Below the pieces are notes generated by a model. The model searched no databases. It saw only the letters and a program-made list of their open reading frames with translations, and was not told the DNA's origin. A stretch of 64,000 nt of DNA from Trichoplax adhaerens (Eukaryota > Animalia > Placozoa): NCBI RefSeq assembly GCF_000150275.1, contig NW_002060945.1, positions 3,061,172 through 3,125,171 of the forward strand, written 5' to 3'. Positions 1 through 64,000 of this stretch are shown here, in pieces. The position numbers and the translations under genes were made by a program. Each line of letters begins with the position of its first letter. Within the stretch, counting starts at the first letter, position 1.

Positions 1-129
1 TTATGAGAGGAAGCAGGGTATTATTTTTATAAACATAATCAAAATTTAAAAATTTTGAAAAACTTGTAGTAGCAGCAATCATTTTAAATCGATGTTAGTA
101 TCATTTTATAGTTAAAGGTTGATAAATTA

Positions 130-1267
<1,138 letters not shown>

Positions 1268-2436
1268 GATAACTAAAATACTGTATATTCAAATTATGTT
1301 TATGTAAACCGAAACTTAAGTAAATGAGTCCTTGACGGTACCAGAGGTTGACTACGTTAAACAAAATTTTTGAACTTTGACGATTACTTTATTAGAGATA
1401 TTATCCTTTCGAAAATGGAAAATTTCAACGTATTCTTAATCAAAGAGAGAGATGTACTATATTACGTCGTCTTGAGGTTGTTTTATCTCTTAAAGATTGA
1501 TTGAATATAGTTCTACGGCAGTTGTAGAATTACTTAAAGAGAATTTGGTTAAAATAAAGCGATTAGAGGCAAATTTAAATCGATGTTGACATCCACCATA
1601 CAATTAATTCAACCACGATGAAATAAACTTGACCTTTGCTACCGATTATAAAAGGATCGTACTTAAGGATAGTATTAGGGTAAATTTCCTGATAGCAATT
1701 AGATACCAAGAGTTTACGATTGAACTTGTTTTGATCTCGTGTAATTCAACAAGCGTTAAATCAATCAACTTTAAAAGGGGCTTAATATCCGTATAATAGT
1801 AGAACAATGTTTGAATTGGATCAAAGTTATCTACAGTCTGTTATTAAATGGAATGACTGCTAGAAATCATCCATTAAAAAAATTAAAAATCAAGGTGATT
1901 CGGGACTTTTATCCAAGTTACCTTAGAAAAACTGTTATTCGCTGGTGAATACGAATACATTAATAGTAACAGCGTTAACACTAGCTAACAGGTGAAATAG
2001 ATGATATGGTTAACATCTACTTTAAGAATCCAATAACCACCAGCCAAATATTCAAATTAACATTATTAATTTGGACTTGGGTAAAAATAATCAGGAGTAA
2101 TACAAGTAAGTAGACGTTGAGCGCGGGCACTTTCTATACTTGGGAATAGCTTTGGAAAGAAACGATCAATTCCAATTTTGTTTCCTTTTCCTAATCTCTT
2201 TAAAACACTTCTTTCCTTATAATAGTATGAAATAATCTAACACTCGAGAAATGTATTAGATAGCGAAACCGCTAGCGCCAAAGAAGGTCAAAAGGGCCAG
2301 ACTTCAAGTAGAGAAATAAATCATTCAAATAAAATAGTTGAAGTAAATATAGACGTTATTATAGAAGCATAATTTCTATTATCGTACAAGATTGATGAAT
2401 TTCTTTCTTCACTACTTTAACTTTCTTTCAAATGGA

Positions 2437-2447
2437 GGGGGGGGGGG
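2437..2447. repeat. poly-G run (11 nt)
   Basis: G homopolymer in an otherwise very AT-rich context. Confidence 0.9.
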
Positions 2448-3756
2448 TCAAATGTCTGTCTTAAATAATTTGCTTATTAACCAAAATGTTCTCTATCGAC
2501 GACGATCTTCACTGAATAATTTATAATAAGGGAACTAGGGGGAAATAGATTAGGTTAACAGTATCCAATTAACGATGATGGGTCGTAACAGTCATCATTT
2601 TATAACGTTAACCTAGAAGTAAGCAGTTGTTTTAATACCGTAGTTGAGCTTTATTCACCGGGAAGGATCAACAATTATGATATTGTCCAGTTGATTCAAA
2701 ATTGAAATTATGAATGTGAAATGAAAGAGTTAATTTTCTTGATGATTGGACGTGTCTTATAGTTTTAAGAAAGATTTGGGATCGTTTCACTTTGAAGTTG
2801 ATGATCAGATGAGTATCGACTAATTTAAAGTAATTGTTAATATCGTTGATGAATAATTTTCAATCTTATGTTGAAATTATTTGCTTTAAAACTGTATTGG
2901 TTGACTATTGATCTCTAGTCACCATAGTTGGTTTTTCGTTAGAGGATTCTTCTACAGTGGTCCAGAACGTAATTTTTTGGATCCCTTTATTCAGTTTACC
3001 ACTTGAAATCGTTAAAGATCAACTCTATAAATGTTCAACCAGGACTGCAGCGAGGGGAAAAGAAATTCCAATTTGAGGATTGACTTGATCAGTTATGATG
3101 ATTAAAATGCCCAATGGAATTTATTTTATAATAATTGTTCAAGAGTGAAATATAAACGAGGACAGGGGTAGAAATAAAGCATGATTTATTATTGATTATT
3201 AATAAAATCGTCTGTATCCACCAGGGGGTGATATTAAAGTAGCGCTAATGCTGTATTCTAAAGTATACATTAGCCAATTGGTTGGTGTGAACTCTCTGCA
3301 TGCGTACGTCATCGTCTGTCTGTCTGGAAGGGATTCTAATCAGACATAATCGACATAAATACTTTGTGCCAATCGTTGAAAACAGAATAACATTAATTAA
3401 AATTTGAATTATTGATGAATTCGATAGAGTATAGTTCATCATGCCACTTGAACAATCATCATGACAATAATAATTATATAATCATTGTTTTGATGGTGGT
3501 TTCTTTATATTCATCTATGATAGTAGAACTTACTAAACATTTTGACCTATTTTTTTTTTATTTTTAGGGTAACCACTGGTCGCTGTTATTGCACGCAGTG
3601 ACTCAGAAACATCCAACCTTTATATAGAGATAGATTGATATTCTAATACTCTTCATAGCTGTCATCACCATGACCAATAATGAAGAGTACCGTTATTCAT
3701 CAACCGATAGCAATATTAATCCATTATGGCGGACATAAAACGCTTTATCCGCTGCT

Positions 3757-3862
3757 GTGCTTATGGTTACGTTGCTATGATACAACCCCAATACGTTGCC
3801 GGAGCTAAGCGTACTAGTCCATATTGTCATAGTGATCAAGGACGTTATGTCCACATGGAGAC
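3757..3862. promoter_or_regulatory. Cluster of RFX X-box-like motifs, possible STK33 upstream regulatory region
   Basis: GTGCTTATGGTTAC (3757-3770), GTTGCTATGATAC (3771-3783) and GTCCACATGGAGAC (3849-3862) lie in a locally GC-richer island ~2.5 kb upstream of the STK33 ATG. Confidence 0.35.
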
Positions 3863-6800
3863 GAAGGATGGTACTATAGGGATCAAGGCGTAGGGAAAAG
3901 AAAAATGAACAATTTCTATTTATGATGAACGATTGATATCGTTATTTGCCTTGCAATTAGTTCTTTCGAGGAAGGCCTAATCTTCTAAATAGTTGAAGTT
4001 CTGTCGTAGCAATGTACAACGGAGAGAAATCTCTGATCTCTACTGAACTGGAGTAATATCAATGAATAAAAGAACCATTTCTTTGACCTTCATTAGCCAT
4101 AAGATGGTTCTACATATCACAATGTAGTACATTCTAGTCATGCCTTAAATGCCCAATACTGTAAAAGAAAAAAATCGCTCTATTACTCAAATTAGTCTTA
4201 TTAGAGCAGGTTGAATAGTGGGTAAGCTGCAACTGATATTTAAACAAATAGTGGGCACGATTATATATATGCGTGCATACTAGGATTAATTGTAATCTTG
4301 CTTGCCTAGCAAAAAGAGTATTAGCTTTGCAATTAGCGTAGTTAACTTTGGGAGACTGTGTTGAATAGCATTTACTGCTAGTTTTGCTCCCTATAGCAAC
4401 TATACTAACGGATTACAGTAGGAAGAATCCATAAGAAGCTTGAATAAACTGTAGTAGATGTTTGAAAAGTGAGCTGTTTTTAAGCTAACGTTTTCTATTA
4501 TCTAGGCATTAATAATAGTTTTCAATAATAACACTTTCAAGCATTATCCAAGTAGGAAAAAAATAAATTAATACAATTACTCGATAGATAATAAGACAAC
4601 AAAGGATAATTTAGATCTTCTTGGCAACTTTATCTTTCAGTCTACTTAAGATGATGTTTTCGTATCGCACTACTATAGCAAAATCGTTAAAGGAAAAATT
4701 GATTTAGGGATTTTTTTTATTGAATTGAGCTTGTGCTTAATCGGAAGCGGATAAGGAAGACAAGTATAATTAAGTATAACTTATTTTATAGACTCAACTA
4801 ATCTAGATTAATTGATGAATGCCGATAGAGTACCATCACACTCATTACGTCAAATAACTTTTTATTTCATGTCATATCGACAATTTCAACGACAAACTGT
4901 TGCTTTAACAACTTAGTTAGACTAACATTGAAAATTCCTAGAAATGTTGATCCTAATTATTATTTCGCTACTCATTGCTGATGATGACGTATAAAGATAA
5001 ATGTATATAATTATAATACTATTGACCGATTACAATAATCCTATTTTAACCAGGATAACAAAGCAGTCTTTTAGTAGGATAATAGTGAGTGAGATTTGTG
5101 TTACATTTTGAAATACTAATCAGACGTTATAAATAACTCTGTTCAACTGCTCGTTGTTACTACTATACACGTATAACAATAATTGTATCTCAACTGAAAG
5201 GTGGCAGCATTGCTAGTAGTACATCATTGCTGTTGCGCCAATGTTCAATTTATTTAATAGAATGTTTGTTGTGATCTCCAAGTAGTGCTAAACTTAAAAT
5301 AATCCTCTAGGAAAATTAGATCAGACCAATGCTTTGCTTACTGGCCTTATGGTAGGCATGAATGGATAAACGTATTTATTTCTGTTTAAATTTTTCAGAA
5401 TTTAAAAATTTAGTAACTTTCTATTTATCTTCCGCTTTATGATCGTTAGCCACGGTATACACAAATACTGTATGAATGGTATTTTTGTAATGTACAGTAT
5501 GTCGTTCCGTTATTATCTTGATCGATTAGACATTAATTTTAAATTTATAAAATCATGCTATCTAGCTCGATTTTAAATGTGAAATCACTCGCTGATATTT
5601 CTACTAATTTATTCTTGCTAGATATTGTAAGATAGGACGGAACAGTCAATTATATCGGTTTCGAGGTCTACGCTGTTACTGTAATAGGATAGCCAACTAT
5701 ACCGTTAATTAGTTCGATATATCACGTAATAAATAGTAATAATAAATGAAATGTACGATCATGATTAAATTTTTTATCTTAGCGATCAATTAAAGCTAAG
5801 ATTTAATTTCATTATAGTAATGTTTCGCTATTATTCAGGGTTATTGAAAAGTTATTTATTCAAAATTATAAATTAAATCTGGATATAATTCGATATAATC
5901 AACTAGAATTATTCGGCGTAATATACCGGTACTGTAAATATTCCTTACAGTAAGTACCGTAAAATACAAATACAGTAGTACAAAATAGTTATGTGTTATT
6001 ATTGTTGTTTTCATATTACGTAGTGAGTCAACAAAACATGCAGCATCAAACTGATATACGAGTATTTACACGTAACCTATGCATTTTACAAAGTCACAGG
6101 TAGTAGAATGAATCTGATCCGGCCTAATATATAGCTGTATCATAGACTGTTAGAAACCAAAAATTTCGAATAGTCTGTGGCTATTCTGTCTTTGTATAAC
6201 AGTGATTTGTAGATAGGACAGAATAGACCACTGTGCACAATTACCGTATATGAGTTAAAGAATTGTTGTAATTGATAGGCAATTGATATTTTTTAGTCTT
6301 TTCATTTATCCAAGAAGGTATAGTTGAATTACTTATTAGAAGTATTAGGTTTAGTAACGCAAATCTAGACACTGTAAAATCTTAAGAGATGCTACTGTAT
6401 CTTTTAAATTAGGTACATTTACACGATGGGCATTTTTTAAGCGCATTGGTTATTTCCTAGCTATGGAAAGCAAGGAGAATATTATAATTCGTATAGTAAC
6501 AGCATGCCAGTTTAAAGGCTGATTCCGTTTAAGTGCATGTATTTGTGTACATTAACTTGCATGGTCTAGCACGAAACTTAATATAAGAAAACATACGCAT
6601 AAGTGATTATAGAAGTTGCGAAACGAATCAACACCGAATTTTGTTTGTAACCGACTATACGATCGTACAGGGTTTCTTTGTCCTTGCGTTACGAAAATTG
6701 ATAAGTATGTTTTCGTCAGCAGATTCGGTCCGCAGCGACTATTTCATAGTGGCAGCTACAGTGGACAGTATGATAAGTGTATACTTGAAATTTGACGACC

Positions 6801-8051
6801 ATACCTAGCTAGCTGTGCTCTTAACAAAAAATATGCGCTGTTTTTCCCAAATTCGTAGCGTTCATATGCCTCGATATTTGTAAGTCAAATTGCCAAATGT
6901 TAAGAACACAACGTAACGAATTTAGTTACAAAAGTTTAGAATAAATGAACAGCGGTGGGAAATAACAAAAATTAAAACAACACTTTAATAGGTTTATTGC
7001 CAATTACGTACTTATAAGAAAACGTGACGCAAAGCATCTCTACCAAAGGTTGCTGAAACACAAACGAGAGGCGACAAGTTGGTAGAATTGAATCACAATC
7101 AGTTATCCGCAACATTCGTTCATTATGGACTTTAACTTTTTACGATATTTATCACATTAGTATATCATAATGCAGGGCAGGAAAATAAGTGCTATTTATT
7201 AATTCCGTCAGTTAATAAAAAGCGCCACACTTTCCCGATTGCAATAGCTAAGCTATTATTCAAGTATATTTTATACATTAAATTTTTATCCTTAACAATA
7301 TGCATCTATGGACGCCATACAATTAATTTAATCGCCTAGCGGGTAATAATTTTTATCTACGCCATAAAGAGTCTTTAGTAAGTGGTCTACTTTAAGGCTT
7401 TCTGATAAATCACTTTCTTTAAATGGTCACTAGAACCAGTACATTAGAGCACAACAGCAAGCATCAGACTCTAAAAACACACCTGCGGTGCAAAAGGCTT
7501 TAGAAAGAAAGAATTCAATGCAGAACAGATCCCAAATCTATCACTTAGCACAGTTAGATTGTAAGCATACTTAAAATCAGCAAGCTAAAAATATTTGCGA
7601 ATCAGTCCAAACAATGGCAGAGTACTATACCATACATTTAATGTCAATGTAGTTATAACTGATTGAAAGTATCCAGCAATGATTTACTAATTTTAGTAAT
7701 ATTACAGTTATTTTGGTGACTAGTGTACATACAATTTTTCTAAAGAATGTAATGCAGAAGCTTAATGTCAATTACATGTTGAGTTACAAAAGTTTTCTAT
7801 CTTAACGAATCTCAATAACTAATAAAGATAAGCAATCTAAGTGCGAAAATCGCATACCTGCATGTATTGCTAATCTATTAGAGGTAAAGGACACCCTGTT
7901 TGAACATACGCGAATGCTCAAGACAGAGTGCTTTTCCATAGAGGTATTTAATAGACGATATAAAGACATGGCAAAGTCTGCTAGTGAAAGTCTTACAGTA
8001 AGATTGGCTACTAAAATGCACCACATCAATAAACGCAGTTATGATAAAGGA

Positions 8052-11000
8052 CTACGGAAGTGCAACCACGACTTCAACATAAGTTGTTGGAAAGTAACCA
8101 GTTTGTCCATTACATGTACCCTCCATCCAATTTTCGTCGATGCGATTGATTAAGTAAATCAGATCTCCTTCATGGAAGCCAAGTTCACCTTCATTTTCAG
8201 GAGAAAAGTCATATAATGCCTTTGCACATGGCTTACCACCTCCAGGTTTGTTTGAGTGATTATTGTATATGGCATAGTCGTTATTTGCTGCCATTGCATA
8301 GGTATCATCATCATCATCATCTGGATTTACTTCATCATAACTTGGAGGCAGTGAAGTTGGTTTAATAATTGGTCTTTCAGTACGCGGTTTAGCTACTGCT
8401 TCATCCATTCTAATGATTTTAAAGCAATTTAATATTATCTTGCGTGTTATTGCCAAAAAAGTAAAAATATCGTATGCTTTAATAAAGACTAAATAAACTC
8501 GTATAAAAAATCTAATTAGATTCACGTTTAAAAATTAATATCGGCGTTAAATTTGCACTAACTTCTGTTGTACAACGTGAGTCAAGTTACCCAGTAACTC
8601 TGCGCCTTGGGCATAATATTGCATAAGCCCCTTAATTAATTCCAACAGCTGCCCAATTTGATCACTCTAAGAATAGATTGTATAGGTTAACGCTGTAATT
8701 TATCTAAATTATCGTAATGAATCTTGAATGAAACTCTACTACAAATTATAGAATAGTTAAAAGGTTTGAATCCGATAATTATTGTTATAGGCGTAAGTTA
8801 ATAGCTCACTTCATTATCAAACAGATTAATCATTCCACTTTCAGCAAGTTCTTTCGATTCCAAGAATTTTTCTTCCGCTATTTTCAAATCGTCATCGCTT
8901 ACGTTACTGCCTGAAAAGCATAAAGTAATAGATGTTTATATAAATTTAACATGGCTACTTGTATCTTAGGCTATTTTACTGTGCTACTCATATTTATATG
9001 AAAGGTTCTATAGCGGGGTGCCGCTCAGCAATACCATAAATTTGTATGCTGATATTACCTCTATCCTTTTTTCGTCTTTTGCAGTCATAGTCTAAGCGAC
9101 GGCCACTAAGCTTCTTACGGTGATGCTGCATGTAGTTATTATTATATAGGGATTGAAGTACAGTATATTAGTCATCTCGGATTATATAACATAGGTAAAT
9201 CAGTGACGTTACAGTTAAGTTTATTATTGCATCCTAACCATGACTTCCTTTAAATCTTTGGTTTGCAGCAAAGTTAAAGGTTCTAGGAAATTTTGCTTAA
9301 TATTTGCATCCTAAGAGTAAAGTTTGCCAAAGTTAGCTACAGGTATTATGTAAATTATTATGAAATCAAGTCGAATTTATTAATACTTTAATAATTTATA
9401 ATTTACAGATGGTATTATTTACCAAAGCATCTTTAGCATCCGCTATCTGTTTCATACATTCACCAACGTCCACTAAAGTTTGACCTATGATCAAATAAAT
9501 AATTCAATAAATCATTGAAGCAATACGAAGTATAATAATTAAAGTTAAATATTTGAATGTTATCGTCTTACTGAGAATTAGATCTTCTCCAAGTTCAGTA
9601 GAAGATTTTATCATAACTTCGCCCAATACAAATTCAGGTTGTGGATATTTAACATTTTTCGCACTACCAGTTATTTTCTGATATGCGCCTTGCGTATGTA
9701 GTTTGAATCTGGCAGCAGGATTCGGTTGTAGAACTTCAATAGTCCTGCTTTTTATATTTTCAACCGATGCCGCTAGAGCGTCAGTTTGCTACGTAGAATT
9801 AAAAGAATTTAAATCTCAAGTAACTGACTGTAGACATATATGTTACGAGCTATGTATGGTCTAATTAGATCATCATCTGCAAACAATGCCTATAAAAATT
9901 GTAATATTACTGTAGCAAAATTAACAGATTAACGTATTCACAATTATTAATTAAATCATCCTTGTTATCAGTAATACGTAGTACTATCTATTGCTATTTA
10001 ATGATATAGCAAAGTAAATATGTTAAAATACTCTAAACACTTGATTGAACGATTTCTCTCTAATCACAACACAAAATATCATAATTTCGCAGTAGTAGGT
10101 TATCTCATTCATTTTCATTGAAAACTACCGTAATACTACAAGTACTTAAAGATGACCTAACTGTTTTTCACAAGTAACTAACTGCAAGAAGTTAGTTGTC
10201 TATCACTAAGTAAAATCAGTAAAAATATCTTTTGGTCTAAAAGTAATATCGTTATTAATTTATAATCGATAAAACGGATAGAGATGATGTTCTTGTTTTC
10301 AATCATAAGGTTGCCATACTGATAAATATCCCGGTCTTATATCTAGTAAACTGTACGTGTGTTACGGTACATACCTTTTCTAATTCCAAGAATTGATCAT
10401 CTAACTTGGTCCCTTGGGCGCCACCAACTTTCTCGCTAACATACTATATTAGAAATTAGAAATTAAATTATCAGTAAATTTTACCACGACAAAAAAATAC
10501 AATAAAAATTTCGAACTGATAAAAATCTAAAAGCGATAACTTGTTTTTAATTAGAATTGGAGAACTACTTATAAGCAATCTATTTATTGATGTATTTTTT
10601 TACTATTTTGTCATTCGTAATCTGTTACAAAGTATAACAGCACCGTCTGTCCATCTTGAACAGTGTTGGCAATGGCGTCCTCACTTAACACGTTATAATG
10701 TCATAGGTATATTGTATATTCTTTACGTGTATCATTTTATTAGCGTTATAACAACGCACGTATATTCAGAACAAGGGTTACTAGTAGAGAGTTTTTTTAC
10801 AGTAGTGCTTGATTTAGATCACAATACAGTAATTCAGTAAGCTTCTGTACAAAACTATTAGAATTGATGTAATGCGTACAATGAAGTAACGAATTAACAA
10901 GCTGCCTAACTTTATAAACAAGGCACAGAATAGAAATTATGCAGCAAAATGACCCTATGCTGATATATATATTTACAAGTTAAATTAATTAGCTGGAGGA

Positions 11001-13753
11001 GCTGAGCTGATTCGAAACAAAACGAGTAATGTAGAAATATCGTACCGCACGGATGAAATTGAATATGTCTAGCGAGGAGGAGGTAATAGAAAGCGCCTTC
11101 GGTAATATAGAGCACTACTGTATGCTACTAACTAATTCTATGCCTATCTACCAATCTAAAATTATAATTCATTATTAATATAATTAAGTATGAGACCAAA
11201 AATCGGATAACTAATTAGTATTACAGTTTCAAAAATAAGTAATTATCAATTGACTACTCGATTATTATCGACAATCAGCTTCCGTCGTTAATGTTAATAG
11301 CGATGAATTTGTACTGACAGTGAGAATATTCTTAACATACGTATCACCAATTCACGATAGCAGTTTTTATAACACAGCAACGAACAGTAAACTGAAATTA
11401 CGATGGCTTATATAATCGTTTATCTAATCAATTTAGTAACGGATTGTACTGTAGGCACGTGGCTATTATAATAAGATATTAGTAATTCAGTATTATAAAT
11501 TCAAGAAGTTGGATATTTGTAATTAGGCACTAATTACTAAAGTGGTTTAGTTTACCGTACACCAACTAGTTCGGTTAGAGTCATTACGTAAATGTAGTCA
11601 ACGCCAGTAATAAGGTGTAATTATAACTGTCGCCGCTGATTGTAATTTAAATCTGTGGAAGCGTCAATATTCCATCGCATCATTAAATGCTTTGTATATC
11701 TATAATCGAAAAGTGTAAATTGTCCAAACTGTCGGAAGACAGCATCATAGGCACGAAATATTGTTGCACATGTATTTGAATTTTGTCGTTAAGTAAATAG
11801 CAAGTCATGGTGTTTAATACACTGTATGATTGCATACTGAGGTATGAAGAGAATTCTATGCCTACAGCTAGTCTACAGGCAATAAATGCTGTTTTAGTCA
11901 GTGTATACCGATTACCGTATGCTTCTTAATTGTGGTAATATGACAGTGATTATAATTATTAACATGTACTAAATTCTTAGTTTGCTTACAGGATTTCGAT
12001 TGTCAATGAAGTATATTCATATTGTACAATGCAGTACAGTGAGGCAATTTAAATTTCTGAGACGATTACTATTTGACATACTATAATATACTATAGGATG
12101 AAGTTACCAATACGAATTTTGAATAGAGTACTAGAATCATTCCAGATCATCCACAAACGAGGAGAGACGCAAGCTAGCCTATTCTGCTGCTACCTCACTT
12201 GTACAGATGTTTTAAGTATTAAGCCAGTTCTATTATTATTTACTCGTTCACATCAGGTCATTTCTAGGTAATCTAAATATCCATTGCTGAACTGTACTAT
12301 TGTTGGCTGCTGTAACTATCTTCTACGTTTAGCTTGTGTCGTCAGTACAGTAGGCAAAATTATGGATAATTTATAACATCAGTCATATTTGGATACTGTT
12401 TATACAAGATCAAAAATTCGAAAGAGATGCAAACGGTTACGAGTATTTAACAGAAACATACGAGTGTATAGTATCGAATTATATCACAGTTGTTGTTAAT
12501 TCATTATGTAGTGTAAGATACTGCAATTCCTATGGAAGTATACTATGTATAATTGAATTATTTTATCCGTATACAATAAGATAGTCTAGTAGATAACCCT
12601 TAAAATTAGATACATTTTTATTTCATAGCCCAAGATAAGATTAAGATTAATAATGTAATCAATACTAATATGCGTAGAAACAGCTGCGAAAGGATTCCCT
12701 ATAACGTTAATCAAATACTGTACTAAAAACTTGGAAATTCTATTTCACACGGCAAGGATGGAAATAGAGCAATTTCAATGATGTTATGATTTTGAACAGT
12801 ATCCAATGAAATAAAGTGTCTTTGGTCCCTTTTCCGCATACCGAGCGGTCGGCAGATAGGTAAGTATACGTACATTGGTGTACAAACATACGGATCGAAA
12901 GGATAAAAATTGGCCACGGTATGGAGTATTGAAGAAGTCGCGATCTCTCATGCCATACTGTTGAGCGGCATGAATTGAATACGTAATCGGTGTTGGATGC
13001 ACTGTCAATCGATCAATGTATGGTTATTGTAAAAATTCGAGTTGTCGAGTTATGTGTGATATATATTACGAGTACAGTATATGTATGTGTCTATGCAGAA
13101 GAAAAAAGCTATTAGATGGACGAGTCAATTTTCCCGTTCACCATGACTATTGGAATATACGTGTCTATGCAGTAGAAAAAAGCTATAGATGAACGAGTCA
13201 ATTTTTCCGTTCCCCATGACTATTGATAAAGGATTCTTTCAAACACAATCTATTATAGGTTGACTAGACTACACGAGTTACTACTCGGTGTCCATGAACA
13301 CTATGCACACTCATCGTAGTAAATTGATGATGGTGAAAAAACAGCTAAGATTATCTACGCCTAATTGACACAATGTGGTTCATTGCTGCTGGTCAATGCT
13401 GAGCCAGTTCAAACCGACTATCCTATAGTGGCTATACATTCACAATTTTCGAACGCTATAAGGCTTTTGCAGTCTTGTTATTAAAAGATTCAACTCTAGA
13501 CGTTGCTTATTTTTAACACTAGACAAGATTAAATTTACGACGAGCATTAAAATAGCGTTAAAATGTTCAATCAATTCTTCTATCAGACAACTGTGGGCCA
13601 TTGGGATAACATCGATGGAAGTACAGTACTCTAGTCACTATAGAGTTTCAGTGATCCATCGTCATCGTTGCACTACGGTCAATTGGTACTGCCAACTGCA
13701 ATACTTACTTGGTTGGCTTTATTGATTTGTTTTTTCAATCCAGCGAAAGACAT
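8052..13753 (-). CDS. SH3GL: Endophilin-A (N-BAR + SH3; SH3GL1/2/3 family), 9 exons, ~364 aa
   Basis: Exons 13753-13709 ([15 protein letters not shown]), 10443-10375 ([18 protein letters not shown]), 9788-9572 ([14 protein letters not shown]), 9484-9423, 9310-9239, 9125-9059 ([16 protein letters not shown]), 8910-8810, 8666-8563, 8409-8052 (SH3: [20 protein letters not shown]...DENWMEG...GYFPTTYV). All GT-AG with consistent phases. Confidence 0.96.
13087..13225. repeat. Two-copy tandem duplication, period ~74 bp, in endophilin intron 1
   Basis: gtgtctatgcag(a/t)agaaaaaagctat(t)agatg(g/a)acgagtcaatttt(c/t)ccgttc(a/c)ccatgactattg at 13087-13152 and 13161-13225. Confidence 0.9.
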
Positions 13754-14489
13754 CTCGTTTAATTTGAAATAATATTAAATGGAGGGAAACGAATCGTCAG
13801 TCTCTACGTTCTTCCACAATCCGAATAACGCGATAGTTATTGTACAATATTCACGAGCAGTTACCAAAAGGTGATGCAAAAATAGTCTCCCACTTTGTGA
13901 AAGGAACCAACTATAAAAAAGAAGAGCAATGACTTGAGGTACTGAGCGTACTATCAGCAGTGTACTCCGTTTTGTAAGCAGCACGCTGCTCAGCGTTCAC
14001 TGTACACTGTACACTCTACACTGTGGACAGTACAGTACTATCCACGCTGACCTTTCCATTGGTTTGACTGGGCTTTACAGTACACAGTACTGTACTACTG
14101 GATCTCCTGCTAAGTACTGTACTATACTTGGACATCACCAAAATTGGACGACAAAGAAAGAAATTTCATCCTGGCCCATACTATTATATAATTATCTAAA
14201 AATAAACAATTACAATGTGCAATGGCTTCTTTTTCCTCTATTTTCTACATACAGTCTACTACACAGTCGGTAAACAGGAGCAAGATGAGAGGAGACAGTC
14301 TATTTCGCTCAATGTTCTATTACTGTAGACTGGTGGCTGAGTTTGAAAACTGCTTTTACTGTTCAGAGAGCTAAGGTCTTAATCAAGCAAGCCTGCGTTT
14401 ATCTGAGACGATCCATTTCAAAATACTTCCTTTTGGTGCTTCATTGATTTCTATGGCTAGAAAGAATGATGGCGATTGATACACAACGG

Positions 14490-14519
14490 TATACTGTACA
14501 CTGTACAGTGTACAGTATA
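14490..14519. repeat. Perfect 30-bp palindrome TATACTGTACACTGTACAGTGTACAGTATA
   Basis: The sequence equals its own reverse complement. It lies between the divergent endophilin and hydrolase genes. Confidence 0.95.
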
Positions 14520-15327
14520 GAATTGATGGCAATGTAACATTGAAACATTATACTGTACACAAAAAAGGCAAGATAAAAGTAATGTTTACACTTATACTTG
14601 GAGAGAGAGAGAGAGAGTTTCTTCCATGATTGCCAAATATGGTAATCGTTCCAGGACATCTATATTAATGAAGGCAATGGGCTGGACTGAAAGTCGCCGA
14701 AAATGATGATGTCATTGGCTTGGAGCGCGTTGCTTACAGTACACTCATACAGTACAGTAAAGGAGGCGTTACCATGCTAAACCCTTTTTTTTCTTGGTAC
14801 TGTGGCCGTACACGACGGTAGAACTTCAATTATGAAGAACTTAGACTTCCTACGTATATTCTGTCAACGGATTCTTGTAATTTAACTCTTCCTCTATCGA
14901 TTGACTTGTATTTTATTGAAAATCGACAGAAACTTTATTATTTTATTGTCAAAGTTTTTCGGGAAAATGGACTGTGACAAACGGTACAGCAGAGACCCTC
15001 TATGATAGTATCCACAAATCCCGTGATTGTGATTGTCGGAACTGATTACTGTTTTCTGCAACAGGGCTTGTAGCTACTATACAGTGTACACTGTGCAGAA
15101 CAGTGCACCATATTTGCATATTCTTTTAACATCTCCGATTACAGCTAACCTACTGTATAACTTACTCATATACCAGCACTTGCACGATAAAGATCGATAT
15201 TATTGTGGCATTGACAATATTAAAACTTCAAAACGTGTAATAAGCATACTGTACCTTACCATTATATCATAAGATACTTGACCCACGCGAATCATTTCTA
15301 TACTCTACAAGTGTACATGGTGTCGCA

Positions 15328-16218
15328 ATGAGGGATGATTACGTCTGGTGCTATTCTGCAGAGGGATTTCACAAAGTCTACTACCGCCAGTGGGGAGAAA
15401 GCAATGGAAATAATGTCATCGTATGTTGTCACGGTGTTATGCGGAATTTACATGATTTCGACTATATTGGAAAGACACTAGCAGATCAAGGCTACTGTGC
15501 CGTTTGTCCTGATGTTGTTGGACGAGGCGAAAGCGATCATTTTCGAGATGCTAAAAATTATTCTTATTATCAGTACATCCTAGATATTACTGCAATTGTT
15601 GCCAAGGTCGGAGCTAAGACAGTAGATTGGCTGGGTACCTCAATGGGTGGATTGATGGGGATGATGATTGCTTCACAACCAAATACGATCATTCGCCGCC
15701 TGATAATGAATGACATCGGTCCAATCGTGTTACTAGCTGCCTTGAAACGGATCCAGGCTTATGCAGGTAAAGAAGCATATTTTAATAATTTCGACGAAGC
15801 TTGCCAGGCGATGCGTAAGAACTACGCACCTTTTGGAATAAAGAACGATGAGCACTGGATGCATATTTTCAAGCATACCGTTAAACAGCTACAAGATGGT
15901 CGATGGACCATCAAAGCGGATTCTCGTTGTATGACGCAAGGTCTTGATCCTAGCCATCAGGAAAGCGATGCACTACCAGATATTGATGAAGATGGAAATA
16001 TTATTTTTTGGAAATATTGGGAAAAAATTTCTTGCCCAGTTTTACTGACCCATGGTGCAAACTCTGATTTGGTAACAGCTGAAGTTGTTAAAACAATGAA
16101 GCAGTATCCCATACAGCTAGAGTCCTATTCATTTCAAGATGTAGGTCATGCCCCAGCATTAATGGAGCCTGATCAGATCAGTATAATTACTGCTTGGCTT
16201 AAGAAAACAACTTTATAG
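15328..16218 (+). CDS. Intronless alpha/beta-fold hydrolase (Abhydrolase_1/6-like), bacterial-type, 296 aa
   Basis: Single ORF with HG oxyanion motif (CCHGVMRN), CPDVVGRGESD, nucleophile elbow GTSMGG, LIMNDIGP, acid in HGANSDLV and catalytic His in VGHAPALM. This motif order is typical of proteobacterial hydrolases. Confidence 0.93.
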   Translation: MRDDYVWCYSAEGFHKVYYRQWGESNGNNVIVCCHGVMRNLHDFDYIGKTLADQGYCAVCPDVVGRGESDHFRDAKNYSYYQYILDITAIVAKVGAKTVDWLGTSMGGLMGMMIASQPNTIIRRLIMNDIGPIVLLAALKRIQAYAGKEAYFNNFDEACQAMRKNYAPFGIKNDEHWMHIFKHTVKQLQDGRWTIKADSRCMTQGLDPSHQESDALPDIDEDGNIIFWKYWEKISCPVLLTHGANSDLVTAEVVKTMKQYPIQLESYSFQDVGHAPALMEPDQISIITAWLKKTTL

Positions 16219-16535
16219 ATCCAATCTCTCTAACTTTGAAATATTAACATAGAATAATAATACGTATAATGCTATTCAGTAGTACACAACTGTATAACCG
16301 AAAAGGCTATTAATTACTGCTCAAAATTGATATACTGTACATAATTATCCTAGAATAGAACACATATTCCAGCTACATCAATATTTATACCGCCTACTAT
16401 TTCAATTTTCTGTAATATCAAATTATAGCTGCATGATAATAAGAATTCATTATCATTGGCTAAAGTTGTGCAAACGCTCTGTAATAAATATCATTAATCT
16501 ATACTGATGCAAGTTATAACCTTCAGCCATTATAC

Positions 16536-16560
16536 ATATACTGTACATTGTACAGTATAT
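16536..16560. repeat. Inverted repeat ATATACTGTACA-T-TGTACAGTATAT
   Basis: 12-bp perfect arms with a 1-nt spacer; same core as the 14490 palindrome. Confidence 0.9.
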
Positions 16561-17672
16561 ACCTGTAATTTTGATGACAATTTTAGAGCAAATGAAGGAA
16601 TCATGAATTGAAAAGAGTGATAAGGAGTGTGTGAATATACAACTTCAGTAGTATTATTTTATTTGGATAGTCATGATAATATTCTAACCGACAGCTCTTG
16701 TAAACGATAGCAAAAATCTTCATTTAATTAATTGATTTTAGAGGAGTTTTGTTTATTGTCAATGGTTTTGATATTTTGTTAAAACTATGAAAACTATTGA
16801 CAAAACACAAAATTCCCTTTAATTTTATTCGATGCACGGTGTACAAGTGATATAATTGCACTGCATTAAATGATGGCTATCCACTACATTTAAAATGGGA
16901 AAGATCATAATGTCATCACACTATCGCTCATGACATCGTAGATGTACTAAATCTACAGTATTACAATATCTGTACTTCGATTCGAATGCACAAATCGCTG
17001 CGAAAACTGTAGTAATAGCTCAATGCCGGGTGGAAAGCAACCCGAGAACATGTGTAACAACTTTATTACTTTACAGTTATTAATATGTCCTGTATACCGA
17101 TCTATAATATCAAGTTTGTAGCCTCTCGTTTAACTCTTTTAAATGTAGATTTCACACGTTTCGAATGGCAGCTGCTAACTGTGTTCGGTAGTTCTGTTCA
17201 GTACAGTAAAAAGTACTGTAAGCACTGTACTATACACTGTACACTACAGTAGTGTACAACAATTTGCACATTGCCTAAAACCATAGCCTGAAGCTTATAC
17301 TGTAGATGATAACGGTTTGAACCGAACCGAACCTTTCTCAGGTCTACAGTGAAACCTAACTCAAGGCGTTTTTCTTCGGTATCTAGGCTACGCGCGTATC
17401 TACGTTACTGCCCAATCAGCTACTGCACGCAATCATCGACACAGTAATAGCGGTTAAATTCATATTTCATATCTAATGAGATGCGCTTTAGTTTCTTCAG
17501 TATCGAGTTTTACAACCTTCATCAGGATTGATAATACAGTAAATTGACGGTAAAGTATAGGGGCATAATTGTGGTAGACAGCTTTCTTGCCCAAATTATT
17601 GAACAAATTTCTACTTTGACGTTGAGAAACTGCAAATTTCAACCGGTTATCTGTAAGAGTTTGGAGCCCACG

Positions 17673-20157
17673 ATGACGACAGTACGAGAATGTGTTCTAC
17701 TTGCCTTTGCCTTTTGCCGCATTGGGTTATATACGGTAGGAAATTTTTTCAAAACCCCTTGAAGTGCATTCTATTCCTATTTTATAGTATTCTATTGATA
17801 GCACTCAGCCATATCGTAACCAATGTTCGATCTCGTTCACGCGAAATGAGTTGGTATATTTTCCCATTTATATACACGTATCTACAAAATGGATATTATA
17901 TAGCTTATTATAAGGTTATTATTTACATTTATCTATGCTCTATTTACAGTACTGTATCTATAATATCTATATTCTAGTATACGTTACTCTTTATAGTGTA
18001 AGCGTTGTATTGTGAACTAAAGACTGTTCAGTAAAAGTAGAAAAATGTTATCGCCTATCTACAGTATATAAGATTGGTAGCAGTTTAGTATGCCATTCTC
18101 CTGTATGGAAATGATTTTACTGGATATTCGATGTATTTGCTGTAACATCTATTGAAACCATCTTACAGATAACCTCCTTGACTATGCTTGGCAAAAGTTA
18201 GTTACTTTATATCACTCTAGTCGCATATAAAATTGCAATAATCCAGAGTAATTTTATTAATGGTTCATAAAATATTTCACCAAATAATAATTAACAGATA
18301 ATTAATAACTTGACAGTCCAATTTTAAATACGCACATGTGGCGGTTAAGTATACACACTGATCATGATAACACCATCATAATTCATTAAATCGCATTTAC
18401 TAATTTAGTTTAGATGGGAACTGACATACAATATACTGTATTATTATACCTTCAGATGCTATTTCGTTAAGATACCTACTCAAATCTATACAATGAGTTG
18501 CGTAACTATTGTGGGTTTAGTATTAATTTTTCTACAAAGCCATAATGTAGAAAAGAAGATGTATTGATTTTAAGTATTTATTTAAATCTAAAATGATAAC
18601 AAATAAGTACTTCTAACTGAATGAGTAAACGACTAATCGTTTGATGAATTGCCAAATGTGTAAGTAATCTTAGCTCGTGGGCCTTTGCGCGCTAACAATC
18701 AGTCGGCCAGTGGCTTATCATCTTATAGTTAACAATCTTTATGGTCTAGCATCAATTGCCCAATTTTACTAATGAAAGCAGCATTTTTTAGTAAACAATA
18801 CTTATTCATCTTTAATTAATGAGATAGCATGTACCACAGCATCTTCGCTACGTAGAGGATAACAATTATAATTATTGTTAAACAATAATATTGCGGTTTA
18901 TATAAAATTAAGTACGATAAGCCTTTCCATTTTATCTAATAAAAAATTTATAGCTGTTTCCTTTAGAGTGTAGTCAAGTTTTAATTTAATATCTGCAGTG
19001 CTACAGGAGAATTTTCTATGGACCTCCCCCTCCCCCAAGGCCGGGCTTTTCAGCAATTTGCATTGGAATAACTGGAGCTGGAAAGTCCAAAGTTCTTGCT
19101 GTTTTATGCAGTGAAAAGGATGAAATCATACCTACCCAAGGTAATAATTTCATTCCATCAGGTTAAGCCTTATCAAAAATTGATCTCATAGAAAAATTAT
19201 AATCATATAAATACTCCAGGGTTTTCAATTAAGGATGTTCCTTTTGAAAATGCCATACTTCATGTAAAAGAAATTGGAGGTAATTTGACAAATTTGTCTA
19301 TCTAAAAAGGTATACGTGTATATAGCTATATTACCGATAATTCTACACCTTTATCAGCAATGAAATCACCTATATCAGAATTATCGTGTAATAAAATATA
19401 CCTGCCTAATAATACTCTAGTTCATATTAATTCCATATTAGATGCTCAATTCTATATTTACACATAGCAGTATGCATTCGTAACTACTTATCTGAAGGGT
19501 TTGCGTAACTTAATTCATTTTAGGTAGTGAAATGCTTCGAAAATACTGGAAAAAATACTACCGTGGGGTACAAGGAATTGTAAGCAATGCGTAGCTTGTG
19601 CATACTGCACAGATAGTTGATATGGTTATTGTTATCTACTCATACAGAAAGCTATTCGGTTAATAAATTCTTGTCATCACATAGATAAACAGTATTGTAT
19701 ATGCTAACACTATTTTTTTAATTTTTTAGATATTTGTTGTAGATAGTTCTTGCGATGAAGACACACTAAAAATAGCGTCGGAAGAATTTTGTAAAGCAAT
19801 TATGGATCCTGATTTGGCTGGGTTGCCGTTACTCGTTCTTCTTAATTCGATAGACCAATCGAAAGCCCGTAGCATTGAAGAAGTTAGTATTCTGCTGCTT
19901 TTAACATAAGATACGACCCTGAGACTATCTCAAATATTGATCAATTAAATTCATTTTATAACGCTGTCATGATATTGACAATATTTCATTTCTAGATAAC
20001 TGATGCTTTTAACATTAATGAATTGTGCTCTGAGAGAAAGTGGTCCATTCGGAATTGTTATGCCTGTGATGCTGATTCGGCAAGGTCCGCTTTTAAACCT
20101 TTCATAGAAAATATGCTGGAACAGTATGGCCATTCTAATGATAATAATAGGCTATAA
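17673..20157 (+). CDS. ARL15: ADP-ribosylation factor-like GTPase 15, 6 exons, ~211 aa
   Basis: Exons 17673-17735, 18999-19140 (GPPPPPRPGFSAICIGITGAGKS...PTQG), 19220-19279 (FSIKDVPFENAILHVKEIGG), 19524-19579 (LRKYWKKYYRGVQGI), 19730-19882, 19996-20157. The Pro-rich pre-P-loop segment and E-x-GG in place of DxxG are ARL15 hallmarks. The first exon is less certain. Confidence 0.92.
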
Positions 20158-21488
20158 TCACGCTATAGTATCTACTTCCTCTATTTTACCCCTATCAGAT
20201 AATTGAAGTAACGTAGTAATGCTGCTTTTCAGTATTACAATATAAATTTTCTTCGATTTCCTTGTATAATTACCTGCCATAAGAAAGAGCATCGTCGTTA
20301 AGAACATATTTTAGATTTTTTTGAAGATAAAATTGCTAACCCTTCGCCTTATATTATAGGTTTAGTAATCTTTTTAAGTGTAAATTAATAATATACGTGT
20401 ATAATGAAAAAATATGCATAGGTATCATTAATATATACTGATGATGAAGGTAGTACTACGATGATACTGTATAAAGTGAAGTGCATCAAATTCATGTTTA
20501 TATTACTATAACTACTCGATAAATGAACTTATGCTAATATGTTGTACATTTGTTATCAAATCTTGCTAGTTAAACTTGATGTAAAAATTTTTACTTCAGT
20601 TTTTTAGCTTTAATTCTTGCTAGTTAAATACAGCATAAAATCCAACTTGTAGTTAATTAATACCATGACATGTCATCTATGATTTCAGCAATTTTTACAT
20701 ATTTGCTTCTTCACTCTTTGTTAATTACGTAAAATCTATCACGTCTTCAGTACCGCAGTCGTGAATATAGTTATTTATCCAATTCCCGCTGCCAATGACA
20801 ACTTGGTAAGAGTAAATCAACGTTATTATCAGATACTAGTTATTTAAGCATATACTATTTCATCAAGCCCGACACGTTTGGATAGTTATAAAAAATTTGA
20901 ATCTATAGATATACCATTTAAAAATATTGCTTTCACATGATTGTTTTCATACCATGAATAAAAGATAGTAAATCTCTACTTATACATTAAGCTGGAGTAT
21001 TACGTGACTTCGACTGGATACAAATAATGAGACACTATGATCTGCCAATAGAACTGACAGCGTCAGAAAAATTAATAAGGAGTAACTAGGTCAACAAAAT
21101 TTGACACAAATAGCAGACATAAATTTATTACGTAATACAAGCTACCTCCAAAATTAGATAAACATTATATACCATACTTTGCAATAGATATCAATTATAG
21201 GTGGTAAGTTATAAAATCTACTTTCAACATTCATTAATTTACAGTATCCGTGCCGCTATTCTCGTACTATAGCGATATTTATGCAACGATAGAAATTCTA
21301 GCATATCATACAATGGTGCCCAGTTACTTCCGCTGTAGTAACATATTGACAGAAATCATAAATATAAAATATCATTTCAAAGCATTGTCTCTTTGTATAT
21401 TCTTCAGCTAACAGAATAAGCGAGATGTAAGTAAAAATTGGCACAACGTAAGTATACGCTAGCGACTTGATAATCATATAAACTAGAA

Positions 21489-23313
21489 TTATTTAGTAGA
21501 CACTCTGGTTTTCTTATTCCATGAGAAGTTTGCACCGTATGTCTTGGGTACCATTGTTGGTAATTGGGGCGAATCAACAGTATAAGTCCAACCTATTACA
21601 ATGAATGATGATAAGTGTAAAATTAGCACGATTACTGCATATAAAATCACAAATTTCTCGATATTCCATTAATGACATACAGAGCATTATAATGTAGCGT
21701 AATATCAATTAATAAAAATAACATCCATTCACACAATTTTATGTAGTAGCATTATAACTTGCAGAAAAGAACCGCATTAATACCAATACGAAATTACTTT
21801 GTCTAATAAAATGTGCAAATTTTTAGTTTATTCCTTAGTACAATCATACCGTTTTTCTCTGCGAATGCAATAGCCTCTTCTTTACTATCGAATTGTACAT
21901 AAACGTTCGACACCGGATCAGCACTGTCAAAAATGAACAATTACATTAATTTTATTCATTATCGTAATCATTCAGTTTTTTCTGTAGTTATTAATATGGT
22001 TGGACATAGTTCGCGTTTTCAACTAATTAAATCCTTGGAAGTTCGAAATATTCCAAGATCGACATTTTAATTAACGGACGTAGATTATAGTGTTCTAATA
22101 CAGTAACAAAAATTGGTTCTAAATAAATCAGTTAAAGTAGTGACAGCTATGGCTTGGATACAGTAACATTAATTGCATGTTATAAATACCAATGTAGTGC
22201 CTAGCAATTGAAATTTCTCAGTACTAACATCAAATCCATTAAAAAGAACACAGTATTACCTGGAAGCCCAGCCCATCAGTGGATTTTCCCATCTTTCTTG
22301 GTTATCAAAATCTAAGATCCACAGACGTGTAGCATAAGTACCAGACTGCATAGCGTTACGTGCAGGCTTATAGATACGAACTATCCGAGTAGCCATTTCA
22401 TCCATTGGAACTCCAGTAACTTCAGATATATCTTTCTGTAAGGTCAAAATGTCAATTAGCAAACTCTTGAAATGAGTACAAACAATTTACTGGTACAGCA
22501 GTCGACGAATCTACTAGCATAAGTAATATACATAATTCTATGCACACAAGTTTATCCATAGATGATGCGCGTATGATCGCAGTAAAATCTAGGGTATAAT
22601 GTTGAACGCTTTTTTTCTCGAATATAAGTTCTGCAATAGGATAATATTTACAGCATACGCTTAAAATACCTGCTACGATTGTAGCATTTGTAAGAATAGA
22701 GATCAATTTGTAGGTAAAATTAAAAAAAGTATCGCAATAAAAGAGGGAAATCATTTCCCGAACAAACATGTGGTATGATTTTAATATCCCAACACCGAGC
22801 GTGAAGCAATGCGATGCTTGGAGGAATGGAAAAGGTTATTGCTGTACTGTACGTGTTGACTCTAGCTACATTGATCACTATACTGTACTTAGTATACTGT
22901 TGTACAGTATACTATCTGGAAATGCGAGGCACCGTCAATATACTGTATAGTTAAACGTTTCAAAAATAAGTAGCATATCTTCCAGTTGATCGATTTAAGA
23001 GTACTATATCGTGAAAGGTTTTATCGCTTGCAATAAATATACTGTATAATCGGATAAAGGTGATATTACACACCACGCTTTATACTAGTAGTACGAGTTT
23101 ATTTTATTTTTCCAAGATTAACGGCAAGCTGCTGAAATTAGAATAGTAGTATATGTCTTTTACCTCCACATTTTTATATAAATCAATTTTCTTGTCCTTC
23201 TCACCAACTGTTACTTCATTGAACTTTATTGCCGAACTAGAAAGACCACGCCATACAGTTCTATTTCGTCCTAGAGAGACAGTTCTACTAGCGACTCGCA
23301 TCCAATTCGCCAT
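21489..23313 (-). CDS. NDUFS4: NADH:ubiquinone oxidoreductase subunit S4, 4 exons, ~167 aa
   Basis: Exons 23313-23164 (Arg/Ser-rich presequence), 22435-22260 ([13 protein letters not shown]...[12 protein letters not shown]), 21923-21850 (ADPVSN...[14 protein letters not shown]), 21592-21489 ([16 protein letters not shown]). Confidence 0.96.
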
Positions 23314-23658
23314 GTTGAATTTTCTCACCAGCGCAAAAATCTGCTGTGAGAACCAGTGACAACAGTAGCTAGAGTACAGTGTACAGTACGTACTAGCCTA
23401 CAGTACATGACTACCGTACGAGTACTGTAGTAGTAAGGTAAATGTTGTCTCTATCGCCACTACAGTTGTTAGAGTACAGTATGCAAGCCAGTGTTGTGAT
23501 TAAAAACTCTATGGAAAAGTAAGGTAGGCAAACCTCAACAGCTTGAGCAGCTTGCCAACCTCGCCGACCTGACAGCTGTAGACTCTAGTAAGAAATCTCT
23601 TCACAGCAACACCGACACAACTTGCCTCCATACTGTTTGATGGATATTTAATACCGAC
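23314..23658. promoter_or_regulatory. Compact bidirectional promoter shared by NDUFS4 and MRPL34
   Basis: 345 bp separate the divergent ATGs, with a dense TACAGT/TACTGT cluster at about 23363-23480. Confidence 0.7.
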
Positions 23659-24573
23659 ATGTTAGCGAATTTATCAAATATCTTCCGTCGAATCTCAACC
23701 AACATCATTACGCAAAGACAAAACCTTGTCTTAAGTCTATCACAATGGTAAGAGCTTAGCAAGAGACCAATGTCAAATGATTGAAGGCCTTGACTTAATT
23801 ATTATTATCGACTAATCGATCGCTCGCTCGTGTACCATGGACTACTAAAAAATGAAATTTTAAATTTTAAAAATAGCTCATGCTTGTACCTTTTACTTGT
23901 ACTTTACATTATCACCGACTCACTGCACACTAAGCATATTTAATATTTACAATCTAAAACTGGTGCTCATGACTCAATTTTTGTAGAAATGGATGATGTA
24001 CTGTGCGTGCGTACTTGTTTAGAGTTCTGCATGAAATGACATATACGAGTTGGTATGCTCATAGGTCTTACAAAAGTGACTAATCAATAGACAGCAGCGT
24101 TACTATCTATTTAGCCATACACTCCTAAAGTACGTAATTACCATACCAAATAGCATAAAAGTCCTATTTAGATTGCGTCTTTTTAAGTGTCGTAGTTTGG
24201 AAATTTTCCTCTGCGATGTCTAGGATTACGGATAAAGATAAACATACGCGTAAATAGGATCATTTTGAGCTCTTGAGAGTACTTCATGTAAAATCTGCGC
24301 AAGAATATCAATCCAAGTTGATATAGAAACTATGCCTTTATTGTCTGTTACTTAACTTTACAAATTACTGAAATATGCTCTACTAGTGCTAATGACATTG
24401 ATCTAATTTGGTTCATCAGCTGTAGAGAAATGGCTACCTATGGTCGTGAATATCAGCCTAATAATTTACAGCGCAAGAGAAAGCATGGATATCTAGCTAG
24501 ATTGAGAACTGCAGGGGGACGAAAAATTCTGGCTAGAAGACGAAAGAAAGGCCGTAAATACTTAACACATTAG
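23659..24573 (+). CDS. MRPL34: Mitochondrial ribosomal protein bL34m, 2 exons, ~91 aa (absent from the ORF track)
   Basis: Exon 23659-23747 ([29 protein letters not shown], presequence-like) joins in phase 2 to 24387-24573 (...[45 protein letters not shown]), the L34 signature. Confidence 0.92.
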
Positions 24574-25894
24574 ACTCGTTTTAATCAATAACAAGTTGTT
24601 AAAATGCAATTTTAATGACATTAAACTGTGGCGCAGCATTTCACATTAGCGTCGTCATCTTATTGATTATATCATTGCAAAGTGCAATACAGTTGCCCAT
24701 TGAAGTAATCAGAGGTTATGACGCTTCAATATTTAATCTAAATTTTGATTTTTAGATACTGCAATAATACGGTAATCTTCCTGTTTATCTTTGAATTTGT
24801 TAATATATAAAAATACTAGTTACTTCTGCAGATATAGCCATGATCAACATGTACAGTATAATATTATTACCATTTTATCGAGGTAGTCATATGGTAGATG
24901 TCTTATCTGTACAAGATTTTTTAATGTTATTTTGCATTCAGAAGGCATTGATTTTCGTGAATAAAATTTTACAGTAATAATTCTCTTATGCTATATCAAC
25001 AAATTTAATAATCGTCAATCTATCTTATAGCATATTTGCCGCTTGTTGCTTACGGTACGGTATACACGGTAATTATTATACTGTACAACTGTACTGTAGT
25101 TGTTAGCGAGCTTGCATTCGAAAACATACTGTACGTAGAAATTGAAGATACATCAATGGATATGCGGTCTATCACAATATGTTCAGGCGAAAAATTTCGT
25201 CTTGATGCTCTTTATATTCCTATTGACCTATTTACTGTATTACCTCACGTGTTCTATGTTCACTTTTCAACAGCGTTTTGAGTTAAATGATAATTATGTG
25301 CTGTACATTGGTTCTATAGAGCCAGTAACACTTCTGATACAGTAGAGTTTAAAGAGAACTGTTTTCCTTCAATTAAAAAGATAATTAACCTGCACGGTAC
25401 CCCGCCATTTATAGCTCTAAGATTAAGAGTTCGAAAGACATAAGATTTTGCCAAAGTTAGCGGAGACCTCTTTTATTAAAAAAAATTCAAAACCTTTTCT
25501 TGAGCACAAGTGCTATCAAACATAGAACCATAATAAACACTAAGTGGCAAACATATAATACTTAAGGCTATAAATTACAAAATATAACAATGTAACGCAA
25601 TTATTGCTCCATTTCTAAAATATGACAATTATGCTACGATAATAAAAGAATATAAAAGGGTCATTTGCAGAAGTCTACATCACATTTGGGTTACAGTCGA
25701 ATAGCTAGTTAGGTAAATTGTATCTTATAATATAAAACGTTAATACCTGAATAAAATCGTTTCATACATTTTTACATTTAATCAAATTAGGATAAAATCT
25801 ATGTAGATTCATATTACAGTCACTAAGTCGTCTGAGTATTAACAATTGTCATTACTTTTAATCAATAATAATTATCACCGAAGTTGGAACGGAC

Positions 25895-28474
25895 TTATCC
25901 ATTGCTGCTTGAATTACTATTTTCTCGAAGTTGATTCTCTAATTCTGTTTGTACATTGTCTAAGTCTCTCTCGAATTCAGGTGCAACAGCGCTACAGCGA
26001 GAGCCAATAAATTGACGCATGTGGATCTTTGTCCATTAATTATAATTAGTGTTCGAGAATATTTATTAGTAAATTTGTACCGTATAATGACAAAGTATTA
26101 AAATACTATCTGAAACTAATCCATGTCTTACCTGAATATATAAGTTGACCTCTACGCTACGACTCAAATACGGAAAATTCCCTCCGTCTTTTAAATGAGC
26201 CCTTCGGCTGTTAGGATAGCATTTATACATTTCTTCTTTTACATTTTGGGATAGCGCAGACTCATCGAAAACCTAGATTTTTTTGTACAAAAGTCAATAG
26301 TTATACCCACATACGTGTATATGGTGTTTTCTCATGTTATAAATGTGATATCATGTAATCAAACTACTCTGTCAATCTTTTTTACGCACATCAATGATTG
26401 TAATAATAACATCACTTAATTTCTGCGGTTCTACATAACTATCGGAACAGTTCAGTTTTAATCGTGATGCCAGTTGGGATCTTTTTAAACCTTCCACCTT
26501 AAGTAAAAAATGAAATTATTGATAAGTTGTAACAAGTTATCGTCTTGAATATCAAGGAAATAGTAATTACCCGTTCGACCATAAAGTCTACAGAATCTGC
26601 CACGTCCTTATCGACAATATCGTCATTGAATCCTTCCAGTATAATTCGCTTCAGTAAGAACGAAGGCATGAGCCAAAAACTAGTAAATTATAGTACAGGA
26701 ATAGAATCAATGTTTGTATTGGTCATGGTCACAGTAGCCAAGGCTAAATGTCACTATTCACAATTCAACTTATTAACCATAAACGCACCAAGAAAAATGA
26801 AACGTTACGTTCGATTACAACTTACGTTGATGCAATCGCATTATGGGTAAACACCGATGTATCAGAAAACGAATTACATAATATTATTGAGTGAATACGA
26901 GGGTTTATGTGGGTACTTTCAGCTACTTTCTGAGCTAAGAATCCGCCTAGAGAAGCGCCAAATAAGTGTACCTAGAAATAGAACCGTGATAACTTCAGAT
27001 GCCACCTTACTGCATATATGGATCGCTTTATAACATTGATTTCGTTCTGTAGAGATTTACGTAAGTACAATCTGCCTTTGCTGATTCAATAAAGCGTTCC
27101 ATACTTGGAACGTCGAAAGAAACAACATTCACTAAGCTATTATCCTGAAAAATTACCTTATCTAATTGCAGTGTATCTAATAACTTTTTAAATCCTTCAG
27201 TCCATTCTGCGTGGGTCCAGTACGAAGGATACTCAACCTTGAAGATAGAATGAAAGTTAAATACTTTGCTTGACAAACTATATGGAGAACTAAATTTATG
27301 TAGCAAACACAAGTAGTAAAAGGAGGCAGACTTTATTGTATTGAAAGCATTGTCATTTGATATACTGGAACTCAGGAGGGTACGTACCGATATCACTCTG
27401 TATCCAACGGAAGATAAGAATACGATCTGCTTGAAAAATACATCTGCGCTGCCACTTGCTGGAGGCAGAAATATTAATGGCGAACGCACACTTCTAGGAC
27501 CAGCGTCATAGATAACCCAATTTTCGCTTTTATTGTCAATAGCGACCTACAATAAACGATTTAGCAGTATGAGTTGGTTCAGCTGTTTTACTGTTGTGCA
27601 AGTAGCATTGAAAATATTGTCTGTATGTCATGTACATTATATTGTCCTTTGGCCAAGATGCAAATGATATCTGGTATTTGATCATGGTTTTAGAATGATA
27701 GTATAATTTGTAGCAATGCTATATTATAATTAGCGTTTTTGGCCATTTCTATCCCAGTCGGAAAAAACAATTCCGAAGGTACAATTTTATTGCCAATGAA
27801 AATCAGGGATGACACTATTTGAAGCCCTTGTTCCATTTTAAAATCCAATCTATCGTAAGCATAATAAACAAGTAGACATACACTTGCACGCATCAAGTTG
27901 GTCATCATCAAGTCAATCATGTCATCATAATTAGATGTCAAGTTCTGTATGCGCACTGTTATTGTACTGTATTGGCTATAATTTCTTCAATATTAATCGT
28001 CTAAATGGTTTTCAATGCAGTCGCTAGAGTGTGGATGAAATACAGTTCTGTTGAAGTCTTTACGCTTCATGATGTCGTGAACTCACTTTCAAAAAGATAC
28101 AGTCGATAGGTAAGGTTAAAATTATGAAAAGTGTATCAACTTGATTATTAAATATTATTATTGTTCCGTATCCAGCTAGTTATAATGTATAATATCTAAA
28201 GTGCAGAATATTATACCATAGACCAATACAGGTCAACAACGCTAATGGATGCTATTTATACATAACTAGTGAACAGCATTGATTTTCAATGTTGACTTGG
28301 AGTCTATAACATCACATCAACTTTGATGGGTATTTCTTCTTGAAGAATACTAGCATACTCCTTGAGCTATACATTGAATTATCGATCCCTTCTTACCTTT
28401 CGCTGAGCAATGGTAGAACGAAAACTTTGATATTCGGGCGATTTCGCCAAGCAGCCAATTGAACTATTCATCAT
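25895..28474 (-). CDS. SPG21: Maspardin (ACP33), 8 exons, ~317 aa
   Basis: Exons 28474-28397, 27546-27388 ([28 protein letters not shown]), 27237-27157, 26971-26826 ([15 protein letters not shown]...LCNSFSDTS), 26679-26571, 26497-26390, 26272-26132 ([25 protein letters not shown]), 26026-25895. Confidence 0.96.
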
Positions 28475-28899
28475 CCTTCTCACATCCACAGTCAATAGCG
28501 ATATAGTTAATGGCGCAAGTGCTGAATACTGCAGATATCAAAATAATACGGTGCAGTATTTGGAAAATTGGAAATTTACTGAGTGGATCAAGGTCTCGAA
28601 ATACTGTACGTCTTATTCTGTTGATGTCGATATCTCGAGACACAAGTTATGCCGGTACGCAGTACTGCAGACTAATCCACTAAAGGAGATGTTGGCAGAG
28701 TCTACGTTGCAACCGCACTGCTACTACAAATGACTCATAAAATGTAAAAGTTTGCTCAAGGACTTGCTGTTTAGTTTAGAAAGGCCACGGCAATGCACCC
28801 CAACTCGATGAGTTTAAATCAAGTAAATTGTACTGCAAAATGGATACTACAAGTGACGTAAATGTTGGTGAGCTTGGAGCTTGATCGTCATATGATCTA

Positions 28900-29110
28900 G
28901 CCAGTCCAATTCCACTGCAGCGATTGTACAATCTGCAGGACAGTACTGTGCACATGCACTGTAGGTACAGTACTACAGTACTGTACTGTACTGTACACTG
29001 TATCCACAACACTTCACGTGAACGTCAAGTCCAAATCAACGTCACACGTTCCCTAGTGCTCAGCAGACAATCCTTTACACTGTACACCGTACAGTACACT
29101 GTACTGTACA
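28900..29110. promoter_or_regulatory. TACAGT/TACTGT/TGTACA-rich low-complexity tract upstream of SPG21
   Basis: For example gtaggtacagtactacagtactgtactgtactgtacactgta. Similar clusters sit next to most gene starts in the window. Confidence 0.55.
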
Positions 29111-32100
29111 CAGAGTTCTATAGTAAAGCTTTTATTGCAGTCACGGTGCTTTGCAGTCTTACTCTGTCCGACTGTCCGCTCCGGGATGCAGGGCCAAACA
29201 AGACTAAACCCTCCTCCAAAACGTTACTAATATTATTATTATTATTATTAATCCATGTACGCGTATTTACCTACTACCAGTCACTACTTTTTAGGAAAGA
29301 GAGGGACTGGCAATGGCCGTTCAGTAGACGAAAATGACAGACACAGATGACTATTTTACTGGTTATCTCAAGCGAACTGTATATCGGAAAGGATACACTA
29401 CACAGTATTTGTTGCATGATTATCATCCAAATGACCTGCTTACTTGGGTGCTGTGCACTGTGATCGACGCTTTCAGTGATAGCGTATAGTAAAACAAGCA
29501 GAAAAATGATAGGCCCGGTTATTATTTTGCACTCAAGGTGAAGCGGCAACAACCATAGAACTAAACCCTAATGAAATAAGTTAACCACGAGTGACGGCAT
29601 TCATAGTCTTTTTAAAATGACCACATTAGACTAATCATTAGCTACTGTAGGACAACAACAAAAAAAAATGATCCAATTACTCCATTCAAAACACTCCATT
29701 GATACATAACCATTAGAATAATGAGATGGCCGCGTCGATTTTTATGCATCCCTGATTCCAATGCCTTCATCTTCGCCTCATTTAGGCGAAGGCGATTCCA
29801 TTTGCAGATTACTGTAACTGCCAAAGAAGAAAATTCACTTACTGTGATTTCCGTGTCAAATAAAAAGTCTAAATAGCTCTTTCGATCTCATAACTATAAC
29901 GGTACCGTCTATAGGGTACACTAGGGACTACGAAAGACAGAGAGAGAAGGACACGATACACATACAACAGTAGACTAGTCCTATACAGTAGTAATATAAT
30001 AGTGGAAATGGTGTAGACGGCATGCTTAACATACAGTACTTGGTAATGACGATGATGATGATGGCATAGATACAGTACAGATTGGCCAGCATACGCCCTT
30101 AGATTATTAAAACAACAGGTAGTTCTGCCTTATTAATTTGAATCATGTGGTGACTTGTACAATGCTGATGGCCATAGTAGTAGAACACGGTAACTTCCCT
30201 AGCAAGAATAGAGAAACTTTGGCGACATAGTGCACGCGTTATTACTGTCATGCTACATTCACATAACAATACATCGATATGTAGTATTACTGTTATGCTA
30301 ATTTTATGAGTAGTCCTACTTATTTTAATTATTAGACCACACTGAAAGGGCTCCTGGTGTCGGCCACTATCGTGACTCCTTTTTTTTATTACAAAATTAT
30401 TAACCCAATAACGCCAAGTTATTCGGTTGCGACGTAAGCAACATTACTAACTGCAGCGTGTCGCAATCTGCAATCAATTGCCAATCGGGTTTGCTGTCTG
30501 CCGCACTACCGTAGAAATTGATAAGCATATTTATAGTCTAGCATTAATGCTACTGGTTAAGTAAACAAAATAAGCATCTGAATTGATTAGGAAAATAAAC
30601 ACGGAATTCAATATATTAAAGTACAAGATTAACCAGGTATGAGAATTAAAATATTAAATCTTTTTCTAATTGTATATGTGTATGGATAAAGTTAATAGTG
30701 TTACATTCGTTCCATTTGTACTTTCAAGTACTTATTCGATGACATGTGCGGAAGTGTGCCGATAATAATTCTAATCGATAGCGATCATCCTATTACGCTA
30801 AAAAAAAATGAGACTGTACGTATCAAGTTAACTTTAACGTAGCATGCAACTTCAAATGAATAGCTATCGACAAATTTTAATATCGTATCGTTTAATTTCT
30901 AAATATGCGGATTGATTTGAAAGCCATGATTGCAAGTATATCGAATAGTATAGGCCAACATAATTAGGCGTGCTACAATATACACTAGTATATCTGTCAT
31001 GGCGTGATGGCCTTTCCTCATTTAGCATTAATTTAATAATCATTCCACTAACAAGTACTGTATATACATATCTTCAATAAATGAGTATCAAATGCATTGC
31101 CGATATAGTGATAGCAACTGGCTATGGGTTGGACTGATTGATTGCTGTATTCGAATACGATCATCATACATAAACTTAAATACTATTTCATTAAAATCCT
31201 AAGAAACTCGTTACAGAAACGGTTGGTGCATAACCTTGTAGTCATTGTAGAATTGAACATATTATAATACAGGGTAGGGTAATTCATTTGTGAACATATC
31301 ATTTTTACACCAGAACGCATATTTTAATTGTAGTCAGAAGCTTTTAAATAGAGCCTTATCATTTCGTTGAAACGCCTTCTGACATAAGTATACAGTAGCA
31401 TGCTACTCAAAACTTTTAATCAATAGTGCAATCTCATTGTAGAGTAAAAAAAAATCCAGTTAAATGATCTGTATAGTGTTATTTAGTAAGTCCAAAGGGT
31501 TTGTATTGCCCAAAATTTTTCCTCCGATACAAATTGTATTCTTTGACATATCATTTACAATAAGTGTAACCTATTATAAATGGTAACCTTAACATACTGT
31601 ACATACGATTTCAACCTCACAGTTTATTTTTATACCATCAAAAACTCTTATTACAAATATAAATTACTAAATCATCCCAAAATCTGTATACCAATTAGTG
31701 AGCAAACTTTAGTCGTTATTAATATGCGGCCAATTGATCTCTAAATATCTTACAATCCATAACTATCAACAAATATTGTTTATTTAGAATGAGCTTAAAT
31801 TTAAAGCGTGACTCAAATTCTCCACCCTACACTGAATGCATTTCTTATTTGTAATCTTGAAATTTTTCGAATAATGATGAAACTCTTATCTTTAATCAAT
31901 TATATTGATTATATGTATCACAATAAGAAATTTCCGATCATGAAGTGTAATAGCATTTCAAGAAAAGTGATACTCTAGCTCATAATTATAGCCAACTATA
32001 GTATTTTTAAGCCCGATCACAACACGTCTTCCAAACATTTATGAATATCTTCGTTCTTTTGGACCTAAGTACTTAATTCGTCACATACAGGCTTGACAAT

Positions 32101-35100
32101 AGCAGCTATGAAATAATATATATCAATACTCATGATGGCAGTTTGTTGACTTGATAGAGTGATTAATTTAACTTAATTATAGCTATAACGCTGTTGCACT
32201 TCTGTAGTAGTAATGCATCTAAAGTTAAACGCATTCACAATATTTACACAGGTAGTGCACAGCTGTCAAGTCAGCTTCTATATTCATTTAAGTTAATAAA
32301 TAACTAGAATATTTTTATCTATCCACTAAAGCACATTTGTGACATGAATTAATCTCTTATCGGAAATTGTAGTACTATTACAATTATAATTGTCGTTTAT
32401 GTAATATAAAAGATCGTATACTTCCCATAAGATACCTTCAAAAAAGTAGCACAAATAGTGGAAGTTACTTGAAATATATTTTACGTGTAATCAGATAAAT
32501 GGATGTTAGATTCCGCCAACTATCCTAAGCTTTTCTCATAAGTATTATACCAATATTGCAAAAAATAAGCAAAGGGATGGCTAGGAGTCAGTAACAATTA
32601 TAATTAAAAATGTATACGATATTCATGCATATACGAGTACGTAATCTAAGGCGTATAATTAAATCAATAAATGCATGACGATAGTGGTAAAATCTCAATT
32701 AAAAGTATACCCAAACGTATATTATATTATAACTCAGTTTCCAGTAAATTATGCAATCATAACGCAGCATAAACGCTATTTTATAACTTAGTTCTTCAAC
32801 TATAACTTACAGAGTGGAACAGTTATTAGAATATAGCAGAGCATGCTTCCATTTATCTATTGTAGATAAGCCTGTCATCAATTACAACATTATCGTCATT
32901 ATGCCTTATATAGATTCTTTATGATTCATTTGATTAAAATATAATCAAAAGGCATAAAAATACTCGTAATAGCTAATATGGACAACAATAATCTAGATGT
33001 TCCTCTTCACTATTGTCAATTCCTCTGTTAGACGTATTAATACTAGTACAACACTGTGCTACAGACGACGAAATCATCTAGTCTATTTATAAAAGAAACG
33101 CCATAATATATGCAACTAGTTTGATTTTTTCGTTAGATGCCTCTTAATATTGATATAAGTCATTTTGTAACTAGGATAGCTTGATTTTCAAAAAATTAGA
33201 ATAATTTCTTTGTCATACCGTACGACTGTACGTTAAACAACATTTCTATGTAAGCCCTACTGAGTCACACTGGGTGGTAAACATGGCATTGGTAAAATGT
33301 ATTGGATATAGCGTTGCTCTGCATTCAGTAAATTATAAGCATTCGGATTGCAGACTATCTGTCTACGCAGTCAATAAAATCGCTTATTGTGTCCAACGTT
33401 ATTAAATTATTGAGATGAAAATAAAACTAATCTAACATTGTTTCATTGTATGAAACACAACGTGCAATAGTTTTAACCGGTTAGTACACAATCATTCGTA
33501 CAGGAGATACATATATGTCATACATTTCTCATGAACGAACGACATGGCTAATTTTAACCGATCTCTTAAAACATTTTTAGGTTGTGGATGTAATAATTCA
33601 ATTATTTAATCATTGCAACAGTTCTGTAGTTTACAATCGATAAATGTGCATAACATACGGACATTATCTTCGGTATACTTACGGGTATAACCTTGCTACT
33701 GACTCTATTTTAGACTCTGTAGGCATTAACTGATTTTTACGAGCAGAGATTCGAAATATATTTATACCAGGAGACTGTCCTCAACACTATTCCTATACTG
33801 TGAATTATGGAAAATTTCATTAAATAGCAGTTTAGCTTAGATACTTATGATTTGTGATCAGATTATGAAATGATTGATATAGCAGTTAATGGCGACATTG
33901 TATGCCGATTAATTATACTTATTAATGGCGTTTCACTAAATTCTAGCCATCAACTTATGCAATCTTCTAATAAACATGCTGCCTATATAGCATAACCCAT
34001 ATACCACACAGTACGAGTACATTGTATAACTTTATACATTCAGTGTACTCGCATACATGCACTATTAAACAACATATTTGAGAACAAGAAAGCCAAGGGC
34101 TACACTGCTGCTACAGTGTTATAGAGTCCCGACGGATTTTATTACGAATATACTTGATACGCATAATGTAAAATCAAAGTTAGACATTGAAAAATATCCA
34201 AAACAATAGCTGCCCCCTGGGCTCTTGTTGTCGGTGGGGGAGAGAAGGCGCGGTATCATTAATAGAGAAAAGTTACATGTTCTTCAAAGTCGTCCATCAT
34301 AATTTCAGCCTGCTACCTTTATTAGAATTTGATTTTAGGTCATTAAAATAGAGCCTAATATCTTGCATAAGTAATAACTTGAGTAGCGTCATCTTTATAA
34401 ATATTTTTATATCCTTTTCATTGTCAGTAAATATACTTTACGAATCACTCTTTAGCTTTATATTTCTCTCAGGGTGACCACGTTGCGCTCTGTAGCTGAT
34501 TATTCTTCGTAGTAGTATCAGGCGTTTCCGATTATCTATAACCGCCGTTCAACTATTAATATATAAGTCTAATCATGAAACTTTTCCTTGCGAAACTAAC
34601 TTAGTACCCTTTGTGACGGATGATTAATTATACTGCTTGCTACTACTGCATTCTTTGAAATGAATTGATAATAGAGTCCTTTGAGAGAGCCTACAATTTA
34701 CCATATTCTATATCTGGTTATCTATGGCGAGTCCATCCATAAAACACCGTGTAGTCAAGGCTCCATTAATGTAATTAGGAAGAAATATAGATGTCATATT
34801 GTAGAGCTCCCAAATACATCATTATTACAATTTCTAAACTTTGTATTATTCTTTATGACTCACGCAAAATATAAAATCAAAATTAGGCATTTAGATTAGT
34901 GATAAAATATACAAGTCACGTATTATTACAATAGATGGCTAAAGTTCGTGTAATATTCTGTGCTTTCTGTAAAATAAACTCTAATTTAGAGGCGTATTTA
35001 GTGTGCGGTCTCGGAGTTGAATAATGTTTAGTAGTGAATTAGTTACTTAACTGTTGCTTCAACTCATTTAATGAAGTTTATGCCTAGTTACAAAATGATT

Positions 35101-36750
35101 ATCATTTTGCCTGGATACATAACACCTTAAATAAGAAAATCGTTGTAGTGACAATTTTATCAACTGATATTTGCTGTTTAGTTATTATTGGTCGCTAACT
35201 CGTGATTTCTAGATTTCTTTTTAAAAGAAATTACTAGCCCAGGCTGTTCCGTATTGAGCTCTACCTTACTAATAGTAAATACTTCTGACAAGAGCGACGT
35301 ATGTATTTTTAGACCATGGTTGGATATAAATAATAATAATATACTGTAAAAGTACGTATCTAATTACCAGAAAATTATACTGTTGTTATTAGTTAATGCT
35401 ATTAATTAATTAACATGCTCATTAATTTAAGCTGAATACAATCATAGAGTAATAACTATAGATAGCTGTTATCTCTTTGAAAAGACGGGTATATCCAATA
35501 TCATATCGATATTCGTATAGGGAATGAGTATTCAAATATACCCCATAGTAACTGCTAAATTACCAGCATCCAATATTGTAGTAAAGTATACTGATAAAAT
35601 CTTGTAATAGTTTCATTCTACAATAACTTATTTCTCGGTTGAAGCCGTGGAGGTAAGAGGTTTCCAATACCTCTAAGACTTCAGACGCTGGCACAGTATA
35701 GCAATGCCTACGCAAAATGATGAAAGTTTGTTGATTCACATCTTATTTTTAAAAACTCTACTACAAGATATTAATACAGTAATTTGCTAAAACACTTCAA
35801 AAAATATGGACTTGACCTTAAAAGTGTTAAGAAGTCAAAACGGTGCAGTAGTACTTCAAAAGATTTAATTATTATTTACTTGTTAAAATAGTGACATTAA
35901 AAACTCGAATTTTAGTTATAAGTTGTAACTATTGTCTTCATTATACCTGGTGACAAGATCATTGCATCAATATAAAATATCTACGAATAATTAAAACTCA
36001 AGCCAAAAATTTAATTAGACCTTGATAACTAACTAACATACTGTACTACGTAGTTCCATGATCAGGCATAGTTTGTGTGTAACGTTCGCACCATTTGATG
36101 CTTTTTATTCATCAGAATTATTTTAAAATTATCTCCACAATAAAAAGCGCAGTGGAATTGAGCTACGGACTACTAAAACAGAGTGATATGATAAATCAGG
36201 AATAGAAGCTCCAATACTTGACGAAATACACGGAATTATAGGTGACGCTAATGTATATCTAAAAGCTAAATGTTAATGTCGAAAGACGGGTCTTCTGAAT
36301 CACATTTTATGCCGTGCATGTGATTTGGTAATAATTATTCGTCGATAGGATGAGTCATAAATCAATGATTCATAACGTAGTTATGCATTCAAAGTTCTAG
36401 GTGAACGGCATAAAATCTGGAAATTCACAAGGGTTCACCAGATTATCACCATCATTATATTAATTGAATACTCGTAAACTAAACGACTGTTATTAAACAT
36501 TGCTAACTTTCAACTTTTTTTCATTCTTAGCCTTTCTTCTAAGCAACAAAGTTAAATCATCATGACTATTTTTTTTACTACAGCACCATCAACAACAGTT
36601 TAAATGCGTTCATGTTGTATTTCTGCTCTAGGTTTTGATAAAATTAAATAAATATAAAATTGTGTTGAGAATTTGACGGGCAGGGTGCATTGTGAACTTC
36701 ATTATGTATACACTATCCTTAACATGATTGTATACAAGATTTAAAAAGTA

Positions 36751-37191
36751 GCTAGTAGAAATACCCGCAGCGTTGCTGGCGGTTGGCAACCAATTCCGGC
36801 CAGGATTGAAGGATTCTAGTTAAAGTTGAACAGATAGGTCGCATTATCCTAAAATGGCCATGTTGATAACATATAAAATAGCATTAACATTAGCATTTGA
36901 TCCATTTAAAGTTTTATTGTTGTTAAAGCAGTCTTACTAGATAAATAATCAACCAAGATCTAATCATGTGCAGCACTTGAGTTATTAGAACGCATGTGTT
37001 TTATTATAAACAAATCGCAGTTGGAAGATAAGACAACCGTTGAGCAGGTATTTTTAATATCCGCCCTTTTGGCCTTAATAAGTTCATAGGTATATTAAAA
37101 TACGATTGGACGTAATGTTGTTCCATAGATGTATTTATATCATTACATTGCAAAAATTAAGCCTTTGAAGTACGGGCGTATTCCTACTAGC
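36751..37191. mobile_element. Putative non-autonomous Helitron/Helentron- or MITE-like remnant (~440 bp)
   Basis: Left end GCTAGTAGAAATACCCGCAGCGTTGCTGGCGG is a CTAG terminus with an adjacent GC hairpin. Right end GTATTCCTACTAGC is a 13/14 inverted copy of the left end. No target-site duplication is visible. Confidence 0.45.
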
Positions 37192-37273
37192 GGGGTGCGA
37201 TCGAATTGCAAAGTCTAGGCACGTCTTTCTGAAACACTGAATAAAAGACTTTACTTTTTCGCTTTTATACTAG

Positions 37274-37299
37274 CTTGACATTGTGACTACTATTTGTTG
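37274..37299 (+). other. Candidate 26-nt 5'-UTR micro-exon of ACSBG
   Basis: TTTTATACTAG acceptor, GTGAGT donor at 37300, then an acceptor AG at 37364 or 37367 just before ATG 37370. Confidence 0.45.
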
Positions 37300-37369
37300 G
37301 TGAGTTACTGACAAGAGTTGATACGGTTACCTTTTTAAAGTTATAATTATTTATATTTTAAAAGTAGAA

Positions 37370-40300
37370 ATGGCCGATAACGCTGTGGTTGAGAGTAACG
37401 AAATAGCAGAAGCAGAAGTTAAATCGAACGGTGATGTTAGCCATCAAGAAGAACCCAGTAATGCAACTGGCGAAGATAATGCCAACGTAGAAGTAGAAGC
37501 AGAAAAAACTGAAGTTCAACAAGAAGAGGCCGCTGAAACTGCAGATAACACCGGAGAAGCCAAAGAGGAAAATCAAGAAGAAAAAGTTGAACAGGCTGTT
37601 GACCCTACCCCAGTAGAAGCTGCTCATAATGAGGCCGGCTCTGAAAGAAATTTTGCGGATCCTAGCTTGCCATTTCGAGTCACCGGTATCGATCAAGAAG
37701 TAAGATTGCGTATGGGAGACGATAAACCCCGTAACTACAAGCCTCAAACCATCTTTAGATGGCTTCACAGTATTGTTCAAAAGCATCCTAAAGCTATTGC
37801 TTTGGGCGTACACCGGGACAATATGTGGCAGAAATGGACCTACGAAGAATATTACAGAGATATCAGAGCTGCAGCGAAAAGTTTCGTGCATGTATGTTGT
37901 GTACATTGCTTTATATTTTACCCTGTGCTACAATTTTAAGTTAAGGTATTCTACTTTTTAATTCCTTCTTATTTCCTTACTTTCATTGTTTTTCCACAAT
38001 TTTACTTTTGCGATGAATTTTTAAAATACCTTTGATTGACATATTTCGCATAAAAAATCTACATTTCGGTAGTACCTTGTACTCGGTAACTTAAGAATTA
38101 GTGTTCGAGTATGAGCGCATTGGTTATGGATGTTAATTACAGGAAGGGATCCCAATTTGATACAGAGTTAGCTGTCATATTTTTATAATAAATACGGCAG
38201 AGCTTAAAAAATAAATCTCCTCGGAACATGTATGAGTAAGGTTAGTACTGGGTTGAGAAATAGGTAAAGAAGAATAGTGGTTATGACTCTCGTCGATGTA
38301 GCAGTAAAAGGCTGCTGTATTATATAAAAAGCGTTTTTAGGCTACCATATACGCCATGATACTATTAATTTTCCCTCTTATTTATTATCCATCTTTTGTT
38401 AGCCATTTAACTAAGGTATTATCTTAGCAGGCTCTGTTAGTATTAAATAGTATTTAATATTGTAAAAGTAATGTAAGCTAAAGCAACCAGAGTTGGAAAC
38501 GATAAACGGTGTTAAATTTTAGTGCAAATATGCGAATTGCTTAATACCATTAAAGACCAATTCGCATAATGTACGAGCATCCGTGGCTTTAAATTAAAAT
38601 ATGCAAGTTGAGACACGCCCATCTACAGTAGCTAACTTACACTATTTCCTAAAGTCGGTAGGAAAGTTGGGCGATATCATAAAAATAGGCAGAAGTTCGA
38701 ATTTTAAATCAATGACCCAAGTCAATTCGGATATCAAATATTTAATGGCCTACCTCCGTTACTATAGAAAATAATGTAATCTCTACCTAATGTATCAAGT
38801 CCGTGTACTGTACTTATACCTATTCTCACCAAGTTCCCTCTAATTATATTGCAATTAGACACTTGAAGGTTCCTCTAATCTACATAACAAATTATGTGAC
38901 GCTCAATCCTAGAATTGTGGTATAATGTAATAATTCGGTTTCACGCTTTGTCTTATAATCAAGAGTAAATTCTTATTTTTAAGGTTGTATATATCCTCGC
39001 TTTTAAGCTTAAAATTACATTTGAAGAGTTAAAGAACGGATGTTTTTAGATACCGTTATACAGTAGGAAATATCTGTCGTGAGCACGCCGTGTCTACTCT
39101 TAACTGGCTAATATTACAATAATTATTAAAAACGTTAAATAGGAGTAACAATTATTGTTTATCTCATATGAAGACTGCTTTTCGGATTTATTATCCGAAT
39201 TGAAGCCAAATCACTACTACTACTTGTAAAAACAGCTTTCTAAGTTATTAAATCTATTTTTTAAACTTTTTAAGCTTGGCCTGCAAAAATACAATGCTGT
39301 AGCCATCTTTGGTTTTAATTCTCCTGAATGGTATATATCTAATTTTGGTAGCATGTTTGCTGGGTAAGATTTTTATTGCTGTGCGATCTCCTATATATGT
39401 TAATGTAATGATAGTTATATATAGAGAGAGATGTGACTCATATATAGTATGTATGGAAGGACAGTCAATTAGAATTTGTAAATTTCATTTTATTATTTTA
39501 GATTTTATTACTTAGATTTAAATAATAGCATCCATCAGAGAATTAAATTATAGATCGCAATAAGAATGCGATAAAATGACTAACAATTTAATTTCTCTAC
39601 TATAGAGGTGTATCTCTTGGTATCTATACGACTAGCTCTCCTGAGGCTATTAAATATATCTTGGAGGATAGTAACACTGCTATAGCAGTTGTTGAAAATA
39701 CTGCTTCTTTGAAAAGGGTTTTAAAGGTATATATATATATATATATACATCATCGGATATAATAAGAATTAGATCTCATAAATTCGACGCTTAACGATAT
39801 CATGCTGAATATTCCATAAAGGCAGCAGAAGGCTCATTAAGGATTAAGGCCATTATTCAATATACTGGAGAAATTGAGGAGCAACAGCCAAATATCTATA
39901 CTGTAAGCCATGAAATCAATCCATATAATTTGCTAAAATATCGCCTGTGAAGGAGTACAAAACTCTAACGATATTGATAAGAATATTAATTAAATCGATA
40001 TGGTGAAAAGGAGATAAATTAATATCAATAGATTCTAATTTTATAGTGGAAAGATTTCATTAAACTTGGAAAAGATATGTCAGATGAAGAGCTTGATAGC
40101 CGTACTGCTGATATCACACCGAATAAATGTTGTTCTCTTATTTACACGGTATATTTTTTAGATAAATGTATTTAACTTACAATGTAATAGAACAAATTAT
40201 CTAAATATAATCTTCTACCATTTTGTATTAGTCCGGTACGACAGGAAATCCAAAGGGTGCCATGTTGAGTCATGACAATGTTAGAACTTTATGATTGCTA

Positions 40301-42583
40301 TTGTTCAACCTCCTTGTCAATTGATAATCAAGTTAACTGCTGGAATTATTTTTACGACTATAGCTGGTTTGGACTGCCCATGTTACCTGGGATAGGTTGT
40401 ATAGTGAATTACCACCAACCGGTCCGGAACGATTTGTTAGCTATTTACCACTTAGCCATATTGCTGCACAGGTAAATGCGAATTGTACATTTAAGCCCGT
40501 ATGGAATGCTTTATACGCAGAATAGATAATATGTATATAATGCTAGTGAACTAAAATTATAATTATCGTTTTAAAGTTAGTTGAAGTTTATATGCCAACC
40601 ACTGTCCACGGTAGCGTTTACTTTGCAAGGCCCGATGCACTGAAGGTACGATTACCTATAGAATTTAAATTCATTAACATAAACTGAAATGTTAAGAATT
40701 ATCTTATATTTAATAGGGGACTCTAGTGGATACATTGAAAGATGTACGCCCAACCTTTATGATGGGTGTACCAAGGTAGTCAATGTATAGTGGTAAAAAT
40801 TTTTTTGGAATATGCAGGATAGGTGAGCTAATGGGCAACCTTAAAATTGATTAATTGACTGATGTCAATCTAATAGAGTTTGGGAAAAAATAGCTGAAAA
40901 ACTTCAAGCACTCGCACGGCAAAATCATGGATTGAAGAAGAAGATTGGTAATTGGGCTAAAGGAGTTGGTCTGAGAGGTAATCTCAGTGTAAATGAAGGG
41001 TAAGTACTGGATTGAATTCAATCCATAAGGTGCATCCATGCAAATTATAGCAAAGGTTATATTTTAGCTGAAAATTTTACGTATGTTGAAATATCTCATT
41101 ACTTTTAGTGGTTCTGTTCCATTTGGCTGGGGTATTGCCAAGGCTTTAGTCTTCAAAAAGGTATATAAACACAGTAGAAATTGTAACATTTGTTAGCCAT
41201 AATTTAAGACGTACGAATTTGAATAACCATCATCGTTAACCTATTAAAAGATTAAAGTCGGTTTGGGCTTGGATAAATGTAAACGACGTTACGTTGGTGC
41301 CGCTCCGATTAGTAAAGACGCCATGAAATATTATATGAGTATTGATTTGTCTTTACAAGAAGTATTTGGATTAACCGAATCCAGTGGACCGTTCACCCTC
41401 AGCCCAGTTGGCGGTATTAAATTAGGATCCTGCGGTATTGCAATCGGAGGATTAGATTCAAAGATAGACCAACCAGACGAAGATGGAGTTGGTGAGGTCA
41501 GTAACTTCATCTTACGATGTTAATAAGCTTATTTACATTCAAGATTAACTTGGAACATGCGCTCATTTTGTAATAAAGCTCTGTGGATTTGGTCGAAATG
41601 TCTTTATGGGATATCTTAATAATGAAGCTAAAACTAACGAGGCCATTGATGAAAATGGCTGGTTACATACTGGTGATCTTGCAAAACAAGATAAGGTATT
41701 AATTGCTTTCTACTACCGGTACATTATCGACTTCAGAATTTGTACATCACTGGTTTATGTCTAATACAAGTAATCTAATGTTCTGATTAATTGTTCTAGA
41801 ATGGTTATGTGTATATTACCGGTCGTCAAAAAGGTAAATTATTAATATAAGTTCTTTAGATGTATGTATTTTTATTCAGGAATTAATCTTGTAGATTTTA
41901 ATTCGTGCTTGTTTTCAACAATTTAGAGATCATTATAACCTCGGGCGGTGAAAATGTTGCACCAGTACCAATTGAAGAAGACATTAAGAAGGAGCTCCCC
42001 ATGCTCAGCAGTGTTATGCTTGTTGGAGATCAAAGAAAGTATCTAACTTGCCTCGTTGCATTCAAGGTATGTAATATATTTTAATATTATTCAGTAATTG
42101 TATCGATAAACTTGCTTTATTAAAATTGTATAATTTCTGAACTAGGTGGAAGTAGACCCTAACACTACAGCTCCTACAAATAAGTTAACTCCAGAAGCTG
42201 TAGAAATTTGTCACAAGTTAGGAGTTGAAGTAAGAACCGTTGAAGAGGTAATAGAAGATAAAACAGATACTATCAAGAAAGCGATACAAGCTGGTTTGGA
42301 TAGGGTCAATGAGCGATCAAAAAGTAGGGCTCAAAAGGTACAAAAAGCTCATATTATAGAGAAAGATTTTTCCGTACCTGGCGGTGAATTAGGTTAGAAT
42401 CGATCAATCATTTTTTTGGTTCTTGAATTATGCTCAGTAAATGATTGACTGAAATATATACAATAATCACTCATTCTAATGAGCTAATTTCTTGTGCAAA
42501 TAGGTCCAACATTAAAATTAAAGAGGCCTGTGGTTCTAAAATTGTACGCTGATGTTATAGACAAAGTGTATGCCGAAGAATAA
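37370..42583 (+). CDS. ACSBG: Long-chain acyl-CoA synthetase, bubblegum family, 17 exons, ~745 aa
   Basis: Exons 37370-37891, 39275-39363 (FGFNSPEW), 39606-39726, 39822-39902, 40047-40148, 40232-40279 (YTSGTTGNPKGAMLSHDN AMP-binding motif spans exons 5/6), 40364-40471 (SYLPLSHIAAQ), 40577-40645, 40717-40775, 40877-40999, 41109-41160, 41251-41496 (FGLTESSGP), 41579-41695 (GWLHTGD), 41800-41833, 41927-42066 (SGGENVAP), 42146-42392, 42504-42583 (GPTLKLKR). Confidence 0.96.
39727..39747. repeat. (TA)n microsatellite at the start of ACSBG intron 3
   Basis: gtatatatatatatatatata immediately after the donor site. Confidence 0.9.
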
Positions 42584-44025
42584 GTCTTAAATTGAAAGAA
42601 TCATGGTTATAATGAAGTAAAATATTTTGCTGTCCGCTATTGGAATGTTCTCTATTACGATGATAGTTTAAATCTTTATAATTCAACGGATACTATTGCT
42701 GTAGTGCTTTACTAATTTTCTGCTTTACACAATAGTAAAGCAACCAAGCAGCATCTATATTTTATGCTATGTTGTAATACACTATATAAGGTATAATTTT
42801 TCAAGCTGTTGTCAATTATGGTTAGGCTATAATTTGCAGTTTCACATCTCATATTCATTAAGTTGATTGAATGATGGTATTAAAAAAATCTGGTATTACA
42901 AGACTATGATTTAGGTGATTAGTTTAACTTTCAATATCAGTTATCACTTACGATTTATACAGGATATATAATCGCTAACAATGATCGCTATACAGTTTTT
43001 ACTATGAAATTATCTACAATCGAATATGCCACAAAGAGAAAATACAATTGGTTGGTTACATACATGCATTACTTCTGGTTAATTCTATTAAGTAAATCGT
43101 ATACCATTTTATTTTCTTTGCTTAATTGATCGATAAATAGACTACATGGCTATGCATGTGATATCGCGTGTTAGAACTATATTGCAGTACTCCGAAATAG
43201 TAATAAAGTTAACACGGTTTACGAGTTTAATAAGAAAGCGAAAATATACGAACTTATGCTTGATGACATACTACCAGAATCTAGTGTCAATAGCAAGTTA
43301 TACCAAAGAGGAAATGCAGATCGCATTGCTAGGATAGTATTTCAAAGTCTTTTTTGTCTCATAAGAAAATAATTGCAATATGCTATCAAAGACAATTGTA
43401 AAATATTGACTAGATTTAGAGTTAATCTCTAATTATACATTATTGGCCCGAGAATCCAAATCAGTCACTAACTTTCATTATATGATAATAATACGAATTT
43501 TATTTGCATTCTGTGACACACTTCTTAAAAAGAATGGATTAATGAACAGAATCAAATTCATTCCATTTGAATAGTAAGATTGTGTACAAGTCTCTGTACG
43601 ATAAAAGGAAATAGAATCGAAATTCTAAGGATTATAATCTACCGTATAATTTAGGTCTAAATTACAGTACTATTTCACTAACGTGAACTCTAAAAAAAAT
43701 ATGTATGGAACGATTATGAATTTGAAACTGCTTCAACATTGATTTTACGCAATAGCTTATGTTAATATACATTCGAAGATAATAAAAATTTGACAATCTG
43801 TAGGGTGAGATTTTTTACCTGATAACAAATAGAATTTACCATATACCTGCAGTGTGTATAATTATAATGTTATCAAAAATAGATTCGGTTAGATATTAAG
43901 TTGTTGGAATGTTAAAGTAAGTTAATAAGATCGCTCATAAATTTGCTGACAGTATAAACATCACTGCAAGAGCAGGAGAGACTACAATACATTTTCGATT
44001 GATAGAACAATCGTGTCAATGGATT

Positions 44026-47000
44026 TTATTCACCAGAAAGATTAAAAATATAAGTTTGTATTGAATCTTTTGGAACCTCCATGTCGATGTAAATATTTCC
44101 AACCTTAAGGCTAAATTTTTCTACCATAGGATTACTATAAATAGAATAAATTGGGTAGCTTAGAAAGGTTGATATAAGATGGTTTATGAGACAACTAGCA
44201 ACCAGCAATAAACTTAAAAGTTCTTTACGTACGGATTGAGAATGACAACAACGCCCCGGCCAGAGTCAATAACTCCAACAATCTTCGTGTTATTAGTGTC
44301 ACCTTTAATTCCAACTCTTACGGAGCCCGGGTTGATGTACTTGCTAAAATGAGCCAAGTGATAAAACATGGGCTGCAAAAAAACATTTCAGCATACATTG
44401 TTAGCATAATTGATACACAAAAAATTATGTTTATAGAGATAAAAATATGAATTAAATTAGTGTACCTGTTTATAAATCACATCTTGTTTAGAGTCTATAA
44501 TAATTGGAGAATCCGCAAAGTTCTTAACCCAATTTGGCCCTCCTTTTAAATCTAATACCAGATTCCAATCTAACCATCCAACCACAAAGTTATTCAAGTC
44601 CTTCATTGATATGGGAAGAATAGTTTAGCACGCATTAACTTAAAATCGATATCAGATTTGCAGGCTACTTACATCGATAATGCTGGTACTGTATCGTACA
44701 CCCCTTGCCCAACTTCCTAAAAGTGGTCCAGGGGTGTCGAAAAGTGAAGTGCCAGTACAGGCTTCCGTTGCTAGAATGAAAACATCCGGAAACCTAATTT
44801 CGTAAGATGGCAATTGAATTGTGAGGACACACTAATCGATAATTAATACACTTCAGTACTTTTAATTAGGGTAAGTGGCTTAATAAAATATACTACATGA
44901 AGCATTACTAAAGTAATTATCAGTTGGAAATACAACTAAAATGTTTCCGAAAAACGTAAAATGTATCTATGATAAAATGTCGTCTATTTCAAAATGTAAT
45001 CTTGTATGGAGAACAATTTCATAGGCATGTAGTAAAATTCTATAATAGTTATAATATCATAAAAGACTATAACATAGCAGATAGAACGGATGGTGTTTAA
45101 CTTACAAATAATGAGTGACATTTAGTACCGTAACAGGTACAAGAACATCTAAATACCAATGGATTCCTATGCCTTTGACATATTTTCGGGCGTCCTTGTC
45201 TTTTAAAATCTAATTAAACAAAGTAGAATAGTTAATATTAGGCTACAAACATATAGTAGTCGCGCTTTAAGTTATATATAATCTCTTCAATGACGCTAAC
45301 CTTGATGGCCCATTCCGGTAATAATGGTCGGTTGTCGTCTAGTATTATAAGGTTGACATGGCTGTAATTATGTTTGGCAAGTGTAGGCCCAAGATCTGCA
45401 TTGATTTTGAAAAAAGTAATTAGAAAACCATTAGATACCTATGGATTTAAACATAGGTGAACAAATCAGTTATAAATTTCTAGCACTCTAGATGGAGATT
45501 ATTTCTGCAACTTAATGCTAGAGGTTGATATAAGTGGTAATGAATCTTATGCTGTATAATAATATGCTTTTTGATACAGCAAATCGGGCGATATAGTAAT
45601 ATCTAATCTGATAAAAGGTAGACCGTATCGTTGGTCAATATACTTAAGTTTACTACATTATATATTATCTTTACCTTTTTTAATGAAATCTCTTTCTGCG
45701 TCTGGCTTAAATCCCATACATTGAAACGAGAAACTAAAGAATGATTAAAAAGTGGCGTGATGAGAAATTATATCAGCACACTCCAACATTAACATAAACA
45801 TGTTATGATGATGAGTCCTTTCAATTATTAACAGTGATGTATGATAACAAGAACAAAAATTGACTATTATTCTTTATTTAGTATCAATAGTCTACAATAA
45901 TTATATATAATCAGTGACATCTGATAACTTTTGTAATATCCTTATTGTTTAGGTTGTAAAATTTTCTCCATTTGAAATAGGTTAAATGTAAGTGGCTTTT
46001 AGCTGTCAATAAATACGTATTAACTTCATGTGGATATGCAGTAAAGAAACGGGTTTACCTATTAATCATAAAACTTACTTTGGTGTATTACCATCCGTGG
46101 GCTCATTTTGTGCAGTAATTCCCCAAAATGTTATGCCTCGCTTGGAATAGGAATCTAAAAATCTAATCCAATAACTAAAATTAATTTACTACTCTTATTA
46201 AATATTAACTATTAGTCAAGAATCTTGATTGCTATAGGATATAATCTAATATAATTTAATTCAGTTTTTATTTAAATTGGTCAATTATCGCTATCTACCG
46301 TAATACATATGCGCGTATATATGTATCTCTGTAGATAAATATACGCGTAGAGATCAACAGTACAGCATGTACACATACTGTCTATAATATGCAATAAAAT
46401 TGAGAGTATATAAATACAAGTAATTAATTAGCAATTACATTTAAAACAGGCAATCGATTAAAAGTTTAATGACAGTATGAATGTTGATCTTTCGAATGGC
46501 TAGGCTTTTAAGGCAATTTCAAGAGAAATTTTTCCAATTCTGACTACAATATATTATTATTACTACGGTAGTGATTATCATGTGATTCTGGTGGGAACTG
46601 GCGTCAAGGTTTTAATTAATTAAAGTGTTCATATTGAGATACAACAAATCGTGTCCAATTATCATCGGCATTCTAGAGAGTGAAAATAAGTATGACAATT
46701 TCAGTAGGTCTCATTTATAAGGAGAAGGAAAATATCAAACTTTACGGAAAGGAGCTGTTAATCATTCCATCCTCGTATCTGCAGCATACCTAATGCTGTC
46801 AGCAATATTTAGGTACTGTCTACAGTAGGATGATTCTGCTGCAGTACAATACCTATAGCGCTTGTTTAGCGTTGGATTTGCATGTAGCGATTGATCTTGT
46901 TGATATTATACACTGTACACTAGTGTACAGTATACAGTAATGATAAAAATAATCCTAAGCATGATTAATGACCCTCTCCCATATAATAGCTACGGATTTA

Positions 47001-47998
47001 AATATTCCATTCTCAACTTGATGTACTTGCATCAATGATGTCAATACGATCAATTAGCAATAAGGAAAATACATCTTTGTTGTAGAATAAATAAATATCA
47101 TATACAGTGTACCATGGGTCGGATGATGATGGTCACTACCGATCGTTTTTCAATCTACTGTAGAACTATCGTCAACGATAGGACTGTACTGTAATCAAAG
47201 TTGAGTATACTGTACGAGTATAAGGAGGCAGTTTTAATTGAATGTAGAGTCTCTCTTTGTAAACATCATTATCATAACCAAGTTGTCTTACTTGACAAAA
47301 TAGTTGGCCCAAGTAGTATGATAATTATCGCCAGCTTGACCTTTTAAACTACCCATTCCGATCAGTTTGTTATTGGTTTTCATCCATGCAGGGGCAGTCC
47401 ATGGAGTAGCAACTAACTTAAGGGGTTTGTCAGCGATTTTATTAGCTAACTTGATGATAGGAATTTTATAATGTAAATCTTCCATAGCCAAGGAGAAATT
47501 TTTCAAGTCAAAATCAGGCTTATTGTTGTTATCATCATAGGTATAACGATGTGTTGAAAAATCGGTACTGGCAATAGGTACACGGCCCATGGTGTATCGA
47601 CTGCCATCCTTGGCATAATAAGATCGCATAATCTGCATGCGTAACCGGGCTGATACATTGTTGATTAACATTGTTGCAGAATCGGTAAAAGCACCACCAA
47701 AACCAGCAATTTTTTGATATTTTAGATCAGGCCTAAAGGTTAAAATCTTCTTATTGGATGGTTTGTTACTGGTGGAAACGGTCTTTCTGACTAGCCTATC
47801 GCCTGAACTTGTACTCTGGATAACAATTACTTTGCCATTATCCACTTTATCGATCGGATCGGAACTATCGCAATAGCTACTATTACAAACACATACGACT
47901 CCATTTTTCATCATTTTCTTCCAACATGGTTTACTGCCTGATACTACAGCCACCATAAATAAGCTTGCTAGAAGCCAATTGAATTTCAACCAGATCAT
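44026..47998 (-). CDS. GBA1: Lysosomal glucosylceramidase (GH30_1), 9 exons, ~517 aa, with signal peptide
   Basis: Exons 47998-47292 (signal peptide; [11 protein letters not shown]; GFGGAFTD; [10 protein letters not shown]; [11 protein letters not shown]), 46162-46079 (TAQNEP acid/base Glu), 45733-45675, 45395-45301, 45209-45106 (IHWY), 44793-44673 (ATEAC nucleophile Glu), 44600-44466 ([16 protein letters not shown]), 44372-44233, 44134-44026. Confidence 0.96.
46912..46931. repeat. Perfect 20-bp palindrome ACTGTACACTAGTGTACAGT in GBA1 intron 1
   Basis: Self-complementary; same TGTACA family as the 14490 and 16536 palindromes. Confidence 0.9.
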
Positions 47999-50630
47999 CT
48001 TGAAACAACTGTACAATCCGATTTATATTGAATTTTCTTCTCGATCGCTATCTAACTTATAACATCTTCTGATGGTATTTTCTAGTTACTAGATAACTAA
48101 CATTGGACGTATTGTTTATCGATTGATGGGCAAGAGGTCTAGCGAGAGGGTGGTAGCACAGATGACAGTCCCTTAGCGGTAGTAATCGTTTAGCCCTGTT
48201 GTCGTGGATGGCTCGTTGGTTATTCAGTCAACGCAGGGCGTGGCGTGATCGTATGATTCTACAGTCTGTCAATGCACTAATGTACTGTAGCAGTGAAAGC
48301 GAGCTAACTGAGCAAGCGCATACTGGACAATCTGGATTGGAGACTGTACTATTGAATGCCTCGAGAATGCGCGTGACCGTCACCTGAGGCATATCACTGT
48401 CAGTACTGGCATCCGTTATTAAAGCACAACATCGCCATTCATTCCCAAGAAATGGAGTATTGATTGATTGATTTTGTTTGATTTGATTTACAGTTAGGCA
48501 TACTGACAGCAAAAGCCAAAATAGAATTGCTAGTTTAGATCTAGTTCGTTTGGCGATGTAGAGAAAATAGTCGCATTTTGAATGTATTACCATCAATAAC
48601 AACACCATCCGCTCTCATTTTGTTTCAAGGCGTACAGTAGAGTCGACGTACAGTAGTAGTATAGAAGATAAATGCACTAAATGCCAATTGACTTCCATTT
48701 TCTGAAATTAAAAAGTCGCCAAGTATTGTACGAGCATAATAGAAGGAAGCAGCCCTTACGAATATTCTTATAAGTAGCATTGGATGATAATACGTCATCA
48801 TCAAATAGAACATAGGAGAAAGTAGGTTTAGAATAGCATTCGCGTCTCAGTAGGTACTCTCTTTAGTAGTCCCTCAACTCATCAACAACAACTTCAGCAG
48901 TAACGCATTCTAAATTCACAATACAGCATAGAATGACTTCATCAGCACTCGTAGAGAGAGTATAGATGGACAGTAGTCAAGAATGCATTACTATCGCATT
49001 TCATTTCCTTAAATTGCTTTTGCTAAATACCTTGCAGTCAACTATCGTAAGGATATCGTAGAACAGCGTGGATTAACATGCGACATCAACGCAATTATAA
49101 TCTCAATAATATTGACCTAGATCTCTGCAACAGCCTAGCCTAGCCAGTCAATATAAAAACTATATCCAGGGTCATACATCGATTTCAGATCGCGACAGAA
49201 TATCCTCGGCAAATGATAAGCTGATCGAATTCTTTGCCACAATGTACCATTTGCAAAAGTGATTTTCAATAATTGAAATATTATACTCGTATTTATTATC
49301 ATTCATTACTTGTTCAAAATGAATTACCTTTATCTTTCATTTTCCCTGCAGTACAATTATTACTTTGATGGAATAGCTCGATTTTTATCAACAACTGCGT
49401 GACTCATTTAATTGAATTGAGCTTATTTTGGATATTACCATAAAAGAGCACTTTCTCATTCTCGTAGTATTACCAACGAGTGTAAAAGAAGAAGAATTTT
49501 CTGTTACGTTGTTTCGGGTATTCCTGTGCGTAGGTACAATTCTTGCACCACGTCTATGTGGATACCATTGAGCAAAATATTTATTACTGTTATGGTCAAT
49601 CCTCGAAGTTGGATACTCTTGGAAAGGATGTTCAAATGTTGCAAATTCATTCTATTTATTGATATCATTACATCTAGTAGAGGAAGTTGAATTTGAACGA
49701 TACAAGTTTCAATACACAGTATATAAAAATAGCTGCCGCCAAATAATATTCAAGATATTCTCTATAATGTCTAGTATAATTATAATCCTACAACGATATC
49801 AATTAGCAATTTTTCAGAAAGAAGTGTTGTTCGAGTCACAACAATCTATCAGCGATTTCATGAATATTGTTCATTTTGTCATGATTACAAATCTCGATTT
49901 TAATATCAAACTCATGCAGATTTTAAAGATGAAAGTAATATCATTGGCGAAAACTCTAGCTGCTACGGTACTCTACAGCTCATTCCTATGATCAAATGTA
50001 AATGAGAGTTGTACAGTACTGTATTCAGCGACAGAGCTTGCTCATGTTCGTAGAGAATCCCGTCGTTCAATCGTGAACATCTGTGCCTAATTAAATGGAT
50101 TAGTTCGTAGACCAGACCACTGTACAGTATAAAAACTCCACTACCAGTGTCCTTCAAAGTCAAGCCCCGACTTGAACCCGACTCGAGGGGGGATTGGGCT
50201 TAAAAATTTCCATGGTGATACAGTGTTTGTATAGCAATTGCTCTCATTTCGGGTTAGAAAATCAATCATTGGATTGGGTTCGAGTTGTGTTTTTACTCCA
50301 TTTAATTGCTCTCGCCATCACTCTACTTCGTATATCAACGCCATTTCAGTATCGGTGTTCATTAGGCCATACGAGAATATTACAATACTCTATACTATAT
50401 CGCAGTTTCAGTTTACTGTATACAGTACAGTATGTCGAAGGTATTTTAGCCGATAAATTTTAACCAGAAAAATCAATGATTCCCTTTATCCTGCACAAAC
50501 TATACATCAATCGGTAGAGAAAGATCGAAATAACATAGTTCATCAATTAAAATCGGCATGCGATGTCTATTTTCTTCATAATAACTAGTTAAAGTAGGCA
50601 AACTGGATGTATATCATTGTATTGCGATCT

Positions 50631-50716
50631 AGTCAGTCAGTCAGTACGTCTATGATATCTGATTCAAATTGATCGCGATCCAGTCCGCCTGTCAGTCAGT
50701 CAGTACATCTCTGATA
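50631..50716. repeat. Short direct repeat with (CAGT)n core
   Basis: gtcagtcagtcagtacgtctatgata and gtcagtcagtcagtacatctctgata, about 59 bp apart. Confidence 0.75.
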
Positions 50717-51437
50717 CCAAACTATACTGTACCAGGATCCACTCAAAGAGAATAGGTTTTGACTGAACTGCGCTGCACTGCATTGCTCGCCACGGTGTTT
50801 ATACTGTACTATACCGCTTTTACGCACCAAATTCAAATTTATTTAACCAGGATTCAATTTTAAAATTAGAGCAAAAACACAAGCGAGCAGCTGTAAAACA
50901 TTCTATCAACAGGATCCAAGCCATGAAATTGCTATTCGCTATCGGTTTATGATTCTTGGTGAACAGTAATGATGAAGATCATTTGATATAACTATAATAC
51001 AGTCTACCGGTAGTTGCTATTAAGTTGATTGTCGACGTAATAGTACGAATTCCATTTTTACCGTTGAAGACGCCAAATGACCAGAACGACTTTTGCAAAT
51101 TTCTTGTTTTGAATGCTTTTATTAGTATACGCGTAATTAGAATTAATTATTATTGTTATGCAGAAGATATTAACGTTATGACATCAATACATACTTTATT
51201 TTTACATTAGCTATGGCAGTAGCCAATACTGATACAAGTATTACAATTTTCATGTTAGTCAAATAATGCTGTACACCTTGTCATACTTTAGATAGGACGT
51301 TGAATTATTATTATTATTATTTATTATACATGATCATGGCCAGACTGAGCTACAGTTTACAGTCATAATTTTGAACCTTATTCAATTCTACTGTAGTTAA
51401 GTAAACGTAGCGATAGATTGACATCAGTAAAAAATTT

Positions 51438-51448
51438 CAAAATGGCGG
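51438..51448 (+). promoter_or_regulatory. YY1-like CAAAATGGCGG motif overlapping the ANKLE1 start codon
   Basis: tttcaaaatggcgg matches the AANATGGC YY1/Kozak-overlap motif common at animal housekeeping gene starts. Confidence 0.4.
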
Positions 51449-54400
51449 AAGATCATTTACAACATAAATTGATTAGAGCAATTGAAAAAGAAGATTTAAG
51501 GTATAGTAGTCAACATTTGCTGTATCCCTTTTGATATCACGTCGTTCATAATAAAATACGCAGAGTATACAGTACAGTACAGTAAAGTGTTCACTTGGTA
51601 AGATCCTACTTTGCAAAGATTCATTATTTCAACGCTATCGACTGTAAAATAATAAGAAATGTTAGATCGGCAGTATTAGCTGTCCCCGTTAGCATTTGAA
51701 AATCATCTAGCCAATCATAAAATGCATGTACAGTGGATTAGCAATTAGCCGAGGTGATAAACATTGTTGATTAAAAAGCTTGCGTAACCTCCGCTTTTAA
51801 TTCACTAACTGGGGGTGTTAATAATATTTTAAACGTCAATTATAGAGGTGATGATACTTACTAAACCACTCATATAAACATTGCCAAAATCAATTGCAAA
51901 AGTTATATTCCTATGCTGTATTCGGTAGATCGGCACTAGTAGATAAGCCAAGCCGGATTATCGTAACGTCACGACTATGCACTAGGGTCTTATAAGTCTC
52001 TGATGGTACAAATATCGATATTACTGCACAGTATACTGTGTTCGTATATCGTCATTGTTCCGGATAAATAAATTGTAATTATAAATTGATGTAATTTATA
52101 ATTTATCGTGTACTAGATGTAATTATGTAATCGATAACTAAATCCTAAATTATAGATACTAAACTGATCAGATACCTAGTAGTAGGGTTGTAGATTCCCA
52201 TGCCTTACCACTCTTTCTTTCAATTACTATACTGTACAAAAGTGCTACGATATTTTATAGAAATATCATGGAATAATTGTACACAGCGTGACAAACTGTT
52301 AAAGCCTTGCAATGTGTCATGTATTAATATCATATGAGTAATGAAATGATGAAATTGCACTTCATTATAATCCGACAAAAATTTTATAGACAAAGTGAAG
52401 ATGCTCGTAATTTAGCAAAAATAATTTAACAAGCATAATTTATTAAGCAAACTTCTACGTCTATCAATTACAATATAGATATATGGCGACATTGTTCAAA
52501 CTCGGTGCAGATCCAAATCATCCAGATGATACGTTCGGAAGTCCATTTCATCTAGCTGTAGCCAACGCTAATCCCCAAAATGCATCGGCTCTCATTGCTA
52601 CAATGTTGCGAGCAGGTGCTGATCCAAATCTACGTGCAACAGATGAAGGCTTAACTCCTCTACACGTAGCAGCCGCTTGGGCCCGACCTCGATGCCTTCA
52701 ACAGCTCATTTCTCATGGAGGAGATCCCTCGATAACAACAGCTTGTGGCCAAACTGTATCCGAACTAATTGATGACATTACCAACGACGACGATCGATCG
52801 ATATGCAAATCAGTTATACAGCGCGCACCATATACTACTGGCTCCTTGTATGGTAAATCAAAGCGTCGAGTATCAGGGAAATTGGATGCTGCATCATTAC
52901 TCTCTGCTCGACGTAAAATATTTAACGACAATGATGACAAGAAAGAAAATGTCGACATTATAAAATTTACCAGTAGCAGCCAAATTTGCAATGACTTGCC
53001 TCAACCAGAAAACAAGCCTAATGAATACGAGAGCAATAGCAAACATTCATTCGCGAAAATGTCGAGGGATAATGGTTACTATCAAACAGCTGGTACTACG
53101 CATAAATCCCCATATTCAACGGCGAAGAATAGTAAACTGGACAATTTGACGCTTATTACTAGTAGCCCTCGATTAAATTCGGAGCAAATAGATCAACTTT
53201 CTTTAGATAGTTCTGATTCTGTAGTTTACCCAACGGATGTAAGTGAGAATTACGACTCAACATTTTGTGACGTTACTGGGCTGGAAAATTATTCATACTC
53301 GTATTTGAATAGCTTTGGAGAAAATAATTCACAAGCTAAACTAAGTAAAATGGTGTCTAATTCCTTTCAATCATCCTCGTCTAGTTTTTATTCCATTTCT
53401 TCTATAGAATGTAGCGATGCCGATGACGTAAATCAAATTGATCCTTGCGTTCATAAACATACAGATGATAGCGATGAGATTTCAGATGCTATCAAGAATA
53501 AATTGCTTATCAGCACAGATGGTAATATCGCTAACCAAAACAGCAAACAACTATCTATCAATAATAAAGAACACAACTTGAGTACCAAATTTAACAGCTT
53601 TAACAAAAGTACGGTCAGTGATGAATCAGAAACAAACGAGCTTTTCTCGTATACACCAGAGATTAAATCACCAAAATATCATCACAATCAAAATTTAGCG
53701 CGTATAAATAAAGAAGTTGCAAGTCTGGAAGTCACTAATCTAACTGAAAACGACAGCTACAACGCTACAAGTGAAGCAATTACCTTGCAACAAGAGGGCC
53801 CTTCTGACGAAGAAATTTGGTCGAATTATGTATCAGATGGTAATTCTATAGAATCAGAAAGTGATACTATCATATACGATTGGAACGAAATATGCTCTCG
53901 TTTATCATTGGCGAGTAGTGATCTGAGTAAAGGAAATTTTGAAGAAGAAGTAGAAATTCCTTCTGTTATGTTATCTTGGTCAAATGACAAAATTCGACAG
54001 GAGCTCAAAGATTATGGGGAAATACCGGGACCGATTACCGCAACAACTAAGAAAGTGTATCTTACCTACATCGTCAAATTAAAGCAGCAAATTTATAATC
54101 AAGCCGGTTCAAAGTCTACAATAAGTATGAATCTATACCATTTCTAGAAGATTAAAATTTAATAATTAAGCATTAATATCTGAATTCCTATATCTAGTAT
54201 AAGCTGTAATGCAATTTTCGTAATTAATTACTTTCCACATTATTGGCTATCCTTGTAACTTATGGTGTATTTTACGATAATAGTTAAGTATCCACCAGAA
54301 ATTTCAACATTACTAAAGACTGGTAACATTACGGAAGATATGGCGAAATTAGAACAAGAATTGAAAGCCGAATTTCAACACCCAGATCCAAATCGAAAGT

Positions 54401-55226
54401 GGCGAGAGGGAACCGCCAAGCATTCGTTCAATTACCTTTTATTGGACTCACGTATTACAAAGTAACTTAAATAAAGGGACCAGTAATCTTGATTGTACAC
54501 CATGCATATTCTATAAACATAGCTTAAAATTTACTGTATCTTCTAGAAATCTACCTTCACGAAGCAAGGGATGTAGCGACACCGAGCTGATGAAAGATTT
54601 TATACGAGCTGTATTCTACATCGGTAAAGGTCAGAAAGCGCGGCCATTTGCTCATTTTTATGAAGCTATAAAAGCAACAGACTCTCCAGCTAAGGTATTC
54701 AATAAATGCTATCAGCTATTTTAGCAATAAATAATAAATTCGTTGTATCGAATTAAATGATTGCAAGTCCCTTGTAAATAACAAAAGTATCATTTGTTGT
54801 TAGAAATCTGGAAAGAAAGTTGAGCGAATCCAAGAAATTTGGAATGAAGGACTTGGTATTATATCTCTCCATTGCTTTCAAAGTGTCATACCGGTTGAAG
54901 CTTATACAAGAGAGGCAGCAATGATCGACGCTATAGGTAAATTGAAGACTGGATTGAACCAACATCTAGGATGTAATATTTTTAAAATTGCTTGCTTGTC
55001 AAAATAGTTGTGATTCTAAGATTATCTTCTCTTTTCAGGTATAAGTAATTTAACTAATGAAAGGAAAGGTGATTATTACGGCGTAGCTAGAACATGGGTA
55101 CACGTGAAACGGCGTAAATTAGGAGCATATCTCTTGTATCGTGCTATGAAAATATTATTAAATGAAGGCGAGAGACCGCTATTTCAAGGGGATTTTCACA
55201 AACGCAATAAGAGTACTAATACCTAA
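51442..55226 (+). CDS. ANKLE1: Ankyrin repeat, LEM domain and GIY-YIG endonuclease (LEM-3 orthologue), 6 exons, ~783 aa
   Basis: Exons 51442-51500, 52479-54124 (ankyrin repeats GADPN...GLTPLHVAAAW; LEM SNDKIRQELKDYGEIPGPITATTKKVY), 54284-54461 (WREGTAKHSFNYLLLDSR), 54547-54694 (FYIGKG..ARPFAH), 54804-54936 (EAYTREAAMIDA), 55039-55226 (LTNERKGDYYG...EGER). Confidence 0.95.
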
Positions 55227-56541
55227 ATCTTTCCGTATTAATTAACATAATATCTTTAATCGGTATTGCGGTTGTTTTTAATTAGGATATTCCAGTTATA
55301 TTACCTACTTTAAATTAAATAATTGTAATCTTTTATGACTCTACCTGCCAAATGAGCCATTTCTAAAAATAGAAATGTGTTTCAGATTTTTATAACGCTT
55401 ACGAAGGTTAAAAATATGTGCAGTATATAGTTGCAAAGATACTAGGACGATTATGGAAGCTCTGTAACAAATAGAAGCCAAATATCGATTATGTCATTAT
55501 CAAACGTGACAGATAAATTTATCCTCAGACTCGTATAACTAGTGTATAAATGTGTAATTTTATAGTACATAAAGTAATTAATAAGGTACTGGATTTTGTT
55601 CGAAATTCGATAAAATTATGTAAATAGCAATATCTTAAAACTCAAGTTACCGGTTTTAAATAATCTTATATCCTTCAAACTTAAAATAGTATTGTAAAAT
55701 TTAAAATGATAAAAAAATATCATTTGGATTCTAATTACGAGGGTTTAAGATGCTGTATTTGTTGCTAATGTTTTCAATTTTTTAAGGTAAATAGCATCCA
55801 ATGAATATAACCATATAAATACATATGGGCATATGTTACAACTATCTTAATTTATATAGCATGTATTACATTCTGTTCCTAGAACATCCTATTCCCGCTG
55901 GATTAATCGTTAGCATTAATACATACGACTGATACGAGTACACCTATACAGACTCTCAAGCATTTTTATATTTAAATACTGTCAAGAATTACAAATGTTA
56001 CGTCACAGCGAATGTCTTGGCCGAGCTTCTCTATTTACGATTTAAGCACCTGTTTTATTTTAGATTTATTAAATTGATGATGTCAAGATGGTATATTATA
56101 AAGTATTACTATTGTGCAAAGCCGAATCATATAAATATTGTACGAGTATAACTACGATATGAGCCAGTTCTCTTTAGAGTGCTATCAGGCAAAATAAATT
56201 GTAGTAAAGCTGCAAAATTTGCCTAAAATTCTATACATGCAGATAGATGAAAGTTATTCAGCTTTATATTCGTATAATTTTTATTACATTTTTATTCACT
56301 CTCGTGATTTTAGGGCACCTTACAGTACTCTGATTCGAACTGGTTCACACTGTACATATCTGTGTACTATTAAATAGAGTCAAAATAAAATTCCAGCTTC
56401 TGCTTTAATTGAAGGCTTTACATATTAATAACTTGTTGTCAACACCAACTGTACGCAGCCATCACACACCTGTTGGTCTATGTTAAGACAAATATAAGTA
56501 TATATCTACAGTAGTATATATGTTACTGTTCATGGCAGTAC

Positions 56542-56586
56542 CTGTCCGCACGTCCGTCTGAACGTAAAAAGCCGGACATCGGACAG
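56542..56586. other. GC-rich imperfect hairpin in the FAM227 upstream region
   Basis: ctgtccg-cac-gtccg ... cggac-at-cggacag inverted arms. Confidence 0.6.
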
Positions 56587-56709
56587 CCCATAGACTGGAT
56601 CAGAGACTGTACCGTATTGTATTCGATCTTTAAGCTCCATCCAATTACGTAAGAGGTTTTGTATGAACTTTAGGTAAGACATGAAATACTATAGCAATCC
56701 TTACCAGAG

Positions 56710-56723
56710 GTTACCATGGATTC
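56710..56723. promoter_or_regulatory. RFX X-box-like motif GTTACCATGGATTC upstream of FAM227
   Basis: Close match to GTTNCCATGGNAAC, ~600 bp upstream of the ATG. Confidence 0.45.
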
Positions 56724-57325
56724 CAAGCATTATTTATTTGTGCGCAGTGATTCTATTAAAGCATTATACAGTATAATACTATAACGTTTAAAATATATAC
56801 AGTAGACTAAAAGCAGACTGTATATGGTTGACAATAATTAATTGAAATTGAAATTGCAAGATTGCTATTTTATAAATACTGTTGTTAACTTAAGTAAGTT
56901 TCGTTTTACTGTTCGTTATTGATTCCTTCATATGTGTATTCATGTAATAAGCGATGAACCAGGTGCGTATTCTCAACTATAAGTACTGTACATATAAGAC
57001 TAAACTACTTGCAAATTTTTGATCCGCTAATCACTTTAAATATTACTAGTTGATATTATGGTTAGATTTTTCAGCTCTAGTCGATATAATATTGTTGAGC
57101 AGAAATGAATTAAAGTAGTTATTTGTTAATAACGTTATTTCACATCACTTATTTACATCACCTACTGATATCGTAATTTCCAGGATCGCTGATTGCAAAG
57201 TTCGATGGTTGAAACTCAAATCATTTACATAAACTCCAACACTATCCTATATATTGGGACGAATAATATAATAGATCAATAGACTGATAGCATAGTAATT
57301 TAACTACCCATCAGATATATCTATA

Positions 57326-60300
57326 ATGTTAAATCAAAGTGGAGACAATACGACTAGTAAAGAAGACGCAGCTACTGCAGATGGTAATCCACCGCATGGC
57401 TTAAATCGGACTAAAAAGGTTCGAGATCAAGACCCTGTTAAAACTCTCGATGAATGGATGATTCGAAATAAGCTCACAGTGTGGCCAAAGTCTCGTAGAG
57501 GTGAAGACACCTTAGGGATTAATAAAGAGGAAGTATTAAATATTTTGGGAACTCCATCAGAAATTAAAGTTGGTCTCGCGAGTTCAGCTCGTATCCTCTA
57601 TACGTTCAACTTGATGTGCAAACTACAATTATAATTATATATTACAAAATCATTCTGTTGCTGTCATTAATAAGCGATATATTAAGTTACTAATTATGAC
57701 ATTAAATTCATTCAAAATCGTTGTTCTTAACTGATCAATTATCACTAGCTCTCAATACATTTTTGATTGATAATGTGATTCAAAGGTTAGAAAACATTGA
57801 AAGTCGATTAAATACCTATACGTCGCAGATCGTAACAACTAAGGCTCCTCCAAGACCTGATAGTATCGCTACATGGATTATTTCAACTAGCAGCTGTAAG
57901 TGGCTTCTGATAAAAGAAACTAGCTAAAATGTCGTTACAAAGTTGTTTATAACATAATAAAAACAATTAGAAGTGCTTGATAGCAGCTATGTTGGCATCT
58001 TCACAAAATTTTTAGGCATTCAGGACTTGGTTAGTGAAGATTCTCACGAACTGAAGTCACTGTCTCAAGATAAGGTCTCCTCTATTCATCAACAGGTATA
58101 GGAGAATATTATCATTTGCCGAATTTCTTAGATTGAGCCGTTTAGGTTATTATAGTAAGTATTAAGTCGACTATTTATTGTATTATAGGCTAAAGGTCTT
58201 AATGGAAGCTATCTAATTAGAATGAGAAATATAAAGGTTAGATTGTATATACTTTGGCTTAAGGGATAGGAAAGTTAAAATTGCAAGTCATATAAGATAT
58301 TGAATACTATATTATAATAATAATGTTCATTTCACTGGCGATATATAATCTTTTGGGGCTGATAATTTAGTTTGCAGTGTATCCTGGATTTACAGACGGC
58401 GAATTAACCCCTCTACCTTGTCAACTGGAACCATTACAAATCCTGTATCGTGTAACTAAATTACAGCATTTTAAAGTAAGATTTGCGTTTTAAAATCTTT
58501 ATTTATCAAACGAATATAGATGTTTCTATTTACAAAACAATGTAAATGTAATAGTAGTCTAAGTTGAAACTTATTCAATCTGTTTCTATGCCGTTAGCCG
58601 GAATTTGAAAAAGAATGGAAAAAGTATTTTATGTCCGATGCTTCAATAGCTATGTTTTTGGTAACAAGTATAGCGATTACTGTATACAATAAAGATATCG
58701 TTACATTTTATAGATGATAGTAAAAGTCAATGTTTTAAACTACTTACTGTATAACATTTTTAAAGTGAAATTGGATACTAATTGATTATATCTATAAAAT
58801 ATTTAAATGGCAGGATATCTTCTGGTGGTTTTTTCTCGAGAATGTATCCGTAAGTCTTGTAATTATGACCACTACGTTTGCATCATTTAATTTTAGCGGC
58901 ATATTTTAATAATATGTTCGTACGTGTGCATTGTCACAACGTTCAATAATGCTTATTCTATAACTTATTCACTTCAATATTAGCCTGATGGCAAAATTCA
59001 AGATCGAATTTTTACTCGAATTTCCGATAGTTACGTGGTTTTGATAACAAAGTTAGCCGATTCTATTAAAGATTTTTTTTACAAGGTAGGGAAGCAAAAT
59101 AGGACTAAACTTTTGTAGATTGGCTTACTTATGATAATTTATCAATTACGATTAGGATCGAATATTCAGATTGTTAAATGTGGTATCTACGGAAATGTTA
59201 ATTAATTTGTCTATTTCGTTTCTAGTATTTTAGCAACTGTTTAGCACAAGCTGCCCATGCTGTCTTTGTAACAGCCTACCCAGAGTCTTTTAAAATGTTT
59301 ATAAGTGAAGAGTTTAGAAGTAACCTATTGAATTATGTATCAGAATGGATCGATGGTATACCAGCCATTTAATGCTATTATTTTATAGATTTGTGTTTTC
59401 GCACACTCAATCCTTTAAATAATTACTAAATTAAAGTATGTTATTTAAAATAATGTGTTGCCGTATTATTGCAGGTTGCCATCCTCCTCCGCGTACTTGG
59501 AGTAAATGGCATATTGATGAACCGAAAAATATTTTAACAAAGCTAGAAAAAGAAAAAAATTTAATGAAAGAAGGATTTAAAGAAGGTAATACAGTATGAT
59601 AAATCATGTTCGAGTAAGAAACATATCTGATCGAAAATTAGTTAGCAATACCTTGAGAATTATCAATTAGATATATGGTTGTACAATCTTCTTCGATTGT
59701 AAGTTTATCTTACCCTTCTTCTAAATATTTTTTATTATCAGTGGTAGCTGCTATTGATTTACCAACAATGGAAAATGCAGCGGTCGATCGTGAAAAACAA
59801 ATAAAAAGTAGAATTTTGTCCAATACAACTCGTACACAATCTACAAGAACTATAAAAGAGCTGGCAAAAAAAGGAAAATTGAAGCCACTGGTAATCGCTA
59901 AAGGCTATTTACATCCATTGAACTTTTAAAGATACTATTGCTATCATTTCTCTATCGAGCTAACAATTATGATAGTATGCTTGCAAGGTTATATTAACAT
60001 GACTCATTTATTTATTCTGCTATAATTTAGTCCCATGTTATCGGCCAAGGAGAAGAATTTCATAAAGTATCGTTTAATGCTAAAGGCCGTAGCCCATTGA
60101 TTACACATTTCTTAAGGAAAAATAATGTGGTTCAAGAGGATACTAGAACAGCTATTAAACTAAGTCGAACTCAAATTGCCAAGCTGCCATATCTTTTTTT
60201 ACCCGTGATGGTTGATTTTTTTTTCTCCTTAGATGTTATTGAATTACTGAAATTTACCGTAATTGATCTAATCAATTTTTAGTCTGTCATTACTGAATTA

Positions 60301-62006
60301 ATGATATATAGAATCGTTCTATTTTTGATTGATGTACCAATTCCTTAACGTAAACACTCCTGAAAATGCATTAACATATCAAGAATTAATTGATGATACC
60401 CAAAAGAAAGCAAAAGTTTTGGATGATGAATATCAAAGGTGAGTCAACTTACTTCTTGTTTCATAGGATAGAGTTCCTCAACGATTGATTGACTAGTAGA
60501 TATAACATATTCTACAACACTCTTACCGTATATAGGCCGATTAGGTATACACTACATAGATTGTGATACTTTTAATTCTGTTAGGCGTTTGTATAAGAAA
60601 GATGACCGTTTGCAGCTTGATATACTCGTCAGCTTTGTTGATATCATTTTTAAGCATCTAATAAGTATTATCCAACTCGAAAGCTGCATATCGCATTCAT
60701 ATCTTCCCTATACTGTACGATATGTACAAACATGTATCAATCTATATTATGCCAGGTTACAGTGATACATCTTAATATGTTAATAGCGCTACCTATTTAA
60801 TATGTCGTTAATTACCATTGTATATATCTATAAATAGATAGCTCATAATTAGTTGTACCATAACGAGTACTCATAAATTATTTATTTACGTTAGATTTTC
60901 ATACACTTAATTGTTGTTTCATACAAGTTTAATCAGACTGATATTTTAGCTCTGTGATATTCTGGATTTATTTGCAGTATGTAAACGAGCCAGTGATGAT
61001 CAAAGTATCAAGGCTTTATTTCAACATTACTACTACGGATTAATTTGTTTTAACTTAGATAGGTCATATTTTGTAAAACATCGAATTCTTTCCTTATTTC
61101 ATTATTCTTATGAGTTATTTTATTCTATACTTGAAATATTCCAAGGGTTGTCTATTCCATCAATCCTTTATTAATTCGACAAGGATTGAGTAAAGTATAA
61201 ATACCGTACCGTACTTGCAGCTCATTGCATTTATACTGCTAGGGTTTACTTTGTAGACTATACTGAACTTGGTAGATAACCCGAAGTAATATCCTCGATA
61301 GTTTATTGTGCTCTTGATTTCCCTTACACAGACACCGTTGGCAGAATATGCTATGGTAGTTCTTAATATTGACAGTTTTGAATGCTTATTGTCAAATTGC
61401 ATATACATATTAATATATTCTACTTTGTACGTTGTTCAACCATGCCTCCATAATTCGTAATATATTAACTGTAGTTTTAAATCTATAAAAATAATAATGA
61501 ATTTTGCTTTTGCACAATGATAGATTGTGTGCTGAAACTGATGACGATATAAGAAATATCAATATTGAAAGAAAAGAAATGGTTAAAGATATTTCAAAGT
61601 GAGTACGGTATAATCACATTTACTGTAAAGAATTATTTTGACCGTTAACTTTGAAGGATTACTGTTATATTCATCTGTGCTTTAATAACTCTGCTATAAT
61701 TTTCGCAATCGATTTTGCTCTTTATTTCTGCATAAATAGCTTTTAATTGTTTAACTGATTTGTTTTTCTTTTACTAATAAACTGTGATCAGTCAAAAGAA
61801 CAATATTTTAAATCAGCCTGGAGAATTAAAGTATTTAAGTGATCAATTAATGGATAAAAAGGTTGGTGTTATTGACAGTAACATTTTATAGTTACCCTAT
61901 CGTGCAATAAACTGCTTGTTTATAAAATAGATGTCAATAAGTAATGTTTAAATGCTGTGATGAAATCTTTGCATAATAACAGATGGCAAAGAAGAGAGAA
62001 AGCTAA
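57326..62006 (+). CDS. FAM227B: FAM227B-like protein (FWWh domain), 16 exons, ~547 aa, with two U12-type introns
   Basis: Exons 57326-57590, 57749-57895, 58016-58095, 58189-58236, 58371-58475 (YPGFTDGELTPLPCQLEP), 58598-58660, 58814-58849 (DIFWWFFL), 58984-59085 (IFTRISDSYV...KDFFYK), 59226-59355 (CLAQA...AYPES), 59475-59585, 59742-59890, 60031-60188 (FNAKGRSPLITHFL), 60358-60438, 61524-61598, 61792-61861, 61983-62006. FAM227A versus B and the exact start are less certain. Confidence 0.82.
57591..57748 (+). other. U12-type GT-AG intron
   Basis: 5' site GTATCCTC, branch site TTCTTAAC at 57724-57731, ~18 nt before the TAG. This donor gives the phase-1 join needed for an open frame. Confidence 0.7.
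60189..60357 (+). other. U12-type AT-AC intron
   Basis: 5' site ATATCTTTT, perfect branch site TTCCTTAAC (60341-60349), AC terminus. Removing it gives in-frame KLPPENALTYQELI. Confidence 0.88.
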
Positions 62007-62669
62007 TATCTGCCGTTAAAATCTGCTTTGATTTTTAGCAAATGCAAAATTATTAAAGTCCGAAATTAGAAAATATTGAGAGCAATGAGTAGACTTTGAT
62101 AGTAAATTATCGGGGATACTTAAAGAGGAGGTATTGGCATGATCTCATCCTACCTGCCTGCCTGTTTAGAAATTTGGAAGCATCTTGACAGAAAATGGAT
62201 GAATGGTTAGATGGATATCATTAACAAGATCAACTCATTGATATCGAATCTATGATTATTTATAATATATTTATGCTGATAGTATAATATGAATGAATAT
62301 TGATATCAAGTACGATAACTCTTTTCTTAAAAATGCTGAAAGTTGTTGGCCCAAATTCGTTCTTATATAATTTTGTAATAATTCAAAATAACTATGTTAT
62401 AATGTTGCGTTATGATAATAAATTGGAGAATCTTAACTTATTGATACCACTATTGAAGTGATGATAGTTCGAATATCGAAAAGAAGAGCGTAAATTAGTG
62501 TTGGTAAAGGAGTAACTATCAGAATTGATTTTCTCACTACTTGATATTCTGCAGTAGCTAGAGAGCTACGTCTGCAATCTGTTTTCAATATTTGCTTCAA
62601 TACATAGAGGACAATTGAACATCCTTTTACAGAATTAATTATAAGTATACTGTATACTCGTATGCATTA

Positions 62670-63510
62670 TCTTCCTCAATTTTTACTTTTACTCTATTAT
62701 TACCGTCGCTTTTGCCCTATACTATGACTATTGCATATACATTGTATACAGAATTTGTTCTTCATTTTACATATTATAGTTATACGTACATGCATTATGT
62801 TTCAAAATTCTTACTTTTACATCATTAAGGTACTACAGCAGATGTCCTATACTATGACTATCGCATATTGCGTACGGCATTCATTTTTCATGATTTACCT
62901 TCACTACATTCCTTTGCACCCTATATTAGGACTATTGCGTACTTGTTTTCATGACTTATGAGATCGTAATTTACTTTCACTACATTATTTTGCGCTGTAT
63001 ATTAGGATTATTGCTTACTTGTTGTATACGGTAGTTGTTTTCATGACTTATGTGATCATAATTTACTTTCACTACATTACTTTGCGCCCTACAGTATATT
63101 AGGACTATTGCTTACTTGTTGTATAAGGTAGTTATTTTATGACTTATGTGATCATAATTTACTTTCACTACATTGCTTTGCACCCTATGTTAAAACTATT
63201 GCATACTTGTTGTATATGGTAGTTGTTTTCATGACTTACGTGATCATAATTTACTTTTACGACATTATTTTGTATCCTATCTTAGGACTATTGCGTACTG
63301 CTTATACGCAACATTCATTTTTATAGTTTACGTGGCCATAATTTACTTTCACTACTTTACTTTAGGTATATTATGACTACTGTCGCTTATGATATTCGTT
63401 TTCATGATTTATAGGGTTGCAGGTTACTTTTACTCGATTACCTTCTGTCCTCTATTATGATTATTGCATACTTGCTGTATACGCATACGCTATCAGTTTT
63501 CATGATTTAG
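62670..63510. repeat. Minisatellite, ~92-bp unit, about 8-9 diverged copies
   Basis: Unit approx. cataatttactttcactacattattttgcgccctatattaggactattgcttacttgttgtatacggtagttgttttcatgacttatgtgat. The anchor atttactttcactac recurs at ~62969, 63061, 63157, 63249 and 63341. Edge copies are more degenerate. Confidence 0.92.
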
Positions 63511-63639
63511 AGGGTCTTCATCGCCTACCATGCCAAATTTATTCTATAATACAGGTTCTACTCGTATTCATAATCGCAATCATCCTGTCTTTCGGCAGGA
63601 ATAGTCTATATTATTAATCGAAGGCGGTTATGAAGAAGG

Positions 63640-63960
63640 AATGCCGATTATAGATTTTGTAGTTACAACTTGATCAAAGACTTTTGCATGCGGGATAAGG
63701 CAGTCTAATTTAATGGATAAAAAGGAAGACCGAGCTATATAATATATAACTGGATCAAGGTCGAAAGCAGATGAAGGAGTATACTATAGTTGATTGGAGT
63801 ATGAGATTACTTTCGTAAGAATTTATTGCACTACACAAATAGATTGAACTGAAGAATAGTATTATAAAATTCGTGATGAGCTCTTACGAGAAAGAATCTC
63901 GCCCGGGCGATGCAGACGTCATCGAGTAAAGTCGAAAGATCACAAGATCGCAAGATCATA
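63640..63960 (+). mobile_element. Possible decayed Ty3/gypsy gag fragment
   Basis: Stop-interrupted translation pieces ...SKTFACGIRQSNLMDKKEDRAI*YITGSRSKADE, EFIALHK*IE and YKIRDELLRERISPG loosely follow gypsy gag blocks (W...F..FRQASGL..K...LIY.MG.KADD / F...LH / LRDE.IRDRIV.G). Confidence 0.35.
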
Positions 63961-64000
63961 ACGAAAAGCTCTTAAAAAAAATTAGCAGAGCGCAAATCTA

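Follow-up and report, generated by a model that had tools for sequence, protein, structure and literature searches.

The gene at positions 15328 to 16218 (plus strand) of the Trichoplax adhaerens window, by which we mean the whole 64,000-nucleotide stretch of DNA that was analyzed, is very probably a bacterial serine hydrolase gene that was transferred from a marine proteobacterial donor to the nucleus of the placozoan stem lineage and still functions there as a gene of the host. Few animals are built as simply as placozoans, which graze on microbial films and house intracellular bacteria. Strong selection on a bacterial enzyme in different placozoan genera suggests a biochemical capability that the lineage acquired via gene transfer, and the gene lengthens the short list of functional transfers from bacteria to animals by one well-documented case. 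Practical gains are modest: the ABHD11 label that the protein carries in a second Trichoplax genome is probably wrong, and the rickettsial symbiont is unlikely to have been the donor.

The hydrolase gene and its product

The hydrolase is encoded in a single exon that opens with an ATG at 15328, yields 296 amino acids, and closes with a stop codon at 16218; the protein is identical to database entry P0121. An earlier note, drawn from the letters of the window, had described an unspliced gene of this length with an intact Ser-Asp-His triad and a series of motif blocks, and the translation bears this out in every respect, with CYSAEGFHKVYYRQWG, CCHGVMRNLHDFD, CPDVVGRGESD, VDWLGTSMGG, RRLIMNDIGP, HGANSD, and VGHAPAL all present. 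The Pfam model Abhydrolase_1 (PF00561) matches residues 29 to 276 (7e-18; 65.6 bits, cut-off 25.8), a match that spans profile positions 1 to 240 of 245.

The putative catalytic residues stand in the canonical order of Ser, acid, and His. Ser105 (codon 15640..15642, plus strand) occupies the nucleophile elbow GTSMG (a G-x-S-x-G motif within G-T-S-M-G-G), Asp247 (16066..16068, plus strand) lies in GANSD, and His274 (16147..16149, plus strand) lies in GHAP, and these motifs align to those of two solved bacterial structures, PDB 4ose and 3bwx. In an alignment of 29 family sequences (A2), S105, D247, and H274 are invariant, as are all four columns from G273 through A275 to P276. The AF2 model of the protein (pLDDT 92.9, pTM 0.92) has an alpha/beta core sheet and a helical cap, and at least 500 alpha/beta hydrolases in the PDB match it at E<=1e-3 in a structure search, the best being 4ose, followed by 3bwx and then by thioesterases and esterases.

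The protein has no signal peptide and is therefore probably cytosolic. Its gene is single copy in the 105.6-Mb assembly, in which no host paralogue was found at E<=1e-3. An intronless state is not rare for host alpha/beta hydrolases, given that the Pfam model also matches at least 12 other loci within one long open frame.

Bacterial relatives and the donor

Where did the gene come from? Across sets of 5.8 billion and 1.84 billion protein clusters, the close nonplacozoan relatives that have a name or a usable gene context are all bacterial and at most 47% identical. In a word search that covers nr, UniRef, and EukProt, the placozoan protein itself is the sole eukaryotic entry among the best 120 matches, the best match apart from it is 47% identical, and no nonplacozoan animal entry is found among those 120. 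A phmmer search over the 1.84 billion representatives returned nothing closer than 47%, with 490 cluster representatives matching at E<=1e-30; the best 150 representatives are unnamed, and ten of them were looked up for source names. Named relatives among the best 80 named genomes come from Proteobacteria, Bdellovibrionales, Legionella, and cyanobacteria (35 to 43% identical), and the Atlas neighbors of the hydrolase are 98 to 100% Bacteria.

The trees point the same way. In quick trees with SH-aLRT support, the placozoan sequences form a group (support 100) whose sister is a clade of 14 members, and the node that joins them has a support of 97; free trees set placozoa within proteobacterial diversity. 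The sister clade includes a cluster named Candidatus Puniceispirillum (marine SAR116), and the gene contexts of its checkable members are bacterial: MltA/Smr/Tim44, flagellar export with rplU-rpmA-obg, Tad pilus, rpsF-rpsR-rplI-gatC, and LpxK/KdtA/MsbA/UvrA. In total, the best matches, the Atlas neighbors, the tree, and the sister-clade contexts are consistent with the proteobacterial affinity that had been read from the motif blocks at the outset.

Given that no donor closer than 47% identity was found, the donor lineage is only loosely defined. We posit that it was most likely a free-living or food-associated marine proteobacterium near the SAR116-type Alphaproteobacteria. Base composition has no bearing on this question: GC and GC3 are the same in the nearest bacterial genes as in the placozoan gene (ORF GC, 41.5%), so composition was dropped as evidence of amelioration, and the host-like AT content to which the earlier note had appealed is not informative.

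That note had also hinted at a Rickettsiales symbiont as the source. Transfer from the placozoan's own Rickettsiales endosymbiont (RETA/Candidatus Grellia) would accord with the vertically transmitted rickettsial symbiont that placozoans carry, with a best solved structure that is a Rickettsia typhi protein, and with the Trichoplax candidates dapF, murA, and BPL_N, which look rickettsial (Driscoll et al.; PMC3641634). However, the Rickettsia homologue (PDB 4ose) is only 31% identical (175.8 bits), compared with 40 to 47% (275 to 298 bits) for the sister clade, and on this sequence comparison the rickettsial symbiont is an unlikely donor. Rickettsiales are absent from the best 80 named genomes (a by-name search outside which Grellia, Ruthmannia, and Midichloriaceae fall), and the assembly holds no second, symbiont-type copy. 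The symbiont has a GC content of about 27 to 29% (PMC6057997; PMC3641634) versus 41.5% for the ORF, and Driscoll et al. call their MhpC candidate, discussed below, nonrickettsial (PMC3641634). We give a symbiont origin a slim chance.

Could the gene instead be an ancient eukaryotic one that may go back to the alphaproteobacterial ancestor of mitochondria and that was inherited vertically and lost almost everywhere except in placozoans and Rigifila? The EukProt transcriptome of Rigifila ramosa does contain a family member (P0161), and a clade of placozoa plus Rigifila is not rejected by the AU test (delta lnL 3.27, p 0.41), a result to be read in light of the fact that a single protein of 290 columns with long branches cannot settle deep topology. 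Yet P0161 is nearer to Azospirillum (50 to 52% identical) than to placozoa (39%), and the free trees place it in another clade. Its N-terminal extension of 140 residues, rich in Ala, Pro, Gly, and Arg, resembles read-through of GC-rich bacterial DNA, and contamination or an independent transfer would therefore be the likelier origin of the Rigifila copy. Vertical descent would also demand that every other animal, the fungi, and nearly all of the approximately 1000 EukProt taxa had lost the gene; no other eukaryote is present among the best 120 matches or among the ten looked-up members of the best 150 representatives, and the placozoan gene is intronless. We regard vertical descent as very improbable and favor transfer from a bacterium.

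Integration in the host chromosome

The hydrolase is flanked by two spliced genes, an endophilin gene with which it is arranged head-to-head and, downstream, a gene for an Arf-like GTPase, and the animal character of both neighbors, claimed from the window sequence, is borne out by protein domains and by splice-junction ends in RNA. On the upstream side (minus strand), an SH3 exon matches at 3e-15 and a BAR exon at 3e-4, the latter with 21 bits and thus under the Pfam cut-off of 28.5 bits; the neighboring exons were searched singly, not as a joined spliced gene model. The first exon of this endophilin-type gene (13709..14176, minus strand; RNA contig X20 record 18), whose coding part is only 15 codons and begins MSFAGLKKQ, is followed by a splice donor, and the splice-junction loose end at 13709 runs into the next exon. 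Downstream, the first exon of an ARL15-type Arf-like GTPase gene (17509..17735, plus strand; RNA contig) shows, in both RNA runs, a splice-junction loose end behind 17735, and an Arf-family exon follows at 19730 to 19906 (plus strand, 1.3e-6), with NDUFS4 and MRPL34 farther downstream.

Between the endophilin and hydrolase transcripts is a divergent intergenic region (14177..14956, no strand assigned) that is rich in TACAGT/ACTGTA and would include the promoter. The density of this motif is 9/kb in 13000 to 15327, compared with 3/kb window-wide and 0.1 to 0.9/kb in bacterial loci, in agreement with the host-type upstream motifs that had been reported. Repeat spots at 14000 to 14100 and 14490 to 14520 reach 10-20x depth in the DNA runs.

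The hydrolase is host DNA and not contamination, because its depth equals that of its flanks in independent DNA runs (41.5 for the ORF; 44.4 and 32.2 for the flanks), host-type repeats lie on both sides, and two independent, species-level assemblies each carry it on a large contig (9.66 Mb in the T. adhaerens record, entry P0121, and 567 kb in Trichoplax sp. H2). Integration in an animal chromosome, as first proposed, is thus upheld. Bacterial contamination or chimeric misassembly might be suspected on the grounds that the original assembly includes bacterial contigs (Driscoll et al.; PMC3641634) and that short-read contigs break at the repeats on either side of the gene. Against this, one DNA contig of 2374 nt spans the gene together with host-type flanks (14910 to 17292), and no bacterial genes adjoin. 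The gene is also present in two more placozoan lineages, with flanks that cannot be aligned and that hold no other called gene, and the interlineage dS of 1.57 implies long residence. We consider this rival effectively refuted and its probability close to nil.

Transcription and constraint

The hydrolase is transcribed without splicing: in two RNA libraries, contigs are colinear with the genome over about 14957 to 16473, evidence that consists of assembled contigs and carries no expression level. The adjoining genes show splice-junction ends in the same libraries, and RNA depth is zero at 14600 to 14799 and at 16600 to 17199 in both RNA runs. An unspliced 5' UTR (14957..15327, plus strand) is covered by X19 record 5, colinear over 14957 to 16473, and by X20 contigs at 14901 to 15073 and 15191 to 15494; its start is approximate because it derives from contigs and not from read ends. 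The 3' UTR (16219..16488, plus strand) is drawn to the sole AATAAA, at 16483 to 16488, and the RNA contigs stop at 16473 (X19) and 16440 (X20).

Three further placozoan sequences of the hydrolase are available. The protein of Trichoplax sp. H2 (RDD43736.1) differs from that of T. adhaerens by one residue, and the other two (P0002 and P0122) are 79 to 80% identical to it and come from contigs on which no further gene is called in the flanks. In L002 and L101, the upstream flank has a placozoan-style motif density. Linkage to endophilin in the second placozoan lineage was sought in the 1.4-kb upstream flank of L002, a short contig searched with a query exon of 15 codons, and no tblastx or motif match was found there.

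Against a second placozoan lineage, dN/dS is 0.074 at a near-saturated dS of 1.57, values that argue for strong purifying selection. The suggestion that the gene has been domesticated is thereby sustained, both by transcription beside silent intergenic DNA and by constraint between lineages. An integrated but decaying or neutral insert without function, for which one could cite the lack of a substrate or phenotype on record and RNA evidence that comes from assembled contigs without an expression level, is scarcely credible next to a frame intact in four placozoan sequences, a conserved triad, a dN/dS this low, and transcription amid silent intergenic DNA.

Proposed mechanism

In the proposed model, the placozoan stem lineage would have acquired a bacterial alpha/beta-fold serine hydrolase gene horizontally, in its nuclear genome, before Trichoplax split from at least two more divergent placozoan lineages. 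The gene would since have been retained as a working host gene that makes an unspliced mRNA of about 1.5 kb with an AATAAA signal and remains under strong purifying selection. Transcription would start in a promoter region shared head-to-head with endophilin.

For the enzyme itself, we predict the classical serine hydrolase arrangement, in which His274 and Asp247 would activate Ser105 in the GTSMG elbow, the oxyanion hole would be formed by the His35-Gly36 motif and the backbone of Met106, and the helical cap, at about residues 136 to 231, would cover the pocket. The enzyme would most likely hydrolyze a small soluble ester, thioester, or amide, which may bear a carboxylate. The substrate class is something we infer only, and ester or thioester is an even call. 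When the ORFs of 84 bacterial loci were clustered, no conserved bacterial neighbor emerged; penicillin amidase, ComEC, Orn/DAP decarboxylase, HemB, AMP-ligase, and EamA each occur at 9 loci or fewer. The sole large non-hydrolase cluster consists of spurious antisense ORFs that overlap the hydrolase. A literature search on PDB 4ose and 3bwx found no functional study, nor any characterized family member. Given unconserved neighborhoods and no characterized relative, the substrate is a guess.

We speculate, while holding it unlikely, that the gene was captured from grazed marine bacteria and now serves a placozoan-specific metabolic step found in no other animal. Such a step might be the cytosolic breakdown of a feeding-derived bacterial or algal ester, for example, hydroxyalkanoate oligomers or another carboxylated ester, or it might be the control of a metabolite exchanged with intracellular symbionts.

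Comparison with known systems

The transfer has a precedent in print. Driscoll et al. (2013, Genome Biol Evol 5:621; PMC3641634) list an intronless "MhpC, bacterial lysophospholipase" among 12 Trichoplax transfer candidates as a bacterial-like hydrolase of the COG0596 type, located on a large T. adhaerens scaffold that is eukaryotic, present in Rickettsiales yet divergent from them, grouping with assorted bacteria, and judged nonrickettsial; the mean GC content of its group is 39%. Every descriptor given there fits the hydrolase, and among the remaining single-frame hydrolase families of the genome, those tested have no close bacterial relatives. Matched by description, the hydrolase is almost certainly this candidate, in which case the transfer was already listed in 2013. 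That paper offers no evidence on expression of MhpC, on other placozoans, or on selection, and the 2013 candidate now gains evidence for transcription, age, and constraint. Other Trichoplax transfers (dapF, lysA, murA, photolyases, and GNATs) are likewise intronless bacterial genes among spliced host genes (PMC3641634; PMC6879607); in contrast to the hydrolase, which has no assigned pathway, they have a context in lysine or peptidoglycan metabolism or in DNA repair.

Several names can be set aside. None of the NCBIfam equivalog models reaches its cut-off on the hydrolase. The best NCBIfam scores are at most 50 bits against cut-offs of 167 to 500, so that the name MhpC, or a meta-cleavage C-C hydrolase, finds no backing (HsaD, 19.1 bits against 400), no lysophospholipase model is among the NCBIfam matches listed, and the intracellular short-chain PHA depolymerase model (NF050089) scores 47.9 bits against a cut-off of 300 and covers N-terminal residues 16 to 127 only. 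Animal ABHD11, the NCBI name given to RDD43736.1, resembles the hydrolase in being an alpha/beta-fold serine hydrolase of similar size. However, no animal protein is present among the best 120 matches, the close nonplacozoan relatives with a name or a usable gene context are all bacterial, and the best solved eukaryotic chains match at 5e-6 to 2e-4 versus 1e-50 for the bacterial chain. The ABHD11 label is probably wrong, apparently an automatic misannotation.

The closest known systems are the two bacterial structures. PDB 4ose, a putative hydrolase of Rickettsia typhi, matches over its full length at 1.1e-50 (TM 0.89/0.93, 31% identity), and PDB 3bwx, an alpha/beta hydrolase of Novosphingobium aromaticivorans, does so at 3.5e-31 (TM 0.81/0.84, 26% identity). 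All three proteins share the nucleophile elbow, the HG oxyanion motif, VGRGxSD, and GHAP, and membership of the placozoan protein in the 4ose/3bwx-type subfamily is supported by full-length similarity together with the motifs HGxxRN, VGRGxSD, WxGTSMGG, NDxGP, and GHAP. The placozoan hydrolase differs in an additional acidic loop, some 10 residues long (near 211 to 224, with lower pLDDT), which is absent in 4ose, and, unlike both, it is encoded in an animal chromosome. Both 4ose and 3bwx are structural-genomics entries of unassigned function. Since no substrate is known for the bacterial subfamily as a whole, these two structures included, the placozoan gene provides a second biological context in which to find it.

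A bacterial-type gene in the placozoan genome

In total, the evidence provides good support for the hydrolase gene as a real and old transfer from bacteria to placozoans, now a working gene of the host. Translation of the window gives an ATG-started open reading frame (ORF) of 296 residues at 15328..16218 on the + strand, and a profile search matches residues 29-276 to Pfam Abhydrolase_1 (7e-18, well over the cutoff). The motifs quoted in the earlier note are all found in this translation, and the Ser-Asp-His triad that it described as intact (Ser105 in GTSMG, Asp247 in GANSD, and His274 in GHAP) is invariant across a 29-member family alignment. The assembly that contains the window has 1414 contigs totaling 105.6 Mb; the gene is present there in one copy, and no paralogue was found at an E value of ≤1e-3. 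Its translation is identical throughout to P0121, a database entry located on a 9.66-Mb contig. RDD43736.1, the Trichoplax sp. H2 counterpart whose label "ABHD11" is likely a misannotation, differs solely at the last residue; a change of A>T at window position 16215, found in the sister species and one further run, turns Leu296 to Phe and is the only amino acid difference between the two Trichoplax proteins.

Is the protein of proteobacterial type, as first proposed, rather than an animal ABHD protein? Homologue searches and trees both point that way. A word-indexed search covering 5.8 billion clusters (nr, UniRef, EukProt, JGI, ENA, and Logan) gave 773 matches at E ≤1e-10; the best 120 include no eukaryotic entry apart from the placozoan protein, and the next best match is 47% identical. 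phmmer, run exhaustively against 1.84 billion representatives at 50% identity, gave 5620 matches and no relative closer than 47% (P0003, 47%; P0128, 42%; remainder, ≤42%). Named genome relatives among the best 80 loci are 35-43% identical and belong to Alpha-, Beta-, and Gammaproteobacteria, Bdellovibrionales, Legionellaceae, and cyanobacteria; Atlas neighbors are 98-100% bacterial. Under LG+C20+F+G4 with SH-aLRT supports, the four placozoan sequences form one clade (support 100) on a long stem (0.65), its sister is a 14-member clade (support 93), and the two are joined at 97, with agreeing placement in trees of 200 and 223 sequences.

The five sister-clade members with usable contig context are all bacterial by gene neighborhood (MltA/Smr/Tim44-like; FlhB/FliR/FliQ with rplU-rpmA-obg; Tad pilus genes; rpsF-rpsR-DUF2232-rplI-gatC; and LpxK/KdtA/MsbA/UvrA). 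Within this clade, one cluster carries the name Candidatus Puniceispirillum (SAR116), and a surface sample from Tara Oceans is the source of another. Based on this bacterial context and these two members, the donor would be best described as a marine proteobacterium near the sister clade, a description that closest relatives of ≤47% identity do not allow to be narrowed.

Alternative origins

The earlier note had also hinted at the placozoan's Rickettsiales symbiont, a donor that we now consider very improbable. The best solved structure is indeed that of a Rickettsia typhi protein (4ose; 1e-50, TM 0.89/0.93), but 4ose is just 31% identical (176 bits, whereas the sister clade scores 275-298 bits), no Rickettsiales occur among the best 80 named genomes, the assembly has no symbiont copy, and the symbiont GC of 27-29% (PMC3641634, PMC6057997) is far from the 41.5% of the ORF. 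Composition is of no help with regard to the host: the AT content is host-like, as had been stated, in that the ORF (GC 0.416, GC3 0.365) lies near host exons (GC 0.34-0.42, GC3 0.27-0.35), but the nearest bacterial genes (GC 0.43, GC3 0.36-0.39) are equally near, and the likeness is therefore uninformative.

Similarly improbable is vertical inheritance as a eukaryotic gene, which would require loss in essentially all other sampled eukaryotes. P0161, a Trinity transcript from the protist Rigifila ramosa (EukProt EP00004), is a member of the otherwise bacterial family, and an AU test holding it together with placozoa did not reject that grouping (delta lnL 3.27, p 0.41), a result made indecisive by the low power of one short protein with two long branches. 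P0161 shows 39% identity with the placozoan protein and 50-52% with Azospirillum, and in free trees it falls in a clade distant from placozoa. Its N terminus bears a 140-residue Ala/Pro/Gly/Arg-rich extension, which from its composition looks like read-through of GC-rich DNA; P0161 may have come from contamination or an independent transfer, or it may be a genuine eukaryotic gene.

The data effectively exclude bacterial contamination and a chimeric join: depth in DNA run X6 is at the same level over the ORF (41.5) as over its flanks (44.4 and 32.2), a single contig covers 14910-17292 (ORF plus flanks), and two independent assemblies each have the hydrolase on a large contig.

Chromosomal setting

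With reads placed on window positions 13000-18999 (6000 letters), two DNA-type runs span the entire interval, and contig breaks are confined to dispersed repeats at 14000-14100, 14490-14520, and 17220-17330. These repeats are short, TACAGT/ACTGTA-rich, and at 10-20x single-copy depth in DNA runs (peaks of ~1500 versus ~78); every short-read contig breaks at them, and many false joints arise. The host-type character ascribed to the TACAGT motifs upstream of the hydrolase stands: their density there is 9/kb, compared with 3/kb in the window and 0.1-0.9/kb in bacterial loci, with zero occurrences inside the ORF. Run X2, guessed to be RNA, shows flat depth throughout 13000-18999, including regions silent in true RNA libraries, and behaves as DNA.

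Neighboring exons were searched singly. Upstream, on the minus strand, is a spliced endophilin-type gene with an SH3-ending exon (3e-15), a weakly matching BAR exon (3e-4; 21 bits versus a 28.5-bit cutoff), and a first exon at 13709-~14176 (coding for 15 protein letters, not shown), from which RNA contigs run on beyond 13709 into next-exon sequence. The downstream neighbor, also spliced but on the plus strand, encodes an Arf-family GTPase; RNA contigs show a splice junction closing its first exon at 17735, and its exon at 19730-19906 matches the Arf domain (1.3e-6). NDUFS4 and MRPL34 follow. The hydrolase and endophilin genes lie head to head, with ~780 bp between their transcript ends. In this region, record 5 of RNA library X19 has the hydrolase transcript start at 14957 joined to an inverted segment (14838-14932, minus orientation), a junction that may reflect a hairpin, an assembly artifact, or antisense transcription in a shared promoter region.

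Transcription and constraint

X19 and X20 are metatranscriptomic RNA libraries from the sister species. Their contigs over the hydrolase (14957-16473 in X19; 15191-15494 plus 15533-16440 in X20) are colinear and unspliced, as expected of the intronless gene that had been described. Depth in both is zero at 14600-14799 and 16600-17199, and both carry splice-junction ends in the two flanking genes; thus, the hydrolase signal is RNA and not carried-over DNA. The sole AATAAA downstream of the ORF is at 16483.

Two further placozoan homologues were found: P0002 (294 aa; 79-80% identical to the hydrolase; two Logan runs) and P0122 (296 aa; ~90% identical to P0002; an ENA metagenome). Their contigs align with the window in the coding region only, and their flanks hold no other called gene; the upstream flanks of the additional placozoan loci, L002 and L101, have placozoan motif style. 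Between the window and L002, a dN of 0.115 and a dS of 1.57 give a dN/dS of 0.074, indicating long residence under strong purifying selection. Transcribed unspliced, constrained, and present in several placozoan lineages, the gene is domesticated, as the earlier note proposed.

Relation to the earlier record

Driscoll et al. 2013 screened the same assembly and put forward, as putative transfers, 12 genes of bacterial-like character located on large eukaryotic scaffolds. One is an intronless "bacterial lysophospholipase (MhpC)", placed in a class with a mean GC of 39% that they described as "present in Rickettsiales but divergent"; it clustered with assorted bacteria, and they explicitly denied it a rickettsial origin (PMC3641634). 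MhpC is a COG0596 alpha/beta-hydrolase label, which JGI also gives to bacterial members of our family. Could another hydrolase be meant? The assembly has at least 12 other single-frame alpha/beta-hydrolase loci, and no close bacterial relatives were found for the two main families among them, so that MhpC is quite probably the window hydrolase.

The first of these families is an expanded animal valacyclovir-hydrolase type (~268 aa; so labeled in Trichoplax sp. H2), with members on contigs C1242 (L093, two copies), C1410:7143017 (L095), C1407:2251474 (L097), C1411:2201179 (L094), and C1411:8064553 (L098) of the window's assembly (G000); paralogues are 37-97% identical, and the nearest named nonplacozoan match is a mite protein (34%). 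The second comprises proteins of 270 and 281 aa at G000:C1411:2077095-2077799 (L090) and C1402:1085612-1086319 (L092), 37% identical to each other, with below-cutoff scores for 3-oxoadipate enol-lactonase (PcaD; 130 and 106 bits) and placozoan relatives only in the word-based search. Separately, a tandem pair at G000:C1398:343094-343426 and 348551-348913 (L089:1200-1883 and 6660-7346; copies 64% identical) has a long exon matching bacterial haloalkane dehalogenase NF002938 (255 bits versus a cutoff of 241); in this animal genome, the pair may represent a further bacterial-type hydrolase or else a gene resembling Renilla luciferase.

The hydrolase is not discussed in later papers on placozoan genomes and symbionts. 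Most probably, the transfer is already on record as a candidate and the kind of event is known; what is new is the transcription, the presence in several placozoan lineages, the strong constraint, the marine-proteobacterial rather than rickettsial affinity, and the likely erroneous ABHD11 label.

Function and comparison with known hydrolases

The literature search found no study characterizing this family, and no conserved gene neighborhood was found among the loci compared for its bacterial members. All NCBIfam equivalogs score far below their cutoffs (MenH, PHA depolymerase, dehalogenase, BioH, PcaD, and HsaD, ≤50 bits versus cutoffs of 167-500). A fusion of the hydrolase with a Cation_efflux (CDF transporter) domain occurs in some Pseudomonadota (P0132, 614 aa, and a 616-aa Atlas cluster) and could offer a lead on what the family does. 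The fold begins at residue 2, suggesting that an N-terminal signal peptide is absent, and we infer that the protein is a serine hydrolase of the cytosol whose substrate would be a small ester, thioester, or amide; invariant Arg39, Arg66, and Arg141 in the family alignment mean that the substrate is possibly carboxylated. The AF2 model (pLDDT 92.9, confident) has a canonical alpha/beta sheet with a helical cap at ~136-231. After the two solved, uncharacterized family structures, its nearest folds are CurM thioesterase, E-2-(acetamidomethylene)succinate hydrolase, aryl esterases, and perhydrolases. Compared with 4ose, the placozoan hydrolase has an additional acidic loop near residues 211-224, modeled at lower confidence.
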